From assembly GCA_017398545.1 (NCBI GenBank), contig JAFQFT010000021.1, forward strand, positions 2,094 through 66,093: a stretch of 64,000 nucleotides of DNA. Direction: 5' to 3'. The notes under the pieces were generated by a model. The model saw only the letters and a list, made by a program, of their open reading frames with translations, was not told where the DNA came from and did no database searches. This DNA is from Bacilli bacterium (GTDB taxonomy: Bacteria; Bacillota_I; Bacilli_A; ML615J-28; CAG-313). The translations under genes and the position numbers were made by a program. Numbering within the stretch: the stretch's first letter is position 1; the number at the start of each line of letters is the position of its first letter. Positions 1 through 64,000 of this stretch are shown piece after piece.

Positions 1-203
1 ATTCAAAAGAAGCAAATAACGATGTTGAATTTGCAAGTTTTGAAGGAAAACCCTCAATTAATACAGAGATCTATTGTGATGCAGTGAATTGTGTTTATGA
101 AAAAAATCAAAAATGTTATGCTGATAGAGTTGAAATTCTAAAAGATAATAGCGATAAAAATAAACATGCAACTCACTGTCAAACTTTTGAACCAATTGAT
201 TAA
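1..203 (+). CDS. C-terminal part of a small Cys-rich DUF1540-like protein (5' end outside window)
   Basis: Frame 3 is open from the window edge to TAA at 201-203. The translation ...IYCDAVNCVYEKNQKCYADRVEIL...HATHCQTFEPID shows the C-x-V-x-N-C ... C-x-TF pattern I associate with DUF1540. A terminator follows. Confidence 0.45.
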   Translation, partial: SKEANNDVEFASFEGKPSINTEIYCDAVNCVYEKNQKCYADRVEILKDNSDKNKHATHCQTFEPID

Positions 204-206
204 TTA

Positions 207-237
207 ATAAACAAGCTATAATGCTTGTTTATTTTTA
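207..237 (+). terminator. Rho-independent terminator
   Basis: 10-bp stem ATAAACAAGC/GCTTGTTTAT with loop TATAAT, followed by TTTTT. Confidence 0.65.
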
Positions 238-296
238 GTTATAAGAGTTGAAATATTTTAAAGATTATGGTATAATAAATGATGAGGTAAATATTA

Positions 297-761
297 ATGA
301 AAAGATTTTTAATATTAATAATTATTTTCATTTGTTTAATCAGTGTTAGTGGTTGTAAGAGTAAATTCACATACGACGATATGTCTAAAGTTACCTATGA
401 AACATTACTAGATTTAAATGGTAGTTATATTGTTGTTGCATATCAAGCTAATTGTGCAAACTGTGAAAAGTTAAAAGGTACAGTTTACGACTATATAAAG
501 TATGTTGAAAAAAATCCTGATGCGATGCCAATTTATGCTATAAATATAAATATGGCTATAAATAAAAAAATGCTTTTATTAAAAGAGGAAGATTATCCAT
601 CTAATATGATTGGAGCAACAAATTATAAAAATGTAAAGATTAAAACAACTCCAAGTATTATGGTAATTAAAAATAAAACTTTAATTAAAGTTATCTCAGA
701 TTACAACACACTTACCCCTGTTACAGATGGGAAAGAATATTTTAAAGAATTAATGAAATAA
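297..761 (+). CDS. Thioredoxin-fold-like lipoprotein
   Basis: Signal peptide plus lipobox (ISVSG|C), a single CxxC (CANC), and size and layout typical of a thioredoxin-like protein. A GAGG Shine-Dalgarno lies upstream. Confidence 0.45.
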   Translation: MKRFLILIIIFICLISVSGCKSKFTYDDMSKVTYETLLDLNGSYIVVAYQANCANCEKLKGTVYDYIKYVEKNPDAMPIYAININMAINKKMLLLKEEDYPSNMIGATNYKNVKIKTTPSIMVIKNKTLIKVISDYNTLTPVTDGKEYFKELMK

Positions 762-780
762 AAACAGGAGAATTAATAAA

Positions 781-1242
781 ATGGCAAACTCAAAAAAATC
801 AAACATTAAAATGGATACAACAAAATTAATTTTTACAATTAGTTATATCGTTGTTACACTTGTTGCACTTGTATTTGTATGTGTTCTTTGTGCAAAACCT
901 TTTAAAATCGATAGTTATGATGATTTAAAACAAGTTGATTATAAAACTTATAAAACACAAGATGCTGAAGAATATTATGTGTTTATCTATGATGATTCAA
1001 GAAAAGGTAATGATTGGTGTAAAGATGTTGTTCTTCAATACGCTAATAAAGCAAGAACACTTTCTAATTATGCACCAATTTATGGTTATGATTTAGAAAA
1101 AGCTGGTTTAGGTAAACTTGAAACTGAACTTAGTTTAAGTAACGTGCCTGCTTTACTACATTTTAAATCAGGAGCAGTTAATAAAACATATACAAAATGG
1201 TCAGATATTATGAATACATTATCTGATATTATGAACAAATAA
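781..1242 (+). CDS. Membrane-anchored thioredoxin-like paralogue lacking the CxxC
   Basis: N-terminal TM helix (LIFTISYIVVTLVALVFVCVLCA). Same length and layout as the preceding ORF, but only one Cys at the CxxC position (NDWCKD). An AGGAG RBS lies upstream. Confidence 0.35.
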   Translation: MANSKKSNIKMDTTKLIFTISYIVVTLVALVFVCVLCAKPFKIDSYDDLKQVDYKTYKTQDAEEYYVFIYDDSRKGNDWCKDVVLQYANKARTLSNYAPIYGYDLEKAGLGKLETELSLSNVPALLHFKSGAVNKTYTKWSDIMNTLSDIMNK

Positions 1243-1252
1243 TATCTTTAAT

Positions 1253-1289
1253 ATAATCCCAACAATAATGTTGGGATTATAATTCTTTT
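1253..1289 (+). terminator. Rho-independent terminator of the 297-1242 gene pair
   Basis: 12-bp perfect stem ATAATCCCAACA/TGTTGGGATTAT followed by a T-rich tail. Confidence 0.6.
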
Positions 1290-1294
1290 ACAGT

Positions 1295-1324
1295 TAAAAA
1301 TGTCACTACAAAAAGTAGTGACAT
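1295..1324 (-). terminator. Rho-independent terminator of the 1331-3634 lipoprotein gene
   Basis: 10-bp stem ATGTCACTAC/GTAGTGACAT, flanked by an A-run on plus (a T-run on minus) directly after the stop codon. Confidence 0.6.
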
Positions 1325-1330
1325 TTTATT

Positions 1331-3634
1331 TTATGAAATTTTATTTAATTCTTCAATAACTTTATTAGCTAACACTTGCATACCTGAATAATTAGGATGT
1401 GCAGAGTCTACTAAGTGACCTGCAAGTGAAGCATCTGAACAATCAAGAACTTGTAAATTAAAGTCTTTTGCTTTAGTCTTAATTATATCGTTATAAGTTT
1501 TTTGTTCTTCTGCATCATAAAATACTGATGATAATAGAGTCATTAAAATAATTTCTGAATTTGGACAAAGTTGTTGTAAATTTTGAAGCATTTCAGAATA
1601 TCCTTTATCAAACATTTGTGAAGTAACAAATCCACTTGCACAGTCATTTGAACCCATGTAAATTAAAATTACATCAGGAGCTTCTCCATTAATTGTTGTA
1701 TATTCAAGTCTTTCCATATTCTTAGTCGCGTTAATTGAAGTATCAGCAACACAGGAACCAGAATATGAATTATTAACAAACAATGTACCACCCATTTTAT
1801 TAATTACTTGCATCCACCATGTCATATTAACATTAGATACATCAGCAGTAGGGTATGGATAAAAATAACTAAATCCATCTGGAATATAATTTAGATATGT
1901 AGAAATACTATCACCAATAATTGAGAAACTCTTTCCATTGAATCTATTAGAACCAAATTCATATTGACCAGTAATTGTAGTATCTTCAGTAATATTGTAA
2001 TTTATCTTATCCCAACCAATAAATTTATAACCTTCATAAGTTGGTGCAGCAGGATAAATTACGCTACCACCTTTGTGACATTTAGTTGTACTAATAGTTT
2101 CGCCGTCTTTACCAACAAAAGTTACATCACAAAGTTCAATGATATTTGCTTCAGCTTCAGTTACTATAGAAATATTATCAATAGTAGTTTTAATAACAGC
2201 ATTAATAATTAATGCAGGATTTTCTTTACTTGTAGCTGTTAAAATACAATAACCTGCTGAGTTAATTGTAATAGATGAATAAGTTGAAACTGTTGCAATA
2301 GTGGAATCACTTGTTGTCCAATTATATTTAAGAACACTTGTTTCAACACCTGCAGGGAAAATAGGTTGGAATACATAAAGATTACTATTTGAAAGAGGAA
2401 CTTTTTTTATTTCATTAAAATGATATTCCGTTTCTTCTAACTTAATTAAGTTTTGTTTTTCAACCTCTACAAACTTAGCTTGTAAAATATAATCAGCAGT
2501 AGAATCAGCATCAATCATACTATAAGGTGTTAATGAAATTTCATTTAAGAACCAACCTACAAAATAATAACCATCTTTTTCTGGAGTAGGTAGAACAACT
2601 TCTTCACCAAATGTATAAGATGTAGGTGTAAGATTTAATTTTTCTTCACCAAAATAATATTCAATACGACCTTTAATTTTATTACCAACAGCATAAATTT
2701 CTAAATCATCAGTTACTGAAGAGAAATCCTTATCCCAACCAGTAAATTCATAATATTCATCCGATAAAACTTCAGGTGCTGTAGCTGCTTCTTCGTATTT
2801 AACATTTTCAGTTTTAATAACATTACCACTTAAATCATAGAATGTAACAACATATTCATATTTTTCAAACACAGCATGTACCTCAAGATCGCTTGTTACT
2901 TTTTTATAAGAAATATCCCAACCAACAAATTCATAACCTGTTTTTCTAGGTCTTGTTGGAGCAACAGCATTTTTACCATGTTCTACAGTCTTTACTGCGT
3001 GAACTTCACCATCAACATAGAAAGTAACTGTATAAGTTTTAGTGTAAAAAACTGCATTAACAACTAAATTGCTTGTAACATTGTCAAATACTTTATCCCA
3101 ACCAACAAAAGAATAACCCTCTTTTTCTGGAGTTAATCCTACAGCACTTTCTCCATGATTAACTGTTTCTGTTTTTAATACAGTATCACCATCCATAAAT
3201 GTTACAGTATAAGTAAAACAAGAAAAATTTGCATTAACTGTTAAATCACTTTTTACATTGTTAAACTCTTTATCCCAACCAACAAAAGTATAACCCTCTT
3301 TTTCAGGTGTTAAACCAATAGCACTTTCTCCATAATTAACAGTTTCTGTTTTTAATATAGTATTACCATCTTTAAATATTACAGTGTATGTATTAATAGA
3401 AAACTCTGCATTAACTGTTAAATCACTTGTAACATTATCAAACTCTTTATCCCAACCTGTAAAAGTATAACCCTCTTTTTCAGGAATTAGACCTAAGGCA
3501 CTATCGCCTTTTTTTACTTCTTCAGTCTTTAATACAGTATCACCATCCATAAATGTTACTGTATAAGTTTTTTTACAACTTGTTACAAAACATGCAGCAC
3601 ATATTACAAAAATTATAAGTAATGATTTTTTCAT
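1331..3634 (-). CDS. Surface lipoprotein: Listeria-Bacteroides (InlB B-type) repeats + Big_2-like segment + C-terminal SGNH/GDSL hydrolase
   Basis: Lipobox (FVTS|C). About seven ~45-aa repeats of the form YTVTF.DG.TVLKTE.V..G.SA.GL.PEKEGYTF.GWDKEF.NVTSDL. C-terminal SGNH block motifs IIGDSIS, GSNDC and DSAHPN. Confidence 0.75.
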   Translation of the reverse strand: MKKSLLIIFVICAACFVTSCKKTYTVTFMDGDTVLKTEEVKKGDSALGLIPEKEGYTFTGWDKEFDNVTSDLTVNAEFSINTYTVIFKDGNTILKTETVNYGESAIGLTPEKEGYTFVGWDKEFNNVKSDLTVNANFSCFTYTVTFMDGDTVLKTETVNHGESAVGLTPEKEGYSFVGWDKVFDNVTSNLVVNAVFYTKTYTVTFYVDGEVHAVKTVEHGKNAVAPTRPRKTGYEFVGWDISYKKVTSDLEVHAVFEKYEYVVTFYDLSGNVIKTENVKYEEAATAPEVLSDEYYEFTGWDKDFSSVTDDLEIYAVGNKIKGRIEYYFGEEKLNLTPTSYTFGEEVVLPTPEKDGYYFVGWFLNEISLTPYSMIDADSTADYILQAKFVEVEKQNLIKLEETEYHFNEIKKVPLSNSNLYVFQPIFPAGVETSVLKYNWTTSDSTIATVSTYSSITINSAGYCILTATSKENPALIINAVIKTTIDNISIVTEAEANIIELCDVTFVGKDGETISTTKCHKGGSVIYPAAPTYEGYKFIGWDKINYNITEDTTITGQYEFGSNRFNGKSFSIIGDSISTYLNYIPDGFSYFYPYPTADVSNVNMTWWMQVINKMGGTLFVNNSYSGSCVADTSINATKNMERLEYTTINGEAPDVILIYMGSNDCASGFVTSQMFDKGYSEMLQNLQQLCPNSEIILMTLLSSVFYDAEEQKTYNDIIKTKAKDFNLQVLDCSDASLAGHLVDSAHPNYSGMQVLANKVIEELNKIS

Positions 3635-3655
3635 GTCATCTCTCCTTTTATATAA

Positions 3656-4624
3656 CTATTTAGATATTGCTTCCATAATCATTGTTTTAACATTATCATA
3701 TGTACATTTTAGTAAGAATTCACCAATCGGAAGGTATTTCACCTTTTTAATACGATCTTCTTTTGCAGCTAACTCTCCTATTTTATCTACTCTAAATATT
3801 AAAGGGTAGATAATTTTTTTAACTAATTTATTGTGGTGATTAATAAATGTTATTTCAAATGGATTTAGTTTATTAACATAATTATCTTTAGTAATTACTT
3901 CATTAGTTTCTTCGAAACATTCTCTTATTGCCGCATCAAGTACTGATTCACCTTTTTCAATATGTCCTTTAGGTAAAGAAAGCGTTGGTCTATCATATAC
4001 TTCTTCAACAGTTGTTAAAACTAAATCTTTATAAAATACAATTGCCATTGCACTTTCTTCTTCTAAATACTTAGAATCTAGAAAATCATGAACCAATGCT
4101 TCTGCATCACTATTACTCATAAGAGTCCCATCAATTGGATTTTGATTAAACTTTCTTGAATTAAAATATAGTATTTCTGGTTTTGTATTTTCATTTACTT
4201 GATATTTCAACGCATCATAAAAGTTTGTATGACAAGAATTAGATACAACAATAAACTTTTTATTGATACTTAAATATCGATTAAGTAAATCTTTATTTCC
4301 ATTAAAGAAACCACAACTTCTTTCATTAAACAAGAAATAATTACTATTAGGATAGTCACAATAATTAGGGAGTACAAAAATCGTTTCTTCCGACTGAACA
4401 ATCGATTTAAAAATTTCATTAATCCCATCGTTTACTTTACATCTTTTCTTGAAACATTCATAATCACAATGTCCACAAGAAGAGTAAGTATTTTCATAAA
4501 AATTATAAATTTTTACTTTTTTATCTTTAAAGTGTTTTTTTATTACACCAGATATTCGGTAACAATTACCATCTTTTCTACTACTAAAATTTACTACAAC
4601 AATCATCTTATATACCACTTTCAA
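3656..4624 (-). CDS. Fusion protein: flavodoxin-like/FMN-reductase-like N-domain + NUDIX hydrolase C-domain
   Basis: The N-terminus MIVVVNFSSRKDGNCYRIS...CGHCDYEC resembles the flavodoxin / iron-sulfur flavoprotein family. The C-terminal Nudix box is GHIEKGESVLDAAIRECFEETN. The true start is probably the internal MIVVV Met. Confidence 0.55.
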   Translation of the reverse strand: MKVVYKMIVVVNFSSRKDGNCYRISGVIKKHFKDKKVKIYNFYENTYSSCGHCDYECFKKRCKVNDGINEIFKSIVQSEETIFVLPNYCDYPNSNYFLFNERSCGFFNGNKDLLNRYLSINKKFIVVSNSCHTNFYDALKYQVNENTKPEILYFNSRKFNQNPIDGTLMSNSDAEALVHDFLDSKYLEEESAMAIVFYKDLVLTTVEEVYDRPTLSLPKGHIEKGESVLDAAIRECFEETNEVITKDNYVNKLNPFEITFINHHNKLVKKIIYPLIFRVDKIGELAAKEDRIKKVKYLPIGEFLLKCTYDNVKTMIMEAISK

Positions 4625-4686
4625 ATTCTTCTACTTATAGTATAACATAATTACTTAAAAAAGTATTAATATTAAAGAATTAATTA

Positions 4687-7600
4687 TTAATTACATAATT
4701 TATATGTTCGATCAAGTAATGAATACAAGTATGTATTAACTTTCTTTTTAAAAGTTTTTTCAATAAATTCTTCATAAATAGCTAATTGTTTTAAATAAGA
4801 GTCATCAATTATATTTTTTGTCTTATAATCTATAATATCAATATAATCATCATACACTATCATTAAATCAATTATTCCAGAAGTATTAGTATCAATATCA
4901 TAGAATTCATACTCTTTATAAACTTTTCCCATATTAATATTTTTTAATAAATCAGATGCTAAAAAATCTTTAATAATAGAGCTATAATACTCATCATTTA
5001 TTAAACTATAATCAGGATTCATAAAATCAATCATTTCAAGTAAAAAATGAATCTTGGTACCAAACTCCATATTTTTCTTTGAAGAATTAATATCTAATTT
5101 TTTAGAAGCTCTAAACTTTTTAATAACGCTATTATCAACATCTAATTGTTTAATAATTAAATTCTCTTTTTTTATATCTTCATTTTGACTAGTTAATAAA
5201 ACTTTTTTAGTATTAATATCAATTACTCTTTTATCAAATAAATAACTATCAATAAAAGGATCAATAAATAACTTAAACGACTTCATAGAAGAATAATCTA
5301 ACTGATACTTTTTCTTATCAACAATTACTTTATATATATCATCTACAGTATAATTTAATTCTTCTTTTTTATCACATACATCAAAATTAATGTCAAGAGT
5401 AAAACCAAATAAACTAATATATTCTTTAAACTCATCTAAAGTTATCAATTTATCTAAATAATCTTTAAATATTAATTTTAAACTTGCATCATATTCAAAG
5501 CGTCTCTTAGGAGCATTTTTAATATATTTGATAATATCAATCATTTTATTATTAGGTATAATATCTACTTCATAATTTAACTCATCTAAGAAAATAGAAT
5601 CATCAAAATTAAAGTTAAATTTATAACCTAAATAATCAGTGATTAATAGTAATTCATCTTTATTAATAAGTTTATTATTATAATCATAAATACTTCTAAT
5701 TAAATAATCTTCATTAGGATATTCACTAAAATAAAATTTATAGTATTTAAGAATATCTTTAATATCTGAATAATTATTAAGTAGTTTATCAATAAAATAT
5801 TTGTCTTTAAATTCATTATAAACATATCTTGGATTAATAATTAACTTATTTAAATCAAAATCTATACTTTCTATATCTACTTTTTCTAAATAACTTTCAT
5901 TTACTTTGTAATCTAACAACTTCATAAAGTTTATATATTCTAAAAGTGTAATACGACCTATTTTATAGTTAGATGTAGCATCTATTACTTTCATGTAATT
6001 TTCAATATATGAATCACGCATATATTCACTACTTGTTTTAATTAAATTTTCTATAAAATATTCATAAGTTAAATTAAAAACATCTGTTTCTTTTAACTTA
6101 TAGAACTCATCACATAACTCATAACCATATAAATCTAAAACTCTATAAAAAACATCTAAATCAATTTCTTTATTTAAGAAACTATTAATGATTCTTTCAT
6201 ATCTAGTTTTTACATCTAAATTATTTAAATTATTGTCATTTATATAACTATATAAAACCTTATTATTATGTTTATCAAATAACGCATTATACTCTTCATT
6301 ATTTAAAACAAAAATCATCTTTTCTTTTGTTCTAGTTAAAGCAACATAAAATAACCTTATTTGTTCATTAATTTGATCAATTGTTTCTATATCTTTATTT
6401 AATGTTTTTAAGATATTTTCTTTTTCATCATCATTTGGTTTTAGAATAAGACCATATTTAGATGATACTCCAAAATCATTTTTAGTTTCTTCTAAATTAA
6501 ATGTCTTATATAATCCTGAAAAATATACAATCTTAAACTCTAATCCTTTAGACTTATGAACGTTCATAAGTTTTACACTATCAATATTAGAACCAGTTGA
6601 AGAAAGAGTTATTTTCAAATTATATGTTTCTATATATTCTAAATATAATAAGAAGTCATCAAGCGTATAATCAAGACGAGTCATTTCTTTAAATAGATTT
6701 ATAAATAAGTCTAAATACATTTCATTTTTTATAACATTACCTGAAAATGCACATTTATTATATATATCTAAATCAAATATTAAAGCTTCAATTTTTGCAG
6801 AAAGTGGTAGTGAAGAATTATTATATAAAGATTCTTTAATTGATTTAAAAATTTCTGTTTCTTTATATATATTATTTTTACATATTTGATAAATTTCATC
6901 ATCACTATAATTGTATAAAAAACTTCTCGCAACACCAACAAATGCTTTTTTAAATTCTTTTTTATAATAATCTTTATTAAAAATTGATTTTACTATTTTT
7001 AATAAATTACCTAACAATTTAACTATTTGTGTATTTTTAATATTTTCATCATTTACAATATATAAAGGTATTTGATAACTAGAAAAGACTTTATAATAAT
7101 CCTCAAATGCAGTTCCTCTATCCATTAAAATACAAAAATCAGAAAACTTTACATCTCTCAGCGCTTTTTTACCATCGATTTCATCAAGTACTTGATAATG
7201 ATTGTTAATTTTATCAATAATATCTCTTGCGATTAAGGTTGCTTCAGTTGTAATACTTTCATCACCTTTTACATTATGAATCAAAAAGTCAGAGTGAGAT
7301 GAAACATCTAGTTTTCCAAATTCCTCAAAATCAGTATTTCCACATTCAATTAAATGGTCATCAATATAAGATGCACCACCATATTCAGTTGTCATAAGAT
7401 TCTTAAATATATAGTTAATGTCATCTAGTACTTCACGTCTAGATCTAAAGTTTTTATTTAAGTCTATTGCAAGACCTTCGCCTTTATATTTAAAACGATT
7501 ATACTTATCAATAAAAATATCACATCTTGCATTTCTAAATCGATATATAGATTGTTTAACATCACCGACCATATAAACATTGTTATTTTCAATTAAATTT

Positions 7601-8739
7601 ATAAATGCTTCTTGAAGAATAGATGTATCTTGATATTCATCAATCATTATCATTTTAAAGTGAGATTTAAGCGAGTTTCTAACTTCTATATTATTCTTTA
7701 CTAAATTAAGTGCTAATTTAGCAATATCATTAAATTCATAGATTTGATATGTAGATTTATACTTTTTAAGTCTATTATCAACTTCTTTAACAAGTTTTAT
7801 TAAAGTTTCTGCATACTTAACATTATCTTTAAAATATTCAATAAATTCTAAACTTGAATTAGGCAATTTCTTAATCTGTTTTACTAATTTATCATATTCT
7901 TTTTTAAATACATCAATTGACTCTTTATCAGCATCACTTAACCCTTTAGGAGCTCTTACATCAAGTTTTTCTGGAATATTAGAAACAATCTCATCATAAG
8001 TAGTAGCGTTGATAAAGCCACCTAATAATTCACATACTCTACTGTAATATGTATCAGAACTACCCTTTTTAAGCACTACATCTGGTAAGTTTAAGATTAA
8101 GTTTTTAATAATAGGGATATATAATTTTAGCTTATTTGTATATATATCAATAACTTCATTAATAAAGTCATCACTGTAATATTTATTAATAAAATTGTCT
8201 AAATAATCGATAGTATCAAGTTCATTTAAAGAATGATTATAAAACTTAAATACAAGTGTTCTAATTTCTTCATCATCATTAAAACAAAAACGATCAATTA
8301 AATTTAAAAACTCTGTATCTTTAAGTTTATACATTTCTTCAAATAAATCATTAATAATTGTTCTTTTACGAACAGAAATAATATTTGAGTCTACAATTGA
8401 AATGTTAGCAGATACTCCAAGTAAAAAGTGATACTTTTTTACAAGTGCAAGAGCATATGAATCAAATGTACAAATATCAGAAGTATCTACAAATGCCGCA
8501 TCAGGTAAATTATTACTTTTTAATTTCTTTCTAATACGATCTTTCATTTCTCCAGCTGCAAGATTAGTAAATGTAAGAATTAAGAAATCACTTAACCTAA
8601 ACCCGTGTTCTTTTATGAAATAAATAACACGTTCTGTTAAAACAAAAGTCTTACCACTACCAGCACCAGCAGAAACAATAATGTTTTTACCATATTCTTT
8701 AATAGCAGCCTTTTGACCGTTAGTTAATTCTAATGACAT
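4687..8739 (-). CDS. addA: ATP-dependent helicase/nuclease subunit A (AddA/RexA)
   Basis: UvrD-type motifs GAGSGKT, DEYQDTS, VGDVKQSIYRFR and YVALTRTKE. C-terminal PD-(D/E)xK nuclease (DLMIVY...IDIIDYKT). Lies immediately downstream of addB/rexB. Confidence 0.85.
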   Translation of the reverse strand: MSLELTNGQKAAIKEYGKNIIVSAGAGSGKTFVLTERVIYFIKEHGFRLSDFLILTFTNLAAGEMKDRIRKKLKSNNLPDAAFVDTSDICTFDSYALALVKKYHFLLGVSANISIVDSNIISVRKRTIINDLFEEMYKLKDTEFLNLIDRFCFNDDEEIRTLVFKFYNHSLNELDTIDYLDNFINKYYSDDFINEVIDIYTNKLKLYIPIIKNLILNLPDVVLKKGSSDTYYSRVCELLGGFINATTYDEIVSNIPEKLDVRAPKGLSDADKESIDVFKKEYDKLVKQIKKLPNSSLEFIEYFKDNVKYAETLIKLVKEVDNRLKKYKSTYQIYEFNDIAKLALNLVKNNIEVRNSLKSHFKMIMIDEYQDTSILQEAFINLIENNNVYMVGDVKQSIYRFRNARCDIFIDKYNRFKYKGEGLAIDLNKNFRSRREVLDDINYIFKNLMTTEYGGASYIDDHLIECGNTDFEEFGKLDVSSHSDFLIHNVKGDESITTEATLIARDIIDKINNHYQVLDEIDGKKALRDVKFSDFCILMDRGTAFEDYYKVFSSYQIPLYIVNDENIKNTQIVKLLGNLLKIVKSIFNKDYYKKEFKKAFVGVARSFLYNYSDDEIYQICKNNIYKETEIFKSIKESLYNNSSLPLSAKIEALIFDLDIYNKCAFSGNVIKNEMYLDLFINLFKEMTRLDYTLDDFLLYLEYIETYNLKITLSSTGSNIDSVKLMNVHKSKGLEFKIVYFSGLYKTFNLEETKNDFGVSSKYGLILKPNDDEKENILKTLNKDIETIDQINEQIRLFYVALTRTKEKMIFVLNNEEYNALFDKHNNKVLYSYINDNNLNNLDVKTRYERIINSFLNKEIDLDVFYRVLDLYGYELCDEFYKLKETDVFNLTYEYFIENLIKTSSEYMRDSYIENYMKVIDATSNYKIGRITLLEYINFMKLLDYKVNESYLEKVDIESIDFDLNKLIINPRYVYNEFKDKYFIDKLLNNYSDIKDILKYYKFYFSEYPNEDYLIRSIYDYNNKLINKDELLLITDYLGYKFNFNFDDSIFLDELNYEVDIIPNNKMIDIIKYIKNAPKRRFEYDASLKLIFKDYLDKLITLDEFKEYISLFGFTLDINFDVCDKKEELNYTVDDIYKVIVDKKKYQLDYSSMKSFKLFIDPFIDSYLFDKRVIDINTKKVLLTSQNEDIKKENLIIKQLDVDNSVIKKFRASKKLDINSSKKNMEFGTKIHFLLEMIDFMNPDYSLINDEYYSSIIKDFLASDLLKNINMGKVYKEYEFYDIDTNTSGIIDLMIVYDDYIDIIDYKTKNIIDDSYLKQLAIYEEFIEKTFKKKVNTYLYSLLDRTYKLCN

Positions 8740-8741
8740 AT

Positions 8742-11081
8742 CTATTCATCCCCTTTCTTAATACTTACGCGTCTTTTATCTTTATAATCATGATTACAAA
8801 TATCACTAAACTTACAATAAGTACATGCATCGCCTTTTTCTTCTTCAACATCTAAAGGAGAAATACTAAAGTTAGCATTCCTAATTTGATTAATTACATA
8901 TTCTACATGTTTTCTAGTTGTTTGTAAAAGGTATGAAAATTCATCACTATCCACAACAGGAACACCTTTATATAAAGAACCATCGTTTTTTACTTTAATT
9001 CCTTTTATATATTGTGATGTTGGTATTTTTTTACCCAATTCATCTTCTAAACTACCTAGTGTTGGATCTATTAACTTAATAATATTTAAATCATTAATTG
9101 TAATCCCATCCATTAAATAAGATTCAATGTCTTTTAAATTTTCTTTTTCTTGTAATATTTTTTGAATGTATACACCAGCAATTAAATAATCAGGATATTC
9201 TTCACTTAATAATAACGCATAAATTGGAAGTTGTAAACCAAGTCCAAATTCGACTTTATCTTTATCAAATTCAAACTTACCTGTTTTATAATCAACAACT
9301 GCTATTAACTTAGATGCATCATCAACTAAAAACTTATCAATTCTTCCCATTAATGTAGACAACTCATCAATCTTCATTCTTAATTCTTTTTCATATGAAA
9401 TATTATCTAAGATTGTACTATTATGAAATTCTTTAACCTTCTTAACAACCTTCAATACTTGAGGTAGTACCTTTTCCGCAAAATACCTATCTTTATATGT
9501 TTTAAATGTATTATATATAACTTCTTTATAATCATCTAAATTAATTTCTTTAGTATTAGATTCTTCTAATATATTATGAAATAATGTTCCAATCTCTGTT
9601 TTAAAACTACCAATAAATTCATCAACTCTTAAAATATGTTTCAAATAATACTTAAATGGACATTTCATAAAATCATCTATTTGTGTATAAGATAGTTCTA
9701 TTTGTTGATTTTTATCAAAACTTACAATTTTCTTATAATTATGATCATATATATTAAAACCTAACTCTTCTATAGTAAATGTATTAATCCATTTATTATC
9801 TACACCATATAATTTATTTAAATCTAAATACTTACTAACCTCAAATTCCGCAAATACTTTAGAATATCTAATTGAATTAAGTTCTTTTTTCTCAATAACA
9901 ATACCTAATTTTTCGATTAATACTGATGGATAATAAACACTTTTACCAACTTGATCTTTAAAAGTAATAATTAAATTCTTTGTATTAGAAATAAACCTTA
10001 TTAGTTTTTCTTCATTAATTTCATTTTTAATAATTGAAGTATTTCTATTTAATAAAACTTTTTCACTATCTAAATAAAACTCTGTATCTTTTGCGATAAC
10101 AGGATATACCCCTTGTGAAAAACCAAGCATAAAACAATATTCATGATCTTCTAAAATATAACTATCATCAATCTCTTTAATTGATTCTTTATATTCAAGA
10201 TTTTGTAATGTTTTTTTAGACGCAAGATAACATAATACTTCAATTTGTTTTTCTTTTTCAATTTTCAAACTTGTTACTTCAACAACTAAATCAACAATCG
10301 CACCCAATACATCTTGTGGATCATATTTTGTATTTTGAGTTAACATACTATACGCATCTACAAATGAATTATCTTTTAGTAATTCAAGATATTCTTTAAA
10401 AATAGGTGTATCATATATATATAAATCACTTTTATTAGAAAGGATTAAATTATGATAATTAAAAACCTTTTTTAAAATAAGTTTGTATTCAGAAGGAATA
10501 CTATAAAAATATATATTATTTAAAGACACTCCACTTTCTACTAACTCACCGATTTTAGACATTACATATATTACTTCTTCTTCAATATCATTAAATTTAA
10601 AGCATTCTAATCTTTTATTAGTATTAAATTCTTCAACAAGATATTCAAAATCACTTGTTAATTTACTAATTATATCTAATAATTCAATATCACGCTTTGA
10701 ATAACCTAATATATATACTTTTTTATTATTAAATAAATATTTAAAATAAGGATTTTTAATTAATAATTTATTATTACATAAATCTTCATATATATTATTT
10801 AATAATTTCAACTTATCATTAATAGGTGAAATATTATATAAATTTTTTATTACTTCTTCACATAAACTATACTCATATCCATATTTTTCATGTAAATAAT
10901 ATACAGCATTTATATCATAAGAAAAATAGAAGCCACTTATTAACTCCTCTTTAGACATAAACTTAATATCTTTTATAGTATTTAAAACTGATTTATTTTT
11001 AATCAGTTCTTTTTTTATACTACTAGGACATATAACTATTGATCCATCAGCTATTTTATTAAAATCAATCATAATTTTCAC
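8742..11081 (-). CDS. rexB: Helicase/nuclease subunit B (AddB/RexB type, no Walker A)
   Basis: C-terminal nuclease motif VVDYKTG and Cys cluster (CPFKYY ... CTYCKFSDIC) typical of the AddB Fe-S nuclease domain. No P-loop at the N-terminus. 2-nt gap to addA. Confidence 0.8.
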   Translation of the reverse strand: MKIMIDFNKIADGSIVICPSSIKKELIKNKSVLNTIKDIKFMSKEELISGFYFSYDINAVYYLHEKYGYEYSLCEEVIKNLYNISPINDKLKLLNNIYEDLCNNKLLIKNPYFKYLFNNKKVYILGYSKRDIELLDIISKLTSDFEYLVEEFNTNKRLECFKFNDIEEEVIYVMSKIGELVESGVSLNNIYFYSIPSEYKLILKKVFNYHNLILSNKSDLYIYDTPIFKEYLELLKDNSFVDAYSMLTQNTKYDPQDVLGAIVDLVVEVTSLKIEKEKQIEVLCYLASKKTLQNLEYKESIKEIDDSYILEDHEYCFMLGFSQGVYPVIAKDTEFYLDSEKVLLNRNTSIIKNEINEEKLIRFISNTKNLIITFKDQVGKSVYYPSVLIEKLGIVIEKKELNSIRYSKVFAEFEVSKYLDLNKLYGVDNKWINTFTIEELGFNIYDHNYKKIVSFDKNQQIELSYTQIDDFMKCPFKYYLKHILRVDEFIGSFKTEIGTLFHNILEESNTKEINLDDYKEVIYNTFKTYKDRYFAEKVLPQVLKVVKKVKEFHNSTILDNISYEKELRMKIDELSTLMGRIDKFLVDDASKLIAVVDYKTGKFEFDKDKVEFGLGLQLPIYALLLSEEYPDYLIAGVYIQKILQEKENLKDIESYLMDGITINDLNIIKLIDPTLGSLEDELGKKIPTSQYIKGIKVKNDGSLYKGVPVVDSDEFSYLLQTTRKHVEYVINQIRNANFSISPLDVEEEKGDACTYCKFSDICNHDYKDKRRVSIKKGDE

Positions 11082-11147
11082 CTTCTTCTTTATTTAAATT
11101 ATATCATATTTAACAAAAATAAAATAAGAATTAACAAATCTATTTTG

Positions 11148-11498
11148 TTAATTCTTATTTATAATCCTAAACTTAAAATAATAATCCGTTTGCGTATTCA
11201 AAGTAGTTCTACCATAATAATATTTAACTACTTCATTTTCTTTAATTAAAAGAACTTCTCCATCATTTTCCCAGAGTTTTTTACAAGGTATATTAAGTGT
11301 TACAACAATCAATCCATCAATTTCTTCTATTTTTTCAATAAAAGACTTATTCTCTTCATGAAAAGGAAGATTTAAATACTCTCCTACTTTTAATTTCACC
11401 TCATAACTACCAAAAGAAGAATCCATTTGTGGCATCCCCTCTAAATCAAAGATTGCATGAAATTCATAATATAAAACATATTCATCAATATTTTTCAT
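11148..11498 (-). CDS. Hypothetical protein (116 aa)
   Basis: Clean ORF with GGAGG RBS (aggaggaatgcattATG). No recognisable motif. Confidence 0.4.
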   Translation of the reverse strand: MKNIDEYVLYYEFHAIFDLEGMPQMDSSFGSYEVKLKVGEYLNLPFHEENKSFIEKIEEIDGLIVVTLNIPCKKLWENDGEVLLIKENEVVKYYYGRTTLNTQTDYYFKFRIINKN

Positions 11499-11560
11499 AA
11501 TGCATTCCTCCTTACGATTAGTTTATCATAATAATATATAAATTACAAGAAAAATATATA

Positions 11561-11593
11561 CAAAAAAGATAGATTAAATAAACTAATCTATCT
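11561..11593 (-). terminator. Rho-independent terminator (ancestral guaA terminator)
   Basis: 10-bp stem AGATAGATTA/TAATCTATCT followed on the minus strand by TTTTTTG. Lies directly after the guaA 3' remnant. Confidence 0.65.
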
Positions 11594-11597
11594 ATTT

Positions 11598-11713
11598 TAT
11601 TTCTATTCAAATTCTATTGTTGCAGGTAGTTTAGAAGTGCAATCTAATAGTACTCTATTAACACCTTTTGCTTCATTAACAATTCTTCTTGAAATAATGT
11701 CTAATACATCATA
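11598..11713 (-). pseudogene. Orphan duplicate of the last ~37 codons + stop of guaA (direct repeat copy A)
   Basis: 116 nt match 12876-12991 (the real guaA 3' end) with only 2 mismatches. There is no upstream guaA body, so it is non-functional. Confidence 0.85.
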
Positions 11714-11788
11714 TTGTATTCAAATTCAATTATTGAAATTTTAAAAATTACTATTAAAATATTAGGTAATATTTTTCGATATAAAACA

Positions 11789-11830
11789 GGCCCACCATGG
11801 TACGCTTATATCAGAGGCGCGGTGGGATCT
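11789..11830 (-). ncRNA. 42-nt GC-rich hairpin element, copy A (downstream of abiF)
   Basis: Plus-strand sequence is GGCCCACCATGGTACGCTTATATCAGAGGCGCGGTGGGATCT, identical to 12761-12802. It has a CCCACC/GGTGGG stem plus an inner CGC/GCG helix. On the minus strand it is followed by a U-rich tract, so it may also terminate abiF. Confidence 0.55.
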
Positions 11831-11857
11831 GTCATTATATATTATGTACACATATGA

Positions 11858-12739
11858 TTATTTAATACTATTTAAAATATTTTTCCAATTTTTTTCAAAG
11901 CCAATTTGGGTTAAATCAACACTTGAGTATTTATTAAATAACAAGTCTAAATCATTTATAATCTTATTTTTTTGACTACTATTTTTAATTAATTTAATCA
12001 TGATAAAAACATATATAAATAATTTATGATTACTATTAGATACATTGATATTGTTTTGTGTAAGCATTTTTTTATCATTATTAGAAATTTTAGGAGCAAG
12101 TTCAAATTCTTTTCCATATATCCTGCTTAAATGTGCACAAGAATTTCTTAAATTAGACAAAACATATAGATAATTCTTTAAATAATTTCTATTTATATCT
12201 AAATAATTTTTGCAAACAGCATCTTTACACGAGTTCATTAAATTAGAATACATCATTGATAAATTTCCAAATGATAAAACTTCTACTAAAACCCATATAG
12301 GTATATCCCTCCCATTAAAATGCTTTATAAAAGGTTCTTTAGAATACTTTCTAGTAATACTATCATTAATTTCTATTTGCAAATCGTTAAATCTATTTAC
12401 ATCTAAAAAATTATTTACGTCTAAGTAACATGTTGGTCCAAAAGTTAAAGACAAATTTAAAGCGATTTGTGTTTTAATTAAAATCTCAATATAATTTAAA
12501 AAACTATTAATTAATCCTCTTAATTCGCAATCAAAGTTATAAATTATAGATATCTCCTCAAATGTGGTAGTTTCGTTAAAAACATCATTCTTTGAAAATA
12601 ATTTTAAATATCCTGAAAATTTATAATAATTTACTTGATTTAAAAATTCTTTTGCCATTTCCAAATCAGTAATCTCTAATCCTCTATCAATCAATATTTG
12701 AACCTGTTCTTCTATTGTTTTTGGATCCTTCATTAACAT
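11858..12739 (-). CDS. abiF: Abi_2 (AbiD/AbiF-like) abortive-infection HEPN-domain protein
   Basis: The N-terminus KTIEEQVQILIDRGLEI...AKEFLNQVNYYKFSGYLKLF is the characteristic Abi_2 family signature. It carries the HEPN-type R-x4-H motif RNSCAH. A GGGGGA RBS lies upstream. Confidence 0.85.
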   Translation of the reverse strand: MLMKDPKTIEEQVQILIDRGLEITDLEMAKEFLNQVNYYKFSGYLKLFSKNDVFNETTTFEEISIIYNFDCELRGLINSFLNYIEILIKTQIALNLSLTFGPTCYLDVNNFLDVNRFNDLQIEINDSITRKYSKEPFIKHFNGRDIPIWVLVEVLSFGNLSMMYSNLMNSCKDAVCKNYLDINRNYLKNYLYVLSNLRNSCAHLSRIYGKEFELAPKISNNDKKMLTQNNINVSNSNHKLFIYVFIMIKLIKNSSQKNKIINDLDLLFNKYSSVDLTQIGFEKNWKNILNSIK

Positions 12740-12760
12740 ATTTCCCCCTATGAATAAAAA

Positions 12761-12802
12761 GGCCCACCATGGTACGCTTATATCAGAGGCGCGGTGGGAT
12801 CT
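12761..12802 (-). ncRNA. 42-nt GC-rich hairpin element, copy B (5' leader of abiF); candidate abiF-associated structured RNA
   Basis: Identical to 11789-11830. It sits between a consensus promoter and the abiF RBS. On the minus strand the hairpin is followed by CUUUUUAUU and then AGGGGGA-ATG. Confidence 0.55.
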
Positions 12803-12811
12803 ATTGTAAAA

Positions 12812-12840
12812 ATTATATCATTATATTATAATTAATTCAA
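12812..12840 (-). promoter_or_regulatory. Sigma-70-type promoter of the abiF cassette
   Basis: Minus strand reads TTGAAT (12835-12840), 17-nt spacer, TATAAT (12812-12817). The predicted start is a few nt before hairpin copy B. Confidence 0.6.
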
Positions 12841-12880
12841 TTAAAATGGTAATTTTTTTACATAACTAATAAAAATATTT

Positions 12881-14422
12881 CTATTCAAATTCTATTGTTG
12901 CAGGTGGTTTAGAAGTGCAATCTAATAGTACTCTATTAACACCTTTTACTTCATTAACAATTCTTCTTGAAATAATGTCTAATACATCATAAGGAATTCT
13001 AGCCCAGTCAGCTGTCATAAAGTCAGTTGTAGTTACAGCACGAAGTGCTATTGCGTAGTCGTATGTTCTTTCATCACCCATTACACCAACGCTTTGCATA
13101 TTTGTAAGTGCTGCAAAATATTGACCAAGAGTTTTATCAATACCAGCTTTAGCAATTTCTTCACGATAGATATAGTCAGCATCTTGAACAATTCTAACTT
13201 TTTCCGCTGTTACTTCACCAATAATTCTAATACCAAGGCCTGGTCCTGGGAATGGTTGACGGAATACTAAGTATTCTGGAATTCCAAGTTCTAAACCGAC
13301 TTTCCTTACTTCATCTTTAAATAAAAGTCTTAAAGGTTCAATAATTTCTTTAAAATCAACAACCGATGGAAGACCACCTACATTATGATGTGATTTAATT
13401 GTAGCACTTTTACCAAGACCTGATTCAATAACGTCTGGATAAATTGTACCTTGAACTAAAAAGTCAACTTTACCAATTTTCTTAGCAACTTCTTCAAACA
13501 CTCGTATAAATTCTGTACCAATAATTTTACGTTTTGCTTCTGGATCAGTAACACCTTTAAGTTTACTGTAAAATCTTTCTTGTGCATTTACTCTTACAAA
13601 GTTTAGGTTATAATTTCCATCTTTACCAAATACAGCTTCTACTTCGTCACCTTCATTTTTACGAAGTAAACCATGGTCAACAAATACACATGTAAGATTA
13701 TTACCAACAGCCTTTGATAATAGTACAGCTGCAACACTAGAGTCAACTCCACCAGATAATGCACAAAGTACTTTACCACTACCAACACGGTCTTTAATTT
13801 CCTTGATTGTCTTTTCTGCAAAATCAGCCATTTTCCAGTCACCTGAACATTTACAAATATTTTTAACAAAGTTAGAAAGCATCTTCATACCTTCAACTGT
13901 ATGAGCAACTTCTGGATGGAACTGTACAGCATATAAATTTTTATCTTTATTTTCCATTGCCGCAACAGGACAATCTTTAGAATATGCAGTAACATTAAAT
14001 CCATTTGGTGCTTCTTTTATCAAGTCAGTATGACTCATCCAACAAATTGTTTCTTTTGATACATTATCAAAAAGTAACGAATTATTATCTACAATAATAG
14101 GAGTTTTACCGTATTCTGATGTTTCAGCATGTTCTACACATCCACCTAAAAGATGTGCCATAAGTTGTGATCCATAACAAATACCAAGAATAGGAATATT
14201 TAAATCAAAGATTTCTTTATCACAAAGTGGAGAATTTTCTCCATATACGCTAGCAGGACCACCTGTAAAAATAATACCTTTAGGATTTAATTCCTTAATT
14301 TTTTCGATTGATAAATTATATGGATGAACTTCGCAGTAAACATTACATTCTCTTACTCGACGTGCGATAAGTTGATTATATTGTCCACCAAAGTCTAATA
14401 CTAATACAAGTTCATTTTTCAT
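12881..14422 (-). CDS. guaA: GMP synthase (glutamine-hydrolysing)
   Basis: GATase motifs ([20 protein letters not shown]), ATP-PPase P-loop SGGVDSSV, and canonical C-terminus PPATIEFE. Confidence 0.95.
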
Positions 14423-14426
14423 AATT

Positions 14427-16094
14427 TTAGAATAAACCTACAGCTTTTCCGTTTACAACATCCATCTTATTTGCAGCTGGTTCTTTTGGAAGACCAGGCA
14501 TTGTCATAATATCACCACTAAGTGCAACGATAAATCCAGCACCAATAGATGGTTTTAATTCTCTAATTGTGATTGTAAAGTTAGTTGGACGTGCAAGTAA
14601 TTTTGGATTATCAGATAAAGAGTATTGAGTTTTTGCGATACAAATTGGTAAGTTATCCCAACCATTTCTCTTAATTGCTGCCATTTGATTTTTAGCAGTA
14701 GTAGTAAATTCAACACCATCTGCTCCATAAATTTTAGTACAGATAGCTGCAATCTTATCTTTAATAGGAAGAGCTGCATCATAGATTGGAGCAAAGCGTT
14801 CTGCACCATCATGTAATTCAATTTCTTTAACAACTTTTTCTGCAAGTTCAACACCACCTGCACCACCTTTAGCAAATACTTCAGAAAGTGCTACTGGATG
14901 ATTATGTTCTTTTGCCCAATTAGCAAGTGCTTCAACTTCGGCTTCTGTATCAGTTCCAAATTTGTTAATTGCAACAACATATGGAAGATTGTATTTACCA
15001 ATATTTTCAATATGTTTTTCAAGGTTAGTAATACCTTTTAATAAAGCTTCTACGTTTTCAATCGCTAAATCTTTCTTTTCTACACCACCATGCATCTTAA
15101 GTGCTCTAATTGTTGCAACAATAACAACACATGAAGGGTGTAAATCAGCCATACGACATTTAATATCTAAGAATTTTTCAGCACCTAAATCTGCACCAAA
15201 TCCTGCCTCTGTTACAACATAATCACCCATTTTAAGAGCTGTTTTAGTAGCAATTACAGAGTTACAACCATGTGCAATATTTGCAAATGGTCCACCATGA
15301 ATTAGTGTTGGTGTATGTTCAAGTGTTTGAACAAGGTTTGGCATAAGTGCATCTTTCATAATTAAAGTTACAGCACCTGTTGCTTTAATATCTTCAACAG
15401 TTACAGGTTTCTTATCATATGTATATGCAATAACCATTCTTGCGATACGTTTTTTAAAGTCTTCTAGACTAGTTGCAAGACAAAGTACTGCCATAACTTC
15501 TGATGCAACAGTGATATCAAAATGATCTTCTCTAGGCACACCATTTGTTGGACCACCAAGACCAACAATTACATTTCTTAAAGCACGATCATTCATATCT
15601 AGACATCTATGTAAAATAATTCTAGTTGGATCAATTCCAAGTTCATTTCCTTGTTGAATATGGTTATCAAGCATAGCTGCAATAGCATTTGTAGCAGTTG
15701 TTATAGCATGTAGGTCACCAGTAAAGTGAAGATTAATATCTTCCATAGGAATAACTTGTGCGTATCCTCCACCAGCAGCACCACCTTTAACTCCTAATAC
15801 TGGACCGAAACTTGGTTCACGAAGTGCAACTACTGTATTTTTACCAATTTTATTCATTGCATCAGCTAGTCCAATTGTAGTTGTCGATTTACCTTCACCA
15901 GCAGGTGTAGGGTTAATTGCAGTTACTAAGATTAATTTAGCATCTTTTTTATCACTATTAAGTTTATCAAGATGAATCTTTGCTTTATAGTTTCCATAAA
16001 GTTCTAAATCATCTTCAGTTAGACCAACTTTTGCAGCAATTTCTTTTATTTTTAATATTTTCGCTTGTTGAGCAATCTCTAAATCACTTAACAT
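14427..16094 (-). CDS. fhs: Formate--tetrahydrofolate ligase
   Basis: 555 aa with the [16 protein letters not shown]-loop region and full-length family resemblance. Confidence 0.92.
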
Positions 16095-16115
16095 TATTTT
16101 AATTCCTCCATTTAT

Positions 16116-18197
16116 TTACTTAATACCGAATAATAAATCGATATATGTTGGCATAGGCCAATATTTTCCATCCACTTTAGATTCAAGTGTATCTACAATA
16201 TTTCTTAGTTCATTCATTGTAGTACAAACTGCATCTTTCCAGTGATTAGCTCCAAGAAGACAATCATTTTTAAGTAGTTGTGCTTCTTTTATTTTTTGTT
16301 CTAATTTATCCATTACATCTTTCATTTGTTTTACTAAATCATTTATTTCTAACACTTCATCTTTTAAGTAGTTTGCATTAAGTTTTACAGAAGATAATGT
16401 TTGATAAGTATTAGCTATTTTATCTAAATAAGAAAGACATGCTGGAAATATTTGGCTTTTTGCCATATGTAAAGCAGTGGATGCTTCAACTTGAATTGTT
16501 TTTGAGTAACTATCTAATAAAATTTCATAACGAGAAGATATTTCAGATTCAGTTAAAATTTCAAGTGAAGTAAGTGCTTTAATTTGATTATCATCTTTTA
16601 ATACTTTGATTGCATCAACAGTATTTTTTATATTTGAAAGTTTTCTTCTTTCAACTTCTTTTTCCCATTCTTTTGAGTAACCATTTCCTTCAAAAATAAC
16701 ACGTTTATGATTATTAAAGAATTCTTTAATTACATCGTAAACATTTGCACCTTGTTCTAATCTCTTTGACATTTCTTTCATTGTATATGCAAGCATTGCA
16801 TTAAGCATTGTGTTTGCAATAGCAATTGATTGACTAGAACCAACACCTCTGAATTCAAATTTATTACCTGTAAAAGCAAATGGTGATGTTCTATTTCTAT
16901 CAGTATTATCTTTTTGGAAATCAGGAATTACTTTAACACCTGTTTTAAATCTAGTTTTTTCAATTTCGTGAAGTTCTTTACCATTAATGATTGCTTCAAT
17001 TAAATCATTAAGAGCATCTCCTAAAAACATTGAGATTGTTGCAGGAGGAGCTTCATTACCACCAAGTCTATGATCATTTCCTGGTGTTGCAATAGAAAGT
17101 CTAAGTAAGTCCGCAAAATCATCTACACCTTTTATCATACAAGCAAGTGTTACTAAGAAAGGTAGATTATTTATTGGATCACTTCCTGGTTTAAATAGGT
17201 TAATTCCTGTATTAGTTACAACAGACCAGTTATTATGTTTACCTGATCCATTTACACCTCTAAATGGTTTTTCATGCAGTAAACATCTTAGTCCATGTTT
17301 TTTAGCAATATCTTGTATCAATTGCATAAGTAAATGATTATTATCAGTTGTAATATTTACTTTTCTATATATACAAGCTATTTCGTGTTGTGCAGGAGCA
17401 GCTTCATTATGCTTAGTTTTGGCAGGAATACCATATTTCCAAAGTTCAGAATCAAGTTCTTTCATAAAGTTAGCAATACGACTGTTTAAATAACCATAAT
17501 AATGCCCTTCTAATTCTTGACCTTTTGGAGGATTGGCTCCATACAAAGTTCTTCCTGTAAGTTTTAGGTCTAAACGTTTTTCAAAGTATTCTTCATCAAC
17601 TAAAAAATATTCTTGTTCCGCACCTGCATAACTAGTTACACTTGTTACATCTTTTAAACCAATTAAATTAAGTAATCTAACTGCTTCTTTATTAAGTGCA
17701 TCACATGATTTAAGAAGTGGTGTTTTGTTATCAAGTGCTTCTCCTGTATATGAACAAAAAAGTGTTGGTATATACAAAGATCCATCTTTTACAAATGCAA
17801 GTGACGTACAATCCCATGCAGTATATCCGCGTGCTTCAAATGTTGCACGAAGACCACCTGATGGGAAACTTGATGCATCAGTTTCACCTTTTCTTAAAAG
17901 TTTACCACTAAACTTAACAGTTGCTTTATTATCAAGTAGTTCTAAGAATGAATCATGTTTTTCTGCAGTAAGACCTGTAAGTGGTGCGAACCAATGTGTA
18001 AAATGTGTTGCACCAAGTTCGCTTGCCCATTCAAGCATTGCATCTGCAATAACAGCAGCACATTCTTTAGATAGTGTAGCTCCTGTTTCAAGTGATGATT
18101 TAAATTCTTCATATGTTTCTTTTGGTAAACGTTCTTTCATTACGTCATCATTAAATGTATAACAACCGTAATTTGAAAGTAATTTATTTGTGTCCAT
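16116..18197 (-). CDS. glnN: Glutamine synthetase, type III
   Basis: 693 aa (type III size). GS catalytic-domain motifs such as NEAAPAQHE and HEKPF.GVNGSGKHNNWS. Confidence 0.8.
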   Translation of the reverse strand: MDTNKLLSNYGCYTFNDDVMKERLPKETYEEFKSSLETGATLSKECAAVIADAMLEWASELGATHFTHWFAPLTGLTAEKHDSFLELLDNKATVKFSGKLLRKGETDASSFPSGGLRATFEARGYTAWDCTSLAFVKDGSLYIPTLFCSYTGEALDNKTPLLKSCDALNKEAVRLLNLIGLKDVTSVTSYAGAEQEYFLVDEEYFEKRLDLKLTGRTLYGANPPKGQELEGHYYGYLNSRIANFMKELDSELWKYGIPAKTKHNEAAPAQHEIACIYRKVNITTDNNHLLMQLIQDIAKKHGLRCLLHEKPFRGVNGSGKHNNWSVVTNTGINLFKPGSDPINNLPFLVTLACMIKGVDDFADLLRLSIATPGNDHRLGGNEAPPATISMFLGDALNDLIEAIINGKELHEIEKTRFKTGVKVIPDFQKDNTDRNRTSPFAFTGNKFEFRGVGSSQSIAIANTMLNAMLAYTMKEMSKRLEQGANVYDVIKEFFNNHKRVIFEGNGYSKEWEKEVERRKLSNIKNTVDAIKVLKDDNQIKALTSLEILTESEISSRYEILLDSYSKTIQVEASTALHMAKSQIFPACLSYLDKIANTYQTLSSVKLNANYLKDEVLEINDLVKQMKDVMDKLEQKIKEAQLLKNDCLLGANHWKDAVCTTMNELRNIVDTLESKVDGKYWPMPTYIDLLFGIK

Positions 18198-18208
18198 AGT
18201 AACACTCC

Positions 18209-19732
18209 TTATGAACTTGTTTTATCCTTTAATACTACGTCGTGTGCTCCACCTTCAATAATACTAGTTGAAGAAACAAGTGTTAATTTTGCTTTTTGTT
18301 GTAGTTCTGGGATTGTTAGTGCTCCACAGTTACACATAGTTGATTTTACTTTTGCAAGTGATACTGCAACATTATCTTTTAATGGTCCAGCATATGGTAC
18401 ATATGAGTCAACACCTTCTTCAAATGATAACTTCTTATCTCCACCTAAATCATAACGTTGCCAGTTACGAGCACGAGCTGAGCCTTCGCCCCAGTATTCT
18501 TTCATATATTGTCCGTTGATTTTTACCTTAGTTGTAGGAGATTCATCAAATCTTGAGAAGTATCTACCTAGCATTACAAAGTCAGATCCCATTGCAAGTG
18601 CAAGTGTAATATGATAATCATGAACAATACCACCATCTGAACAAATTGGTACATAAATGCCAGTTTCTTTAAAGTATTCATCACGTGCTTTTGCAACTTC
18701 AATTGTAGCTGTTGCTTGACCGCGTCCAATACCTTTAGTTTCACGAGTAATACAAATAGATCCACCACCGATACCAACTTTAATAAAATCAGCACCACAA
18801 TCAGCTAAGAATCTAAATCCATCTGCATCAACAACATTACCTGCACCAACCATTACTTTGTCACCATAATGTTCTCTAATCCATTCAATAGTTAGTTTTT
18901 GCCATTCACTAAATCCTTCACTTGAATCAATACAAAGAACATCTACACCTGCATTAATTAGTGCTGGAACTCTTTCTTTATAGTCTCTTGTATTAATACC
19001 TGCACCAACTACTAGACGTTTTTCTTTGTCTAATAATTCATTAGGATTATTTTTATTTGATTCATAGTCTTTTCTAAATACAAATGAATCTAAACAACCA
19101 TTTTCATCAACAACTGGAAGTGAGTTTAATTTGTTATCCCAAATAATATCATTTGCTTCTTTTAAAGTTACACCAAGTTTAGCAGTAACTAATTTTTCAA
19201 GTGGCGTCATAAATTCTTTGACTTTTAATTCAGGAGCCATTCTTGATACACGGTAATCTCTACCAGTAACAATACCAAGAAGTTTGCCATGAGCAGTACC
19301 ATCATGTGTGATTGCTACAGTTGAATGTCCATTTTGTTCTTTTAATGCAATTACATCAGCAAGAGTATCTTCTGGTGTCAGATTTGATGCTGAAGTAACA
19401 AAACCAGCTTTATAATCTTTTACACGTTTTACCATTGCAGCTTGATTTTCTATTGTTTGAGATCCATAAATAAATGATATTCCACCTTCTTTTGCAAGTG
19501 CTATAGCAAGTGTATCGTTTGATACTGATTGCATAATTGCAGATACTAGTGGGATGTTAAGAGAAATTCTAGGCTCTTCGCCTTTTTTAAACTTAACAAG
19601 TGGTGTTTTTAAACTAACATTTTTAGGTTGGCATTCTGAACTAGAATACCCAGGTACTAATAAATATTCACTAAATGTTCGTGAAGGTTCTTTAAAATAA
19701 AAAGCCATACTTTCCTCCTTATTCTTTACCAT
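18209..19732 (-). CDS. guaB: IMP dehydrogenase
   Basis: Catalytic Cys loop [12 protein letters not shown], an internal CBS-pair-sized insert, and a TIM-barrel layout. Confidence 0.85.
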
Positions 19733-21137
19733 TAAAACAATATGTACAAAGTTTACATGGTTCTATTCCGATAGACTCTATTAAGTCATCAATTCGATGA
19801 TATTGTAACGTATCAAAATTCATACGTTTACAGATTTCATCCACCATTAATTTATATTTTGGACTATCTGGATCGATATATTCTTTTGCAAGTTCATCAG
19901 ATACTACTTCTACTTGTTCTAAATCTGCAATAACTTTTCTAGTCATTAAATCCATAACAGAAGTTGAACGAGAGAAATTTAAGTACTTACATGAAAACAT
20001 AATTGGTGGACAAGCAGGACGAACATGTACTTCTTTTACTCCTGCATCATATAAATATTCTACTGTTTCTCTTAACTGAGTTCCTCGAACAATTGAGTCA
20101 TCAATTAAGATTAATTTTTTATCTTTAACAAGTTCTGGTATCGCAATAAGTTTCATTCTTGCGATAAGATTTCTTTGGGCTTGACTAGTTGGTGTAAATG
20201 ATCTTGGCCAAGTTGGAGTATATTTAATAAATGGTCTAATATACGGAATGTGAGCAGCATTAGAATATCCAATTGCATGTGGAACACCAGAATCAGGTAC
20301 CCCTGCTACACCATCTGCTTCTATATTATCTCGTTTTCTTAATAGTTCTCCACATTTATATCTCATTACTTCAACATTATGCCCTTCATAAGTAGCTGTT
20401 GGATAACCATAATAAGTCCATAAAAATGAACACATTTTCATACACTTATTAGGTTCACTTAAAACTGTAAGTTCTTTATTTGTAATTGAGACAATTTCAC
20501 CTGGTCCTAAGTCTTTTACATAACTAAACCCTAAATTTTGATATGCGCTACTTTCAAAAGTAACACAATAACCACTTTTTGATTTTCCTACAATAATAGG
20601 AGTTCTACCATATTTATCACGGGAGGCATAGATACGGTCTGGAAATAAAAGTAGTATACTCATTGAGCCATCTATTTTTTCCTGAGCGTATTTTAATCCT
20701 TCAACAATTGTAGACTTTTGATTAATAAGTGCAGCAACCATTTCTGTTGGATTGATTAACCCTTTATTCATTTCAATAAACTGCACTCTACCATTTTTAA
20801 AACATTCTTCACGCAATTCATCTAAGTTATTAATTTTACCAACTGTAGAGATTGCATAAGAACCTAAAATAGAATTAATTAATAATGGTTGTGCTTCATT
20901 ATCAGATATGCATCCAATACCAATATTACCTTTTAAATTATCTAAGTCTGCATCAAATTTTGTTCTAAAAGGGGCATTTTGAATATTATGAATTACTCTT
21001 TGAAATCCCTCTTCGCCATATAATGCCATTCCACCACGTCTAGTACCTAAATGTGAATGATAATCTATACCAAAAAATAGTTTCATTACACAGTCTGATT
21101 TAGATGCTATACCGAAAAAACCACCCATTTTTTTCAC
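19719..21137 (-). CDS. purF: Amidophosphoribosyltransferase-like protein lacking the N-terminal nucleophile Cys
   Basis: PRTase motif ([13 protein letters not shown]) and an Ntn-amidotransferase-like N-domain. The N-terminus is [10 protein letters not shown] where canonical PurF has CG(I/V)xGI. Located at the purF position in the operon. Confidence 0.75.
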
Positions 21138-21146
21138 CTCATGATT

Positions 21147-24100
21147 TTATTTTTTAAAATAATTTACACCTGATTCAAATAATTTTTGATCCATTTCACC
21201 ATAGATATTAACAAATCTATTATCGCCTTGACGTTCACTATGTCCCATCTTACCGATAACACGACCATCAAGTGAAACAATACCTTCAATAGCCATCATT
21301 GATCCATTTGGATTAAATGGTGATTCCATTGTTGGATTATTATTTTCATCAACGTATTGTGTAAATACTTGACCATTTTTAAACAATTCTTCTAATACTT
21401 CTTTTGGTGCTACAAAGCGACCTTCACCATGACTCACTGGAATTGTATGGATATCTCCTACATTAACACCAGCTAACCAAGGTGATTTAACAGATGAAAT
21501 TCTAGTATTAACCATTTGAGATACATGTCTATGAATTGTATTAAATGTAAGTGTAGGATCCATATCTTTCATATCAGAAATCTTACCATATGGTAAAAGT
21601 CCTAATTTAATTAATGCTTGGAATCCATTACAAATACCAATCATTAGACCATCTCTATTTTCTAGTAAATCTGTTATTGCATCTTTAATTTCTTTATTTC
21701 TTAAGAATGTTGCGATAAATTTACCTGAACCTTCTGGTTCATCACCAGCACTAAATCCACCAGGTAACATCATAATTTGTGCTTTCTTAATTGCAGATAC
21801 TAAATCATTTACAGAATTTTTAATATCTTGTTCAGTCTTATTTCTAATCACAACAAGTTCTACTTTAGCCCCTGCTTTTTCAAATGCACGTTTTGAATCA
21901 TATTCACAGTTTGTACCAGGGAATACTGGAATAACTACATTTACTGTATCATATAATACTTTCGCTTTTAATGCAGGTCTAGTAGTAGCATTACCTACAA
22001 TAATATCATTTGTAGGAGCCTCACAAGTTTCTGGATATACATCATTTAGTACACCTTTATATATATCATAAGCATCATCTAGTGTTACTACTTCAGAATT
22101 ATATGTAACATTACAAGAATCATTAGTTTCACCAATTACGCGTACATTTAAATCACTTAAATCTAATTCTTTATCAACTTCTAAAATAAGATTTCCATAG
22201 TTTTTAGCTGAAAGAGTAGTTAAATCTAAATCACTATTTAAACATACACCAATATTGTTCCCAAATGCCATTTTATAAATAGCTTCTAACGCACCACCAT
22301 CTTTAACAGTGTAAGCACTATAAACTAATTTTTCTTTAATTAACTTTGTTACAACATCATAAGTATTAATTAATTTATCAAAATCATAAACATGATACTT
22401 ATCTTTATCTAAACATACTTCTACTAATAAATGATTACTTCCTTTTAACTCAGGAGTTAAAACATCTTTAACATCAGCATATGTTATTGCAAAAGAAACA
22501 AGTGTTGGTGGAACATCTAAATCTTCAAATGATCCACTCATTGAGTCTTTTCCTCCAATAGATGCAAGCTTTAATGCTTTTTGAGCTTTATGTGCACCAA
22601 GAAGTGCTGCAAATGGTTTACCCCATTTATTAGGATTATTAAGTAGTTTCTCAAAATATTCTTGGAAAGAAAATCTAATCTTATGATAATCTCCACCCAT
22701 TGCGACAATCTTTGCCACACTTTCAACAACAGCATATATTGCACCATGATATGGTGACCATGATGAAATTACTGGATTAAATCCATAACTCATAATAGAT
22801 GCAGTTGTATTATCATATCCAAGTGTTGGAATTAATGCTGCCATACCTTCAGTTTCAGTACGAAGCGTTTTACCACCATAAGGAGATAGTACTGTACCAT
22901 TACCAATTGATGAGTCAAACATTTCAACTAGACCTTTTTGACTACATACAGAAAGACGTGATAATACTTCTTTTGATGTTTCAACAAAATTTTCTTCAAC
23001 TTTGTTTTCAAATGGTGCTTTATCAAAGTCAGGAAGTTCTACATATATATTTTGATAACGACTTGCACCATTTTTATCTAGGAAACTTCTATCAATATCA
23101 ACAATTGTTTGACCAAGATAATGCATTACAAGTCTATTATTACCTGTAACTGTAGCAACTCTAACTACTTCTAAGTTTTCTTTATAACATTCATTTTTAA
23201 TGAATTCTTCATCATCTTCTTTAATTACAATAGCCATTCTTTCTTGAGATTCGCTTATCGCAAGTTCAGTTCCATTAAGACCATCATATTTCTTTAAAAC
23301 ATTATCAAGTTCAATTTCTAAGCCAGGTGCAAGTTCACCAACTGCAACACATACACCACCAGCACCAAAGTCATTACAACGAATAATTTTTTCTGAAACT
23401 TTAGCGTTTCTAAATAATCTTTGAATTTTTCTTTCTTCAATTGGATTACCTTTTTGTACTTCTGCACCTGCAGTGGCAGTAGTTTTAACCTCATGTGATT
23501 TTGATGAGCCTGTTGCTCCACCAATACCATCACGACCAGTTCTACCACCAATTAAAAGTACAACATGTCCTGGAAGTGGTTCAAGTCTTTTTACTTGTGC
23601 TTTTGGAGCAGCTGCCACAACAGCACCAATTTCCATTCTCTTAGCAGCATATCCAGGATGATATAATTCATGTACATAACCAGTTGTAAGACCAATTTGA
23701 TTACCATAACTAGAGAAACCATGTGCAGATTCTTTACAAATCTTTCTTTGAGGAAGTTTACCTTTAATTGTATCTTCAAGCGATGCTCTTGGATCACTAG
23801 CTCCTGTGATACGCATTGATTGATAAACATATGCACGCCCTGAAAGTGGGTCACGAATAGCACCACCAAGACATGTAGCAGCACCACCAAATGGTTCAAT
23901 TTCAGTAGGATGGTTATGAGTTTCATTTTTAAACATTAATAACCAATCTTCTTCACCATGTGCAGTTTTTACTTTAATTTCAATTGAACAAGCATTAATT
24001 TCATCGCTTACTTCAAGGTCATTTAAATATCCTTGCTTTCTTAATTCTTTCATTGAAATTGTAGCAAGATCCATTAAAGTCATTGGACGTGTAGTTTCAA

Positions 24101-24899
24101 TACCATATACTGCATGACGAGATGCAATATAACTATCTACTTCACTTCTTAATATTTCTTTAAACTGTCCATCTTCAATTTCTAAATCAGTGATAATTGT
24201 AGAAAATGTAGTATGACGACAATGATCTGACCAGTAAGTATCAAGAACTTTTAATTCTGTTAAAGTAGGATCACGATGCTCTTCATTTTTAAAGTAATCT
24301 TGAGTAACTAATAAATCATCATAGTTCATTGCCATTGAATTATCACTTAAATATTTGATTAATTCTTCTTTATTAAAATTAATAAATCCTTCAACAACAG
24401 GAACTTTATCAATTTCTACTTTAGCACTTGTTAAACATTCAGGTTTTTCAAGGCTAGCAAGACGCTGATCAACTGGGTTAATTAAATATTTTTTAACCTT
24501 TTCTACATCTTTACTAGATAAATCACCAACAAGTTCGATAATTTTAGCACATTTTACAATGACACTTTTTTCACCAGTTAAAAGTTGGAAACATTGTTCA
24601 CAAGCATCTGCACGTTGGTCATATTGACCAGGAAGATATTCAATTCCAAAAACAAGTTCCATATTATTAAACTCATAGTTTTCAATGAAAACATTATCTA
24701 CCATCGGTTCACTTAAGATAATAGAGATACCTTCGTTTAAATATGATTCATTAACTCCTTCAACATCATATCTATTAATAACTTTTACATTTTCTAGATT
24801 TGAAAGTTTTAATTGAGTTTGTAAATTATGAAGTAATTCTTTAGCCTCTACCACATATTCAATTCTTTTTTCAACATAAATGCGATGTACGTTATTCAT
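21147..24899 (-). CDS. purL: Phosphoribosylformylglycinamidine synthase, single-chain large form
   Basis: 1250 aa. PurL core (GGAATCLGGAIRD) plus a fused C-terminal glutaminase (GICNGFQAL, SHGEGRF). Confidence 0.92.
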   Translation of the reverse strand: MNNVHRIYVEKRIEYVVEAKELLHNLQTQLKLSNLENVKVINRYDVEGVNESYLNEGISIILSEPMVDNVFIENYEFNNMELVFGIEYLPGQYDQRADACEQCFQLLTGEKSVIVKCAKIIELVGDLSSKDVEKVKKYLINPVDQRLASLEKPECLTSAKVEIDKVPVVEGFINFNKEELIKYLSDNSMAMNYDDLLVTQDYFKNEEHRDPTLTELKVLDTYWSDHCRHTTFSTIITDLEIEDGQFKEILRSEVDSYIASRHAVYGIETTRPMTLMDLATISMKELRKQGYLNDLEVSDEINACSIEIKVKTAHGEEDWLLMFKNETHNHPTEIEPFGGAATCLGGAIRDPLSGRAYVYQSMRITGASDPRASLEDTIKGKLPQRKICKESAHGFSSYGNQIGLTTGYVHELYHPGYAAKRMEIGAVVAAAPKAQVKRLEPLPGHVVLLIGGRTGRDGIGGATGSSKSHEVKTTATAGAEVQKGNPIEERKIQRLFRNAKVSEKIIRCNDFGAGGVCVAVGELAPGLEIELDNVLKKYDGLNGTELAISESQERMAIVIKEDDEEFIKNECYKENLEVVRVATVTGNNRLVMHYLGQTIVDIDRSFLDKNGASRYQNIYVELPDFDKAPFENKVEENFVETSKEVLSRLSVCSQKGLVEMFDSSIGNGTVLSPYGGKTLRTETEGMAALIPTLGYDNTTASIMSYGFNPVISSWSPYHGAIYAVVESVAKIVAMGGDYHKIRFSFQEYFEKLLNNPNKWGKPFAALLGAHKAQKALKLASIGGKDSMSGSFEDLDVPPTLVSFAITYADVKDVLTPELKGSNHLLVEVCLDKDKYHVYDFDKLINTYDVVTKLIKEKLVYSAYTVKDGGALEAIYKMAFGNNIGVCLNSDLDLTTLSAKNYGNLILEVDKELDLSDLNVRVIGETNDSCNVTYNSEVVTLDDAYDIYKGVLNDVYPETCEAPTNDIIVGNATTRPALKAKVLYDTVNVVIPVFPGTNCEYDSKRAFEKAGAKVELVVIRNKTEQDIKNSVNDLVSAIKKAQIMMLPGGFSAGDEPEGSGKFIATFLRNKEIKDAITDLLENRDGLMIGICNGFQALIKLGLLPYGKISDMKDMDPTLTFNTIHRHVSQMVNTRISSVKSPWLAGVNVGDIHTIPVSHGEGRFVAPKEVLEELFKNGQVFTQYVDENNNPTMESPFNPNGSMMAIEGIVSLDGRVIGKMGHSERQGDNRFVNIYGEMDQKLFESGVNYFKK

Positions 24900-24907
24900 A
24901 GTTCCTC

Positions 24908-26161
24908 CTATCTTAAGCCAATATCTTTACGGCAATATTTGCCATCAAAATCTATTTTTTCTATTGCGTTATAAATTTTATTTCTAACTTCTTCTAAACT
25001 ATTACCTGTAGTACAAACATTTAAAACACGTCCACCATTAGTAACAATTTTAGAATCTACTTCTTTAGTCCCTGCATGGAATACAATGATATCACTATCT
25101 ACATCGTCTAGTCCTATTATTTCTAATCCTTTAGGATAACTTCCAGGGTATCCTTTACTTGCAAGAACTACACACCCAGCAACTTCATCACTCCAAGAGA
25201 TATTAATATCTTTTAAAGATTTAGTTGCAGTAGCGTACATTATGTCATATATATCACTTTTTAGTCTAAGCATAATAACTTGTGTTTCAGGATCTCCAAA
25301 ACGAACATTAAATTCTAAGACTTTTGCATGGCCATTTTCAATCATTAAACCAATAAAGATTACACCTCTAAAATCTAGGTTATCTTCTTTTAACCCTTTC
25401 ATAAATGGATCAAGTATTTCATTTTTTAATACATCATCCATATTATCTGGCATAAATGGATTAGGACTAATAGTACCCATACCACCAGTATTAGGACCTA
25501 AATTTCCATCAAATATTTGTTTGTGATCTTTTGCAGTAACCATTGGAATAATTGTTTCAGAGTCTGTAAAACAAAGTAAAGAACATTCAAATCCTGTTAA
25601 GAATTCTTCAAGCACTACAGTTTTTCCAGCACCAGATAGTGCTCCATCAATTAAGAATTCTTTTAGTGTTTTAATTGCTACATCTTCATCTTCACAAATT
25701 ACTACACCTTTACCAGCAGCAAGTCCATCTGCTTTAATAACTACAGGATAAGAAAACTCTTTTAAAGTCTTTACAGCATCTTCATAGTTATCAACATTTG
25801 CATAAGCTGCTGTTGGAATATTATGACGTTTCATAAAATCTTTTGAAAAAGCTTTTGACCCTTCTAAAGTTGCAGCAGCTTTACAAGGCCCAAATACTTT
25901 ATGGCCATTTGCTTCAAGTAAGTCAGCAAGTCCCATACAAAGAGGAACTTCTGGACCAACAACTGTTAAGTCAATATTATGCTCTTCAACAAATTTTAAT
26001 ATATATTCTAAATCTTCTACGCTTGCGTTATGACAAGTGCCTAACTTCGCAATACCAGGGTTACCTGGAATTGCATGAATTTCAGTTACTTTACTACTTT
26101 TTGATAATGCGTAGCAAATCGCATGTTCACGACCACCACTACCAATAATTAGTACTTTCAT
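24908..26161 (-). CDS. purD: Phosphoribosylamine--glycine ligase
   Basis: N-terminus MKVLIIGSGGREHA and ATP-grasp architecture, 417 aa. Confidence 0.92.
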   Translation of the reverse strand: MKVLIIGSGGREHAICYALSKSSKVTEIHAIPGNPGIAKLGTCHNASVEDLEYILKFVEEHNIDLTVVGPEVPLCMGLADLLEANGHKVFGPCKAAATLEGSKAFSKDFMKRHNIPTAAYANVDNYEDAVKTLKEFSYPVVIKADGLAAGKGVVICEDEDVAIKTLKEFLIDGALSGAGKTVVLEEFLTGFECSLLCFTDSETIIPMVTAKDHKQIFDGNLGPNTGGMGTISPNPFMPDNMDDVLKNEILDPFMKGLKEDNLDFRGVIFIGLMIENGHAKVLEFNVRFGDPETQVIMLRLKSDIYDIMYATATKSLKDINISWSDEVAGCVVLASKGYPGSYPKGLEIIGLDDVDSDIIVFHAGTKEVDSKIVTNGGRVLNVCTTGNSLEEVRNKIYNAIEKIDFDGKYCRKDIGLR

Positions 26162-26173
26162 ATATATAACCTC

Positions 26174-27697
26174 TTAGTGTCTAAAATGACGATAGCCACT
26201 AAATACCATAGGGATATTAAGTTCATTACATAAATCAATTGAATCTTGGTCTTTAATACTTCCACCAGGTTGAATAATAGCAGCAACACCAGCATTAGCG
26301 GCAACTTGCACACAGTCATTAAATGGGAAGAATGCATCACTTGCAAGAACTGATCCCTTAAAGTCTTTATCTGGATTGTTATGAATAGCATTTTCAAGTG
26401 CCCATACACGTGAAGTTTGTCCTCCACCAATTGCAAGAGTAACACCATTTTTAACAATACAAATTGCATTAGACTTAACGTATTTAACTACTTTCATACC
26501 AAATTCCATATCAGAGATTTGTTCTTTAGTAGGAACTGCATTAGTAACTACTTTCATTTCATCAATCATCTTAGAATTAATTTGTTGAACAAGTACTTTA
26601 CCTTCTAAATATTTAATATCATATTTAGCTTCTTTAGCATCAAGATTATTAAGTTTAAGAACACGTAAGTTCTTTTTCTTCTTAAGTACTGCAAGTGCTT
26701 CTTCATCAAAATCTGGAGCAGCAACAATTTCTAAGAAAATCTTAGTCATCTCAAGAGCAGTTTCTTTATCTACTTTATAGTTTACTGCAACAATACCACC
26801 AAAGATTGATTGTGGATCAGCAAGATATGCTTTCATATATGATTCATAACCTGTAGCGCCAACTGCAACACCACATGGAGTTGAGTGTTTAATAGCAGCT
26901 GTAACTGTAACACCTGCAAATTCTCTTACTAAAGCAACAGCACCGTATAAATCATTTAAGTTATTAAATGAGATTTCTTTACCATTTAATTGAACGTAAT
27001 CAAGAAGTGATTTTTCAATAAATGAATCTTGATATGTATTTGCAAGTTGTTGAGAGTTTTCCCCATAACGTAAGTGTTCTACTTTCTTTAAAGAAATATT
27101 AAGTGTATCAGGAAATTCATCTCCTACAACACCTGCAAAATAACGAGAAATAATAGAATCATAAGCAGCTGTAGCACTAAATGCTTTATAAGCTAAATTA
27201 AGTCTAAAGTTATAGTCATCAGTACCATTTTCAATAGCTTCAAGCACACTATTATAATCACTAGGATTTGTAACGATTAAAACATCTTTAAAGTTTTTAG
27301 CAGCACTTCTAATCATTGAAGGACCACCAATATCAATATTTTCAATCATTTCTGCCATAGGTTTACCAGCACGTAGTGCTTTTTCAAATTCATATAAGTT
27401 TACACAAACTAAATCAATTGGATGAATTCCGTATTCTTCAATTGTTTTTACATGACTTTCTAAATCTCTTCTATAAAGAAGTCCACCATGAACCATTGGA
27501 TGAAGTGTCTTTACTCTACCATCTAACATTTCTGGAAATTTAGTTACTTCATCAATAGCGATTGCTTTAACGCCACTAGACGCTAATTTATTTAAAGTAC
27601 CACCAGTTGATACAATTTCAAATCCTAATTTTTCTAATCCTTGACAAAATTCAACGATACCTTCTTTATTAGTAACGCTTACTAATGCTCTTTTCAT
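26174..27697 (-). CDS. purH: Bifunctional AICAR transformylase / IMP cyclohydrolase
   Basis: MGS-like N-domain (ALVSVTNKEGIVEF...STGGT) and AICARFT motif KHSTPCG. Confidence 0.92.
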   Translation of the reverse strand: MKRALVSVTNKEGIVEFCQGLEKLGFEIVSTGGTLNKLASSGVKAIAIDEVTKFPEMLDGRVKTLHPMVHGGLLYRRDLESHVKTIEEYGIHPIDLVCVNLYEFEKALRAGKPMAEMIENIDIGGPSMIRSAAKNFKDVLIVTNPSDYNSVLEAIENGTDDYNFRLNLAYKAFSATAAYDSIISRYFAGVVGDEFPDTLNISLKKVEHLRYGENSQQLANTYQDSFIEKSLLDYVQLNGKEISFNNLNDLYGAVALVREFAGVTVTAAIKHSTPCGVAVGATGYESYMKAYLADPQSIFGGIVAVNYKVDKETALEMTKIFLEIVAAPDFDEEALAVLKKKKNLRVLKLNNLDAKEAKYDIKYLEGKVLVQQINSKMIDEMKVVTNAVPTKEQISDMEFGMKVVKYVKSNAICIVKNGVTLAIGGGQTSRVWALENAIHNNPDKDFKGSVLASDAFFPFNDCVQVAANAGVAAIIQPGGSIKDQDSIDLCNELNIPMVFSGYRHFRH

Positions 27698-28287
27698 ATT
27701 ATTTCTACCCTTTCATTTACTACTTTTAGTTTATTATCGCAGTATAACCCGACTGCTTCTTTTAAAATTTTATGTTCTATATTAATTAATATTTTTTCTT
27801 GAATTTCTTCTGGAGATGAACAATCAGATATATCTATACTTCTTTGTAAGATAATAGGTCCACCATCTACAACAGCTGAAACAAAATGAACTGTTGCGCC
27901 ACTTACTTTACATCCACGTTTAAAACATGCTTCATGAACATGTATCCCGTAATATCCCTCTCCACAAAATGAAGGAATAAGTGATGGATGAATATTAATT
28001 ATTTTATTTTCATATTTACTAATTAACTTTTCTGATACAATTGCTAAGTACCCAGCAAGAACGATTAAATCAATTTGTTCTTCTTCAAGCCTTTTAATAA
28101 TTATATCTTCATCTTTAATCCATTCTGCTTTAATACCTGCAAGACGAGCTCTTTCTAAGCCATATGCTTTTTTACGATTTGATATAACCAATTTAATACT
28201 TCCATTAATTTCATTGTTAGCACATGCATCAATTAATGATTGTAAATTAGTTCCACCACCTGAAACGAATACTGCTATATTTACCAT
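27694..28287 (-). CDS. purN: Phosphoribosylglycinamide formyltransferase
   Basis: Motifs GGGTNLQ and NIHPSLIPSF. The stop is TGA, overlapping the purH ATG (ATGA). Confidence 0.9.
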   Translation of the reverse strand: MVNIAVFVSGGGTNLQSLIDACANNEINGSIKLVISNRKKAYGLERARLAGIKAEWIKDEDIIIKRLEEEQIDLIVLAGYLAIVSEKLISKYENKIINIHPSLIPSFCGEGYYGIHVHEACFKRGCKVSGATVHFVSAVVDGGPIILQRSIDISDCSSPEEIQEKILINIEHKILKEAVGLYCDNKLKVVNERVEII

Positions 28288-29312
28288 TTTAAATCCACTT
28301 CACCAGAATTTGTTACTTTACCAATAACATAAGCAGGTTCATTAATTTCTTTTAATAAATTCATTATAGATTCTACATCTTTTTCTTCAACTGCTAAGAT
28401 AAAACCAATACCCATATTAAATACATTATACATTTCTTTATCAGGGATATTACCAGTTTCCTTAATTAAATCAAAGATTTTTGGTCTTGGGAATGAATTA
28501 ACATTAATTTCTACACCTTGACCTTCTTTTAACATACGAGGAACATTTTCATAGAAACCTCCACCAGTGATATGACACATACCATTAATATTAGCACCAC
28601 TATTAAGTAAATGTTTAATAGTTTTTACATAAATCTTAGTTGGAGTAAGTAATTCTTCACCAAGTGTTTTATTAAATTCAGGATAGAATTTATGAACATC
28701 AAGTTTAGCATCTTTTAACAATACTTTTCTTACTAATGAATAACCATTTGAATGACATCCTGTTGAAGGTAGACCAATTAGTACATTACCAACACTAATT
28801 TTTTGTCCATCTAATAATTTAGATTTCTCAACAGCACCTACACAGAAACCGGCAATATCATAATGATTAACATCATACATATCTGGCATTTCAGCAGTTT
28901 CACCACCAATTAATGCACATTCACTCATGACACATCCATCTGCAACACCTTTTACAAGTTGTTCAATTTTCTTAGGAAAATTCTTTCCTACTGCTAAATA
29001 ATCTAGGAAGAATATTGGCATTGCACCTTGAACTAATACATCATTAACACACATTGCAACAGCATCAATACCAATTGTATCGTGTTTATCTACTTCAAAT
29101 GCAATCATGAGTTTTGTACCAACACCATCAGTTCCAGAAACTAAAACTGGTTCTTTCATGTTTAATAAACTTAAATCAAACATTCCACCAAATGCACCAA
29201 TTGAGTCAACTGCACCAAGTACTTTAGTTCTTGCAACATGTGATTTAATAAGTCTTACTGACTCATAACCTGCTTCTAAATCTACACCAGCTTCACGATA
29301 TTTATTACTCAT
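28281..29312 (-). CDS. purM: Phosphoribosylformylglycinamidine cyclo-ligase (AIR synthetase)
   Basis: Motifs DGVGTK and GGETAEMP, 343 aa. Confidence 0.92.
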   Translation of the reverse strand: MSNKYREAGVDLEAGYESVRLIKSHVARTKVLGAVDSIGAFGGMFDLSLLNMKEPVLVSGTDGVGTKLMIAFEVDKHDTIGIDAVAMCVNDVLVQGAMPIFFLDYLAVGKNFPKKIEQLVKGVADGCVMSECALIGGETAEMPDMYDVNHYDIAGFCVGAVEKSKLLDGQKISVGNVLIGLPSTGCHSNGYSLVRKVLLKDAKLDVHKFYPEFNKTLGEELLTPTKIYVKTIKHLLNSGANINGMCHITGGGFYENVPRMLKEGQGVEINVNSFPRPKIFDLIKETGNIPDKEMYNVFNMGIGFILAVEEKDVESIMNLLKEINEPAYVIGKVTNSGEVDLKW

Positions 29313-29329
29313 TTTTTTATTCCTCCATT

Positions 29330-29815
29330 TTAATATTTATTGCTAACTTCTTCATTAGCAAGTAGATTTTCTTTTGTCATTTTATTTCTTAATTCAAGTA
29401 ATTTATCTTTTAATTCTACGTTTTTAACAGCAATTATTTGTAATGCTAAATAAGCAGCATTTTTACTTCCATTAACTGCAACTGTTGCAACAGGAATACC
29501 AGTAGGCATTTGAACTATAGATAATAATGCATCCATACCATCAAATACACTACCACTAATTGGAACTCCAATTACTGGAAGAACAGTTTGAGCTGCAACT
29601 ACACCAGGAAGTGCAGCTGCCATACCTGCAGCAGCAATTATTACTTCAGTACCATTATTATTACATTCATTTACAAATTCAGCTAATTCATTGTTGGCAC
29701 GATGTGCAGATAAACATCTTACATCAGTTTTTACTCCATACTCTTTTAAAATTAAAATAGCGGGTTCAACTTTAGCTAAATCACTTTTAGAACCCATCAC
29801 TACTGCAACTCTCAT
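29330..29815 (-). CDS. purE: N5-CAIR mutase-type PurE (SAHR signature)
   Basis: MGSKSD and SAHR motifs, 161 aa. First gene of the operon. No purK in this window. Confidence 0.88.
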   Translation of the reverse strand: MRVAVVMGSKSDLAKVEPAILILKEYGVKTDVRCLSAHRANNELAEFVNECNNNGTEVIIAAAGMAAALPGVVAAQTVLPVIGVPISGSVFDGMDALLSIVQMPTGIPVATVAVNGSKNAAYLALQIIAVKNVELKDKLLELRNKMTKENLLANEEVSNKY

Positions 29816-29847
29816 TTCTTTCCTCCAATTATATATATTATTTCGTT

Positions 29848-29960
29848 ATAAAAACGTAAAAAGGGCATACTTCTAACGTAAGAAATATGCCCAGACGGTC
29901 GACACTCATTAAGTTATACTCCCATATGGTATACTCCACAATCCGTCAGTTGTATAACTA
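29848..29960 (-). promoter_or_regulatory. ZTP (pfl-motif) riboswitch with intrinsic terminator expression platform
   Basis: The minus strand reads GTTATA-CAACTGACGGATTGTGGAGTATACCATATGGGAG-TATAAC-linker-CGACCGTCTGGGCA. This matches the conserved ZTP elements (ACUGGCG-like, GUGG..CCA, GGGAG, CCGCCUGGGCA-like). The GGGCA overlaps the 5' arm of a 12-bp terminator hairpin (29863-29892) followed by TTTTTACGTTTTT. Confidence 0.75.
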
Positions 29961-29965
29961 GCATT

Positions 29966-29994
29966 ATTATACTATAAATACAAAATAATTGCAA
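29966..29994 (-). promoter_or_regulatory. Sigma-70-type promoter of the pur operon
   Basis: Minus strand reads TTGCAA (29989-29994), 17-nt spacer, TATAAT (29966-29971), placed just upstream of the riboswitch P1. Confidence 0.6.
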
Positions 29995-30066
29995 GTTTTA
30001 TAAATCTTTATTTTATTTGTGATACAATAATGAAGTAAATTTAAAAAACTAAAAGGGAGCAAAACA

Positions 30067-30750
30067 ATGAATAAGATTTACGAAGGTAAAACTAAAGACG
30101 TTTATAGTTTAGAAAATGGTAACGTTCTATTAAAATTTAAAGATGATTGTACAGGTAAAGATGGTGTGTTTGACCCAGGTGAAAATACTGTTGGTTTAAC
30201 AATTGATGGTATTGGAAAAGAAAACTTAAAAGTATCAATTTATTATTTTGAACTATTAAAACAAGCTGGTATCAAAACTCACTATGTAAACGCAAATATT
30301 GAAGATGCAACAATGGAAGTATTACCTGGTAAAGTATTTGGACATGGTCTAGAAGTTATTTGTAGACTTGTTGCAACAGGTAGTTTTATTCGTCGTTATG
30401 GTGAATATATTAAAGATGGAACACCACTTGAAGGTGGTTACGTTGAATGCACTTTCAAAAATGATGAAAAAGGAGATCCACTAGTAACTAAAGAAGGACT
30501 TGTTGCACTTGGTGTAATGAGCGGTGAACTATTTGATTCGATGAAAGAACAAACATTAAATATCACAAATATAATAGCTAGTGACTTAAAGAAAATTGGT
30601 CTTGATCTTTGGGATATCAAATTTGAATTTGGTTACAACAATGGTGAAGTAATTCTTATTGATGAAATCGCATCAGGCAATATGCGTGTTTATAAAGATG
30701 GTAAGATTGTAGATCCAATTACTTTAACTAAACTAATTTTAAATAGATAA
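30067..30750 (+). CDS. purC: SAICAR synthetase
   Basis: N-terminus [13 protein letters not shown] and family-typical length (227 aa). GGGAG RBS. Divergent from the pur operon. Confidence 0.9.
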
Positions 30751-30769
30751 TTTATATATATTAAAACAT

Positions 30770-30802
30770 AAACTGCTGTATATCAAAATACAGCAGTTTT
30801 TT
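30770..30802. terminator. Bidirectional terminator between purC and toxN-like gene
   Basis: 11-bp stem AACTGCTGTAT/ATACAGCAGTT, with a T-run on plus and an A-rich flank on the other side. Confidence 0.6.
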
Positions 30803-31304
30803 ATATCGCAACTACTTCAGCCTTTACCCACTCATCATATTTTTGTTGTAGTAATAAAAAGTCACAACAAGAATAATTTAAAACATGGTTTTTATTACAA
30901 CCTATTTTATAAATGTTTTGTGCTTTTTGAAGTATTATTTTTTCATTTTTTTGACAAAATTTTAATTCTATCTTTAATAAATATGCATACGCTTGATCCG
31001 TTTTTCGTATGTTTGCAAGCTTCTTAATAGTTACTAAATTAGATGGTACAGGAAACATAAAACAAAATTTAAGTGAAGCTATTGCTCTTCCATTTGTATC
31101 TTCAATAAGCATACTAGTTTGTTTTCTACTAATATCAGATGATATTGGAACAAAATAATCATACTTATCTATTTTCAAAACAATACCACACACAAATTTA
31201 TTATTAGTATTATATTTAATTTGTGGGACTCTAGTATCAAATTTTCTCAAAAAATTTGCATAAGAAATATCTACATCATAAAAATTTAACATTGGTACCT
31301 CCAT
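30801..31304 (-). CDS. toxN: ToxN/AbiQ-family type III toxin endoribonuclease
   Basis: It aligns block by block with ToxN/AbiQ as I remember them: NFYDVD.SYANFLRKFD.RVP, CGIVLKIDKYDYFVPISS, LKFCFMFPV, CDFLLLQQKYDEW. The real start is probably the second ATG at 31292 (MLNFYD...), which has a perfect GGAGG 5 nt upstream. Confidence 0.85.
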   Translation of the reverse strand: MEVPMLNFYDVDISYANFLRKFDTRVPQIKYNTNNKFVCGIVLKIDKYDYFVPISSDISRKQTSMLIEDTNGRAIASLKFCFMFPVPSNLVTIKKLANIRKTDQAYAYLLKIELKFCQKNEKIILQKAQNIYKIGCNKNHVLNYSCCDFLLLQQKYDEWVKAEVVAI

Positions 31305-31326
31305 ATTGATTATAATAATATTTTAT

Positions 31327-31390
31327 AAAAAACAAAAAAAGTCCTACTCATACCTTAGTTTTATTAACAAACTAGAGTATGAATAAGACT
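31327..31390 (-). terminator. Rho-independent terminator/attenuator between repeat array and toxN
   Basis: Minus strand has AGTCTTATTCATAC...GTATGAGTAGGACT (14 bp including 2 G-U pairs), followed by TTTTTTTGTTTTTT. Confidence 0.6.
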
Positions 31391-31487
31391 GTGAGTGTTT
31401 GTTTATTTATAAATAAATTATATCAAATTTTTTAAAAAAAGTAAAGAGAAAAAATAAACATTAAAAATATTAAAATTATAAAATAGA

Positions 31488-31510
31488 CAAAAAAGGTGAC
31501 ATATGTCACC
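31488..31510 (-). terminator. Short terminator hairpin at the 3' end of the repeat array
   Basis: Perfect palindrome GGTGACATATGTCACC followed on the minus strand by TTTTTTG. Its 5' arm overlaps the last repeat. Confidence 0.5.
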
Positions 31511-31630
31511 TCTTGAATTAAAGACCACACTTTCGGTGGTGGGACACCTTGAATTAAGACCACGCTTTCGGTGGTGGGACACCTTGAATTAAGACCACAC
31601 TTTCGGTGGTGGGATACCTTGAATTAAGAA
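31507..31630 (-). ncRNA. toxI: ToxI/antiQ-like antitoxin RNA: ~3.4 head-to-tail repeats of 35 nt
   Basis: The plus-strand unit is CACCTTGAATTAAGACCAC(A/G)CTTTCGGTGGTGGGA. Units at 31545-31579 and 31580-31614 differ by 1 nt. There is also a degenerate 38-nt unit at 31507-31544 and a partial unit at 31615-31630. Each unit can form an ACCAC/GTGGT hairpin. The array lies upstream of toxN on the same strand. Confidence 0.8.
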
Positions 31631-31658
31631 TTCTAATATTAAGAATTCCTACATCTAT

Positions 31659-31687
31659 ATTATAACTAAAAATATTCTAAAAGTCAA
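31659..31687 (-). promoter_or_regulatory. Sigma-70-type promoter of the toxI-toxN unit
   Basis: Minus strand reads TTGACT (31682-31687), 17-nt spacer, TATAAT (31659-31664), immediately upstream of the repeat array. Confidence 0.65.
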
Positions 31688-31820
31688 TAGTTTTATTAAA
31701 TATTTTATTAAAGAATTCTATAATATTTTAGTTACACTAATAGTATATGTTAGGGTTTTAAAATTATACCCAATAAAAAATTTTAAAAATAATCTATTTA
31801 ATGTTTTTACTGCATCTTTT

Positions 31821-33074
31821 TTATTCTTCTTTGTAGTTCCAATTAACTATACAATTAACATCTGCCCATTCATTGTCCCAACCATCAGGTTTTGACTCTA
31901 CTTTACAATTAATAACTAAATTTTCAATATTTTTAAAAGCAGTAGGTCCAATTGTAGTTACGCTACTAGGAATTACTATTTCAGATAGTGATGTACAAGC
32001 AGAGAAACATAATTGACCAATACTTTGTAATCCTTCGTGTAATATAACTTGTTTTAAATTCTTACAAGAATTAAAAGCATAATTTTCTAAAATTTCACAG
32101 TTTGCAGGAATCTCAATACTTTCTAAATTGCTACATCCTATAAATGCACCACCTTCTATCTTTTTTACTGTAGAAGGAATATTAATTTGTTTAATACCAG
32201 ACCCGTCAAAACATGCTTTCGGAATAACACTTATACCTTCTGGTAAAGTTAATTTTTCCAACTTCCTAGTGTTTAAAAAAGAAAACTCACCCAATTCTTT
32301 AACAGTATTTGGAATTTCTAATTTTTCAAGATTTTTACAATATAAAAAAGCAGATTCTCCAATTTTTGTTATACCTTCTGGCAGTGTAACTTCTTTAAGG
32401 CTTTCACATGAATTAAATAATTTATCTTCTATTACAGTTAATCCTTTTGGTAATTCAACTCTCTCTAGACTACCACAATGTTCAAATGCACCACTTCCAA
32501 TTTTTTTAACATTATCTGCAATTTTAATTGTTTTAATCCAGTAATGATATCTAAAAGCATTAGATGCGATCTCAACTATTGGTAAACCTTCATATTCTAA
32601 TCCTATTAACAACTCAGTTGACGAACTCTCATATGCTCCAACAACAATATATCCATCACATGCTTCATTTAATTCATATACCAGTTCATAAGAAGAAGTT
32701 AATTTAGGCGAAACACCTTGTTCTTGAACAATATTATTACATTTCGAACACTTGATTTCATCATAAATACCTTCTTCATAAAAAGTAGCTGGGATACCTT
32801 TTTTAGTTACTACTTCTTCATGTTCTTCTAATTCTAATTCTTTTGTTTCTTTGTAACTACATCCTGTGCACTTTCTTTGTTTAGTCCCCGGAACAATACA
32901 AGTTGATTCTTTTATAACTGTCCATTCATTTAACTTATGTTTTTCTTTGTTTATAATTTCTCCATTTTCACTTACTTCCCAGTGATATGTATCATCATGC
33001 TTAATGTTACTGTTTGTACAAGAATTAAGGCATAATATCATTATAAAAATAAAAATATAATAAAATCTTTTCAT
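31821..33074 (-). CDS. Lipoprotein with N-terminal Cys-rich modules and BspA-type leucine-rich repeats
   Basis: Lipobox (CLNS|C). Modules EWTVIKESTC...CTGC and CSKC. C-terminal ~23-aa repeats (I...AF..C..L..I.IP..V..IG..AF) typical of BspA-like LRR. Confidence 0.7.
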   Translation of the reverse strand: MKRFYYIFIFIMILCLNSCTNSNIKHDDTYHWEVSENGEIINKEKHKLNEWTVIKESTCIVPGTKQRKCTGCSYKETKELELEEHEEVVTKKGIPATFYEEGIYDEIKCSKCNNIVQEQGVSPKLTSSYELVYELNEACDGYIVVGAYESSSTELLIGLEYEGLPIVEIASNAFRYHYWIKTIKIADNVKKIGSGAFEHCGSLERVELPKGLTVIEDKLFNSCESLKEVTLPEGITKIGESAFLYCKNLEKLEIPNTVKELGEFSFLNTRKLEKLTLPEGISVIPKACFDGSGIKQINIPSTVKKIEGGAFIGCSNLESIEIPANCEILENYAFNSCKNLKQVILHEGLQSIGQLCFSACTSLSEIVIPSSVTTIGPTAFKNIENLVINCKVESKPDGWDNEWADVNCIVNWNYKEE

Positions 33075-33084
33075 ATAAACTCCT

Positions 33085-33576
33085 TTAACTTATTTTCTTA
33101 TAAATTTTATTAGATACATCTACAATATCAAAATAATATTTAATATCTGTTTCTTCATATTCATTATCACCATAAAAAGGACTTGGATATGAATACCAAT
33201 AATAAATAGATTTTTCACTTCCTAAATAAAAGTATGAACGATAACCAATCGTATTTTTCCCCTCAGCTATTTTCGCATAACATAATCTCACATTTTTCTT
33301 GAAAAAATCCTTATCTTCACTTTGATTACTTGCATCTATATCTTTACTTGATACATTTCCATAAAATAAAATATAATCCTCATAATTATCAAAAACTATA
33401 TACTTACCTTTACTTTGAATATTATATTTTTTACATAAATAATCATATTGTTCTTTAGTAACTTCACATGATTCGCTCTCTAACCCGATTTGTCCTGATT
33501 GTCTATCAAAATAACTACAACTACATAATACAAGACTATATGTTAATAATACAACAAAGAATAATAATTTTCTCAT
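33085..33576 (-). CDS. Hypothetical lipoprotein
   Basis: Signal peptide plus lipobox (LVL|C). No other motif. Confidence 0.45.
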   Translation of the reverse strand: MRKLLFFVVLLTYSLVLCSCSYFDRQSGQIGLESESCEVTKEQYDYLCKKYNIQSKGKYIVFDNYEDYILFYGNVSSKDIDASNQSEDKDFFKKNVRLCYAKIAEGKNTIGYRSYFYLGSEKSIYYWYSYPSPFYGDNEYEETDIKYYFDIVDVSNKIYKKIS

Positions 33577-33697
33577 TTAATTTCTCCCTTAATGATTTAT
33601 TTATAACTGCTTATATTATACATAATATAATTTGTTTTGTCAATGTATAAAAACAATCAAAACTTAAACGAATTTTTATATTATCAAAATAAAAAAT

Positions 33698-33727
33698 ATG
33701 AATCGTTTTACTATAAAAACGATTCAT
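33698..33727. terminator. Bidirectional hairpin terminator
   Basis: 12-bp stem ATGAATCGTTTT/AAAACGATTCAT, flanked by A-run and T-run. Lies downstream of the 33745-34884 gene. Confidence 0.6.
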
Positions 33728-33744
33728 TTATTTTTAATTAAAAT

Positions 33745-34884
33745 TTACTTATTTACAATTAATTCTAATATTTTTTTAAAATGTTGCATTATCTCGAAAT
33801 TTAAAAGCTCATATAAATCATTTTTTCTTTTCTTAGATAAGAATTTATCTAATAAAATTATAATTGTAGAATATTCTTCATCTAACTGATCAACTTCTAA
33901 TTCCTTATAAAAATCATTATATTTCGTTAAATCTTTTTCAATTATCCCTTTTTCATGTAATGCTACTAATAAACACAATATTATAGTTAATGTTAAAGAA
34001 TCATAACCACTATATCTTTTCAATATATTATCATATTCTTTTTTACCAAGCGTTGAAATTGCTAAAAACTTATTACAAGTGTCTATTAAAAAGTCATTAT
34101 TTAAAGATAAAGATTCTAAAGATTTTAATTGTTTAAAAGCAATAATATAACATTCTTCAAAATTACCTACATGGATTAATGAACTCATAATTGTATTATT
34201 TAAATATAAAATTCTATTTACATTACCATCTTGATATAATTTTTCTTTACATTTTTCAGCAAAAAACAATGTTTCAATATAGCGCTTATTCATATAACTT
34301 CTACTAGCTAAGATAAAATAAGCTGGTGCGTTATTATAGTTTTTAACCCAACAATCTTCTTTAATATTTTTTTCAAAACTTAAATATATTAATTCATATA
34401 CTTCTAATAATGAATTATTAAAAAACAAAGTATACATTTTTATATGATTAAATAGTTGTTCATTACTAGAGATAATTACTGATATACTATCATTTGAACT
34501 AATTTTTAAAAATAATTTTGCAAGTTCTAATATTGGATAAATTATATAATTTTCTTTTAATAAATTTTCTATAGTTTCAAGATATAAATCATACGAATTA
34601 TAGTTTTTATAATACATATCATAATATATATTATTAAACAAGTCTTCTATTTTATCAATTAGCTTTATAGAAGGAACCTTTAGTGAAAACATATTAGCTA
34701 AAGATTTAATTATCTTACTACCGATTTTACATTCACTTTTTCTGCATTGTCTATATGTACTTGGAGTAATGTTATTATCTAGTAAGAAATTCTCCTTTTT
34801 TATTTCTTTTTCTTTAAAATAAATATCAAAAAAATTAAAATAAATTTGTGTTAACTTATAATTTGACAAATCAATTTTTTTCAT
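33745..34884 (-). CDS. Putative regulator with degenerate N-terminal HTH and helical-repeat (TPR/RNPP-like) C-domain
   Basis: The segment ITPSTYRQCRKSECKIGSKIIKSLANMFSL resembles an XRE-type HTH. The remaining ~300 aa are helical-repeat-like. This is similarity by eye only. Confidence 0.3.
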   Translation of the reverse strand: MKKIDLSNYKLTQIYFNFFDIYFKEKEIKKENFLLDNNITPSTYRQCRKSECKIGSKIIKSLANMFSLKVPSIKLIDKIEDLFNNIYYDMYYKNYNSYDLYLETIENLLKENYIIYPILELAKLFLKISSNDSISVIISSNEQLFNHIKMYTLFFNNSLLEVYELIYLSFEKNIKEDCWVKNYNNAPAYFILASRSYMNKRYIETLFFAEKCKEKLYQDGNVNRILYLNNTIMSSLIHVGNFEECYIIAFKQLKSLESLSLNNDFLIDTCNKFLAISTLGKKEYDNILKRYSGYDSLTLTIILCLLVALHEKGIIEKDLTKYNDFYKELEVDQLDEEYSTIIILLDKFLSKKRKNDLYELLNFEIMQHFKKILELIVNK

Positions 34885-34915
34885 ATATATGGTTTCCTCC
34901 TATAAACAATTATTT

Positions 34916-36274
34916 TTAATTTTTTAAACTATTTAAAGGTGATGGAACTTGACCTCCACGATCAATAAAGATATCAGGTTTAACTTTAGAAATACTCATA
35001 ATTGGCGCATATCCTAAAAGTCCTCCAAAGTTAAGAACATCAGTATCTTTTTTACCTATTGCAGGAATGACTCTTACAGCAGTAGTTTTAGAGTTTATCA
35101 TACCAATTGCAGCTTCATCTGCGATAAGTGCAGAAAGTACTTTTGCAGATGTGTCCCCTGGTACTACAATCATATCAAGGCCTACACTACATACAGCAGT
35201 CATTGCTTCTAGTTTTTCTAGTTTTAATGCACCACTTTTTGCAGCAGCAATCATACCAGCATCTTCACTTACTGGAATAAATGCACCAGAAAGCCCTCCT
35301 ACTCTACTTGATGCCATTACCCCACCTTTTTTAACAGCATCATTTAGTATTGCAAGACAAGCAGTTGTTCCACAACCACCACATTGTTCTAACCCCATTT
35401 CTTCTAAGATATGAGCAACAGAATCACCTATTGCAGGTGTTGGTGCAAGTGACAAGTCAACAATACCAAATGGAACACCTAACATTTTTGATGCTTCTAC
35501 TCCAACAAGTTGTCCCATACGTGTTACTTTAAATGCTGTCTTTTTAATCATCTCTGCAACTTCCGCAATACTTGCATCTTTTGAAAGCCTGCTAATTGCA
35601 CTTCTAACTACACCAGGACCAGATACACCTACATTAATAACACAATCTGCTTCTCCAACACCATGGAATGCTCCTGCCATAAATGGATTGTCTTCAACAG
35701 CATTACAGAATACTACAAGTTTTGCAGCACCTGAACAATTATCATCTTTAGTAAGTGTTGCAGCTTCTATTATTTTTTCTCCCATTAATTTAACTGCATC
35801 TAAATTAATACCTGCACGAGTTGAACCAATATTTACACTTGAACAAAGTTTTGATGTTACAGATAGTGCAACTGGTATAGAATTAATTAATTCTTTGTCT
35901 CCTGGTGCAAAGCCTTTTTGTACTAATGCACTAAATCCTCCAATAAAATCTATACCAATATCATTTGCAACTTTATCAAGAGTTTTTGCATAAAGAACAG
36001 GATCTCCCCCACTTACTCCTACAAGCATTGAAATAGGTGTAACAGCTACTCTTTTATTTACAATTGGAATACCATATTTTTTTGAAATATCATTTCCTAC
36101 TTTTACTAAATCTTTAGCGCATCTATATATTTTATTATAAACTTTTTCACAAGATTTATATATATCTGTATCCATACAATCAATTAAAGAAATACCCATT
36201 GTAATTGTTCTTACATCTAGGTTTTGTTCTTTAATCATTTGAATAGTTTCTAATATTTCTCTTTTATTGTACAT
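34916..36274 (-). CDS. UPF0210 (DUF711, 'PFL-like') family protein
   Basis: The N-terminus [25 protein letters not shown] and the 452-aa length are typical of UPF0210. It is paired with the usual upstream ACT-domain gene. Confidence 0.75.
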
Positions 36275-36285
36275 AGCAACACCTT

Positions 36286-36555
36286 TTAAATCTTATGCAT
36301 CATATTAAAGATTTCTTCATGCATTACATGAATTTCTAAATTCTTTTCTTTTCCAAGATTTACAAGTACATCAACAAAATCATTAAATTCAATTGATAAA
36401 TTATCAATGTTTATAAACATAAACATTGCAAAGTATTCATTAATAACAGTTTGTGATACATCAATAACATTCGCATTATATTCTGCACATTTAACAGAAA
36501 CACTTGCTAAAATTCCAACGGTATCTTTTCCAACAACAGATAAAATTGCATTCAT
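36286..36555 (-). CDS. ACT-domain protein (UPF0237 family)
   Basis: 89 aa. The [17 protein letters not shown] pattern fits an ACT fold. It shows the conserved pairing with UPF0210. Confidence 0.7.
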
Positions 36556-36665
36556 AGTATTCTAGTCCTCTCTTGTTTTTTACTATATTATACACTTTAT
36601 AATTTATTTTTGTCTATTAGTTTGGTTATTTTATATTTTTTTGTTTAACGAAAATTTCATATTGA

Positions 36666-36700
36666 AAGAGGGTGTTAGTATAACACCCTCTTAATTTTTT
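36666..36700. terminator. Hairpin terminator downstream of the 36716-39559 gene
   Basis: 12-bp stem AAGAGGGTGTTA/TAACACCCTCTT, with T-rich flanks on both strands. Confidence 0.5.
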
Positions 36701-36715
36701 AATACTAAAGTTAGT

Positions 36716-39559
36716 CTATTTAGCTACATAATATAAGTCATTAGTAAGTGTAACGCTTGTTGTTGTAACACTAACTGTTGTACTTGGATAAGCAGTATTG
36801 TTATATGCTAGTACTCTATAGTTTTGACTTGACTTAGTAATTTTAAGTACAGCTACTACATTTCCATTAGAAGTAACGGTTAAATATGAACCAATACTAG
36901 GTGCTCCTGGTGTTGTAGCAGATACTGTGTTACCACTTGAAGCAGTAGGTTTTGCATTCATTCCTGAACATCCCACCGCAAGAAGTAATCCACCACTAAA
37001 TGAGAATGTACAGTTTCTATCACCATAGTCAATTACACCATTACCACCATTAGTAGGACCAAGTGCTAAAACTACACCAGCAGTCATATATATATTACCA
37101 TTAGAGTCAATTCCGTCTCCACCTGCATCTAGGTAAACAGTACTACCATGAAAGTATAAAGTAGTTTTAGCATTTATTGCATCATCTGATGATTTAATTT
37201 GAACTGTTCCACCTTTAAAGTATATATAATTTCCTTCTAATCCTTCATATGTATTTGAAATAATAACACTACCACCATCTACAGTTAATGTACCATCAGC
37301 ATGAAGTCCATCATCATCAGAATATACTGTTACATTACCACCACTTATTGTAAGGCTTGCAACTCCATAATTTCCAGTTCCAAGTAATACATCACTATTT
37401 GTATGAATACCATCATCATGACTCTTAATATTAATAGTTCCGCCATTAATTAAAATAGAATTATCTGCTTTAATACCTTTACAAGAATATTCTGCTTTAT
37501 TGGAATTTCCATCTTGTGTTCCTCCCATTCCACCAGTTGGAGAATTATAGTTTTCCCATGATCCAGATAGTCTTGAACTTGCTGCGCTATTTACATAATA
37601 TGTATCATAACTTGCAGGGATTGTCATTTGATCTGTTGCGTAGGCGTAACTTGTACTTTGACCCTGTGTTTGACTAGAATTATACGCAAAGAATTTTACA
37701 TAACTTGACCCACTTGGAACATCAAATTTATAATATTTTTTACCATTTGCTGAAACATATGTTCCGTTTACAAATGTAGTTTTATTATCTTCTGATATAA
37801 ACATTGCAGAGTATTTTGAAATACTTGAAAGTCCACTTGCACGAGATGAAATTCTTAAATACATTGTTGATGTTGAGTTTACTGTAACATCACCTGAATA
37901 TGTTGAATACTTTTCAGTATATATATTAATTGTTCCACCTTCAATGATACAATCATATGCTGCATCTATTCCATCACAAGCTGCATATAAGTCAAGTGTT
38001 CCATCAATTATTGTAATAATACCACGTTGATTACCTTTACTAGAAATATCTGAGTTTTCTGTTTTTAAAGCATCGCCACTTGATGAAATTGCTTTAATAG
38101 TACCTGATTCAATTGTAAGAGAATCATTCCCTTTAAGTGCATTATTAGGAGCATTAACTTCTAATGTAAGATTTTTAATGTTTAAATCTTTTGTAGTTGC
38201 GATACCATTATTATAAGTTGAAGTAACTTCTAAATAACCTTTACCTTTAATATCTAAGTCTACAAGTGAATAAATAGCACCACCAACTGCATCAGTAGTT
38301 GTAGCAGTTCTTTTATCATATATATAATTTAATGTATCTGATTTTGCTGAAATATCAACTTCATTACCACTTTCTATATATATAGGATTTGTAGTTGTAG
38401 ATGTTATTTTTACACCACGAAGATTTATTATAGCACTTTCTTCTTCACCAAGAGCTATTAAAATAGAACCTTCATTAATTTCACCTACTATATCGTACTC
38501 ACCTGCAAGTGTAATAATAACTTCACTACCATTAACTACAACACCACCATTATTATTAGATATTGTAATAATATCATTACTTAAAACTATTGTTGTTGGA
38601 AGAGTTTCATCATATCCCTCGCCTGCTTCTAAAACTTTTTGATATGAATGATTACAATTACTACAAGTATATTCAATATAACCATTTTCACCATTTGTTG
38701 GATAAACAGTCTTAGTTACTTTATAATCATGTTCAAGTGCAGGAAGTTTTGTTTGTTCTTTAATAACGTAATCACATTTACTACACTTAACACCATCAGT
38801 AAGACCTTCTTCTTCACAATTAGCAGGAGTGCCTGGTACTACTTCTTCAGTATGAGGAAGTTTTTCTAATGATTTAATTTCAAGTTCAGCCTCACACACT
38901 GTACAAACTTTATGAGCACTACCAAATGACGTGCATGTTGCTTCAAGTGTTGTTATCCAGTCACTTTCAGTATGTCCATTATCACATAAAGAACCGGATT
39001 CATTTTGCTTTTCATATGAATCACCACAGTGACATTTATAAACAAGTACTAATTCAGTAGATAATTCTTCATCAATTAAATAATTATGTCCAGGAGATGG
39101 GATTAAAGTTGGTTCAGATAAATGAGCATCACAGACTGAACAAATAGTATAACTAGTAAATCCATCTTCAGTGCATGTCGCATTAAGACCACTTATAATT
39201 TCTTCTTTATGATCTTTATAATATATTTGTGCAGTTGTAATAATTTCATTACACACAGTACATACCTTTTGTTTAGATCCAAGTGTTGTACAAGTTGAAT
39301 CTTGGATAATTATCCAATCAGAACTTTCAGTATGATCAGTAGTTGGGATATTAGCTGTCGTAATTATTTCATTACATTTTTTACATACTTGTTGTTTTAT
39401 ACCTACTTCACTACAAGTAGACTCTTTAACAACAACCCATTCAAGTTCTCCATGAAGTCCATTTTTACATTTATCTTCAAATAGTTGTTTATCTTTACAT
39501 CCTACTATAAATACTAGTGATAAACATAACACAAAAGTTAATAAAATCTTTTTAATCAT
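36716..39559 (-). CDS. Large lipoprotein: N-terminal Cys/His-rich modules + Cthe_2159-like beta-helix (carbohydrate-binding-type) domain
   Basis: Lipobox (FIVG|C). About six H..W.....TC...G....C..C modules. The C-terminal half has recurring GG.I.I.S.DDGI(H/D) turns (IKSHDDGIHT, VYSDDDGLHA, IKSSDDAINA, AGGDGIDS), as in Cthe_2159-family beta-helix proteins. Confidence 0.6.
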   Translation of the reverse strand: MIKKILLTFVLCLSLVFIVGCKDKQLFEDKCKNGLHGELEWVVVKESTCSEVGIKQQVCKKCNEIITTANIPTTDHTESSDWIIIQDSTCTTLGSKQKVCTVCNEIITTAQIYYKDHKEEIISGLNATCTEDGFTSYTICSVCDAHLSEPTLIPSPGHNYLIDEELSTELVLVYKCHCGDSYEKQNESGSLCDNGHTESDWITTLEATCTSFGSAHKVCTVCEAELEIKSLEKLPHTEEVVPGTPANCEEEGLTDGVKCSKCDYVIKEQTKLPALEHDYKVTKTVYPTNGENGYIEYTCSNCNHSYQKVLEAGEGYDETLPTTIVLSNDIITISNNNGGVVVNGSEVIITLAGEYDIVGEINEGSILIALGEEESAIINLRGVKITSTTTNPIYIESGNEVDISAKSDTLNYIYDKRTATTTDAVGGAIYSLVDLDIKGKGYLEVTSTYNNGIATTKDLNIKNLTLEVNAPNNALKGNDSLTIESGTIKAISSSGDALKTENSDISSKGNQRGIITIIDGTLDLYAACDGIDAAYDCIIEGGTINIYTEKYSTYSGDVTVNSTSTMYLRISSRASGLSSISKYSAMFISEDNKTTFVNGTYVSANGKKYYKFDVPSGSSYVKFFAYNSSQTQGQSTSYAYATDQMTIPASYDTYYVNSAASSRLSGSWENYNSPTGGMGGTQDGNSNKAEYSCKGIKADNSILINGGTINIKSHDDGIHTNSDVLLGTGNYGVASLTISGGNVTVYSDDDGLHADGTLTVDGGSVIISNTYEGLEGNYIYFKGGTVQIKSSDDAINAKTTLYFHGSTVYLDAGGDGIDSNGNIYMTAGVVLALGPTNGGNGVIDYGDRNCTFSFSGGLLLAVGCSGMNAKPTASSGNTVSATTPGAPSIGSYLTVTSNGNVVAVLKITKSSQNYRVLAYNNTAYPSTTVSVTTTSVTLTNDLYYVAK

Positions 39560-39570
39560 TTTTATACCTC

Positions 39571-40251
39571 TTACAGCATATTTTCGTTATATGAATCATC
39601 AAATAATGAAATTTCTAAATTACCATTCCTTATTCTAAGTTCATCAATAAATTCTTTTTCTAACTTTATATCTTTTAAAACAACACGATAAGTTAGTTTA
39701 AACATACTTCCCATATTAACTGACTTTACTGCAAGTTTTTCACATGAAATAGTATACTTATTAAATACATCTTCAAATATAGTATAATAATTTAGCATTT
39801 CTGGAACTGTAACTTTAAGAATCATTTCTTTTTTATTTGTCTTAGTAAATAAATTTGTTGTATTTAAAATTAATAATAATCCACTTCCAATTAATGAAAA
39901 GAATAATGCATATTCAATATTATATGTTTGCCATGAAGCAAGTGTCACACCTGTAACCATTGAAATAAAGATTGCAGTAATCTCTTTACCAGTACCAGGA
40001 ACTGATCTAAATCTAACAAGTGTAAAAGCACCTGCAACCGCAACTGCAACTCCGATATTATTATTAACTAGAAGCACTATCATACATACCGCAACAGGTA
40101 ATAATATTAATGTTGTAACAAAGCTTTTGGTATATCTATTTTTAACTGTATATACAAATGCTTGTAAAAAACCAAGCACAATAGCAAATACCATACATAT
40201 AAAAAAGTATGTCATATCATTAGTACTATTTTTTAAATAATCACTAAGCAT
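39571..40251 (-). CDS. DUF4956-family membrane protein
   Basis: Multiple TM helices, the LVRFRS motif, and the customary position next to a VTC-domain gene. Confidence 0.6.
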   Translation of the reverse strand: MLSDYLKNSTNDMTYFFICMVFAIVLGFLQAFVYTVKNRYTKSFVTTLILLPVAVCMIVLLVNNNIGVAVAVAGAFTLVRFRSVPGTGKEITAIFISMVTGVTLASWQTYNIEYALFFSLIGSGLLLILNTTNLFTKTNKKEMILKVTVPEMLNYYTIFEDVFNKYTISCEKLAVKSVNMGSMFKLTYRVVLKDIKLEKEFIDELRIRNGNLEISLFDDSYNENML

Positions 40252-40960
40252 AATTAATTTCCTCTTTTTCTTTCTCTTTATTTAACATTTCTTTATATAC
40301 ATTTCCATATTTAGAAAATGATTGTTTATATATATTATTTTCACCTAAAAAATCAAGTAACCATCTTGGAAGCCCCATCACAGTTTTAACTTCCATAAGA
40401 ACACTATCACTTGGTAATATTAAATTACCATACGCATCTTTTGTTAAATCAATATCATAATCACGCCACATAATATTTTTATCAAATGTTATTCTAAAAT
40501 CTAAATCCTCTTTTCCAATATATGCGAGTCTATCATACGATAAAAAGATAGCAGGTTTTAAATCTTTGTAATACTTTAACGTATATGCTATTTCTTTTGT
40601 AATTTGTAATTCATTTGGTAAAACATTTTTATCTAGAAATAATCTAGCAACATTATAAGGTAATACTTCTCTTCGTTTATATACTACTTTTTTATATTTC
40701 TTTTTTAGTTCAACAAATACATCATCATCACTATCAACTGTTTTATAAGACCTAATTCTTAGTTTTTCTTTATAATCTGGTTTTTCAATTGATGTTCTTA
40801 TAAGTAAAAAATTAGGGGTATCATAATAAATATTTCTAATAGTACTTTTAAAATACTTATCTTCATTCATATATAACCCTAAAATTTCTATAAGTCTATT
40901 CATTTGTTGTAATGTAATTATATATTTTAACTCATTGCGTTTAAAAACTTTTTTATTCAT
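40244..40960 (-). CDS. VTC-domain (polyphosphate-polymerase-like, CYTH-like tunnel) protein
   Basis: N-terminal RNELKYII (the E-x-K of CYTH/VTC), basic residues along the beta strands, and 238 aa. Overlaps the DUF4956 gene by 8 nt. Confidence 0.6.
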   Translation of the reverse strand: MNKKVFKRNELKYIITLQQMNRLIEILGLYMNEDKYFKSTIRNIYYDTPNFLLIRTSIEKPDYKEKLRIRSYKTVDSDDDVFVELKKKYKKVVYKRREVLPYNVARLFLDKNVLPNELQITKEIAYTLKYYKDLKPAIFLSYDRLAYIGKEDLDFRITFDKNIMWRDYDIDLTKDAYGNLILPSDSVLMEVKTVMGLPRWLLDFLGENNIYKQSFSKYGNVYKEMLNKEKEKEEINYA

Positions 40961-41067
40961 ATTACTAGCCTCTTATATACATTATATCAAATTATTTAAA
41001 CTATATATAAAAATTAACTAATTTTTTAAAAAAAATGATAATAGAATAAACTATTATCATTTAAATT

Positions 41068-43593
41068 TTATAAATCATGTTTTGTTAGAATTTGAGATGG
41101 TGTTAATCTCATATATCTAGTTATAGGTATAATACCTACAATTATATTAATTAACATAAGACCAAATGTTACTAAAACAAATGTCATAAACGATATTGAA
41201 AAATCAATATAAATAATTGGAATTGATGAAATTATGTTTGTAATAATATAACAAAGCATTCCACCTATTAATGTAGTTTTTAAATTAATAAATAATATTT
41301 CAAACGCATAAATGGAAATTACACTTGATTTTTTGATTCCTAGTGCTCTATAAACTCCAATATCATATATATTACTTACTGCAAATGATTTCATTGAAAA
41401 TAGTACAATTAAAACTGATATTACAAGAATTGTAAAAGTAATAAGAATTCTAGAAGAAATTATTTTATCTGCTTCATCATAATATGGTTGTAGTTTTTTA
41501 TTATATTCTGATGTAGCACTTAACTCTAATTTAACATCTTCATTTTCAGGAGTTGGACCAGTATAACCGAATTCTAAATTAGCTTTTATTTCACCACTTG
41601 CAAATAGTTCTTTTCTTTCATTAATAAATTGATCTACTTTTGCAACTTCTTCTTCATTTTCACATACTACATTAAGAATATTATATTCTCTTTTTATAAC
41701 TGATCTTAAAATATCATAATATGCATCATCAGATACTATCGTTGTATATGGAAAACCTTCAAAATCTATGCTTTTTACAATTGTAAATTCCATATCATAA
41801 TCACTATTATATCTAAAATAATCAAGCGTGCTTGGAGTAGATTTACTTAAGTTCCATAAACATTCTCTAGAATCAAGTTCAATGTCTAATTTTCTTCCTA
41901 AGTGTTTTTCAAATTCTGATAAAGAACAAAATGTAATACTAGTTTTGTTTAATGAACCCATATAAATATCTATCATTGTCCATTTATTTACATAAACTGA
42001 GTTTTGGTTAGTTTCACTAATACCTACAATCGTTACATCATTTTTCATATATTCAAAATTTACATTTTGATTTAAGAATGATGCAACATTCATAAAGTTA
42101 TTTAAAGTAGAACCATTTATCGCATTTTCTAATACCCATTTATCTACAACTATCTCCATTGGATTTTCAGGAAGTCTTCCATATATTAACGAATCATCTT
42201 TCAGTGTACTAAGTGGCAAAACGCTAAAGTTGCTAAGATAGTATTCTTTATTACCAAGTTGTGTAAATGTTGACATTATATATTTTGCTTTAGTATGAAA
42301 ATTAATAACAGGTTCAATTTCAGGATTCTCTATTAAAAAATCTTTATAAAATAAATCAAAACCAAATTTACCAGCACGATCATCAATTTGTGCGCTACCT
42401 TTATCCATATATATATTATATATTCTAGAATCAGTATTTGTTAATTTTTGTTTATCAACAAAACTTGCAGTAATGATACTTTGTATACAAAGTAATGTTA
42501 AAACAACTACTACAAATAAAGTAATAGATAAAAATGTTGTTTGTTTTTTCATTTTTTTATTATTGCTCACCGCAAGACTTATTCTTTCTTTAAAAGAAAG
42601 TCCAGGTGTTTTAACAAATTCTAATTTTTCAAGTTCGAAACTACTAACCTTAACTGCTTTTTCTGTGTCAAGCACTTTTTTATAATCATCTATTAATTTT
42701 ATTTCATTAGAATTATCTAATACAATAACTGGTTGATTACTTTCTATATATACTTTGTTATTTTTATATACAATATTTAAATTAATTTTATCTTTAGAAC
42801 TTGTATAATAACTAATTTTAACATTATCATTTTCTATATTTTCATAATTTAATTCTTTCAAATAGATATTTTGATCATCCTCAAATTCATATCCATTTTT
42901 ATTATCTATAGCTTTTGTACCAGTTACTTTTCCATCTTTTAGTTCAATAATAATATCAGAATAGCTATATGCAACACGTTTTTCATGAGATACAAGAATT
43001 ACTAAAGTAGTTTTGCTAATCTTCTTTAGGATATTCATAATCTCAATTGTATTTTTCTCATCTAAGTTTCCTGTAGGTTCATCTGCTAAAATTAATGATG
43101 GAGATTTAATTAATGCACGTGCAATCGCAATACGTTGTTGTTGTCCACCTGATAATTCAGAGACTCTTTTCTTTTTATATTTTAACATCCCAACTGCATT
43201 TAAAACATAAGTAATTCTTTCATCAATTTTTTTAGAATCAAGACTATACATATTTAAAACAAGTTCTAAATTCTCATATACTGTTTTTTGTTTAAGTAAT
43301 AAATAATTTTGGAAAATATATCCTATTTTTTCATTTCTAATTTTATCAATTTTTCTTGCAGAATATTTTTTAATTATATTTCCATCAATTTCAATTTCGC
43401 CATTATCAAAACCATCTAATCCACCAAGTACATTTAATAAAGTAGTTTTACCACTTCCACTTTCACCTAGTAATGTAACTAATCCACTTTGTGGAAATTC
43501 TAATGTTGTATCGTTAATTACATGTATTTCATTATACTTTTTACGATAAAAATATTTATTTAAATTAGTTATCTTAATCATATTAGTCCTCAC
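41068..43593 (-). CDS. Fused ABC transporter ATPase + FtsX/MacB-like permease
   Basis: Walker [10 protein letters not shown], signature LSGGQQQR, Walker [13 protein letters not shown]. These are followed by a TM helix, a large extracytoplasmic region and C-terminal TM helices. Confidence 0.85.
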
Positions 43594-45829
43594 TTATTGA
43601 TGAAATTTTAACACGTTTTTCTAAGAATTTACTAAATAATCTAGAAGTAAATAAAACTAGAACTCCTGTAGAAAGAAGTAAAATCAAATAGTCATAGAAT
43701 CTTACATATTTATACGCATCTAATAATACTTCATTTTTAGTTAAACCAAATACAAGTAATACTAAAACAATTACAAGAATATATGATATAACTCCATATA
43801 TGAATATTTCAAATATATTAATCTTTTTACATAGATTATTTGACATCCCATTCATTTTAAATATCAAATAATCATTCTTTCTAAACTTAAGAATAGTAAA
43901 CAAAAGAATAACACCAACAATATTTACAACTATAAAAGCAACAATAGATATAGCTAAGTTTACGTATCTTATTATAACTTTACTTTCATCATATCCTTTT
44001 GTGCTAGATTCAAAACATGATAACGAGTCATAGCCATTATCTAATAAATCTTTTTTTACATCATTATAATAAGCATAATCTTCAATAAATACGGCAAATT
44101 GTTTTTTCTCTTTTACTAAACTATAAATTACATCAAATAAATCTTCAGACACACCAAGAGCATTATTATGAATATTATGACAATTTTTTTGATTAAACTT
44201 TAATTTTAAATCATAACTATAATATCCAAGACTTAGATTACTATTTGTTCCGCTTGAAAACAAATAACTACTAGCATCGTTAAATAATGCTTTACTGAAT
44301 GAACAATCATATTCACCAATATTTGGATCAAGTACAATTTCATCAAAATGAAAGCGTTGATGTTTATACGCACCACCTGCACCTTTGACTTGATAATTAA
44401 CAGTAATTCGATATTTATATTGTAGTAAATCTATTAATTGACATAGTTTTTCAGAAAAATAAGCTTGTTCAGTTGGTTCTTTTAAAATACCAACAATCTT
44501 TAATTCATATTTAAACATTACCCCTGCATTCCATTTTCGTTGGTCATTAAACATTACAGTTTCAATCGTGTCAAGTAAACCATCATCACTAGCATAGACA
44601 ACCATCTCATATGGATTTTCAGGAAGTCTTCCATAAGCCAAATCACTATCAGATAAAGAACAAGCACTTCTCATAAAACGAGTAAAATCTTGTAATCTAT
44701 AATAAGATAAATCAACTGTAACAGGATCCATGTCATCTAAATAACCATTTTCAATAACATATTTATAATCTGTTGGTCTAAAATAATTTACATCAGTAAT
44801 ATAATCATACTTTTCAACACTTACTACTTTATCAACCATTGCACCATTCATAATATCATCTGTTATTACATCTTGCTCAAGTGTTCTAACAAGTAGTCTT
44901 GTATCATCAAAATTAATAAATAATTCATCATCTAATACTTTAGTTTTTGCATCATTTAAATTTGCTTTAAAATTTACAATAAAAATAAAACTTGAAAGAA
45001 CCGATATTAATACAATCATAAATAATAATAAAGTTCTAACTGGTTGTGCTTTAAAGTTAAGATAAGAAAAATTTAATACTTTATTTCTATCTTTTGATAA
45101 TTCCTTATCAGTTTCAACAGGAACGATATTTTTAGGTTCATTAATTAATTCATCATTAACAACTTCGCCATCATGAAGCCTAATTTTTCTTGTTATATAA
45201 GGTTCTACTTGTGCTAAATTATGTGAAACAATAATTACTAATTTATCTTTTGACAACTCTTTTAATATTTCTAAAATAGCTTTAGCATTTTCATCATCTA
45301 AGTTTCAAGTAGGTTCATCTGCAACTATAATATTTGTTTCTTTAGCAAGTGCTCTTGCTATAGCAAGACGTTGTTTTTGGCCACCTGATAGTTTTGTTGT
45401 TTTTTTATTAACATCACCATCAAGACCAACTTTCTTCAATATTTCTAAAGCTTTTTCTTTTGCAGTATCATATGGAACACCTGCAATGATATATGTGACC
45501 ATTACATTTTCAATTACACTATATGATTCAATTAAATTATAATTTTGAAATATAAAAGATATTTCATTTTTACGATAATTTTCAAAGTCTTCTTCATCAA
45601 AATAAGAAGTAGGTTTCCCATTAACATATATTTCACCATCTTCATAAGAATCAAAACCTGAAATAATATTTAATAAGGTTGTTTTACCACTACCACTTTC
45701 ACCAGTCACCGCAACAAATTCACCCATTTTAAAATTTAAATTTATCTTCCTAAGTGCACAACTCACATTAGAAGAATTATAATAATATTTGGATACATTC
45801 TCTAGTCTTATCATGTTTGCCTCCTCCAT
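43583..45829 (-). pseudogene. Fused ABC ATPase + FtsX-like permease interrupted by one in-frame TGA
   Basis: ORFs 45305-45829 (ends ...IVADEPT) and 43583-45256 are in the same frame. They are separated only by TGA at 45305-45307 plus 16 open codons (NLDDENAKAILEILKE). The TGA replaces the Gly of the conserved ADEPTGNLD motif. Confidence 0.75.
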
Positions 45830-45916
45830 AATAATAGAATAATATAATATATTTTACAATAAATAACACTTTAAAACAACTATATTACTTTTTATTGAAT
45901 ATATATACTATAATTA

Positions 45917-45942
45917 GAAAAAAGTACTTCAACCGAAGTACT
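45917..45942 (-). terminator. Rho-independent terminator of the acyltransferase gene
   Basis: Stem AGTACTTC/GAAGTACT with a 4-nt loop, followed on the minus strand by TTTTTTC. Confidence 0.55.
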
Positions 45943-45955
45943 AATATTTAATCAA

Positions 45956-46657
45956 TTATTTATTATCATTAATTATTTTTTTATATAACATATTTGTATT
46001 ATTTAAAAAATACTCTGCAGCCTCTTTATGATTTTTAATATTTTTCTCTAAATCATGATAACTTCTTGGAATATCTACTATTATTTTATTAGTTTTTCTA
46101 TATAAATACATACTCACTATTTTTAAATCTTTTCCATACCTTTTTTTATATTCTTTTGCGACAACCCAAAAGCCACCAAAAAACCCTTTTATCTCATCAT
46201 GATAGCCATCACTAGAATCTTCAGGAAAAATAAGAACACTAACTCCTTTTTCCAAAGAATTAATAGCTTCATCAATTGTTCTTCTAAATCTAGCATCAGG
46301 ATATATAGGTATAATTTGCATTCCCTTATAGAACATTATCATAAAAGGAGTAATTAATGTTGCTATAATACAAGATAACCATTTTGGAACTTTTCTTTTT
46401 TGATGAAAATATACTTTATATAAATAACTCCATCTTTCTTTCAATGTTCCACACATTTGATATGCTCCCATCATCCTAAAATTAGTAGGAAAATATAATT
46501 CATAATTAGTAGGACCATATGATGCAGCATGGTTACTAATATAAAGACAAGGTTCATCTAAAATATTTTCCCCATTAATTATAATAGGTTTTTTCTTAAA
46601 TATTCTTACAATACTTTTAACAAATCTAAAAAAAGGCTTTTTATTACTTTTTCTCAT
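45956..46657 (-). CDS. Lysophospholipid acyltransferase (PlsC-like) family protein
   Basis: NHAASYGP (a variant of the H-x4-D block) and FPEDSSDG (an FPEG-like block), plus a central TM segment. Confidence 0.4.
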   Translation of the reverse strand: MRKSNKKPFFRFVKSIVRIFKKKPIIINGENILDEPCLYISNHAASYGPTNYELYFPTNFRMMGAYQMCGTLKERWSYLYKVYFHQKRKVPKWLSCIIATLITPFMIMFYKGMQIIPIYPDARFRRTIDEAINSLEKGVSVLIFPEDSSDGYHDEIKGFFGGFWVVAKEYKKRYGKDLKIVSMYLYRKTNKIIVDIPRSYHDLEKNIKNHKEAAEYFLNNTNMLYKKIINDNK

Positions 46658-46807
46658 ATCAGTACCTCATAAACTATATATAAAAATTATAACATAATTT
46701 TCAAAATTAATTATAGTATTAAGTTACAAATGCACCCTAAACTGACAAACTTTATTATTTTGTAATATTGTATCAAAAAAAGAACTCAACTCCTGAGTCC
46801 TTTTCTT

Positions 46808-48211
46808 TTAACTATTTTCTATTTTATTAAGAGCGTCTTTAATAGCCTTATCAATATCATATTCTTTTTGATTATATAATATTGCGTTAATAATAAATTT
46901 TCCTTTAGATAAAGAATCATCAAAAGTAGGAACAGCATATAAATAATCTAATTGACTTATTAAAACTTGATACACATCACCTAATAAACATGAAGAATTA
47001 CTATTTAATAAATTATTTAATACATCTTGAAATTCTTCGGAGATAATAACATCTTTACGAACTGGAAAGAAATTTGTTCTTGTTGTCCAATCTAATTGAG
47101 ATTCATAACTAGTTAAATATTTTATAAATAACCAACCAAATAATTCTTCCTGTTTATCAACACATTCAAATAATGTAAGATTAGAACCACTTTGAATAAC
47201 TTGTTTTTCAACATCATTTACCCTAGTCATTTGTGGATATGTAGTAACACCAGTTGTAAACGAACCATCAAGTGACTCATAATAAGTAAGAGAACTACTA
47301 TATCCGATAGCCATAGGAATTTGTAGGTCAACAAATGCATCTGAACAATACCAAGTATCTAAATATGTTGAAGTAACAATATTACCATCATTAAACTCAT
47401 CTACTAACCAAGTAAGGGCAGCTTTTGTTTTTTGATTATCAAATCTATATTCAAGATCACCATTTTCATTAAATGATATATATTCACTTCCCCATTGTTT
47501 AATTAAGTTAATAAATAAAGTTTCTTCCTCATCAATCCCTAATCCCCCTACTTGTTTCCCAGTATCTTTTAAAGTTTGATATTCAGTTGTTTTTTTCCAC
47601 GCTTCACAAATTTCAATTACCTCATCCCAAGTTGTAGGGATTTCCCAGTTATATTTATCAAATAAGTCTTTATTATAATATAATACTTCTGCATTTTTAT
47701 TAAAAGGAATGGAATAAAAATTACCTTCATTATCATAAATACAACCACTATTAAAGAAACTATCAATATATCCATATGAATCTTCTTTACTACCATCTAA
47801 ACCATATTCAGAATGTTTAATATATTTATCTAACAAACTAATAGTATTATCTTTAACAAATGAGGAAATTAATTTAGAATCAGCCTCTATAACAGTTGCA
47901 TGTGTACCATTGGAAATAATATCTTTAAAGTCATCATAATCACTATAAGATTTAAGTTCAACAGTGACTTTCACACCATATTTAATGGACATGTCTTTCT
48001 CATAAGATTCAATAATATCTTCTAAAACACCTATTGGATTATTATAGCCTGCCATTGTATGATAGAAAGTAACAACTGTTTCTTTAGAAGTATCAAGCTC
48101 AGTTGGTAATAAAATATCAACATCATTACTATTATTATTGTTATTATCACAAGCACAAATTACAAATAAAAATAAACTTATAAATACTATTAATAATATT
48201 TTTTTCATCAT
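46808..48211 (-). CDS. Orphan ABC transporter substrate-binding lipoprotein (family-1 sugar-type)
   Basis: Lipobox (VICA|C) and a poly-N linker. Size and overall pattern fit an extracellular solute-binding protein. No permease genes are adjacent. Confidence 0.55.
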   Translation of the reverse strand: MMKKILLIVFISLFLFVICACDNNNNNSNDVDILLPTELDTSKETVVTFYHTMAGYNNPIGVLEDIIESYEKDMSIKYGVKVTVELKSYSDYDDFKDIISNGTHATVIEADSKLISSFVKDNTISLLDKYIKHSEYGLDGSKEDSYGYIDSFFNSGCIYDNEGNFYSIPFNKNAEVLYYNKDLFDKYNWEIPTTWDEVIEICEAWKKTTEYQTLKDTGKQVGGLGIDEEETLFINLIKQWGSEYISFNENGDLEYRFDNQKTKAALTWLVDEFNDGNIVTSTYLDTWYCSDAFVDLQIPMAIGYSSSLTYYESLDGSFTTGVTTYPQMTRVNDVEKQVIQSGSNLTLFECVDKQEELFGWLFIKYLTSYESQLDWTTRTNFFPVRKDVIISEEFQDVLNNLLNSNSSCLLGDVYQVLISQLDYLYAVPTFDDSLSKGKFIINAILYNQKEYDIDKAIKDALNKIENS

Positions 48212-48279
48212 ACAACTCCTATTTATGTTTGTTAATAATATATCATAAATAGCATTTTTTTCAACTTTTTTACTAATAT

Positions 48280-48627
48280 TTAATTTTTTTCTATAAATAT
48301 AAAGTCATATACAATCTTTACATAACCATAAAAAGATATATATAAATCATACCTTCCTGGTTCTTCTATTTTATCAAAAGTCCAAACTCTTTCAATTGTT
48401 GAATTTGCTTTAATAATATTTTTCTGATAATCATTTGTAACAGGAATATCATTAGGTCTAATAATATTGCCTTGTTTATTTTTTAAATAAATTGTTGCAC
48501 CTACAATAGTTGAACTACCTTCATAGGAAAAATCCCTATTAGAACAATTAATTGTTTTAATTAATACATTAAATGAATTATTTGTATATACATGATTTTT
48601 ATTTACTATAGCTTCAAAATCAAACAT
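48280..48627 (-). CDS. Hypothetical protein (115 aa)
   Basis: ORF only. It is tightly packed after the nitroreductase gene. Confidence 0.3.
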   Translation of the reverse strand: MFDFEAIVNKNHVYTNNSFNVLIKTINCSNRDFSYEGSSTIVGATIYLKNKQGNIIRPNDIPVTNDYQKNIIKANSTIERVWTFDKIEEPGRYDLYISFYGYVKIVYDFIFIEKN

Positions 48628-48633
48628 CTTATC

Positions 48634-49143
48634 TTAATTAATATAATGAACATATTCATCATTATATTGTGTTCTTTCTTCTTTTTCTTCATCTTTGTAA
48701 CCAATATGAATTACACCTAGAGGAATAATACTTTTAGGTAGATTAATAATTTCAGTGACTTTGTTTACTCTATCCATAACTGGATATATTCCACACCATA
48801 CAGTTCCAAGATTTTCAGATGTTGCGGTAAGAAGAATGTTTTCAATTGCAGCAGAACAATCTTGAATCCAGAAATCATTGTCATTTTTTGTAATAGATCT
48901 ATCAGTATTTCCACATACAATAATCATTAATGGAGATTCAAAATCAATACTTCTTGCGACATTTCTTATTTTACTCATTACTTCTTTATTAGAAATTACA
49001 TAAAACTCCCAAGGTTGCATATTTCTAGCACTTGGTGCAGCCATAGCTGCAATAAGTAATTTCTTAATAATTTCATCACTTATTAAATCACTTTTAAACT
49101 TTCTTATACTTCTTCTTTTTAAGATAGCATCATATACATTCAT
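48634..49143 (-). CDS. Nitroreductase-family protein
   Basis: N-terminus AILKRRSIRKF and AP.S.N.QPW motifs, 169 aa. Confidence 0.75.
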   Translation of the reverse strand: MNVYDAILKRRSIRKFKSDLISDEIIKKLLIAAMAAPSARNMQPWEFYVISNKEVMSKIRNVARSIDFESPLMIIVCGNTDRSITKNDNDFWIQDCSAAIENILLTATSENLGTVWCGIYPVMDRVNKVTEIINLPKSIIPLGVIHIGYKDEEKEERTQYNDEYVHYIN

Positions 49144-49173
49144 ACATATTCTCCTTTACTTGATACTATATAA

Positions 49174-49803
49174 TTATATGAATTTGATATCTAATAGAAC
49201 ATTGACTAATTCATTAAATTTTCTTTGTAGTAGCTTTTTTTCATAAATTATTATTAATTCTGGAGCATTTTTTTCAATAAGTTTTGGAATTCTTTTATTA
49301 CAAGCAGTAATAGAATTATAATACTCCAGCAAATTAATATCTGGATACTTAGGACACACGTAATATACAGGAAGAATATTTAGAATTAGAAAATTTAAAA
49401 ATCTTCTATTTTCATCTGTAGCATATTGATTAATTAAATACTTTATAGCTTCACCACCTGATAATGCGTCAATAATACCAATTCCTTGTTCATTTAGTAA
49501 TTTAATATAAACAGTTTTTTCAATAACATCACCTTTTTTAAATTCGTTATTTTCTTTTGGATTTACAACAAAATATGCTTCACAATTTATCAAAGCTTTT
49601 AGTTTATCTTTTTCAATTTCAAATATATCTTGAAAATAATTTATATTATCTTGAAAATATTTCATTTGAACTACAGGAACATTTAACTCAATATAATGCA
49701 TAGAATTAACTTTAAATAAATATTCTAAATCCCTAGTCTCTTTAATACTTAAACCTGGCTGAAAATTAGATGACCTTCTTAAAACATTATTAACATTTAT
49801 CAT
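49174..49803 (-). CDS. Hypothetical protein (209 aa)
   Basis: ORF with AGGAGG RBS. No recognisable motif. Confidence 0.35.
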   Translation of the reverse strand: MINVNNVLRRSSNFQPGLSIKETRDLEYLFKVNSMHYIELNVPVVQMKYFQDNINYFQDIFEIEKDKLKALINCEAYFVVNPKENNEFKKGDVIEKTVYIKLLNEQGIGIIDALSGGEAIKYLINQYATDENRRFLNFLILNILPVYYVCPKYPDINLLEYYNSITACNKRIPKLIEKNAPELIIIYEKKLLQRKFNELVNVLLDIKFI

Positions 49804-49932
49804 ATTTCGTCCTCCTTATTGTAATATTTATTATATCAAAAAAATATGTATATTACAATATTTTAATAATTATTAATTATATTTTATTATTTCTTAAAAT
49901 GAAATAGGAAACCCTTAAGATTTCCTATTTTT

Positions 49933-51057
49933 TTATGCAAATTCTCTTAAAACTATATAAGTAATATAGGCTATATATAAAACAATAAAAATTACACCTT
50001 GCCACTTTTTGATATCTTTACCTAATCTTGAAATTATAAATACTAAAATACCAGATAATAATAACACCAATAAATCAGCTAGTGATTCACTTATTCCAAA
50101 TGATATTTTATCTTTAATAGTAAGATTAGAAATTGATGATGAAATACCTAATATAAATATAATATTAAAGATATTTGAACCAATTACATTACCTATTGCG
50201 ATATCATTTTCTTTTTTAATTGATGCTACCACTGAAGTTACAAGTTCAGGAAGTGATGTTCCAACTGCTACTATTGTTAAACCTACAAGTGCTTCACTCA
50301 TTCCAAGTGAAGTTGCAATATTAGAAGCACTTTCAACAACAAATGTTCCACCACCAATTATTGCTACTAATCCTGCCCCTGCAAAGATGATACTAAATAA
50401 AATATTTAATTTATTTAGCGATTCATTTACTGTTTTCTTAAATTTTAATAATAGAATAACAACAAATACAACCATTACACCAATAGTAATATAGTAATTT
50501 TCTATCATTGCAAATATACCTGCAACAGCAATTAATACACTTAAAATAACGTTCTTAACTGAAATACCTTCTTCAGTTTCTTCTTGTACATCTAGTTTTG
50601 CTTTTTTAGCTCTTACCATTAATAATGCAATATATGAAACAAATAGTAAAATAAAAATAATAGATTCAATTAAGTCTAGTTTATATGGAGTAATTACAAA
50701 TCCAAATAGTAACATTAGCCCATATAATAAAACCATAATTGGAATATCATATTTTTTCATTTCATCACTAATAACAAGTGGAACAAAAATTGATGCACAT
50801 CCTAAAATTAAGAATGTATTAAATATATTTGATCCAACTACATTTCCAAAACTCAAATCATTACTTTTAGCAAGCGATGCTTGCAAACTTACCGATAATT
50901 CAGGAGCACTAGTCCCCATAGATACTAAAGTAAGTCCAATAATTAATGATGGAACGTGCATAGCTTTTGCTATTTTACTTGCACCATCTACAAAGAAATC
51001 CGCTCCTTTAATTAATAGTAACATTCCTACTATTAATATTATCCAATCTAACCACAT
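49933..51057 (-). CDS. Ca2+/Na+ antiporter (CaCA family, YrbG-like)
   Basis: Two alpha-repeats (GTSAPEL...GNVVGSNIFN and GTSLPEL...GNVIGSNIFN), with about 10 TM helices. Confidence 0.85.
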   Translation of the reverse strand: MWLDWIILIVGMLLLIKGADFFVDGASKIAKAMHVPSLIIGLTLVSMGTSAPELSVSLQASLAKSNDLSFGNVVGSNIFNTFLILGCASIFVPLVISDEMKKYDIPIMVLLYGLMLLFGFVITPYKLDLIESIIFILLFVSYIALLMVRAKKAKLDVQEETEEGISVKNVILSVLIAVAGIFAMIENYYITIGVMVVFVVILLLKFKKTVNESLNKLNILFSIIFAGAGLVAIIGGGTFVVESASNIATSLGMSEALVGLTIVAVGTSLPELVTSVVASIKKENDIAIGNVIGSNIFNIIFILGISSSISNLTIKDKISFGISESLADLLVLLLSGILVFIISRLGKDIKKWQGVIFIVLYIAYITYIVLREFA

Positions 51058-51074
51058 TTTAAAATTCTCCTTTG

Positions 51075-52673
51075 TTATTTAATTTTTGATATATTTTGTG
51101 AAATATTTAATAAATGATCTCCTAATCTTTCAAAGTTAATTAAGATATTTGAATAAATTATTGACCCTTCTGCTGTACAAATTGATGTACTTAATCGTTT
51201 TACCATATTTGCTTTATATTCAATGGTCATTTTATCTGTTCTATCTTCTAATTGTTCAACTTCATTAAGTTTTAAAGGATCCATACTTATATCTAACATT
51301 TGATTAATAATTTCTTTATAAGTTCTAATTTCTTCTTTAACTATTTTATTTATAGTTATATTTCTATCTTTAAACTCATTTCCATATTCCATTAAATTAA
51401 CCGCATGGTCACTTAATCTTTCAATATTGTGAGTTATATTTAAGTATGCACTATAACTTTCACTAACTGCATGATTTGATTCATGAGAAATACAATCAGT
51501 AATTTCTTTTGTTATACCCTCATTTAACTTATCAATTAAATCTTCTTTTTCTAATATATCACTAGTATCTACTTTTTCTCCTAATAAATAATTAATACTA
51601 TTGTTTAAGTTTTCAATCGACAATTCATAAATTCTATTAATTTCTAATCTAGTATTTTCTAAATGTATCGCCGTACCACCAACTCTTGTATTGATATCAT
51701 GACCAAGATATTTAAATATAGATTCACTTTCAATCACTTTGTCTGGTAATATAATATTAGCAAGTTTAACTAAATATGCACCAAGTGGTAAAAGTAACAG
51801 TGTTGTAGCAACATTAAATATCGTATGCATATTAGCAATTTGTTGAGATGGATTATCTCCAGATATTTTCTTCACTAAAGTAGTTAATGGGGTAACTAAA
51901 CATAAAACAGTAAATAACACAGTACCTGTAAAGTTAAAGATAAAATGAATAAGTGTTGTTCTTTTCGCATTTCTATTTGTTCCCGCTGATGCAAGTAATG
52001 CAGTAACACAAGTACCAATGTTTTGTCCAAATAATACAAACACTGCACTTTCAAGTCCTATAGCACCGCTTATTGCTAAAGCTTGTAATATACCAACTGA
52101 TGCTGATGATGATTGAATAATTATCGTAAACACCATACCTGCAAGTATTCCTAAAATTGGATTTGAAAATTTAGTCATTAAACTCACAAACTCAGGCATA
52201 TCTCTTAATGGTGCCATAGCAGAACTCATCATATCCATACCAATAAAAAGAACACCAAAACCACATAATATTTTACCAATTTCATTTAATGTAGCTTTCT
52301 TTAAAAATACAATCATAATAACACCAATAACCGCAAATATTGGCGCAATAAATCCAATATCAAGCGCAATTAATTGACCTGTAATTGTTGTACCAATGTT
52401 TGCACCCATAATAATCCAAACAGCTTGAGACAATGTCATCATTCCTGCATTTACAAATCCTACTACCATTACTGTAGTTGCAGAAGATGATTGAATTACC
52501 ATTGTAATTAATGCTCCGACAATTACTCCTAAAAACCGATTAGCTGTTAATTTTTCTAAAATTGTTTTCATTTTATTCCCACAGGCATTTTCTAAACCAC
52601 TGCCCATAGAATTCATCCCAAGTAAAAACAACGCTAATCCGGCAATTAAATTTAAAATGTTATCTATTCCCAT
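51075..52673 (-). CDS. Na/Pi cotransporter family protein with PhoU-like C-domain
   Basis: Duplicated QSSSA(T/S) motifs and a C-terminal PhoU-like helical repeat. The track ORF starts at a GTG (52715), but the ATG at 52671-52673 has a GAAAGGAG RBS and is the likely start. Confidence 0.8.
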   Translation of the reverse strand: MGIDNILNLIAGLALFLLGMNSMGSGLENACGNKMKTILEKLTANRFLGVIVGALITMVIQSSSATTVMVVGFVNAGMMTLSQAVWIIMGANIGTTITGQLIALDIGFIAPIFAVIGVIMIVFLKKATLNEIGKILCGFGVLFIGMDMMSSAMAPLRDMPEFVSLMTKFSNPILGILAGMVFTIIIQSSSASVGILQALAISGAIGLESAVFVLFGQNIGTCVTALLASAGTNRNAKRTTLIHFIFNFTGTVLFTVLCLVTPLTTLVKKISGDNPSQQIANMHTIFNVATTLLLLPLGAYLVKLANIILPDKVIESESIFKYLGHDINTRVGGTAIHLENTRLEINRIYELSIENLNNSINYLLGEKVDTSDILEKEDLIDKLNEGITKEITDCISHESNHAVSESYSAYLNITHNIERLSDHAVNLMEYGNEFKDRNITINKIVKEEIRTYKEIINQMLDISMDPLKLNEVEQLEDRTDKMTIEYKANMVKRLSTSICTAEGSIIYSNILINFERLGDHLLNISQNISKIK

Positions 52674-52700
52674 AATTTCTCCTTTCAAAACTAAAAAATG

Positions 52701-52817
52701 GTAAATAGAATCCACCCGTTATATTTGACAGACTCCACCTAAAATTATTTAACTGTATAAAAAACAAAAACGAGTAGATAGACTCCACCCGTTATATTTG
52801 ACAGACTCCACCTAAAA
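52701..52817 (-). repeat. Two 44-nt direct repeats (73-nt period) in the leader of the Na/Pi transporter gene
   Basis: 52701-52744 and 52774-52817 differ at 2 positions. Each contains two copies of GA(C/A)TCCACC (minus strand: GGTGGAGTC). Confidence 0.7.
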
Positions 52818-52829
52818 AACTATTTAATT

Positions 52830-52875
52830 ATAAAATAAAAAGAGACTCCTACCTAACTAATTAGGTAAAAGTCTC
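52830..52875 (-). terminator. Terminator hairpin (expression platform of the Mn riboswitch)
   Basis: Minus strand has GAGACTTTTACCTAA-TTAG-TTAGGTAGGAGTCTC (15 bp including G-U pairs), followed by TTTTTATTTTAT. Its 5' arm is the 3' strand of the riboswitch P1. Confidence 0.6.
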
Positions 52876-52962
52876 GAAATTTCAAATGCGCCCGAGTGTT
52901 TCCACTGTATTGACGAGCCACACTCCATTTATGAAACTAAATGGTTTCTACTCCCTTTTGTA
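52862..52962 (-). promoter_or_regulatory. yybP-ykoY-like (Mn2+) riboswitch aptamer
   Basis: The minus strand reads AAAAGGGAGUAG...GCUCGUCAAUACAGUGGAAACACUCGGGC...CGAGACUUUU. This closely parallels the conserved GGGGAGUAG, GUCGUCAAUUCGUGAGGAAACUCACCGGC and AGACC-P1 segments of known yybP-ykoY RNAs. Confidence 0.65.
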
Positions 52963-52971
52963 TACAACATT

Positions 52972-53000
52972 ATTGTATCATAAAATATAAATAATTTCAA
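52972..53000 (-). promoter_or_regulatory. Sigma-70-type promoter (extended -10) for the riboswitch-transporter unit
   Basis: Minus strand reads TTGAAA (52995-53000), 17-nt spacer, TG-n-TACAAT (52972-52977). Confidence 0.55.
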
Positions 53001-53083
53001 CACTTTCAACATTATTATTAACATTTTTAAGAAAAAAATACTTTTTATGAAAATAATTTATAATTAAATTTTATATTTTATTA

Positions 53084-53602
53084 TTATTTAAATAATTTAT
53101 ATAATCTTGTTTCATCATCATTTATCATTGAATTATTATATGAATCAACAATTGATTTCTTCAAAACAAAATGTTCGTAGAAGAATTTAATAACAAAAAA
53201 TAAGGCAGCAGTGCCTTCTATAAAGTCACTTGGTGCAATATAAGTATTCCCTTTTTGAATAAATGATTCAGCAATATTAGTAGTACCAGTATTACAGCAC
53301 ATAGAAATTATTATTTTATTATTAATATTAATTTTTTCCTTAATTACTTCACTTGTTATATCCTTAGGTTCATCTTCTGCATATATTTCTTCTGCAAGTA
53401 CTGGCATAATGAACTTATTATCACCATGACCTGAAAGAATAATATACTTATAATCATCTGAATTATTCAATTCTTCAATAAAAGCATTAGGTCTACCAAT
53501 ATAAGCAATTTCTACCTTTGCATCAAAACTTTCTAGAACACTTCTTATTGTTATTGCTTCAAGCACATCATCAAAACATAGTATTTTTACTTTATTTGAC
53601 AT
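53084..53602 (-). CDS. Hypothetical protein with minimal caspase/CHAT-like His-Cys layout
   Basis: Strand-then-catalytic-residue pattern YIILSGHG ... IIISMCCNTG, followed by F..KG...YIAP and a hydrophobic helix, as in CHAT/caspase-fold domains. By-eye similarity only. Confidence 0.3.
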   Translation of the reverse strand: MSNKVKILCFDDVLEAITIRSVLESFDAKVEIAYIGRPNAFIEELNNSDDYKYIILSGHGDNKFIMPVLAEEIYAEDEPKDITSEVIKEKININNKIIISMCCNTGTTNIAESFIQKGNTYIAPSDFIEGTAALFFVIKFFYEHFVLKKSIVDSYNNSMINDDETRLYKLFK

Positions 53603-53757
53603 AAATTATTCCTCCACTACTTCGCATTAAACTTACAAGATTATTTTTATTATATCATAATTAATACATAATTGGAGTTAATAAGCATTAAAGCATCATT
53701 AATCTTTTAAGACTAATGATGCTTTTAATTATAAATAAGAGAATAATTTATAAATAT

Positions 53758-55371
53758 CTATTTTATAATAACACCATTATAAATAAATACTTTTCTTGAC
53801 TTATCAGCTTTAATAATACCTTCTTCAAATGCTCTATGTAAAATTAAAGAACGATCAAGTAAGATTGCTTGAATAATAAATGGAGTTTGTTTTTCTAAAT
53901 AACTAGGTATTAGATTTCTTACTTTCATATATATTCCATTATATAACTCTTTATATGCAGAAATTAATGCTTCATCGCTAGTAATTTTGTTCTTTAATTC
54001 TTTATAATTTTCAATAGTAATTACTGGAATATTAACTTTAATACTATCACCAACAATAGTAAATGCTCCCATTTCAACATATTTGTCTACACTTACTTTA
54101 TTTTCTTCATCCATCTCGCTATACTTTGTATTTTTAATTAATACTTCATATAAAATATTTAAATCATATGTTCCTGTTAAAGCATTATTATAAGCAATTA
54201 CATCAGAGGCTCCACCATCTTCTTTCCAATGATCTGCAGGAAATGCATAAGCACATAAATGACGACCATTATAATCACCATTACGTCCACTAAATGAAAT
54301 AAAGAATTCATCATTATATAATTTATCAAGCGTTTCTAATAATATAACATCCCAATTTGTTCCATCATTTCTAAGTGTAAAATCAGTTCTTAACACATTT
54401 TCTGCAATAACCATTGTTAAACAAATAAATGACCACATTAAATGTTCATCAAGTGCATCGGTTTCATCAAGCAATGATTTATAAAATTCTAGATTTTCTT
54501 TTGTAAAGTTTACAATTGCATTATAATATCCAGAAATATTCTCTCTTGCGAAATCTAAAATTTCTCTTCTTTCTTTTTTATTAATAAAAGCAATATTAGT
54601 TAAATATTTTCCATTTTCTAATTTAATTAAAAAATCTTTATTAACTAATTCTTTAACATAATCTTCAATATAAGGTCTAGCAATTCCAAGTTCAATTGAA
54701 TAATCTTCAATACTACATTCAATTCCATATGAATGATATAATAAATTTTTAATTAATAATGGATCTACAACTTTACTTGGGTTAAAACTTAAATTCCCAC
54801 TAAAACTTTGAACTACCTGAAAGTTTTTAGGCACATAAGCCTTTTTACCATTTAATCTTTCCATATCTATATACTCCTTCAACTTTTTTCTAATATCTGA
54901 CAGTCTTCTTCCGACTGTTCCAAGAGGTAACTTTAATTCTTCCGCAATAAACTTTAAAGTTTTATCTTCTATATAATAAGCGTAAAGTATTTCAGCATAG
55001 TCTTTACTAAGTAACTTAATAGCACTATTCATCTTTCTAATCTTTTCATCCTCAAGAAGTTCTTCAAGAGGTGTTTTAGAATTATCACTATATATATTAA
55101 TTTCTTCTTCATTTAATTCAAGATTATTTCTATTTTTAATAGTTCTTCTTAAATACATGTTGTATTGATTTTTACATACTCCCCAAATATAGAAGTCCAT
55201 ATTATCGATATGTGCACCTTTATCGATATTTTCTAAAACTTCTAAAAGTATTGTTTGTGATAAGTCTTCTGCATCCATTCTAGAATTACATCTTTTTACA
55301 CAAAAGAAAAATACTTTTTCTGCATAATCTACTACTTTTTCTTTAAGTTCATTTTTGTTTAAATTATTCAT
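53758..55371 (-). CDS. ECF-type sigma-70 family factor with ~365-aa C-terminal extension
   Basis: Region 2 (DAEDLSQTILLEVL) and region 4 HTH (LKFIAEELKLPLGTVGRRLSDIRKKL) lie within the first ~170 aa. The rest has no recognisable motif. Confidence 0.65.
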   Translation of the reverse strand: MNNLNKNELKEKVVDYAEKVFFFCVKRCNSRMDAEDLSQTILLEVLENIDKGAHIDNMDFYIWGVCKNQYNMYLRRTIKNRNNLELNEEEINIYSDNSKTPLEELLEDEKIRKMNSAIKLLSKDYAEILYAYYIEDKTLKFIAEELKLPLGTVGRRLSDIRKKLKEYIDMERLNGKKAYVPKNFQVVQSFSGNLSFNPSKVVDPLLIKNLLYHSYGIECSIEDYSIELGIARPYIEDYVKELVNKDFLIKLENGKYLTNIAFINKKERREILDFARENISGYYNAIVNFTKENLEFYKSLLDETDALDEHLMWSFICLTMVIAENVLRTDFTLRNDGTNWDVILLETLDKLYNDEFFISFSGRNGDYNGRHLCAYAFPADHWKEDGGASDVIAYNNALTGTYDLNILYEVLIKNTKYSEMDEENKVSVDKYVEMGAFTIVGDSIKVNIPVITIENYKELKNKITSDEALISAYKELYNGIYMKVRNLIPSYLEKQTPFIIQAILLDRSLILHRAFEEGIIKADKSRKVFIYNGVIIK

Positions 55372-55518
55372 ATATTTTACCTCTTCACTTATATAGTTGC
55401 AAAAGTAAAAGTTTTTTTCGCACTTTTTTTATAAATTTATTATACTATTTTTTATTTTATTATTCAATTTAAATAAATTATTTAAAAAAATCAGTTAGAA
55501 AAACCTAACTGATTAATT

Positions 55519-56382
55519 TTATGCAACTTCTACTGATCCACTACCTTGAAGTAGTTCCATAAATTCATCAAATGTAATTACATCTTGTGGTAGAGTAATT
55601 TCTACTTCACCAAATTGTTCAAATAAAGTATCAAATCTAATTATCTCTGTTTCACCATCATCAATATTATTACCAATTAAATCAACTACAATATTAGTAA
55701 TATATTTATCATCTACTTTAGCAGTAACATCTATATCAACATCTATTTTTTCAGAGATTGTAGGATCACCCGATATTACTTCAATAAATTCATTCATTAC
55801 AACTTTAAATTCTTCTTTTCCAGTTTCATTAAAAATGTAATCATAATCTTCTACATTAGATTTATCAAAATATTCATCTTTAAAAGTTGTAAAGAAACTT
55901 GTTAAATCTGCAATTACCGCTAATATTTCTTCTGTTTCATTAATAGCAGTATCAGGGTTAACTTCTTCAGATATTATATCAAAAAATAATTCCTTTATTT
56001 CAGTTAAAGATATTTTTACATTTCCTGAATAATCCATATCAAACATACTTGGATCAAATATAATGTATAATTCTTTTTCTTCATCAGTAGTTTCAATTAA
56101 TGTATAAAATGTATACACAAATCCACTTTCTGTTATTTCAATTTTTTGCATATTATCTTGAACTAAAACATTTACTAGGCACATCTTTTCAACTATTTCA
56201 CCTTCATAAATAGTTTTCATATCAAGATTAACAGAAAAGTTTTTAACTTCCTTTAAAGATTCTATTCCGCTTTCAAATGTAATTTTCTCTGGTTCTTTAT
56301 ATTCAAAAGTAATATTGTCACAACTCACATTAAAAAATAAACCAACCATAAATAATAAAATAATAAATAATCTTTTAATCAT
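55519..56382 (-). CDS. Acidic hypothetical lipoprotein
   Basis: Signal peptide plus lipobox (FNVS|C). The mature part is rich in D/E. Confidence 0.45.
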   Translation of the reverse strand: MIKRLFIILLFMVGLFFNVSCDNITFEYKEPEKITFESGIESLKEVKNFSVNLDMKTIYEGEIVEKMCLVNVLVQDNMQKIEITESGFVYTFYTLIETTDEEKELYIIFDPSMFDMDYSGNVKISLTEIKELFFDIISEEVNPDTAINETEEILAVIADLTSFFTTFKDEYFDKSNVEDYDYIFNETGKEEFKVVMNEFIEVISGDPTISEKIDVDIDVTAKVDDKYITNIVVDLIGNNIDDGETEIIRFDTLFEQFGEVEITLPQDVITFDEFMELLQGSGSVEVA

Positions 56383-56512
56383 AATGTTCCTCCTTGTAGT
56401 TTATTTATTATAAAAAGATAAATTTTTAACTTTTATCTTTACTAACATTATATACTAAGAGTTTAAAAATAGGTAGTTACTTTTAATTAAATGATAGTTA
56501 CTTAAATATTAA

Positions 56513-57595
56513 TTATTTCATATTCATTACTTTATCAATAATTTCTTGATACTCAGCTAATTTTTGATAATTATTAAATAACTCATTATTTAATTCCTTT
56601 ATAATATTATTTTTTAAATCATTAATAGCAACTGAATATCCACCAATAGAATTACATTCTAATTTACTCATAAATGGGGATTTAATCTTATGAGGTTTAA
56701 AATTAATAATATAATTAAGTGGTTCATTTAAATTCTTTAAATAACTTACTATCTTATTATTATCACAACTCGTTTTAATTTCTAGTTTTAAAAGTTCTAT
56801 ATAATAAAAGATAAAAGGCACTGCATTAAAACCAAAATCACCATCTTTAACAAAAATTAATTCACTCACTTTTATTAATCTTTCTAAGTATTCTTTTTTA
56901 TACACATTAGAACAATTAATTCCATTATCGAATAAAACCTTTTCTGATTCTCTCATAATCTCATTAATAAATTCACTAGTATTATATTGAATTAAGTTTA
57001 ATAGTTTATCACCCTTTAAATATCTAGTTTTAACAACATTACTATTAAGGAATAAACTTGAAGGTAGTTGTTTAGCATAATATTCTGCCATTTCAATTTC
57101 ATCCATTTGTGAATATAAAGATACTAGACATTCGGTAACTTTTAGTCTCATTAAATTATCTGTTGATTTTTCAAGAATACTTTCTGATAGTTTAACTACA
57201 TCATTTATATATATTAATCTATTATTAACGATATTAATTGTTACCATAATAGAAATTAAATTATATTTTATCTCTTCATTATTAGGTAACTTTTTGTAAG
57301 CATCTTGCCAAAGTGTAAGTTCACCATCTAAATCATAATTCTTTTGATATTCTAAAGCTTTTTTATTAAGTTCTTTTACAAACTCGCTTTGATTAATTTT
57401 TTCCACACCTAGCAGTTCATCTACAGTTATTTCAAAAATATTTGCGATAAAAGGTAATAAACTAATATCAGGGTATGTAATACTTTGTTCCCATCTTGAA
57501 ACCGACTTTGAAGTTGTACCAAGTAATTCTGCTAACTCTTCTTGAGTCATCTTTTTTTGTGTACGATACAATTTAATATTATTTCCTAAATTCAT
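56513..57595 (-). CDS. XRE-family HTH regulator with TPR-like C-domain
   Basis: HTH_3 signature IKLYRTQKKMTQEELAELLGTTSKSVSRWEQ, followed by a ~290-aa helical-repeat domain. Confidence 0.75.
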   Translation of the reverse strand: MNLGNNIKLYRTQKKMTQEELAELLGTTSKSVSRWEQSITYPDISLLPFIANIFEITVDELLGVEKINQSEFVKELNKKALEYQKNYDLDGELTLWQDAYKKLPNNEEIKYNLISIMVTINIVNNRLIYINDVVKLSESILEKSTDNLMRLKVTECLVSLYSQMDEIEMAEYYAKQLPSSLFLNSNVVKTRYLKGDKLLNLIQYNTSEFINEIMRESEKVLFDNGINCSNVYKKEYLERLIKVSELIFVKDGDFGFNAVPFIFYYIELLKLEIKTSCDNNKIVSYLKNLNEPLNYIINFKPHKIKSPFMSKLECNSIGGYSVAINDLKNNIIKELNNELFNNYQKLAEYQEIIDKVMNMK

Positions 57596-57632
57596 ATTTT
57601 CTCTCCTTCATTAATATATATGTAATTGGCCA

Positions 57633-57655
57633 TTTACATTGTAAACTAGTTTACA
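57633..57655. promoter_or_regulatory. Candidate operator: three TTTACA/TGTAAA half-sites
   Basis: TTTACA-T-TGTAAA-CTAG-TTTACA contains the perfect 16-bp palindrome TGTAAACTAGTTTACA at 57640-57655. It lies 40-60 nt upstream of the XRE gene start. Confidence 0.45.
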
Positions 57656-57797
57656 CAAACATTATAATATATAAATTATCTTTAGTCCACCCCACAATTT
57701 AAGATATTCTATCTCAAATATTGAGATTTAATCTCATATTAGTGTTTTATTGTAATTATATACTTAAAAAGTTATTAATTCAATTAAACAATTAAAA

Positions 57798-57845
57798 AAA
57801 GTTATAATCTATTTAAGATATAACATCTATAATAGAATTATAACT
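57798..57845. terminator. Long imperfect hairpin terminator downstream of the 57854-58987 gene
   Basis: AGTTATAATCTATT...AATAGAATTATAACT (14 bp with one bulge), flanked by an A-run and a T-run. Confidence 0.45.
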
Positions 57846-57853
57846 TTTTAATT

Positions 57854-58987
57854 TTAATAAATCTGTTTTGCAATTAATAATAATTTTTGATACTTATCAA
57901 GTTTTTCTAAATCTTTAAAACAACTTAAAGTTAAACAATTAACAATATTATTATCTCCATTAATACTACCAATTTTTGAAAAATTATAAACATTTGCTTT
58001 ATCTAGAAATTTATTTTTCACAATAAAATCTTTATTCTTCTTTGGTATCGTTATTTGTTCGACTTCTACCATTTTTTCAAGCCACTTTAAACACTCTTCA
58101 TTATTATTCATTTTAATATAAGTTCTGGCAATAAAACAATATATATTACCATTTTCTACTTTATATAATTGAGGAACATATTCATCTTCTTTAAAGACAT
58201 AATTAATTATATCTAGTGCACTAAAATACATTTTTAAAGCACTTTCATAATCTTCTGTACTTTCATATGAATTTCCAAGCATTGCTAATATATTAATCAT
58301 AGAAAATAGATGTTGCTGCAAGCACCTTTGTAAATTTATTTGTTCAATTTTATATTCATTAAATGCATGATTAATCCAAGCACACATCGCATCAACCGTC
58401 ATATCTGCACGCCATGGAAACATATTAGCATGTTTCACAGCACTTTCTACATCACCATAAGATGAATGTAAAAGCACCATAATCATATGAGCACGTAAAA
58501 CATCATTTGTATTACAAGAATATTTAGCTATTAAATCAACTTGTTTAATTGTTTTTCTATATATCATTTCACCATATTCTTTATTATATGTGGAATTCTC
58601 TTTATATGCTAGTTCAATACCATATTCAATGCTTTCTTGTAACAAAGTTAAATTAGTCGGATATTTTTTAAGAGCTTCTTGTAATAAAAGCCATGCTCCA
58701 ATATTATCTAATTTTAATGCTTTTTCATTACAATCATCAATAATCTTCTTTACTTCATCTTCCCTATCATTTATTACAACGCCTAATATAACATCAGTGC
58801 TAACACCAAAAAAAGTTGCAAGAGGGATGATTTGTGATATATCAGGAAGTCCAACACTATTTTCCCATTTTGAAATAGCTTGAGCTGTAACATTAATTGC
58901 TACAGCTAAATCTTCTTGAGTAAGATTTCTTTCTTTTCTTAATTTTCTAATATTATCGCCAACAGTTTCTAACATCTTTTCCTCCAA
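57854..58987 (-). CDS. XRE-family HTH regulator with TPR-like C-domain
   Basis: HTH_3 signature IRKLRKERNLTQEDLAVAINVTAQAISKWEN, followed by a ~300-aa helical-repeat domain. Confidence 0.75.
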   Translation of the reverse strand: MEEKMLETVGDNIRKLRKERNLTQEDLAVAINVTAQAISKWENSVGLPDISQIIPLATFFGVSTDVILGVVINDREDEVKKIIDDCNEKALKLDNIGAWLLLQEALKKYPTNLTLLQESIEYGIELAYKENSTYNKEYGEMIYRKTIKQVDLIAKYSCNTNDVLRAHMIMVLLHSSYGDVESAVKHANMFPWRADMTVDAMCAWINHAFNEYKIEQINLQRCLQQHLFSMINILAMLGNSYESTEDYESALKMYFSALDIINYVFKEDEYVPQLYKVENGNIYCFIARTYIKMNNNEECLKWLEKMVEVEQITIPKKNKDFIVKNKFLDKANVYNFSKIGSINGDNNIVNCLTLSCFKDLEKLDKYQKLLLIAKQIY

Positions 58988-59393
58988 TTATATATATTAC
59001 ACTAATAGTATACCATCAAACCACCACAAAGTGAAGCGACTAAAAAGTAATACATTATCAACGGAACGTTTAGTTTATACTTTATTAAAGTTAAAACTTT
59101 TTTATTTCAAATTAATGAGTATTCTTTTAACAGTTCTTGTTGTTTTATTATTTTTTTTAAAATATCTAAAACTGTAATATTAGGTTTTTGTTTTATAAAA
59201 TAATAAACTTTTTTCTCATTATCATTTTAACATTTATAGTAAAATCATTAATGACACTATTAGTGACATTTTGAGGGTATAAAAATACCTAAATTATAAT
59301 AATTTTCCTATTATTATTTTCTCGAAAACACTTCCATATCTATCCATAAATTTCATTCTTAAAAAAAATAATTTATTGATATAACATATTTAT

Positions 59394-61169
59394 TTATTCG
59401 TTATAATACTCTGCTTGAGCCATAAACATCTTCCTATATAAGCCTTCTTTATTTTTCATTAATTCTTCGTGAGTGCCAGTCTCAACAATATTATATCCAT
59501 CAAGCACTAATATTTTATCACTAAATATACAACTAGATAATCTATGTGAAATAAATAAAGTCAATTTTTCACCTACAACATCTTTGAAATGATAATAAAT
59601 TTTTGATTCACTTACAGGGTCTAAAGCACTTGTAGGTTCATCTAAAACTACAAAATCAGCATCTTTATAAAGAGCTCTTGCTAACGCAAACTTCTGAAGT
59701 TCACCACCAGAGAATTCAACACCTTTTTTATCAAACCACTTATTAATATAAGTGTTTTCTTTATTTGGAAGTTCATTTACTCTTTCAAGCGCCTCACTTC
59801 TTCTTAAAACGTCATATAGTTTTTCTTTGTTTTCATCAAGTATTGCAATATTATTTTTTATGCTAAAAGATATAATTTTAAAATCTTGAAATACAATAGC
59901 TAAACACTTCATATAATCATCATATTTATATAGTTTAATATTTTCTCCGTTAATTAATATTTCTCCTTCATTTACATCAAAAAATCTACATATCAACTTA
60001 ATTATTGTTGTTTTGCCACTTCCATTTAAACCAACTAATGATATTTTTTCTTTTGAATCTATTTTAAAGCTTAAATTTTTAAGTACATAATTATCACAGC
60101 GTGGATATTTAAAACTAACATTCTTAAATTCAATTGTTTCTATATTCTCAATTTTCTTTCTACCATCTTTAAATATCGTTTCTATTTCCATTAAATTAAT
60201 AAAGTTTTCTTGATATACACAATCTTGATAATATCTTTTTAATGAATATACTAAATTTGCAATTCCGTTATCTAATGTTTGTACCGATCCATACAGCATA
60301 GTAAATACTGTTAATTCTAAATTTTTATAATATATAGCAAATGCTAAAAGAACTATTGTTACAAATGTTGTAAATAAATAACTAAAACTATATTCAAATA
60401 AACTTACTTTATTTCGCTTTCTATTAGTTTCTTCTTCTATTCTAAAAAGTTCTTTGTTTACTTCATCACTTTTATTTTTAATTAAATTGTTTGCTTCATA
60501 CATTCTTAAATTTTTTTGACTTCTAAAGGCCATCATACTCTTTCCATAATACCATTGTTTTCTAAAAAATCTTACCGTACCATTATTAAACTCTTCATCA
60601 ATTTTTTGATATTTTCCATAAAATATAGTATTTAGAATAACACCAATTAGTGTAACAAATATAATTAAGAATTCACCACTAGCTATTATTATTCCAACAA
60701 CACTTAATATTGTAATTATATTTTGAATAAACTCTTTTATTGTCCAAGTGGTTGAATAAATACCATTACTATATTGATTTAAACAATTTTTCGCATAGCT
60801 TAATTCATCATTAAATTGTGGATCTTCTATATGAAAATAATCAATACGTGCAATCTTTTCATTGAATAATTTATCTATTTTAAAATCGGCTTTTTGAATA
60901 ATATAATAATTCATACTATTAAATATATTATCTAATACCCTACAAATAAATTGTACTACAATAAAAGTAATAACAATAATTAATAATTTGTGATAATCCT
61001 TGGTATAAAATAATTCATCTAAAATTAATTTTGGAAAAATGACCCAAGCAATACTACTAATTGAATTTACTAAGGCAACAATAACCATTACTACAAGCGA
61101 CATTGGACTTATCTTTAAAAGTAATGGAACAAAATATTTAAGATTTCTTTTTATCTTTTTTAATTTCAT
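59394..61169 (-). CDS. ABC exporter, fused permease/ATPase (heterodimer partner B)
   Basis: Six N-terminal TM helices, Walker A GLNGSGKTT, signature FSGGELQK, Walker B VVLDEPTSALD. Confidence 0.85.
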   Translation of the reverse strand: MKLKKIKRNLKYFVPLLLKISPMSLVVMVIVALVNSISSIAWVIFPKLILDELFYTKDYHKLLIIVITFIVVQFICRVLDNIFNSMNYYIIQKADFKIDKLFNEKIARIDYFHIEDPQFNDELSYAKNCLNQYSNGIYSTTWTIKEFIQNIITILSVVGIIIASGEFLIIFVTLIGVILNTIFYGKYQKIDEEFNNGTVRFFRKQWYYGKSMMAFRSQKNLRMYEANNLIKNKSDEVNKELFRIEEETNRKRNKVSLFEYSFSYLFTTFVTIVLLAFAIYYKNLELTVFTMLYGSVQTLDNGIANLVYSLKRYYQDCVYQENFINLMEIETIFKDGRKKIENIETIEFKNVSFKYPRCDNYVLKNLSFKIDSKEKISLVGLNGSGKTTIIKLICRFFDVNEGEILINGENIKLYKYDDYMKCLAIVFQDFKIISFSIKNNIAILDENKEKLYDVLRRSEALERVNELPNKENTYINKWFDKKGVEFSGGELQKFALARALYKDADFVVLDEPTSALDPVSESKIYYHFKDVVGEKLTLFISHRLSSCIFSDKILVLDGYNIVETGTHEELMKNKEGLYRKMFMAQAEYYNE

Positions 61170-62962
61170 TATTCTTTAGCCTCCTTGTAGTATTCTGCTT
61201 GCATATTAAATAGTTTCTTATATTCACTATCTATACTCATTAATTCTTCATGTGTTCCAACCTCTATTAATTCACCTTTTTCTAAATAGAATATTCTATC
61301 ACAAAATTTCGTTGAAGATAATCTATGCGAGATAAATATTGCAGAATTTTTATTGATAATTTTATTTAAGTTAATATAAAGATCATATTCTGCAAGTGGA
61401 TCAAGTGCACTTGTAGGTTCATCTAAAATTACAAATGGGGCATCCTTATAAATTGCCCTTGCGATAGAAAGTTTTTGACTTTCCCCACCAGATAATTCAA
61501 CACCAGTATCATCCATATCACGTGTAATAATCGTATCAATACCATTTTTTAATTCTTTTACTTTTTTTGTTAATCCTGCAAGTTCAAGAGCATTATATAA
61601 TTTTTCTTCATCTATATTTCCAATTGTCTCCATTGCGACATTTTCTTTTATGCTAACAGCATAATGATTTGAATCTTGAAAAACAGGTGCAATTAATTTT
61701 ATTAAACTTTCTCTATCAATTTCATTTATATTTACACCATTTATTAAAATTTCACCTTCAGTCGGATGATAAAATCCGCAAATTAATTTTATTAAAGTTG
61801 TTTTACCAGCACCATTATGTCCAACTATTGCTATACGTTCACCTTTATGAATCTTAAATGATAAGTTTTTCAAAGTAAATCCTTCTTGCATATAATAACT
61901 ATAACTAACATTTTTAAATTCTATTTCAACTTCGTCCCAAGAAAAAGGTCTAGTATTACCATTAAATGATAAATCCATCATCATAAACTCTCTATAATCA
62001 TTCACTTGTAAACTTTGTGATAAATTATTACTATAGTTATTAATTATTATAGTAAGAGATGATGATAATGTTCTTATCGCAGCTATAATAAACGTAAAAT
62101 CAGCAATACTCATATTATAATTAATTACCTCATAAATCATAAAAGCATATAAAACTATTTCATCTAGAATATTTAAAATTTCAATAACTATATTAATAAA
62201 ATTAGATCTAATTTCTTCTTTTTTATAAAGTCTCATATATTCATCAATAGTTTTTTGACGTTCCATATCTATAAATTTATCCATCTCATATATACGCAAA
62301 TCTTTACCAATGCTTAAATTTTTAGAAATATTATCAGTATAATTAATTTTTCTCCATAATCCAGGAGTTTTATCATGAAAATTACTTTTTTCTTTTTTTG
62401 TATTATAACTCATTAAAAAAAGTTTTAAAATTGCTAATAACACAATTATACCAATTAACCAAAAACTTACTCTTAGTATTATTCCACAACCAATTATAAA
62501 TGTAATTATTTTACTAATTGTAGTAAACATATTTGTATATAAACCAATGAAACCACTTCTTACACCAAGTGCACGTGAACCTTTCTCAAAGGCATCTTGT
62601 GATTCTGGTAACTCAAATTTTTCATAATCAGTTTTTAGTGATTCCAAATGATATTCTCTTGTAAATATTACAGATAACTTTCTTGCTCTATAAGCTTTAT
62701 CCCTCCAACAAGCTTGATTAATAAAAACTAAAATTAAAACAATTATAACAATAGCTAAGACTTTAACTATTAATTCTTTAAATTCAAGATTTTGTTCAAT
62801 AGCTTCAATTGCAATTTTCAATATATATGGATACATAAAAACTATTAATGCTGAAATGACTGTATAAACAATTGTTTCAATAACATATATTTTATCAACC
62901 TTATATATTTTTTTTAATGAATAGAAAAAATTCCTAATTATATTTGGTTTAGTAAAATCCAT
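61169..62962 (-). CDS. ABC exporter, fused permease/ATPase (heterodimer partner A)
   Basis: TM domain plus Walker A GHNGAGKTT, signature LSGGESQK and Walker B VILDEPTSALD. Its stop overlaps the start of the downstream partner. Confidence 0.85.
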   Translation of the reverse strand: MDFTKPNIIRNFFYSLKKIYKVDKIYVIETIVYTVISALIVFMYPYILKIAIEAIEQNLEFKELIVKVLAIVIIVLILVFINQACWRDKAYRARKLSVIFTREYHLESLKTDYEKFELPESQDAFEKGSRALGVRSGFIGLYTNMFTTISKIITFIIGCGIILRVSFWLIGIIVLLAILKLFLMSYNTKKEKSNFHDKTPGLWRKINYTDNISKNLSIGKDLRIYEMDKFIDMERQKTIDEYMRLYKKEEIRSNFINIVIEILNILDEIVLYAFMIYEVINYNMSIADFTFIIAAIRTLSSSLTIIINNYSNNLSQSLQVNDYREFMMMDLSFNGNTRPFSWDEVEIEFKNVSYSYYMQEGFTLKNLSFKIHKGERIAIVGHNGAGKTTLIKLICGFYHPTEGEILINGVNINEIDRESLIKLIAPVFQDSNHYAVSIKENVAMETIGNIDEEKLYNALELAGLTKKVKELKNGIDTIITRDMDDTGVELSGGESQKLSIARAIYKDAPFVILDEPTSALDPLAEYDLYINLNKIINKNSAIFISHRLSSTKFCDRIFYLEKGELIEVGTHEELMSIDSEYKKLFNMQAEYYKEAKE

Positions 62963-62980
62963 TTTAATTTCTACCTCCTT

Positions 62981-64000
62981 TTAATCTATAAATTCAAATA
63001 AAATTCCTCTTAATCTATTTATACAACTTATAATATCTTGTTTACGAATATCGTCAAACCACACATCACATTTAAAATTATACTGTATAACAATTTGATA
63101 TATCGATTCATCAAATAACTTATCATTTTTATTTAATATATTGTCTATAATATCGTTTTCCAAAAACTCATTTCTTGATAGAATTAGTTGTATTATATAC
63201 GCTAAATAATTAATTTGATTATCAGAAATTAACGTTGAAATAAATGTAATATCGGCTTGATACTCATCAATAACAATATTCTTACTCTTATCATTTGAAA
63301 CAATATTAAAATAATTAAACATTTCTTTTGTTTTAAAGTTTGCAATTTTTCTTTTAACATTAAATTTTGCTTCAACATTCTCTTCCATAATTTTCATCAA
63401 ATCTAATGTTCTTACAAAATTTGTTATATCTTTAGGAACATATTCTTCTAACAATAAAACACAATTTGCATATTTTAAATATACACTAGATCCACCTATT
63501 ACCAAAATAGTCGAAACATCATAATTTCTATATATTTCTTTAATTCGATTAGTAAATGGAATAATCGGATCATTTTTTACTACCAAATGCATATTGTAAT
63601 CTCTTATCATAAAATTTGTTGCACTTCTATCTTCATCAATTAAAAGTAATTTACTATTACAATTGATTGCCTCTATAATATTTACAGCCTGTGATATACT
63701 TCCACTAGCATCCTGAGTTGAGAAATTATAAATACCTTCACTTGATGGAATATATTTATAAAATGGCGAAATATCAGTATTTGTTACGTATCTACCATCT
63801 TCTGCACATATTTTCATTGCAGTATCATCAGTAATACAATATTCTCTTCCATCACCATATTCATGATTATAAACCCCCATTTCAATAGCTTCAAGTAACG
63901 TAGTTTTTCCAGAATATCCTCCTCCTGTAATAACAGTTATTCCTTTCTTAATCCCCATACCAAAAATCTCTTTTCCATCATTAAACTTAATACACACTTC
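62981..64000 (-). CDS. ABC_ATPase-domain (predicted ATPase of the ABC class) protein, N-terminus outside window
   Basis: GITVITGGGYSGKTTLLEAIEMGVYNH...GDGREY and LLLIDEDRSATNFM resemble the PF09818-type family. The frame is open to the window edge. Confidence 0.55.
   Translation of the reverse strand, partial: EVCIKFNDGKEIFGMGIKKGITVITGGGYSGKTTLLEAIEMGVYNHEYGDGREYCITDDTAMKICAEDGRYVTNTDISPFYKYIPSSEGIYNFSTQDASGSISQAVNIIEAINCNSKLLLIDEDRSATNFMIRDYNMHLVVKNDPIIPFTNRIKEIYRNYDVSTILVIGGSSVYLKYANCVLLLEEYVPKDITNFVRTLDLMKIMEENVEAKFNVKRKIANFKTKEMFNYFNIVSNDKSKNIVIDEYQADITFISTLISDNQINYLAYIIQLILSRNEFLENDIIDNILNKNDKLFDESIYQIVIQYNFKCDVWFDDIRKQDIISCINRLRGILFEFID

Follow-up and report, generated by a model that had tools for sequence, protein, structure and literature searches.

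Comparative sequence analysis of the guaA locus in a Bacilli bacterium suggests that the cell's own recombination, and not an integrase, put an abortive-infection cassette at this site and subsequently moved it. In the window, by which we mean the whole 64,000-nucleotide stretch of DNA that was analysed, a 1154-nt insert (a cassette of about 1.15 kb) separates guaA from its native terminator and is bracketed by two copies of the end of the gene, R1 at guaA itself and R2 beyond the insert (Table 1). With moderate confidence, we favor a history in which an insertion took place long ago at the guaA stop codon, an insertion-duplication driven by homology came next, and host recombination has since made use of the long repeat. 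The original prediction had described the anatomy correctly: the insertion at the guaA stop is genuine, the gene is intact, and a displaced copy of its tail lies with the native terminator distal to the insert. The same cannot be said of its mechanistic reading, which took the repeat for the attL and attR of a site-specific integrase.

Table 1. Features of the guaA-abiF locus, in window coordinates.
Feature	Position	Strand	Basis or remark
guaA (GMP synthase, 513 aa)	12881..14422	-	Pfam GATase 2.5e-48, GMP_synt_C 9.7e-43
R1, proximal 116-nt repeat	12876..12991	-	36 final codons of guaA, TAG and 5 nt
Left spacer with cassette promoter	12803..12875	-	promoter scan
Upstream abiF-RNA hairpin (candidate antitoxin RNA), then U-run	12756..12802	-	Rfam RF03085, 23.5 bits
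abiF (Abi_2/HEPN toxin, 293 aa from first ATG)	11858..12739	-	Pfam PF07751 4.4e-43
Downstream abiF-RNA hairpin	11784..11830	-	43-nt core identical to upstream copy in the window lineage
Right spacer of insert	11736..11783	-	sequence
r', degenerate 22-nt copy of guaA end (19/22)	11714..11735	-	abuts start of R2
R2, distal 116-nt copy of guaA tail (non-coding relic)	11598..11713	-	BLAST against R1, 2 mismatches
Native guaA terminator (hairpin and T-run)	11561..11593	-	directly 3' of guaA in G006 and G009
116-aa conserved ORF (locus marker, native downstream neighbor)	11148..11498	-	without Pfam match

The essential gene guaA closes a row of purine and folate genes and is 95% identical in DNA to the guaA of the closest sister species (G006). 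A direct-repeat search found one repeat family (11598-11721 and 12876-12999; 124 nt, 96%), which BLAST refined to the predicted 116 nt with two mismatches, plus an 8/11 partial match immediately 5'. Both differences between R2 and the guaA tail are nonsynonymous (11670 T>C and 11628 C>T). The 76-contig, 1.83-Mb, 88%-complete assembly holds no third copy of the repeat, its other BLAST matches being of 19 nt or less. Sites matching the 22-nt guaA end with up to three mismatches number three in the window, against 0.01 expected by chance, and the one that we call r' is a candidate relic either of a primary short target duplication or of an att core. As predicted, the distal copy is followed by the original terminator of guaA. 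An intrinsic-terminator scan called none in the region, the native terminator having too few G-C pairs for the rule that it applies, and our call therefore rests on comparison with relatives. Homologues of the 116-aa ORF beyond it are 61-95% identical, and guaA precedes the ORF wherever the upstream sequence reaches (10 loci, four homologues); two contigs (L128 and L135) begin too near the ORF to reveal guaA.

The insert consists of a promoter, an abiF-RNA hairpin, an Abi_2/HEPN gene and a second hairpin, a complete AbiF module that accounts for all 1154 nt. The expectation of a single defense gene without an integrase was right, abiF being the only minus-strand ORF of at least 60 aa, and so was that of a promoter and an abiF cassette (Abi_2, E 4e-43) behind the copy attached to guaA. 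The promoter (12840-12812; TTGAAT-17-TGnTATAAT, with the -35 element TTGAAT at 12840 and the TG-extended -10 element TATAAT ending at 12812) is homologous to that of other abiF cassettes. AbiF aligns over its full length with PbAbiF (PDB 8vz6, E 1e-29), its RNSCAH falling on the catalytic RNSCCH of the Rx4H motif. An exact-protein look-up of the 293-aa form returned no match, while the 291-aa form, as called in other assemblies, and the neighboring proteins did match. A 47-nt GC-rich direct repeat that the original prediction did not mention brackets the gene (12756-12802 and 11784-11830). Both copies of this hairpin score 23.5 bits against RF03085, under the gathering score of 37; its two-tier fold is conserved over 16 distinct copies, in which one of the pairs is compensatory (CG in 7, UA in 6). 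The hairpin-gene-hairpin layout, with a spacing of 972/973 nt, is kept at six loci of other genomes or metagenome assemblies besides the window, and the two copies differ at all of these other loci, which indicates that they were homogenised in the window lineage. The upstream hairpin and its U-run probably also terminate transcription reading through from guaA. The right spacer has no match elsewhere in the genome. The cassette is a putative toxin/RNA-antitoxin phage-defense module of type III-like organization, from which addiction and abortive infection would be expected.

A duplication of this kind might be a chimera of two strains within a metagenome-assembled genome, or an episome threaded into the chromosome; we consider this extremely improbable. 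The source is indeed a 76-contig, 88%-complete metagenome-assembled genome, and four contigs from other samples (L052, L053, L038 and L135) break inside the repeat. These breaks, however, fall exactly where graphs with k=31 must branch if both copies are present, and the identical full path is obtained from different samples by MEGAHIT, SPAdes-type and Logan assembly. The same arrangement recurs in at least eight independent metagenome assemblies from several studies, with strain-level SNPs inside both repeats and copy-specific SNPs that connect R1 with the insert and R2 with the terminator, which excludes the assembly artefact that the original prediction had allowed for. No genome sampled from the species lacks the insert.

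The search for empty sites that had been recommended was carried out, and four relatives (G006, G005, G009 and L125) proved to be empty; the outcome named in advance as damaging, that all relatives would carry the duplication, is thus not what we see. In G006, guaA is joined straight to the 11561-11593 terminator at a perfectly clean site, and the matches of the window's two flanks overlap there by 124 nt at the one copy. Two further lineages (L122 and L123/L124) share with the window the junction of guaA with the promoter-bearing spacer and the hairpin, and have neither abiF nor the 116-bp copy. L122 retains a guaA-end relic of about 10 nt, at the place equivalent to r', directly before the native terminator. 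The locus therefore exists as a series at one site: a clean empty site, a promoter with a solo hairpin, and a full cassette with the 116-bp repeat. The left spacer is 81% identical between the window and L122/L123, and the native intergenic region 83%, values that fit a common, old origin of the insertion. A spacer more diverged than the intergenic region, which would have pointed to independent insertions, is rejected by the same figures. The position of r' between the insert and R2 indicates a two-step history, although L122 might have lost R2 instead of never having had it.

Comparison between strains places recombination breakpoints within the repeats themselves. The first case is a strain, here called strain S, represented by the contigs L038 and L135, which k-mer logic within one run suggests belong to the same genome. 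Compared with the window, the unit of strain S differs at 8 of 1249 sites (0.64%) and the flanks at 21 of 542 (about 4%; Fisher p = 3e-6), and the downstream 4.5 kb are only 94% identical. The low divergence is limited to about one repeat unit and ends within R1 on one side and within R2 on the other. R1 of strain S has host alleles at offsets 63 and 74 and R2 has donor-like alleles, a reciprocal pattern that is expected from a single crossover within the repeat, here in its last ~40 nt. The second case comes from the other end of the repeat: L050-type strains differ from the window only upstream of 12976, inside R1, and show no SNP over at least 2 kb downstream. More generally, R1 varies with the host lineage (TG or CA at 12977/12976; T,T at 12928/12917 in strain S), and the 5' part of R2 (CA at offsets 14-15) is constant across all lineages. 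The two changes that mark R2 in the window are polymorphic, 11670 T>C being absent in L038/L135 and 11628 C>T in L057. Breakpoints within the repeats are what homologous, Campbell-type recombination is expected to produce.

The strain S breakpoint taken singly would also result if an integrase used a fixed core within the final ~40 nt of the repeat, and it counts among the points in favor of the integrase reading. In that reading the repeats are true attL and attR sites, and the cassette, either a minimal CIME-like hitch-hiker or all that is left of a genomic island, was integrated and can be mobilised by a guaA-specific tyrosine integrase that a parent element supplies in trans. The 3' end of guaA is a proven target of such enzymes in Firmicutes, as the original prediction stated and as Tn5801 and ICE_SmiB6_guaA exemplify (PMC4844618, PMC4701971). 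In addition, r' resembles an att core or accretion scar, and a member of the cassette family in another species (L039) sits beside tyrosine integrase fragments, next to tRNA genes. A stray 66-codon guaA tail also occurs on another contig of G093, about 80% identical to that genome's own guaA. We nevertheless consider this reading rather unlikely. The breakpoint in L050-type strains lies at the opposite end of the repeat, L122 and L123 have the junction without the long repeat, and the insert, all of it cassette, holds no recombinase or recombinase fragment. The rest of the assembly encodes one tyrosine recombinase, five serine recombinases and one rve gene, of which the tyrosine and serine recombinases are unlinked to guaA, and neither an attP-like third copy nor an integrase remnant was found in its 88%-complete sequence, where an integrase matching the att core had been proposed to be sought. 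No other element uses the guaA-tail sequence next to guaA in 105 related genomes.

The repeats themselves can be set against those of known integrative elements. Direct repeats known for guaA elements or tyrosine integrases measure 11-54 bp, and those of streptococcal site-specific ICEs 12-54 bp (PMC4844618, PMC4701971), so that 116 bp, twice the longest of the latter, lies outside the reported range, while the 22-nt pair of r and r' (19/22) falls within it. Like Tn5801-like islands, ICE_SmiB6_guaA and CIMEs, the insertion targets the extreme 3' end of guaA, leaves the gene intact and has repeats that are the exact gene end. Unlike them, it has no integrase in or next to the insert, none detected in trans, no cognate attP in the assembly and no other element at the site in 105 relatives.

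Searches for a parent element in other collections found none. A guaA-tail fragment linked to guaA occurs only in G000 among the 106 genomes of the order (G000 included). The unit has no match in a phage collection, and IMG/VR holds no guaA-tail or abiF match, only solo hairpins. Other genomes also gave matches to the left spacer, which proved to be generic AT-rich promoters and were rejected as relatives, and a pattern scan of genome contigs gave mostly chance matches, in GC-rich genomes. A decayed GMP_synt_C fragment with six stops lies on contig C32 of G014.

It is also conceivable, and less likely than an integrase, that the repeat is a scar without any mobility function: a one-off capture, perhaps through break repair or through illegitimate recombination facilitated by homology, duplicated 116 bp, and vertical descent with ordinary recombination of larger segments did the rest. 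That every sampled genome of the species carries the insert agrees with this, as does the long SNP-free stretch downstream in L050-type strains, which is typical of ordinary recombination tracts. In many unrelated settings the cassette also has no repeats. No other cassette locus adjoins guaA or carries the window's spacers, and flanking repeats were seen at one of the six compared, weakly (L063; 43 nt, 79%, terminator-like). A mere scar accounts poorly for a tract of low divergence confined to about one unit in strain S, for two independent comparisons that both put a breakpoint inside the 116-nt R1, and for the perfectly clean site of G006 despite an insertion that seems to predate the split from L122/L123.

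In the two-layered history that we favor, the first layer would be an old primary insertion that left just the 22-nt guaA-end duplication (r at the gene, r' beyond the insert), with a left junction common to the sister lineages that now hold only the promoter and one hairpin. This primary insertion could have been made by an integrase, and it is here that the original suggestions of a decayed island or of mobilisation in trans are possible. The second layer, as the anatomy suggests, would have joined the end of r' illegitimately to a position 116 nt before the end of guaA, where the 8/11 microhomology lies, alongside a homologous exchange in the guaA tail. A ~1.28-kb unit of guaA tail and cassette would thereby have been added by a Campbell-type insertion-duplication, which would leave the 116-bp direct repeat and would require no integrase. 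The assembly contains recA and a ComEC homologue. Later steps would have included gene conversion between R1 and R2 and transfer of the unit, through breakpoints inside R1 and R2, among lineages whose flanks have diverged; precise loop-out has probably restored the clean empty site, as in G006. More tentatively, and with less confidence than in the history itself, it may be that the guaA tail serves as a portable homology arm, the ~1.28-kb unit circling out by recombination of R1 with R2 and re-entering any related chromosome at the conserved tail of this essential gene in a RecA-dependent, Campbell-type manner.

Campbell-type insertion-duplication, in which a circular DNA carrying a short chromosomal fragment integrates, is a gene-disruption procedure in naturally transformable Gram-positives. 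The guaA locus resembles its products in that the homology is present as a direct repeat on both sides, crossovers are confined to it, and precise loss would follow by the reverse reaction. It differs in being natural where the other is a laboratory procedure, and the circle of tail and cassette is hypothetical.

For restriction-modification gene complexes, Nobusato et al. reportedly described 'insertion with long target duplication' in 2000. Such recombinase-less insertions have duplications of 46-420 bp and occur mostly in naturally competent species, and Furuta, Abe & Kobayashi (2010) proposed for them a cycle of insertion, repeat-mediated amplification and release (PMC2853133). Our locus works like this class and fits it: a small addiction-type defense unit without a mobility gene makes up an insert of under 20 kb, direct repeats of more than 30 bp (116 bp here) align to one copy in the empty relative, and the repeat occurs nowhere else in the genome and overlaps the 3' end of the gene that precedes the insert. 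It departs from the restriction-modification units in its cargo of AbiF and RNA hairpins, which puts it outside the original definition, in the second, shorter and older target-end relic (r') inside the long repeat, and in the allelic series of its sister lineages with lineage-exchange breakpoints inside the repeats.

The cassette has close parallels in PbAbiF-AbiFr (PDB 8VZ6) and C. difficile AbiF-RCd22 (PMC12373285), which share the Abi_2/HEPN protein with its Rx4H motif. As in these systems, a conserved abiF RNA hairpin lies in the leader, with its own promoter before it and a U-run after it; unlike theirs, the hairpin of the window scores under the Rfam gathering threshold (23.5 against 37 bits). 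In RCd22, two motifs lie in tandem ahead of the gene (PMC12373285), whereas the subfamily of the window has one upstream and one downstream, 972 nt apart.

The recombinase-less movement of small defense and toxin-antitoxin cassettes is a long-standing loose end. To our knowledge, 'insertion with long target duplication', described 25 years ago, is still without a mechanism. The unusually complete natural series at guaA, together with the breakpoint comparison, means that a 1.3-kb construct would suffice for a direct test of the RecA/Campbell model. Layouts of repeat, gene and repeat, solo hairpins and gene loss mediated by hairpins are relevant to the evolution of AbiF-type loci, and the proposal that AbiF with its RNA is an ancestor of Cas13 adds to their interest. 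If the guaA tail does act as a portable homology arm, it would allow a toxin/antitoxin defense cassette to spread without a recombinase, and to be lost precisely, across species boundaries.

Every gene of the guaA region lies on the minus strand. As the original prediction held, the 3' end of guaA is duplicated with two mismatches; the copy attached to guaA (R1) leads into a promoter and abiF, and the distal copy (R2) into the native terminator, the same one that directly follows guaA in G006, a sister species. Similarity between the copies reaches 8-11 nt further 5' as an 8/11 partial match (124 nt, 96% in a repeat search), and the assembly (1.83 Mb, 76 contigs) holds no further copy of the 116-nt tail. 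The insert downstream of R1 (1154 nt) proved free of any recombinase or recombinase fragment, also as predicted. It ends in r', a degenerate copy of the guaA end that would be expected by chance 0.01 times across the entire window.

Features of the guaA-abiF region in order of transcription
Feature	Position	Strand	Basis or remark
guaA	12881-14422	-	GATase + GMP_synt_C; stop TAG at 12881-12883
R1	12876-12991	-	final 116 nt of guaA
Left spacer, 73 nt, with extended -10 promoter	promoter 12840-12812	-	promoter scan
Upstream GC-rich hairpin, 47 nt	12756-12802	-	Rfam RF03085 match
abiF (Abi_2), 291/293 aa	11858-12739	-	Pfam 4.4e-43
Downstream hairpin, second copy	11784-11830	-	Rfam RF03085 match
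Right spacer, 48 nt	after downstream hairpin	-	sequence
r', 22 nt	11714-11735	-	19/22 match to final 22 nt of guaA; abuts R2
R2	11598-11713	-	repeats R1 with 2 mismatches
Hairpin + T-run	11561-11593	-	directly 3' of R2
ORF116, function unassigned	11148-11498	-	after hairpin/T-run, before addB/addA homologues

The alignment of the AbiF protein with PbAbiF (PDB 8vz6; E 1e-29) spans its full length and keeps the HEPN RNSCAH motif in register. Both hairpins score 23.5 bits against abiF RNA (RF03085), under the gathering score of 37, and 16 distinct hairpin copies from related loci share a two-tier fold with one compensatory pair. AbiF with such an RNA forms a type III-like toxin/RNA-antitoxin, abortive-infection module (PMC12373285, PMC12737573). 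Published systems carry the RNA upstream only, whereas this subfamily has a hairpin on both sides, of distinct upstream and downstream types; the layout and its 972/973-nt spacing are kept in six other loci (L021, L039, L062, L063, L064, L095) from five distinct contexts, L095 duplicating the motifs and spacing of L039. The two hairpins differ in every other locus but are identical in the window, which indicates that conversion between repeats about 1 kb apart operates here. Elsewhere, L105/L106 match the L062 locus less exactly 972 nt, leaving the promoter and one hybrid hairpin; abiF was lost there through recombination between the hairpin repeats, removing the toxin and leaving a solo antitoxin.

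The duplication is not an assembly artefact, the alternative originally raised. At least eight metagenome assemblies, independent of each other and covering several studies and assemblers, contain the path from guaA through R1, abiF and R2 to ORF116. SNPs specific to one copy connect R1 with the insert and R2 with the terminator, and a Logan contig from a different run (L038) has the same arrangement at 99.2% identity. Where contigs break within the repeat, they do so exactly where two copies force a k=31 graph to branch. The empty sites sought in relatives were found as well: in G006, of the same genus (identity 95% for guaA, 97-98% for the flanks), the two flank matches share 124 nt at one single repeat and guaA leads directly into the terminator, and G009, G005 and L125 are also empty. 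Among 49 family and 106 order genomes, only the window's own (G000) has a second guaA-tail copy linked with guaA. A free-standing 66-codon guaA 3' fragment lies on a separate contig of G093 (L059:40-243 = G093:C50). It shares about 80% identity with the guaA tail of its own genome, lies at the contig end with a sigma-70-like gene and a 1917-aa ORF as neighbours, and may be a mobile element's guaA-tail mimic.

In two sister lineages, L122 (an NCBI MAG, guaA 91% identical to the window's) and L123/L124 (two assemblies, 89.6%), the guaA stop leads directly into a colinear spacer, at 81% identity to that of the window, and then into one abiF hairpin; abiF, the second hairpin and R2 are absent from their guaA loci. 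After the hairpin, L122 continues with about 37 nt, a relic of about 10 nt of the native guaA end (TAATAGAAGT) and the native terminator. Because the spacer (81%) and the native intergenic region (83%) are about equally diverged between window and L122, the left junction is probably of the same age as the lineage split. R2 was either lost from L122/L123 or never present, and the 116-bp copy appears not to be an obligatory footprint of the cassette at guaA. The remnant itself (promoter, one hairpin and U-run, no toxin gene; L122:4750-4910, L123:4712-4880) may represent an orphan gene for an antitoxin RNA, or just a new guaA terminator.

The alleles suggest that the repeats serve as recombination substrates. 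Within the species, offsets 14-15 of R2 are constantly CA; those of R1 are CA in the window type, whereas four assemblies have TG there, the G006 state. All 24 sites that separate these four from the window lie upstream of 12976, with none over 12975-10913, which places a mosaic boundary inside R1. The two R2-specific changes (11670, 11628) are nonsynonymous, at invariant residues and polymorphic, in keeping with conversion and the decay of a non-coding relic. Strain S (L038 and L135, both from SRR27608073, assigned to one genome by graph logic rather than a spanning read: a common starting 30-mer, no third branch seen) has the complete structure, r' included. Over 12916-11668 its divergence from the window is 8/1249 sites (0.64%), against 21/542 (3.9%) in the flanks (Fisher p = 3e-6); its next 4.5 kb downstream shares 94.1% identity with the window and 96.4% with G006. 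Offsets 63 and 74 read T,T in its R1 and C,C in its R2, and R2 has CA at offsets 14-15, apparently the reciprocal pattern of a single crossover within the last ~40 nt of the repeat.

We infer that two events gave rise to the 116-bp repeat: an illegitimate joint at the 8/11 microhomology, linking the end of r' to the position 116 nt short of the guaA end, and a single homologous exchange within the tail of guaA; together these would give exactly guaA(R1)-cassette-r'-R2-terminator. Conceivable routes are Campbell-fashion integration of a circularised tail-plus-cassette fragment, homology-facilitated illegitimate recombination, or an unequal exchange after which one copy was lost. Run in reverse (R1xR2), the exchange would recreate a clean site, which could explain why G006, the closest sister, is empty despite the older-looking junction. 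The genome encodes recA and a ComEC homologue.

The original prediction took the repeat as an attL/attR-like footprint of site-specific integration. The observation holds up and this reading is supported in part: the duplication and the integrase-less insert stand and empty sites exist, but the 116-bp repeat as the att footprint itself is not supported, L122/L123 having the left junction without R2. Repeats are 11 bp in Tn5801, a guaA-targeting element of Firmicutes, and 12-54 bp in streptococcal site-specific tyrosine-integrase ICEs (PMC4844618, PMC4701971); for an att repeat, 116 bp is therefore atypical and the 22-nt r/r' typical. In the 88%-complete assembly there are one tyrosine (C9) and five serine recombinases (three on C4, one each on C21 and C6), alongside a single rve transposase. 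All of them are unlinked to guaA, an attP-like copy of the repeat is missing, and the search for an integrase with a matching att core found none there. An integrase defines guaA-specific integrative elements, whereas the AbiF locus has none; one may or may not have carried out the primary insertion behind r/r'. In another species, a widespread gut one (AbiF P0012 in 105 collection blocks; 79 contigs listed by protein homologue search), a cassette of the same family comes after tRNA genes, a Fic gene and two tyrosine-integrase fragments (L039:5331-8876), and looks like a decayed island.

Further abiF-type sequences were seen elsewhere. A second, degraded locus lies in the same genome about 3 kb past the window end (G000:C18:69100-69500; L025:1280-1700); it consists of a promoter, an abiF hairpin of divergent sequence (24.7 bits) and an Abi_2 ORF that has lost its N-terminal half. 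Up to four short 'ATGAAACATTT...' units directly follow the 3' hairpin in L064:2169-2432, L063:1150-1180, L062 and L021, and none occur in the window. The L063 cassette is flanked by a 43-nt direct repeat (2-44 / 1183-1225; 79%, a terminator-like hairpin) whose copies lie about as far from the abiF hairpins as in the window, the left copy cut by the contig end. Solo hairpins with their own promoter and U-run, no abiF close by, and neighbouring ORFs mostly without PHROG matches occur on predicted viral contigs (L108, L109:7900-7990, IMG/VR, 51-56 kb; also L096, L097); by analogy with pseudo-ToxI, they may be phage-borne antitoxin decoys against AbiF.

The anatomy of the AbiF locus agrees with the operational definition of 'insertion with long target duplication' (PMC2853133), described there for R-M systems and here carrying a TA/Abi module. 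The locus is a further member of this known, mechanistically unexplained class, and contributes to it an allelic series that is informative and a model of homologous recombination that can be tested.

Follow-up and report, generated by a model that had tools for sequence, protein, structure and literature searches.

The abiF Locus and Its Hairpins

In the window, i.e., the whole 64-kb stretch of DNA analyzed, an Abi_2/HEPN toxin gene (abiF), inserted at the guaA 3' end, is preceded as well as followed by a hairpin sequence. The features considered here, all on the minus strand and given in the direction of transcription with the supporting evidence in brackets, are the following.

12881–14422 (−), guaA, GMP synthase of 513 aa (Pfam GATase and GMP_synt_C; database records: glutamine-hydrolyzing GMP synthase)
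12876–12991 (−), guaA tail, proximal copy of roughly 115 nt, functional 3' end of the gene and left direct repeat (repeat D1; alignment with L102)
12812–12840 (−), promoter-like TTGAAT-17-TATAAT with TG ahead of the −10 box (consensus match; putative function)
12761–12802 (−), upstream hairpin AbiFr-U, paired core 12763–12798 (RF03085, own models R1 and R2, fold)
12744–12760 (−), U-tract UUUUUAUU right after AbiFr-U, followed by the ribosome-binding site GGGGG; putatively an attenuator and the start region of translation (sequence)
11858–12733 (−), abiF, coding for an Abi_2/HEPN toxin of 291 aa when started at the second ATG (profile and structure alignment, homologue comparison)
12131–12148 (−), HEPN catalytic motif RNSCAH, R198–H203 (aligned to RNSCCH of 8VZ6)
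11789–11830 (−), downstream hairpin AbiFr-D, 27 nt past the abiF stop (RF03085, own models, fold, homologous loci)
11736–11788 (−), AT-rich spacer, right end of the inserted unit (found only in contigs with the same insertion)
11714–11735 (−), 22-nt degenerate copy of the extreme guaA end, CAATAATTGAATTTGAATACAA, abutting the displaced tail (repeat family D3, 86%)
11598–11713 (−), second guaA tail, distal and displaced, forming the right direct repeat (repeat D1; alignment with L102)
11553–11607 (−), native terminator-like inverted repeat I9 of guaA, now parted from the gene by the insertion (repeat search)

The maximal open reading frame of abiF spans 11858–12739 (−), and its product matches Abi_2 in Pfam (E = 4e-43) and AbiD in PADLOC (E = 2e-83), a ToxN match being absent in these profile searches. 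Moreover, the protein aligns over its full length with the PbAbiF structure 8VZ6 (E = 1e-29), at modest sequence similarity only, and residues R198, N199, A202, and H203 of the catalytic motif show no variation among AbiF homologues. Hence, the Abi_2 gene with R-x4-H motif recognized in the initial annotation is well founded, whereas the length of 293 aa given there should likely be corrected to 291 aa, as all homologues agree on the second ATG (12733) as translation start, with the GGGGG ribosome-binding site then located 10 nt upstream.

The 42-mer AGATCCCACCGCGCCTCTGATATAAGCGTACCATGGTGGGCC is present in exactly two perfect copies (12761–12802 and 11789–11830, both on the minus strand), confirming the pair of identical elements previously described as bracketing the gene, including its spacing (21 nt between the upstream copy and the first ATG, 27 nt between the stop codon and the downstream copy). 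The repeat stretches to 47 nt when one mismatch is allowed, and a third copy of the 42-mer was not found in the 64-kb window at up to three mismatches (chance expectation: none). In line with the earlier description of GC-rich elements in AT-rich surroundings, the GC content is 0.56 in the bin containing AbiFr-U and 0.38 in each of the two bins spanned by AbiFr-D, compared to 0.11–0.31 in most other bins of the insertion. AbiFr-U consists of an outer stem (CCCACC/GGUGGG), an inner stem, an 11-nt loop and a 3' bulge, and its minimum-free-energy fold is the covarying structure. The folding energy of a single hairpin is unexceptional (z = −1.2) and, not being significant, was not counted as evidence; the structure is supported by covariation. 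At AbiFr-D, the flanking sequences contribute an additional ACAG/CUGU basal stem, seen in the fold, which is followed by UUUUAU.

A search with the Rfam abiF model (RF03085), which had been suggested along with the initial annotation, gave a mixed result: the model aligns full length to both copies, but with 23.5 bits (E = 0.38) the matches stay below the gathering score of 37. Besides these sub-threshold matches, own covariance models (R1 and R2) were built, giving overall scores of 59–65 bits (AbiFr-U, 60.5 bits with R1 and 64.7 bits with R2) and only the two matches in the window. A tandem repeat of the abiF motif was not found in the window, the two copies being spaced by 972 nt with abiF in between.

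Promoter and terminator assignments are consensus matches. The TTGAAT-17-TATAAT element that the initial annotation had placed before the upstream copy was found at 12840–12812, ending 9 nt short of the 42-mer. Matches of this type are not enriched in the AT-rich DNA of the window, but the identical −35/17/−10 geometry recurs ahead of the upstream motif in an alignment of 19 homologous loci. Likewise, CCUUUU(G)UUUU followed by GGAGG or GGGGG is kept 3' of every upstream copy in the aligned loci, and AbiFr-D is also followed by a U-run. Neither hairpin was flagged by the terminator scanner, the loop being too long for the scanner's rule.

The guaA Insertion Site

Relatives with an empty site (L102–L104) were found via GuaA homologues, and in comparison with these the cassette is a 1278-bp insertion (about 1.3 kb) at the 3' end of guaA, flanked by the direct repeat D1 (11598–11721 and 12876–12999, 96% identity, spacing of 1278). 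The distal tail copy differs by two private changes (V→A; P→L in the conserved KPP), and the sequence downstream of it is identical to the empty site of L102, where the I9 sequence lies directly 3' of guaA. The adjacent 22-nt D3 copy may be an old att remnant. The only gene of the inserted unit is abiF, and a recombinase or integrase gene is not present within the 1278 bp. A pattern scan of JGI metagenomes for the empty site did not result in a match, nor was a DNA match of the cassette found in known phage or plasmid collections.

A third allele is represented by four loci (L105–L108) carrying only the promoter and a hairpin (61.6–63.9 bits), with no abiF, at the same guaA site. An origin of the solo hairpin in L105 and L106 as a deletion product between upstream and downstream copies is not supported, as its 3' stem is of the upstream type and the sequence that follows is unrelated.

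Genomic islands, for example of the Tn5801 type, enter the 3' end of guaA and bring a replacement gene tail. The insertion in the window resembles these islands in being flanked by direct gene-tail repeats when compared with the empty site, with guaA remaining intact and the displaced tail decaying. In contrast to such islands, it comprises only 1278 bp with abiF as sole gene, lacks an integrase or other recombinase gene within the element and shows a long repeat of about 115 nt. Of an integron gene cassette, for which an attC site with an integron integrase and attI close by would be expected, the insertion shows no integrase, and its hairpin is an RNA motif of the RF03085 type. The 1278-bp unit may have entered by Campbell-type crossover, from a circle that bore a guaA tail, or with the help of an integrase supplied in trans.

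Conservation of the Downstream Motif Copy

The initial annotation had called the downstream copy unusual. The gene-flanking layout turned out to be conserved within two sub-clades of AbiF from several Bacillota, with protein identities of 36–99%. About 17 distinct cassettes have a motif on either side of the gene, the second one located 3–39 nt past the stop codon, the downstream copy being present in the window and in L001, L002, L010, L011, L013–L015, L017–L023, L025, L026, L114, L115, and L118–L127. Model R1 gave 74 matches when run on 632 kb of sequence (83 sources), of which 73 are on the same strand as abiF, either just 5' of the start or just 3' of the stop codon; every significant match in the 83 sources adjoins abiF and shares its strand. 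R1 was built without downstream copies from one of the two sub-clades (clade a) and nevertheless detects these copies at E-values from 4e-6 to 0.04.

The covariation model from 20 motifs shows double-sided changes in 7 of 10 pairs and a pairing of 97.5%, a percentage inflated by the choice of the first covariation set with a pairing-based descriptor, versus 22–47% when the partner is slid. Among the downstream copies, the outer stems covary (CG/UA, AU/GC; two positions with four pair types) and the GCGUAAC bulge is invariant. Over the entire range of 36–99% protein identity, the downstream bulge, GCGUA(A/C)CA, and the start of the loop, GCCU(C/A)UC, are conserved, while the stem varies freely with covariation. 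A YAG(A/U)UCC flank is likewise conserved at both copies. Covarying hairpins on both sides of abiF in homologous loci, for which the initial annotation had proposed to look, are thus present in two clades with the bulge retained. A separate promoter for AbiFr-D was considered and rejected: the scanner did not call a minus-strand promoter at this position, and many homologues have a mere 3–16 nt between the stop codon and the downstream motif, leaving no space for a promoter.

Within the bracket clades, L012, L016, and L024 are devoid of the downstream copy and carry other sequence in its place, an ordinary GC-rich terminator in the case of L016, indicating that the copy is dispensable in some lineages. 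The majority of AbiF loci at 35% identity or below possess the upstream copy only. The outer stem of the downstream motif in clade a (CCUGNN) is unlike the upstream one and a separate GNRA hairpin comes after the motif, hence the role of this copy may differ there from a simple duplication of the antitoxin.

Comparison With Known Systems and Proposed Mechanism

As described in PMC12373285, PMC12737573, and PMC13064643, AbiF and its abiF-motif RNA (RF03085; RCd22, AbiFr) were shown in 2025 to form a type III-like toxin-antitoxin system. That the RNA acts as antitoxin against the HEPN toxin has been demonstrated experimentally for AbiFCd/RCd22 from the phi027 prophage of Clostridioides difficile (Saunier et al., 2025, PMC12373285) and, as far as described there, also for PbAbiF/AbiFr (Cell 2025, PDB 8VZ6; PMC12737573; PMC13064643), with both RCd22 and AbiFr neutralizing AbiF through direct binding (PMC12373285; PMC12737573). 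The PbAbiF complex is described as a homodimer with two ncRNAs, in which a single-stranded RNA bulge blocks the HEPN active site (Zilberzwige-Tal et al.; PMC12737573; PMC13064643). Toxicity requires R210/H215 in PbAbiF and R202/H207 in AbiFCd (PMC12373285). A HEPN AbiF toxin with a neutralizing structured RNA is therefore ordinary, as it has been known since 2025. By analogy, the earlier proposal that the hairpin RNA is the partner or antitoxin of the HEPN RNase probably holds for the window as well, given its membership in the abiF-motif family and the full-length AbiF homologue, and has in this form already been published for the two characterized systems.

The locus shares with AbiFCd/RCd22 an Abi_2 HEPN toxin with R-polar-x3-H motif, two motif copies per locus and an abiF-motif RNA right upstream that is equipped with a SigA-type promoter and a terminator-like element before the toxin gene (both predicted here). 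However, RCd22 has two tandem motifs 19 nt apart in one upstream RNA of about 100 nt, with a separate terminator hairpin, whereas in the window one motif precedes and one follows the gene, each with its own U-tract. In addition, AbiFCd belongs to a prophage lysis module, while the cassette described here is a chromosomal guaA insertion. With PbAbiF/AbiFr, it shares a protein homologous over the full length and an equivalent 3' bulge in both copies. The available text of the AbiF literature (PMC12373285, PMC12737573, PMC13064643) refers to upstream ncRNA only and does not mention a downstream motif copy. Measured against these three reports, the conserved, covarying second motif 3' of the gene is, on sequence grounds, a new architectural variant of the AbiF/AbiFr system.

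Canonical type III systems (ToxIN, AbiQ/antiQ, CptIN, TenpIN) show the analogous order of promoter, antitoxin RNA, terminator and toxin gene and likewise employ an RNase toxin that binds RNA; these toxins process their own antitoxin RNA. They differ by the ToxN/AbiQ fold and by 2–5.5 tandem repeats located entirely upstream, in contrast to the HEPN Abi_2 protein and the gene-flanking copies found here, so that tandem repeats upstream of a ToxN/AbiQ-fold toxin, the defining layout of the canonical type, are not present. CRISPR-Cas13 is comparable insofar as an AbiF-related HEPN effector binds a hairpin repeat RNA, as may be the case here. Unlike CRISPR-Cas13, the locus has no short spacers, array, or adaptation genes, the "spacer" being a 972-nt toxin gene, and it has two copies instead of at least three short repeats with short unique spacers of similar length.

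We consider it fairly probable that the cassette belongs with the AbiF/AbiFr toxin-antitoxin (abortive-infection) modules characterized in 2025, arranged in a bracket layout and working as outlined below. For the transcription pattern, termination, AbiF binding of AbiFr-D, stoichiometric matching and self-processing, we infer the following. From the sigma-70-type promoter, transcription would start a few nt before AbiFr-U. Termination at AbiFr-U and its U-tract, assumed by analogy with RCd22 and the terminator between antitoxin RNA and toxin gene in the known AbiF system (PMC12373285), would halt most transcripts and provide free antitoxin RNA in excess. Transcripts reading through would consist of the ribosome-binding site and abiF and would end in AbiFr-D, located in the 3' UTR and with its own U-tract. 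With the conserved loop and 3' bulge retained in both hairpins, AbiFr-D would represent a second antitoxin unit inside the toxin mRNA, serving also as its terminator, and each mRNA might thus supply the two RNAs bound by an AbiF homodimer. Processing by AbiF at both hairpins could then trim and thereby limit the abiF mRNA.

More tentatively, the antitoxin of the two AbiF sub-clades may be split between a 5' leader-attenuator and a 3'-UTR copy that is a true AbiF ligand, in a portable cassette that would open a route to multi-copy RNAs. The 3' copy would then tie every toxin mRNA to its own antitoxin, with AbiF trimming its own message, and the two copies would make abiF portable by recombination, the solo hairpins being docking sites, scars, or orphan antitoxins.

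Probable Gene Conversion, Possible Cassette Exchange and Other Readings

In L010, L011, and L115, upstream-type and downstream-type sequences are distinct, whereas the downstream copy of the window has an upstream-type sequence and, in L002, the 5' half of the upstream copy is of the downstream type. With two distinct sequence types in sister loci, the 42/42 identity in the window is best explained by gene conversion between the copies. This would be in line with the hairpins being the only conserved non-coding sequence around abiF. We further propose that the hairpins can act as crossover points in cassette exchange. The GuaA protein and left flank of L109 are the same as in L106, but from inside the hairpin onward the sequence is 99.4% identical to the cassette that L115 and L118 carry in unrelated contexts; L109 thus reads as a chimera with its breakpoint within the hairpin. 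In L002, the point where homology with other cassettes stops coincides exactly with the downstream hairpin's end.

Gene conversion, the L109 and L002 breakpoints and the solo promoter-hairpin alleles of L105–L108 would also suit hairpins that are mainly cassette boundaries, with a circle of abiF and one hairpin recombining with a resident solo hairpin in a loosely attC-like manner and the repeat-gene-repeat arrangement being left as the trace of this integration. This reading is compatible with the toxin-antitoxin bracket, but as the main function of the hairpins we regard it as rather doubtful. The limits of shared sequence in most contexts lie 60–67 nt before the upstream hairpin and 100–250 nt past the downstream one, so that the hairpins are not the usual ends, and the insertion in the window is bounded by guaA-tail repeats instead. 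Furthermore, with different outer stems and an upstream loop enlarged by an insertion, the clade-a copies are too dissimilar to recombine with each other, yet both are kept, and the inserted unit of the window is devoid of a recombinase gene. The right junction of L109 was not recovered when searching with orf116 homologues and AbiF cluster members, which returned only solo-hairpin contigs and other contexts.

That AbiFr-D is a mere terminator or 3'-end stabilizer copied from the upstream hairpin, with no antitoxin or AbiF-binding role, appears unlikely. Its U-run, the basal stem added by its flanks, the ordinary terminator occupying the same position in L016 and the three clade-a loci with a U-run after the extra GNRA hairpin would all agree with such a function. 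However, a terminator requires only a stable stem, and yet bulge and loop start are conserved while the stem covaries, which argues that the nucleotides described as contacting the protein in AbiFr (PMC12737573) are under selection. Moreover, in L013, L021, and L025, the U-run sits on a separate hairpin and the motif itself is consequently not the terminator.

The initial annotation had found the layout reminiscent of a proto-array, and AbiF is indeed seen as Cas13 ancestor, with abiF-motif duplication discussed as a step toward arrays and adjacent abiF genes reported to be frequent (PMC12373285). Nevertheless, a nascent CRISPR-like array is highly improbable, since there are just two repeats, spaced by 972 nt with the toxin gene in between and not in a repeat-spacer or tandem array. 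Equally improbable is AbiFr-D as a leader RNA left behind by a second abiF since lost. A second abiF gene or a remnant of it was not detected by tblastn 3' of the downstream copy in the window and 22 bracket loci, nor is there a ribosome-binding site after the downstream copy or, in many loci, a promoter before it. Finally, a generic REP/MITE-like dispersed repeat with no link to abiF, conceivable for a GC-rich palindrome within AT-rich DNA and named in the initial annotation as the finding that would overturn its proposal, can practically be dismissed, considering the homology to RF03085, the mere two copies and two model matches in 64 kb and the adjacency of 73 of 74 model matches to abiF on the same strand.

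Implications

For the bracket clades, standard annotation is blind to the downstream motif copies; at the gathering score, Rfam recognized neither an upstream nor a downstream copy in the 11 loci scanned. If AbiF binds AbiFr-D, the view of antitoxin dosage and of the control of toxin mRNA fate in AbiF systems would change, and the bracket would represent a natural duplication of the AbiF ncRNA outside the tandem layout. The step from a single ncRNA to repeats in the transition from AbiF to Cas13 is listed as an open question (PMC12737573). Should the antitoxin indeed be split between leader and 3' UTR, this would be a previously undescribed route from a single AbiF ncRNA to multi-copy, effector-processed repeats and would bear on the origin of Cas13 arrays. 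Moreover, the guaA site with its three alleles (empty, occupied, and solo hairpin), together with the chimera with its probable breakpoint in the hairpin, provides material on how small defense cassettes lacking a recombinase of their own can move.

Two Identical Hairpins Bracket abiF

The two identical 42-nt elements described in the initial annotation as bracketing abiF are real. The minus strand of the 64-kb window carries exactly two copies of the 42-mer (12761-12802 and 11789-11830), with a chance expectation of none, and a third copy was not found in the window when allowing up to three mismatches. The repeat extends to 47 nt with one mismatch. Spacings of 21 nt upstream and 27 nt downstream of the gene were found as reported, as was the peak in GC content at the hairpins. 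The folding energy of a single hairpin is unremarkable. The ORF between them (11858-12739, minus strand) matches Pfam Abi_2 (E = 4e-43) and PADLOC AbiD. Alignment of its product with the solved structure 8VZ6 ('Abi family protein', E = 1e-29) spans the full length and places RNSCAH opposite RNSCCH of the latter; R198, N199, A202 and H203 are invariant across homologues. Assignment as an Abi_2 protein with an R-x4-H motif thus holds, but its length is probably 291 aa from the second ATG and not 293 aa; this ATG (12733) suits the GGGGG ribosome-binding site, and the homologues all have 291 aa. The TTGAAT-17-TATAAT sequence proposed as promoter is present, but such promoter-like matches are not enriched in the AT-rich DNA of the window.

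The Hairpin Belongs to the abiF RNA Family

When applying the Rfam abiF model (RF03085), as had been suggested, both copies aligned over the whole length with every pair formed, but the score of 23.5 bits is below the gathering score of 37, and homologous AbiF loci were therefore collected. The first set comprised eight loci around the homologue P0012 (70% identity) and a 1291-nt contig encoding a 99% homologue, the second 80 loci obtained by scanning a single genome for each species. Motif candidates were picked by a simple descriptor and 20 of them were aligned for building a covariance model, R1. Double-sided changes are seen in 7 of the 10 pairs of this alignment, and pairing amounts to 97.5% versus 22-47% when sliding the 3' partner by 1-3 columns, a percentage inflated because the sequences were picked by a pairing rule, which leaves the compensatory changes unaffected. 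Searching both strands of 632 kb from 83 sources with R1 gave 74 matches, 73 of which lie on the abiF strand, immediately ahead of the start codon or behind the stop codon, with exactly two inside the window. A generic, dispersed REP/MITE element without link to abiF, the alternative named in the initial annotation, is contradicted by this distribution within the sources searched, and the 42-mer is a member of the abiF RNA family.

The sole Rfam family scoring above its gathering threshold in the window is a ZMP/ZTP riboswitch (RF01750, 29882-29963, minus strand, 56.1 bits). Besides, a 73-nt unit is present in two tandem copies (52694-52835, 87% matching), overlapping the 5' end and upstream region of a 546-aa ORF (51075-52715, minus strand); this unit has no Rfam match at gathering score.

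The Downstream Copy Is Conserved in Two AbiF Sub-Clades

The second copy had been considered unusual and reminiscent of a proto-array, a view not borne out by related loci, as the bracket layout, with one motif before and one after abiF, is conserved in two sub-clades. The loci encoding 70-74% identical homologues (L002, L010, L011, L114, L115 and L118-L127) differ widely in genomic context, that of L002 adjoining a decayed integrase, and all of them carry a motif about 25-30 nt upstream of the start codon and another 26-32 nt downstream of the stop codon. A second clade of 36-40% identity, which includes loci of Clostridium saudiense, C. celatum, Virgibacillus, Sedimentibacter, Bovifimicola and MAGs of Lachnospiraceae and Oscillospiraceae, shows the bracket layout as well, and R1 detected its downstream copies (E = 4e-6 to 0.04) though none had been included in the build. 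Exceptions are L012, L016 and L024, which are inside the bracket clades and lack the downstream copy, and more distant AbiF loci, where the upstream motif stands alone. In several loci, merely 3-16 nt separate the stop codon from the downstream motif, leaving no room for a promoter in between, and neither a second abiF gene nor a remnant was found beyond the downstream copy, so that the latter is best read as a putative 3'-UTR element co-transcribed with abiF.

A large AbiF clade of about 29-36% identity to the query (L028-L030, L032-L038, L040, L042, L045, L046, L048, L050, L057, L058, L067 and L078) has no motif on either side detectable with R1 or R2, a further covariance model built here, and may employ a different RNA or none. 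In L118-L127, one identical AbiF (P0170) is encoded upstream of a GGDEF/EAL gene, at a variable defence hot spot, with neighbours varying by contig (HipA_C, SLFN_AlbA_2 with AAA_14/DUF4143, AbiEii). The 455-aa homologues P0032 and P0034 have Abi_2 fused to a GNAT acetyltransferase domain (PF13673/PF00583).

Motif Types and the Identity of the Two Copies

In the 36-40% clade, the upstream type (L013-L026, e.g., 1944-1996 in L017) has an invariant CCCACC/GGUGGG outer stem and an extra covarying hairpin inserted at the usual loop position. The downstream type is compact, its outer stem CCUGNN/NNCAGG showing strong covariation, and is followed in L013-L026 (e.g., 2264-2290 in L025) by an 8-bp hairpin with a GNRA loop (GCAA, GUAA or GCGA), in which 8/8 pairs covary and which precedes a U-run in some of these loci only. 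Common to both types are GCCU at the loop start and the bulge GCGUAAC.

Among the closer relatives L010, L011 and L115, upstream copies (CCCACCGCG...GGUGGG) and downstream copies (CCCAUCAYG...GAUGGG) are of distinct types, with a compensatory replacement of C:G by U:A. The downstream copy of the window and of L001 is of upstream type across the 42 nt and has flanks of downstream type (CAG...CUG). The upstream copy of L002 has a 5' half of downstream type, resulting in a U:G pair. Such a mosaic is expected from gene conversion between the two copies, which best explains their identity in the window; the pattern does not resemble that of a fresh duplication.

The abiF Cassette Is Inserted at the 3' End of guaA

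The insertion that holds the cassette measures 1278 bp and lies at the guaA 3' end, with the guaA tail present in duplicate.

Direct repeats of the guaA tail
12876-12991 (repeat span 12876-12999), proximal duplicate of about 115 nt
11598-11713 (repeat span 11598-11721), distal duplicate of about 115 nt

At the empty sites L102-L104 (4880-5160 in L102; GuaA 98% identical, same gene order), guaA is followed by its native terminator and a 116-aa ORF, which is exactly the context of the distal tail copy in the window. Moreover, the distal tail carries two private substitutions, V to A and KPP to KLP, the latter breaking a conserved KPP. Both features argue that the distal copy is the displaced, decaying guaA tail. 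It is abutted by a degenerate 22-nt sequence (11714-11735), a third copy of the final guaA codons, which may be the remnant of an earlier attachment site. Besides abiF, no gene was found in the 1278-bp unit, a recombinase included. The 116-aa ORF (11148-11498, minus strand) has no Pfam or PADLOC match and is conserved between guaA and an addB-like gene in all related strains. The names given to the GuaA proteins suggest an uncultured gut bacterium of the Bacilli/Erysipelotrichaceae kind as host.

In L105-L108 (GuaA 95% identical), the guaA stop is followed by a spacer and promoter 88% identical to those of the window and then by one abiF-motif hairpin scoring 61.6-63.9 bits.

Solo promoter and hairpin at guaA
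L105, 5043-5170
L106-L108, 4043-4170

At these sites abiF is absent, and sequence unrelated to the cassette of the window precedes the 116-aa ORF. Possible roles of the solo hairpin are those of an orphan antitoxin, a docking site or a scar. L109 and L106 share one GuaA protein, and L109 (4043-4591) is a chimera on comparison with L106 and L115/L118: its DNA is identical to that of L106 from guaA into the 5' half of the hairpin, and from there on it is 99.4-99.6% identical to an abiF cassette known from unrelated contexts, where it resides in a variable defence island beside HipA, SLFN/AAA_14 or AbiEii genes. The right junction of L109 was not recovered. With this switch inside it, the hairpin is a site of crossover between cassette and chromosome. 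In the majority of the other contexts, shared sequence sets in 60-67 nt before the hairpin and continues past the downstream hairpin, and only in L002 does it stop exactly at the latter. Judging from these junctions, recombination at the hairpins happens, yet is not the rule.

Relation to Known AbiF Systems

The toxin-antitoxin pairing deduced in the initial annotation is already published biology, and a role of the hairpin RNA as antitoxin of the HEPN toxin would agree with the RCd22/AbiFCd and PbAbiF systems. In Clostridioides difficile, AbiF is toxic and requires R202 and H207 for toxicity (Saunier et al., 2025; PMC12373285). The upstream RNA RCd22, consisting of two tandem abiF motifs and a terminator, lowers abiF expression in cis and neutralizes the protein in trans via direct binding (PMC12373285). 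According to the accounts of Zilberzwige-Tal et al. (Cell, 2025) in PMC12373285 and in the reviews PMC12737573 and PMC13064643, PbAbiF is a homodimer bound to two ncRNAs (8VZ6), its active site is blocked by a single-stranded RNA bulge, and AbiF processes its own ncRNA. In contrast to the tandem upstream motifs of RCd22, those in the window flank the gene, one on each side. An ncRNA upstream of abiF is the arrangement given in PMC12373285, PMC12737573, PMC13064643, PMC11381338 and PMC12165695, and these articles do not mention a copy after the gene, which the Cell original and the supplements of Weinberg 2017 may record. At gathering score, Rfam recognized zero of the bracket-clade upstream and downstream copies scanned, which may explain why they went unnoticed. 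The conserved bracket architecture appears to be undescribed in the accessible literature.

For the window locus, we infer that transcription would begin at the putative promoter just before the upstream hairpin (AbiFr-U) and that most transcripts would halt at this hairpin and UUUUUAUU, by analogy with the RCd22 terminator, giving an excess of antitoxin. Read-through transcripts, which would include abiF with its ribosome-binding site, would end at the downstream hairpin (AbiFr-D), for which folding indicates an added ACAG/CUGU basal stem and a U-run. As the inhibitory bulge of the solved complex is kept in both copies, AbiFr-D is proposed as a second antitoxin unit on the toxin mRNA, so that each message would supply two RNAs to the dimeric toxin. 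AbiF may also restrict its own mRNA through processing at both hairpins. The locus adds a new member with bracket architecture to the AbiF/AbiFr family, located in a small insertion that lacks a recombinase gene and whose alternative alleles are informative.

Follow-up and report, generated by a model that had tools for sequence, protein, structure and literature searches.

A locus within the 64,000-nucleotide stretch of DNA that was analysed (the window), from the chromosome of a gut Erysipelotrichaceae bacterium, is best explained, with high probability, as a chromosomal type III toxin–antitoxin module of the ToxIN (ToxN/AbiQ) family, including the mechanism assigned to it by homology, and adds a new member to this known family. 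Four in silico hallmarks of a type III ToxIN locus were found: a toxin of ToxN/AbiQ family and fold, a same-strand upstream array of short direct repeats (about 31–46 nt by definition of the family), a terminator ahead of the toxin gene, and repeat units able to form a pseudoknot. All of the elements lie on the (-) strand, in the order promoter (P1), repeats, first terminator (T1), second promoter-like site (P2), second terminator (T2), GGAGG ribosome-binding site (RBS), and an ORF of 163 amino acids. A first-pass annotation of the sequence had proposed a complete ToxIN/AbiQ-like type III module here, and the elements that it described are all present, with the profile and fold of the toxin, the same-strand array, the intervening terminator, and a covarying pseudoknot bearing out the proposal. 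The module is flanked by purC on one side and by a gene for a BspA-type LRR lipoprotein on the other, and no mobile-element genes were identified by Pfam among the neighbouring ORFs (~19.7 to 39.6 kb), in agreement with the earlier description of the surroundings. A bidirectional terminator hairpin found by terminator scan (30,770..30,799, both strands) is common to toxN and the convergent purC. The sole Rfam match in the whole window at the gathering threshold was a ZTP riboswitch.

The toxin gene

The product of toxN (30,801..31,292, (-) strand, stop included) is a predicted endoribonuclease toxin of the ToxN/AbiQ family, as had been suggested from its sequence. The HMM search proposed at that stage matched Pfam PF13958 (ToxN_toxin) over profile positions 1–159 of 159 (E = 2.4e-34; 119 bits against a cutoff of 25); the AbiQ profile of PADLOC also matched (2.1e-27), and no NCBIfam model did. 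PDB sequence matches were limited to ToxN/AbiQ proteins (4ato, 7d8o, 2xd0, and 4glk). When an AlphaFold2 model of the toxin (pLDDT 92.4) was compared with known structures using Foldseek, the same four entries were recovered, with TM scores of 0.85 for 4ATO, 0.80 for 4GLK, 0.75 for 7D8O, and 0.74 for 2XD0. Membership of CptN/TenpN was supported neither by a Pfam scan at E ≤ 1, which returned ToxN_toxin only, nor by the model, for which the next Foldseek match after ToxN/AbiQ was CptN (4RMO) at a TM of only 0.46.

Residues K32, S51, and S52 of the toxin align with the catalytic K33, T52, and S53 of ToxN (named in PMC8860590) and are invariant or nearly so among relatives. The alignment is gapped around the equivalent of catalytic K55, leaving its placement ambiguous, with R56 and K57 of the toxin nearby. 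The start codon was assigned to the ATG at 31,292, 5 nt after the GGAGG RBS (31,298..31,302, (-) strand; invariant in relatives), which gives 163 amino acids as in all homologues; the mechanical ORF start at 31,304 was dropped on the basis of this spacing and of homologue length. The ORF is full length and carries every invariant family residue, and dN/dS among alleles is ~0.3; the gene is therefore under purifying selection. Homologues with more than 40% identity are all from metagenomes, and the closest annotated ToxN found, at 37–38% identity, is encoded on a 3.8-kb plasmid of E. faecium.

The antitoxin array and its pseudoknot

The promoter of the antitoxin array, P1 (31,659..31,687, (-) strand), is the TTGACT-17 nt-TATAAT sequence already noted upstream of the repeats; a promoter scan recovered it with 11 of 12 positions, and its mean pairwise identity is 0.93–0.94 among diverged alleles (n = 4). 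Directly 5′ of the first repeat is a leader hairpin with two GAATTCTT copies (31,625..31,651, (-) strand), identified by RNA folding and as direct repeat D8 and kept in relatives. The toxI array itself (31,512..31,629, (-) strand) was detected by TRF with a period of 35, 3.3 copies, 95% matches, and a score of 213, as one of four arrays in the window scoring at least 80, and also as repeat families D1 and D3 and by covariance-model hits. The three copies of its 24-nt core are the only ones in the window (0 expected from shuffles). Earlier the array had been read as two near-identical units, a degenerate 38-nt unit, and a partial unit; the units are instead three near-identical full copies at 31,627–31,593 (35 nt), 31,592–31,558 (35 nt), and 31,557–31,522 (36 nt), with no spacers, followed by a partial unit of 10–11 nt (31,521–31,512). 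Four copies of the junction motif UCUU(U)AAUUCAAG are present in the array, so that the three full units are bounded on both sides. Directly 3′ of the array is T1 (31,485..31,514, (-) strand), consisting of AAGAGGUGACAUAUGUCACCUUUU and a U-run, which was found by terminator scan (31,491..31,514) and by RNA folding; it has a stem of 10 bp followed by the T-run, and is conserved at ~0.8 among alleles.

Comparable arrays (34–42 nt, 2–4 copies) lie on the same strand just upstream of toxN in 50 of the 63 genomic relatives, and a covariance model found five more, bringing the count to at least 55. This model gave 94 hits in the 366 kb searched, all of them directly upstream of toxN and on its strand. 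Unit length ranges from 35 to 38 nt in close relatives.

Covariation was tested on 28 unit consensi and on 84 distinct real copies, and the toxI units covary as a predicted H-type pseudoknot, like ToxI, with both helices supported. In unit 3 (core at 31,525..31,548, (-) strand), helix 1 is formed by pairing of GGUG (31,548–31,545) with CACC (31,538–31,535) and helix 2 by pairing of CCAC (31,542–31,539) with GUGG (31,528–31,525), and the same core is found in units 1 and 2. Across the 84 distinct copies, 89% of cells are paired in this register, compared with 33–47% in controls in which the partner was slid by 1–2 columns or by +3, and 72% at −3; cells with a double change number 115, against 42 in shuffles. 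With loops of 2, 0, and 6 nt, the window units conform to Group I ToxI as published (PMC3401426). The ACCAC/GUGGU hairpin proposed in the first-pass annotation can be drawn in the window units but is not conserved: its register pairs in 44% of cells in relatives, equal to the slid controls, and it was rejected.

In principle the repeats might not be an RNA antitoxin at all but, for example, iterons bound by a protein, a degenerate array of CRISPR type, or a tandem duplication that arose by chance. A 54-amino acid mechanical ORF does overlap the array, and nothing specific favours such a reading; the lack of spacers, the position and strand fixed relative to toxN in at least 55 of 63 relatives, the compensatory changes that keep the RNA pseudoknot, and the promoter upstream and terminator downstream all count against it, and its probability is negligible. 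It was also considered whether the locus has decayed and is now inactive, its toxin no longer toxic or its repeats no longer functional, given that some relatives seem to have as few as 1.3 toxI copies (L071). These low copy numbers are from metagenome contigs and may reflect collapsed assemblies. The repeats in the window are 95% identical to each other and keep both helices, the promoters, terminators, and RBS are conserved, and the intact toxin ORF, its selection, and its confidently modelled fold are not those expected of a remnant, which makes decay highly improbable.

Comparison with the known toxI families, as suggested by the first-pass annotation, gave no significant sequence match: the similarity of the toxI unit to ToxI_Pa, antiQ, and ToxI_Bt was not above shuffled controls, and at E ≤ 0.01 a covariance model built from the clade matched neither these nor the array on the E. 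faecium plasmid. The Rfam ToxI model (RF02519) gave no match in the 30,000–33,000 region even at E ≤ 10. This miss says little, because the model is specific to the B. thuringiensis type; when tested on characterised arrays it matches pAW63 only, and not ToxI_Pa or antiQ.

The pECA1039, pSRQ900, and pAW63 loci were located by tblastn with PDB sequences and read directly. By both structure and sequence, the window toxin is matched best by that of ToxIN_Bt of B. thuringiensis pAW63 (4ATO; E = 7e-13). This system has a similar layout, in which a promoter and about three short repeats precede a terminator and toxN, and is likewise from a Bacillota host, but it is plasmid-borne, shares 28% protein identity, has a 34-nt unit of different sequence (from which the Rfam model that misses the window was built), and carries only one terminator, its array and toxN lying about 60 nt apart. 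The toxins of ToxIN_Pa (Pectobacterium atrosepticum pECA1039, 2XDB/2XDD) and ToxIN_Ec (7D8O) are of the same family and fold as the window toxin (TM 0.74–0.75). In register, ToxI_Pa and the window unit have in common an AUUCA 5′ tail, an (A)GGUG/(C/U)ACC helix 1, a helix 2 of 4 bp, and 'AAGUG' preceding helix 2b, although the overall identity of about 21/36 is not above shuffled controls. ToxIN_Pa differs in being plasmid-borne in a Gammaproteobacterium, in its 24% protein identity, in its single promoter and single terminator, and in having 5.6 copies of 36 nt rather than 3.3 copies of 35–36 nt. RefSeq annotates a 'hypothetical protein' across the pECA1039 ToxI repeats. AbiQ/antiQ of Lactococcus lactis pSRQ900 (4GLK) has 2.9 copies compared with 3.3, and its catalytic Ser51 aligns with S51 of the window toxin; in addition to the profile match above, it shares 25% protein identity and, among the four PDB entries matched by sequence, gives the poorest E value (3e-5). 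Its unit length of 35 nt, to which the first-pass annotation had drawn attention, is indeed equal to that in the window, but the weight placed on it was overstated: the sequences are unrelated and close relatives vary in length, and the common length is therefore coincidental. Chromosomal toxIN loci of Firmicutes have been catalogued previously, including those of the Erysipelotrichales Coprobacillus sp. 29_1 and Clostridium sp. HGF2 (Blower et al. 2012); as compared by description, these are the same kind of locus from the same host group, recognised by an array, a terminator, and a ToxN homologue.

Transcription and processing of the module, its cleavage site, toxicity and inhibition of the toxin, and phage defence can be predicted by homology with ToxIN_Pa, ToxIN_Bt, ToxIN_Ec, and AbiQ. 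P1 would give a short precursor RNA containing the three full 35–36-nt toxI units, with most transcripts ending at T1. The ToxN endoribonuclease would then cleave the precursor at the A/U-rich unit junctions, probably within UCUUA↓AUUC as judged by alignment with ToxI_Pa. The resulting junction, UUA↓AU, would differ from (G)AA↓AU in ToxI_Pa and from the AA↓AU, A↓AAAA, and A↓AAA sites of characterised toxins (PMC5086642). Each freed unit is expected to adopt a small H-type pseudoknot whose tails stay single-stranded and to assemble head-to-tail with ToxN into a closed, inactive protein–RNA complex. Should the supply of toxI collapse, e.g. when a phage shuts off host transcription, unbound ToxN would cut cellular and phage RNAs, leading to cell arrest or death (abortive infection) or to stabilisation of the locus.

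A conserved promoter–leader–terminator cassette upstream of toxN

Two terminator hairpins and a second possible promoter (TG-n-TATAAT) between them had been proposed in the interval between the repeats and the toxin RBS, and both hairpins and the promoter-like sequence are present. The promoter-like site P2 (31,417..31,445, (-) strand) reads TTTACT-17 nt-TATAAT, with a TG-n extended −10 (10 of 12 positions plus TG by scan). It is followed by a leader and T2 (31,326..31,412, (-) strand), comprising A/C-rich AUAAAUAAACAAACACUCAC, a hairpin, and U7GU6, recognised by folding and conservation. The T2 hairpin (31,390–31,340) has 21 bp, a folding energy of −28.2 kcal/mol, and z = −7.2, with the U7GU6 run at 31,339–31,326; T2 is missing from the output of a simple terminator scan. 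P2, leader, and T2 form a unit of ~120 nt in which a conserved A/C-rich single strand precedes the 21-bp terminator hairpin. In an alignment of six contexts, the limits of conservation run exactly from promoter to terminator, and the P2 hexamers are invariant whereas the spacer varies. Mean identity of the cassette is 0.93–0.96 among diverged alleles, compared with 0.26–0.61 for the adjoining spacers. The argument that the cassette is constrained because it is more conserved than toxN is undercut by flanks that are 99–100% identical between the window and a second locus (L065), and it now rests on the synonymous divergence of toxN together with the decayed spacers on both sides. A small peptide encoded in the leader was rejected, the frame shifting with the length of the U-run and having no RBS.

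On other contigs the cassette was found upstream of a YhcG/DUF1016 (PDDEXK nuclease) gene in five loci (L072 and L077–L080) and upstream of an SLFN_AlbA_2/HATPase_c_4 (Schlafen/AlbA_2) gene in one (L073). It is not tied to the YhcG gene family, as homologues 81–82% identical occur in other contexts without it. No match to the cassette was found in viral contigs, BLAST against plasmids and phages returned short promoter-like fragments only, and no second copy was found in the window or in the other loci then compared. The Rfam search of 30,000–33,000 at E ≤ 10 likewise returned nothing on it. The cassette is without counterpart in more distant relatives and in characterised ToxIN loci, which when read directly have one terminator and only 42–60 nt between array and toxN. 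We know of no published locus in which a second promoter–terminator unit separates toxN from toxI. ToxIN loci characteristically have one promoter (PMC5086642); against this bicistronic arrangement, the window has P1 plus the conserved promoter-like P2 and T2 between toxI and toxN.

Because the cassette separates toxN from T1, the toxin is probably transcribed mainly from its own promoter, that is, from P2 through the attenuator. The earlier suggestion that P2 could uncouple expression of toxin and antitoxin is strengthened by the conservation of P2 and the following hairpin as a unit and by their recurrence before other genes. As predicted from sequence, the P2/T2 arrangement may keep basal toxin low and provide separate regulation of the toxin. 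A promoter driving toxN without toxI would put the cell at risk, and P2 may therefore be weak or may only make a short RNA.

It is also possible, although we regard it as somewhat doubtful, that the cassette is unrelated to toxN regulation, being either a small-RNA gene in its own right or a 'mobile promoter' that spread and inserted between toxI and toxN, with toxN expressed only by read-through from P1 as in a canonical ToxIN. Its presence before unrelated genes, the YhcG homologues that lack it, and its promoter-to-terminator limits, as expected of a stand-alone transcription unit, are in keeping with this. Read-through from P1 would, however, have to cross two terminators, one of them the 21-bp hairpin, and the cassette is retained in all diverged toxIN alleles where the spacers on both sides have decayed. 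In L072 and L077, moreover, only 6–8 nt separate the end of the cassette from the RBS of the downstream gene, too little to accommodate a further promoter for that gene. For the cassette, a possible analogy, as a concept only, is provided by structured non-coding RNAs that precede Abi toxins, e.g. RCd22 and, for AbiF of C. difficile, the abiF motif, in which a short terminated RNA directly upstream controls a toxic defence gene in cis and in trans (10.1101/2025.04.15.648962). The cassette has no sequence or Rfam similarity to these, and it precedes three unrelated protein families.

Allele divergence and role of the locus

The module occupies the same site across strains in which purC differs by up to about 6%. 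Alleles of toxIN are only ~84% identical between strains whose flanks are 99–100% identical, with a dS of 0.45 for toxN compared with 0.02 for purC, and they do not track host background. Divergence so far above that of the flanks is typical of parasite-driven diversification or frequent exchange.

The module could be a genuine ToxIN pair and yet act chiefly in selfish addiction, in stabilisation of its locus, or as an RNase of the stress response, rather than as an anti-phage abortive infection (Abi) system, and we give this a modest chance of being correct. The locus is chromosomal and beside housekeeping purine genes, with no neighbouring defence island or mobile element, and is retained at the same site across strains; some ToxIN-family systems have not been seen to act against phages, and retention of plasmids is promoted by several (PMC5086642). 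On the other hand, divergence of the alleles greatly exceeds that of their flanks and does not follow host background, ToxIN_Pa, AbiQ, and TenpIN are proven Abi systems (PMC5086642), and both roles can coexist.

A further reading of the cassette and of the alleles is speculative, and we hold it with low confidence: a portable cassette would drive toxN as an undescribed cis-regulatory RNA and, separately, near-identical strains would exchange diverged toxI/toxN pairs at one fixed chromosomal site. In that case toxN would not simply be the promoter-distal half of a toxI–toxN operon, and the cassette would attenuate conditionally, or would be an RNA with an additional action on the protein. [quoted passage not shown] Exchange of allele pairs could stem from phage-encoded antitoxin mimics.

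With this locus, an uncultured gut Erysipelotrichaceae contributes a well-supported ToxIN module on its chromosome, and a clade of at least 55 loci is delineated, mostly from Clostridia/Bacillota MAGs, whose ToxI units follow one pseudoknot plan. These units escape both the Rfam ToxI model and sequence comparison with characterised antitoxins, which makes the clade useful for annotation. The near-identical flanks around deeply diverged toxIN alleles offer a convenient natural system in which to study how cognate toxin–RNA pairs diversify. If P2 and the attenuator are active, separate transcription of toxin and RNA antitoxin would be possible in a type III system, and one leader cassette would be reused before several toxic genes.

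Layout of the toxIN locus and its toxin

Every element of the toxIN module is on the minus strand; the module is bounded by the stop codons of two genes, one for a BspA-type LRR lipoprotein (31821) and the other purC (30750), which is convergent with toxN. A near-consensus sigma-70 promoter, P1 (TTGACT-17-TATAAT, 31687..31659, 11 of 12 positions matching), is followed by the head-to-tail toxI array found by TRF (31629..31512), by T1 from a terminator scan (31514..31491), and by an AT-rich spacer. The promoter scan also placed a promoter-like site with an extended -10, P2 (TTTACT-17-TGaTATAAT, 31445..31417), which leads into an A/C-rich stretch and T2, a 21-bp hairpin (31390..31340; -28.2 kcal/mol, z = -7.2) followed by U7GU6. 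A GGAGG site, read from the sequence, lies 5 nt 5' of the toxN ATG (31292, placed by homologue starts), and the ORF ends at 30801. All of the elements proposed in the first-pass annotation were present, including the promoter ahead of the repeats and two terminator hairpins before the toxin RBS, but its description of the array as two good units and a degenerate unit of 38 nt did not hold, as the array consists of three full units (35, 35, and 36 nt) and a partial unit of 10-11 nt. With a TRF score of 213 (period 35, 3.3 copies, 95% matches), it is one of only four tandem arrays scoring at least 80 in the 64-kb window, and its 24-nt core occurs three times as against none in shuffles. The junction motif UCUU(U)AAUUCAAG is present four times, so that both sides of every full unit are bounded.

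Downstream of the P1 start site and ahead of the first toxI unit, RNA folding gave a short, conserved GAATTC-based hairpin with two GAATTCTT copies (31625-31651, minus strand). This hairpin partly covers the first junction motif and may act as a 5' stabiliser or present the first processing site. A mechanical 54-aa ORF overlies the window repeats (31418-31582), and a RefSeq "hypothetical protein" CDS runs across the experimentally proven ToxI array of pECA1039 (L074, 357-578; NC_011767.1 1714-1935).

The toxin homologues are all 163 aa long and start at the second ATG; the mechanical 167-aa ORF begins within the ribosome-binding site. The assignment of this ORF to ToxN/AbiQ was borne out by profile searches against Pfam (PF13958, E=2.4e-34, whole profile covered) and PADLOC (AbiQ, 2.1e-27). 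The sole PDB sequence matches were to ToxN_Bt (4ato, 7e-13), ToxN_Ec (7d8o), ToxN_Pa (2xd0), and AbiQ (4glk), and an AlphaFold2 model from 34 homologues (pLDDT 92.4) superposed on 4ATO, 4GLK, 7D8O, and 2XD0 with TM scores of 0.85, 0.80, 0.75, and 0.74, against only 0.46 for CptN. Identity is 24-28% to the characterised toxins and 37-38% to the nearest annotated ToxN, from a 3.8-kb E. faecium plasmid. In the alignment, residues K32, S51, and S52 occupy the positions of the catalytic K33, T52, and S53 of ToxN (S51 also that of AbiQ Ser51) and show little or no variation across the clade; the counterpart of K55 is uncertain. A dN/dS of ~0.3 among alleles indicates that toxN is under purifying selection.

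The neighbourhood comprises the purine operon (purF, L, D, H, N, M, E, and purC), a ZMP/ZTP riboswitch (RF01750, 29882-29963, minus strand, 56 bits) ahead of the purE-purM operon, lipoprotein genes, DUF711, and a Cthe_2159-domain protein. Among the neighbouring ORFs (~19.7-39.6 kb) there was no gene for an integrase, a transposase, or another defence function, in agreement with the earlier placement of the module between purC and a lipoprotein gene with no mobile genes nearby. Elsewhere in the window, two tandem 73-nt copies (52694-52835), each containing GGTGGAGTCTGTCAAATATAACGGGTGGA (minus strand), lie just upstream of a minus-strand gene for a 546-aa membrane protein, which by eye we take to resemble a Na/Pi cotransporter. 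The copies matched no Rfam family and may be a duplicated regulatory site. A further tandem repeat (177 nt, 3 copies, 81% matches, 3046-3568) is probably a repeated domain in coding sequence.

The repeat antitoxin in relatives and reference systems

To gather relatives, one genome per species was scanned, yielding 63 loci, the best of which was an Erysipelotrichaceae MAG at 99% identity, a match that shows to which lineage the host belongs. TRF found an array just upstream of toxN in 50 of the 63 (34-42 nt, 2-4 copies). A covariance model made from the unit consensi recovered 94 copies from 366 kb of sequence, all of them directly upstream of toxN and on its strand, and gained five further loci. 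In a single register, the units form two interleaved helices, pairing GGUG with CACC and CCAC with GUGG in the window. Across 28 consensi, 83% of cells were paired, compared with 32-52% when the partners were slid, and 33 double-change cells were seen versus 12 in shuffles, with none of 500 shuffles attaining the observed value. Among 84 distinct real copies the paired fraction of cells was 89%, with 115 double-change cells versus 42 ± 5 in shuffles; the model behind this alignment did not include helix 1, which is nonetheless visible in it (e.g. 51 G-C and 27 A-U at one pair). The unit loops of 2, 0, and 6 nt agree with the Group I ToxI pattern (Blower et al. 2012, PMC3401426). The window repeats are a ToxI-type antitoxin. 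The ACCAC/GUGGU hairpin first suggested for each unit, in the register offered by the CCACCACC repeat, was dropped, as it is not kept in relatives, where 44% of cells are paired, the same as in slid controls.

One toxIN locus (L004, 2439-2600; toxin 54% identical) lies on a contig that binning assigned to Barnesiella intestinihominis (Bacteroidota), and its 38-nt unit is nearly identical to the unit of L065, an Erysipelotrichaceae allele, which reflects either horizontal transfer or mis-binning. Array copy number apparently differs among alleles, with values of 3.3, 2.3, and 1.3 when L071 (2724-2759), L066, and L068 are included, although in short metagenome contigs the repeats may have collapsed or the contig may end within the array.

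The sequences of the reference loci were taken straight from pECA1039 (ToxI_Pa, 36-nt unit, 5.6 copies), pSRQ900 (antiQ, 35 nt, 2.9 copies), and pAW63 (ToxI_Bt, 34 nt, 3.1 copies). Each has one terminator and 42-60 nt from array to toxN, whereas this distance is 220 nt in the window. The window unit can be aligned to that of ToxI_Pa, with an AUUCA tail, an (A)GGUG helix, and "AAGUG" ahead of helix 2b in common, but the identity of ~21/36 is not above shuffled controls. No similarity above such controls was found to antiQ or ToxI_Bt, and the units of close relatives are 35-38 nt; therefore, the 35-nt length shared with antiQ, pointed to in the first-pass annotation, is incidental. The Rfam ToxI model had no match in the window, which is uninformative because, of the reference arrays, it recognises the pAW63 type only. 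ToxI_Pa is cut between AA and AU, the processed unit beginning AUUC, and by register the processing site in the window would fall between UCUUA and AUUC. These data support the interpretation of the module as a complete ToxIN-family type III toxin-antitoxin locus. By homology, ToxN would process the repeat RNA, the pseudoknot RNA would inhibit ToxN, and a transcription shut-off would release the toxin.

The promoter-leader-hairpin cassette before toxN

Relatives at the same site next to purC carry toxins that are only 73-79% identical. A conservation profile (mean identity over four alleles) gave 0.93-0.94 for P1, about 0.8 for T1, 0.26-0.50 for the spacer after T1, 0.93-0.96 from the P2 -10 hexamer to the hairpin, 0.61 for the region before the RBS, and 0.67-0.94 for toxN. 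With a synonymous divergence of toxN among these alleles of 0.38-0.50, a conserved island flanked by two decayed spacers points to P2, the leader, and T2 being under constraint. In more distant relatives the array ends 50-100 nt from toxN, and an nhmmer profile of the cassette (P2, A/C-rich leader, and T2 with its U-run) run on all loci then collected matched in close relatives and contigs L072 and L073 only, so the cassette is clade-specific.

A metagenome scan using both hairpin arms as query found the cassette, from -35 hexamer to U-run, upstream of other genes without toxI or toxN. It precedes a YhcG/DUF1016 PDDEXK nuclease gene in L072 (878-997), a YhcG/DUF1016 gene in four contigs of the same species (L077-L080, 2364-2483), and a Schlafen-AlbA_2/HATPase_c_4/HTH gene in L073 (387-507). 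The ~120-nt cassette (window copy 31326-31445, minus strand) can thus be seen before three unrelated genes (toxN, YhcG/DUF1016, and SLFN_AlbA_2/HATPase_c_4). The alignment shows no variation in either hexamer, the TG, AAACAAACACYC, or the lower stem; the promoter spacer and the region round the expected start site are variable. In L072 and L077 the RBS of the next gene lies 6-8 nt after the U-run, so the cassette must supply the promoter and leader of that gene. It was absent upstream of YhcG homologues 81-82% identical in other contexts, and searches of Rfam, plasmids, phages, and viral contigs yielded no counterpart.

We read the cassette as a portable promoter, leader, and attenuator unit from which toxN is probably transcribed; it may represent a small RNA, a "mobile promoter," or an attenuator not yet described. 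A single-promoter operon has been called characteristic of these systems (PMC5086642), from which a toxN driven from the cassette would depart.

Allelic divergence at the purC site

Between the window and L065, the LRR gene, purC, purE, and purM are 99-100% identical, but across 1.05 kb (~31845 to ~30790) identity drops to just 72-91%, with abrupt boundaries (purC dS 0.02; toxN dS 0.45, dN 0.14). A chimeric assembly is unlikely because the L065 allele recurs, between the same flanks, in L066, which derives from an independent sample. In L001, toxN is 99% identical to that of the window and the flanks just 95-97%, and about 3.1 kb directly upstream of toxIN in the window (31801-34913) is missing. 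This segment, also absent from L071 and partly from L070, holds the LRR lipoprotein gene and ORFs of 163 and 379 aa, neither with a Pfam match; the site adjoining toxIN is an indel hotspot. The L065/L066 and L001 patterns indicate that toxIN alleles are decoupled from host background, with old alleles either swapped or retained at one fixed position. The repeats vary along with the toxin (GGUCUUA versus GGGGCUUUA 3' tail; 35-nt versus 37-nt units). By analogy, a plausible driver would be selection by phages carrying antitoxin mimics, as is reportedly known for ToxIN_Pa.

ToxIN loci have previously been catalogued in Firmicutes chromosomes, Erysipelotrichales included (Blower et al. 2012), and the core finding therefore adds a member to the known ToxIN family. 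Two features are not ordinary: a second, conserved promoter-attenuator cassette, and the deep divergence of toxIN alleles between near-identical strains.
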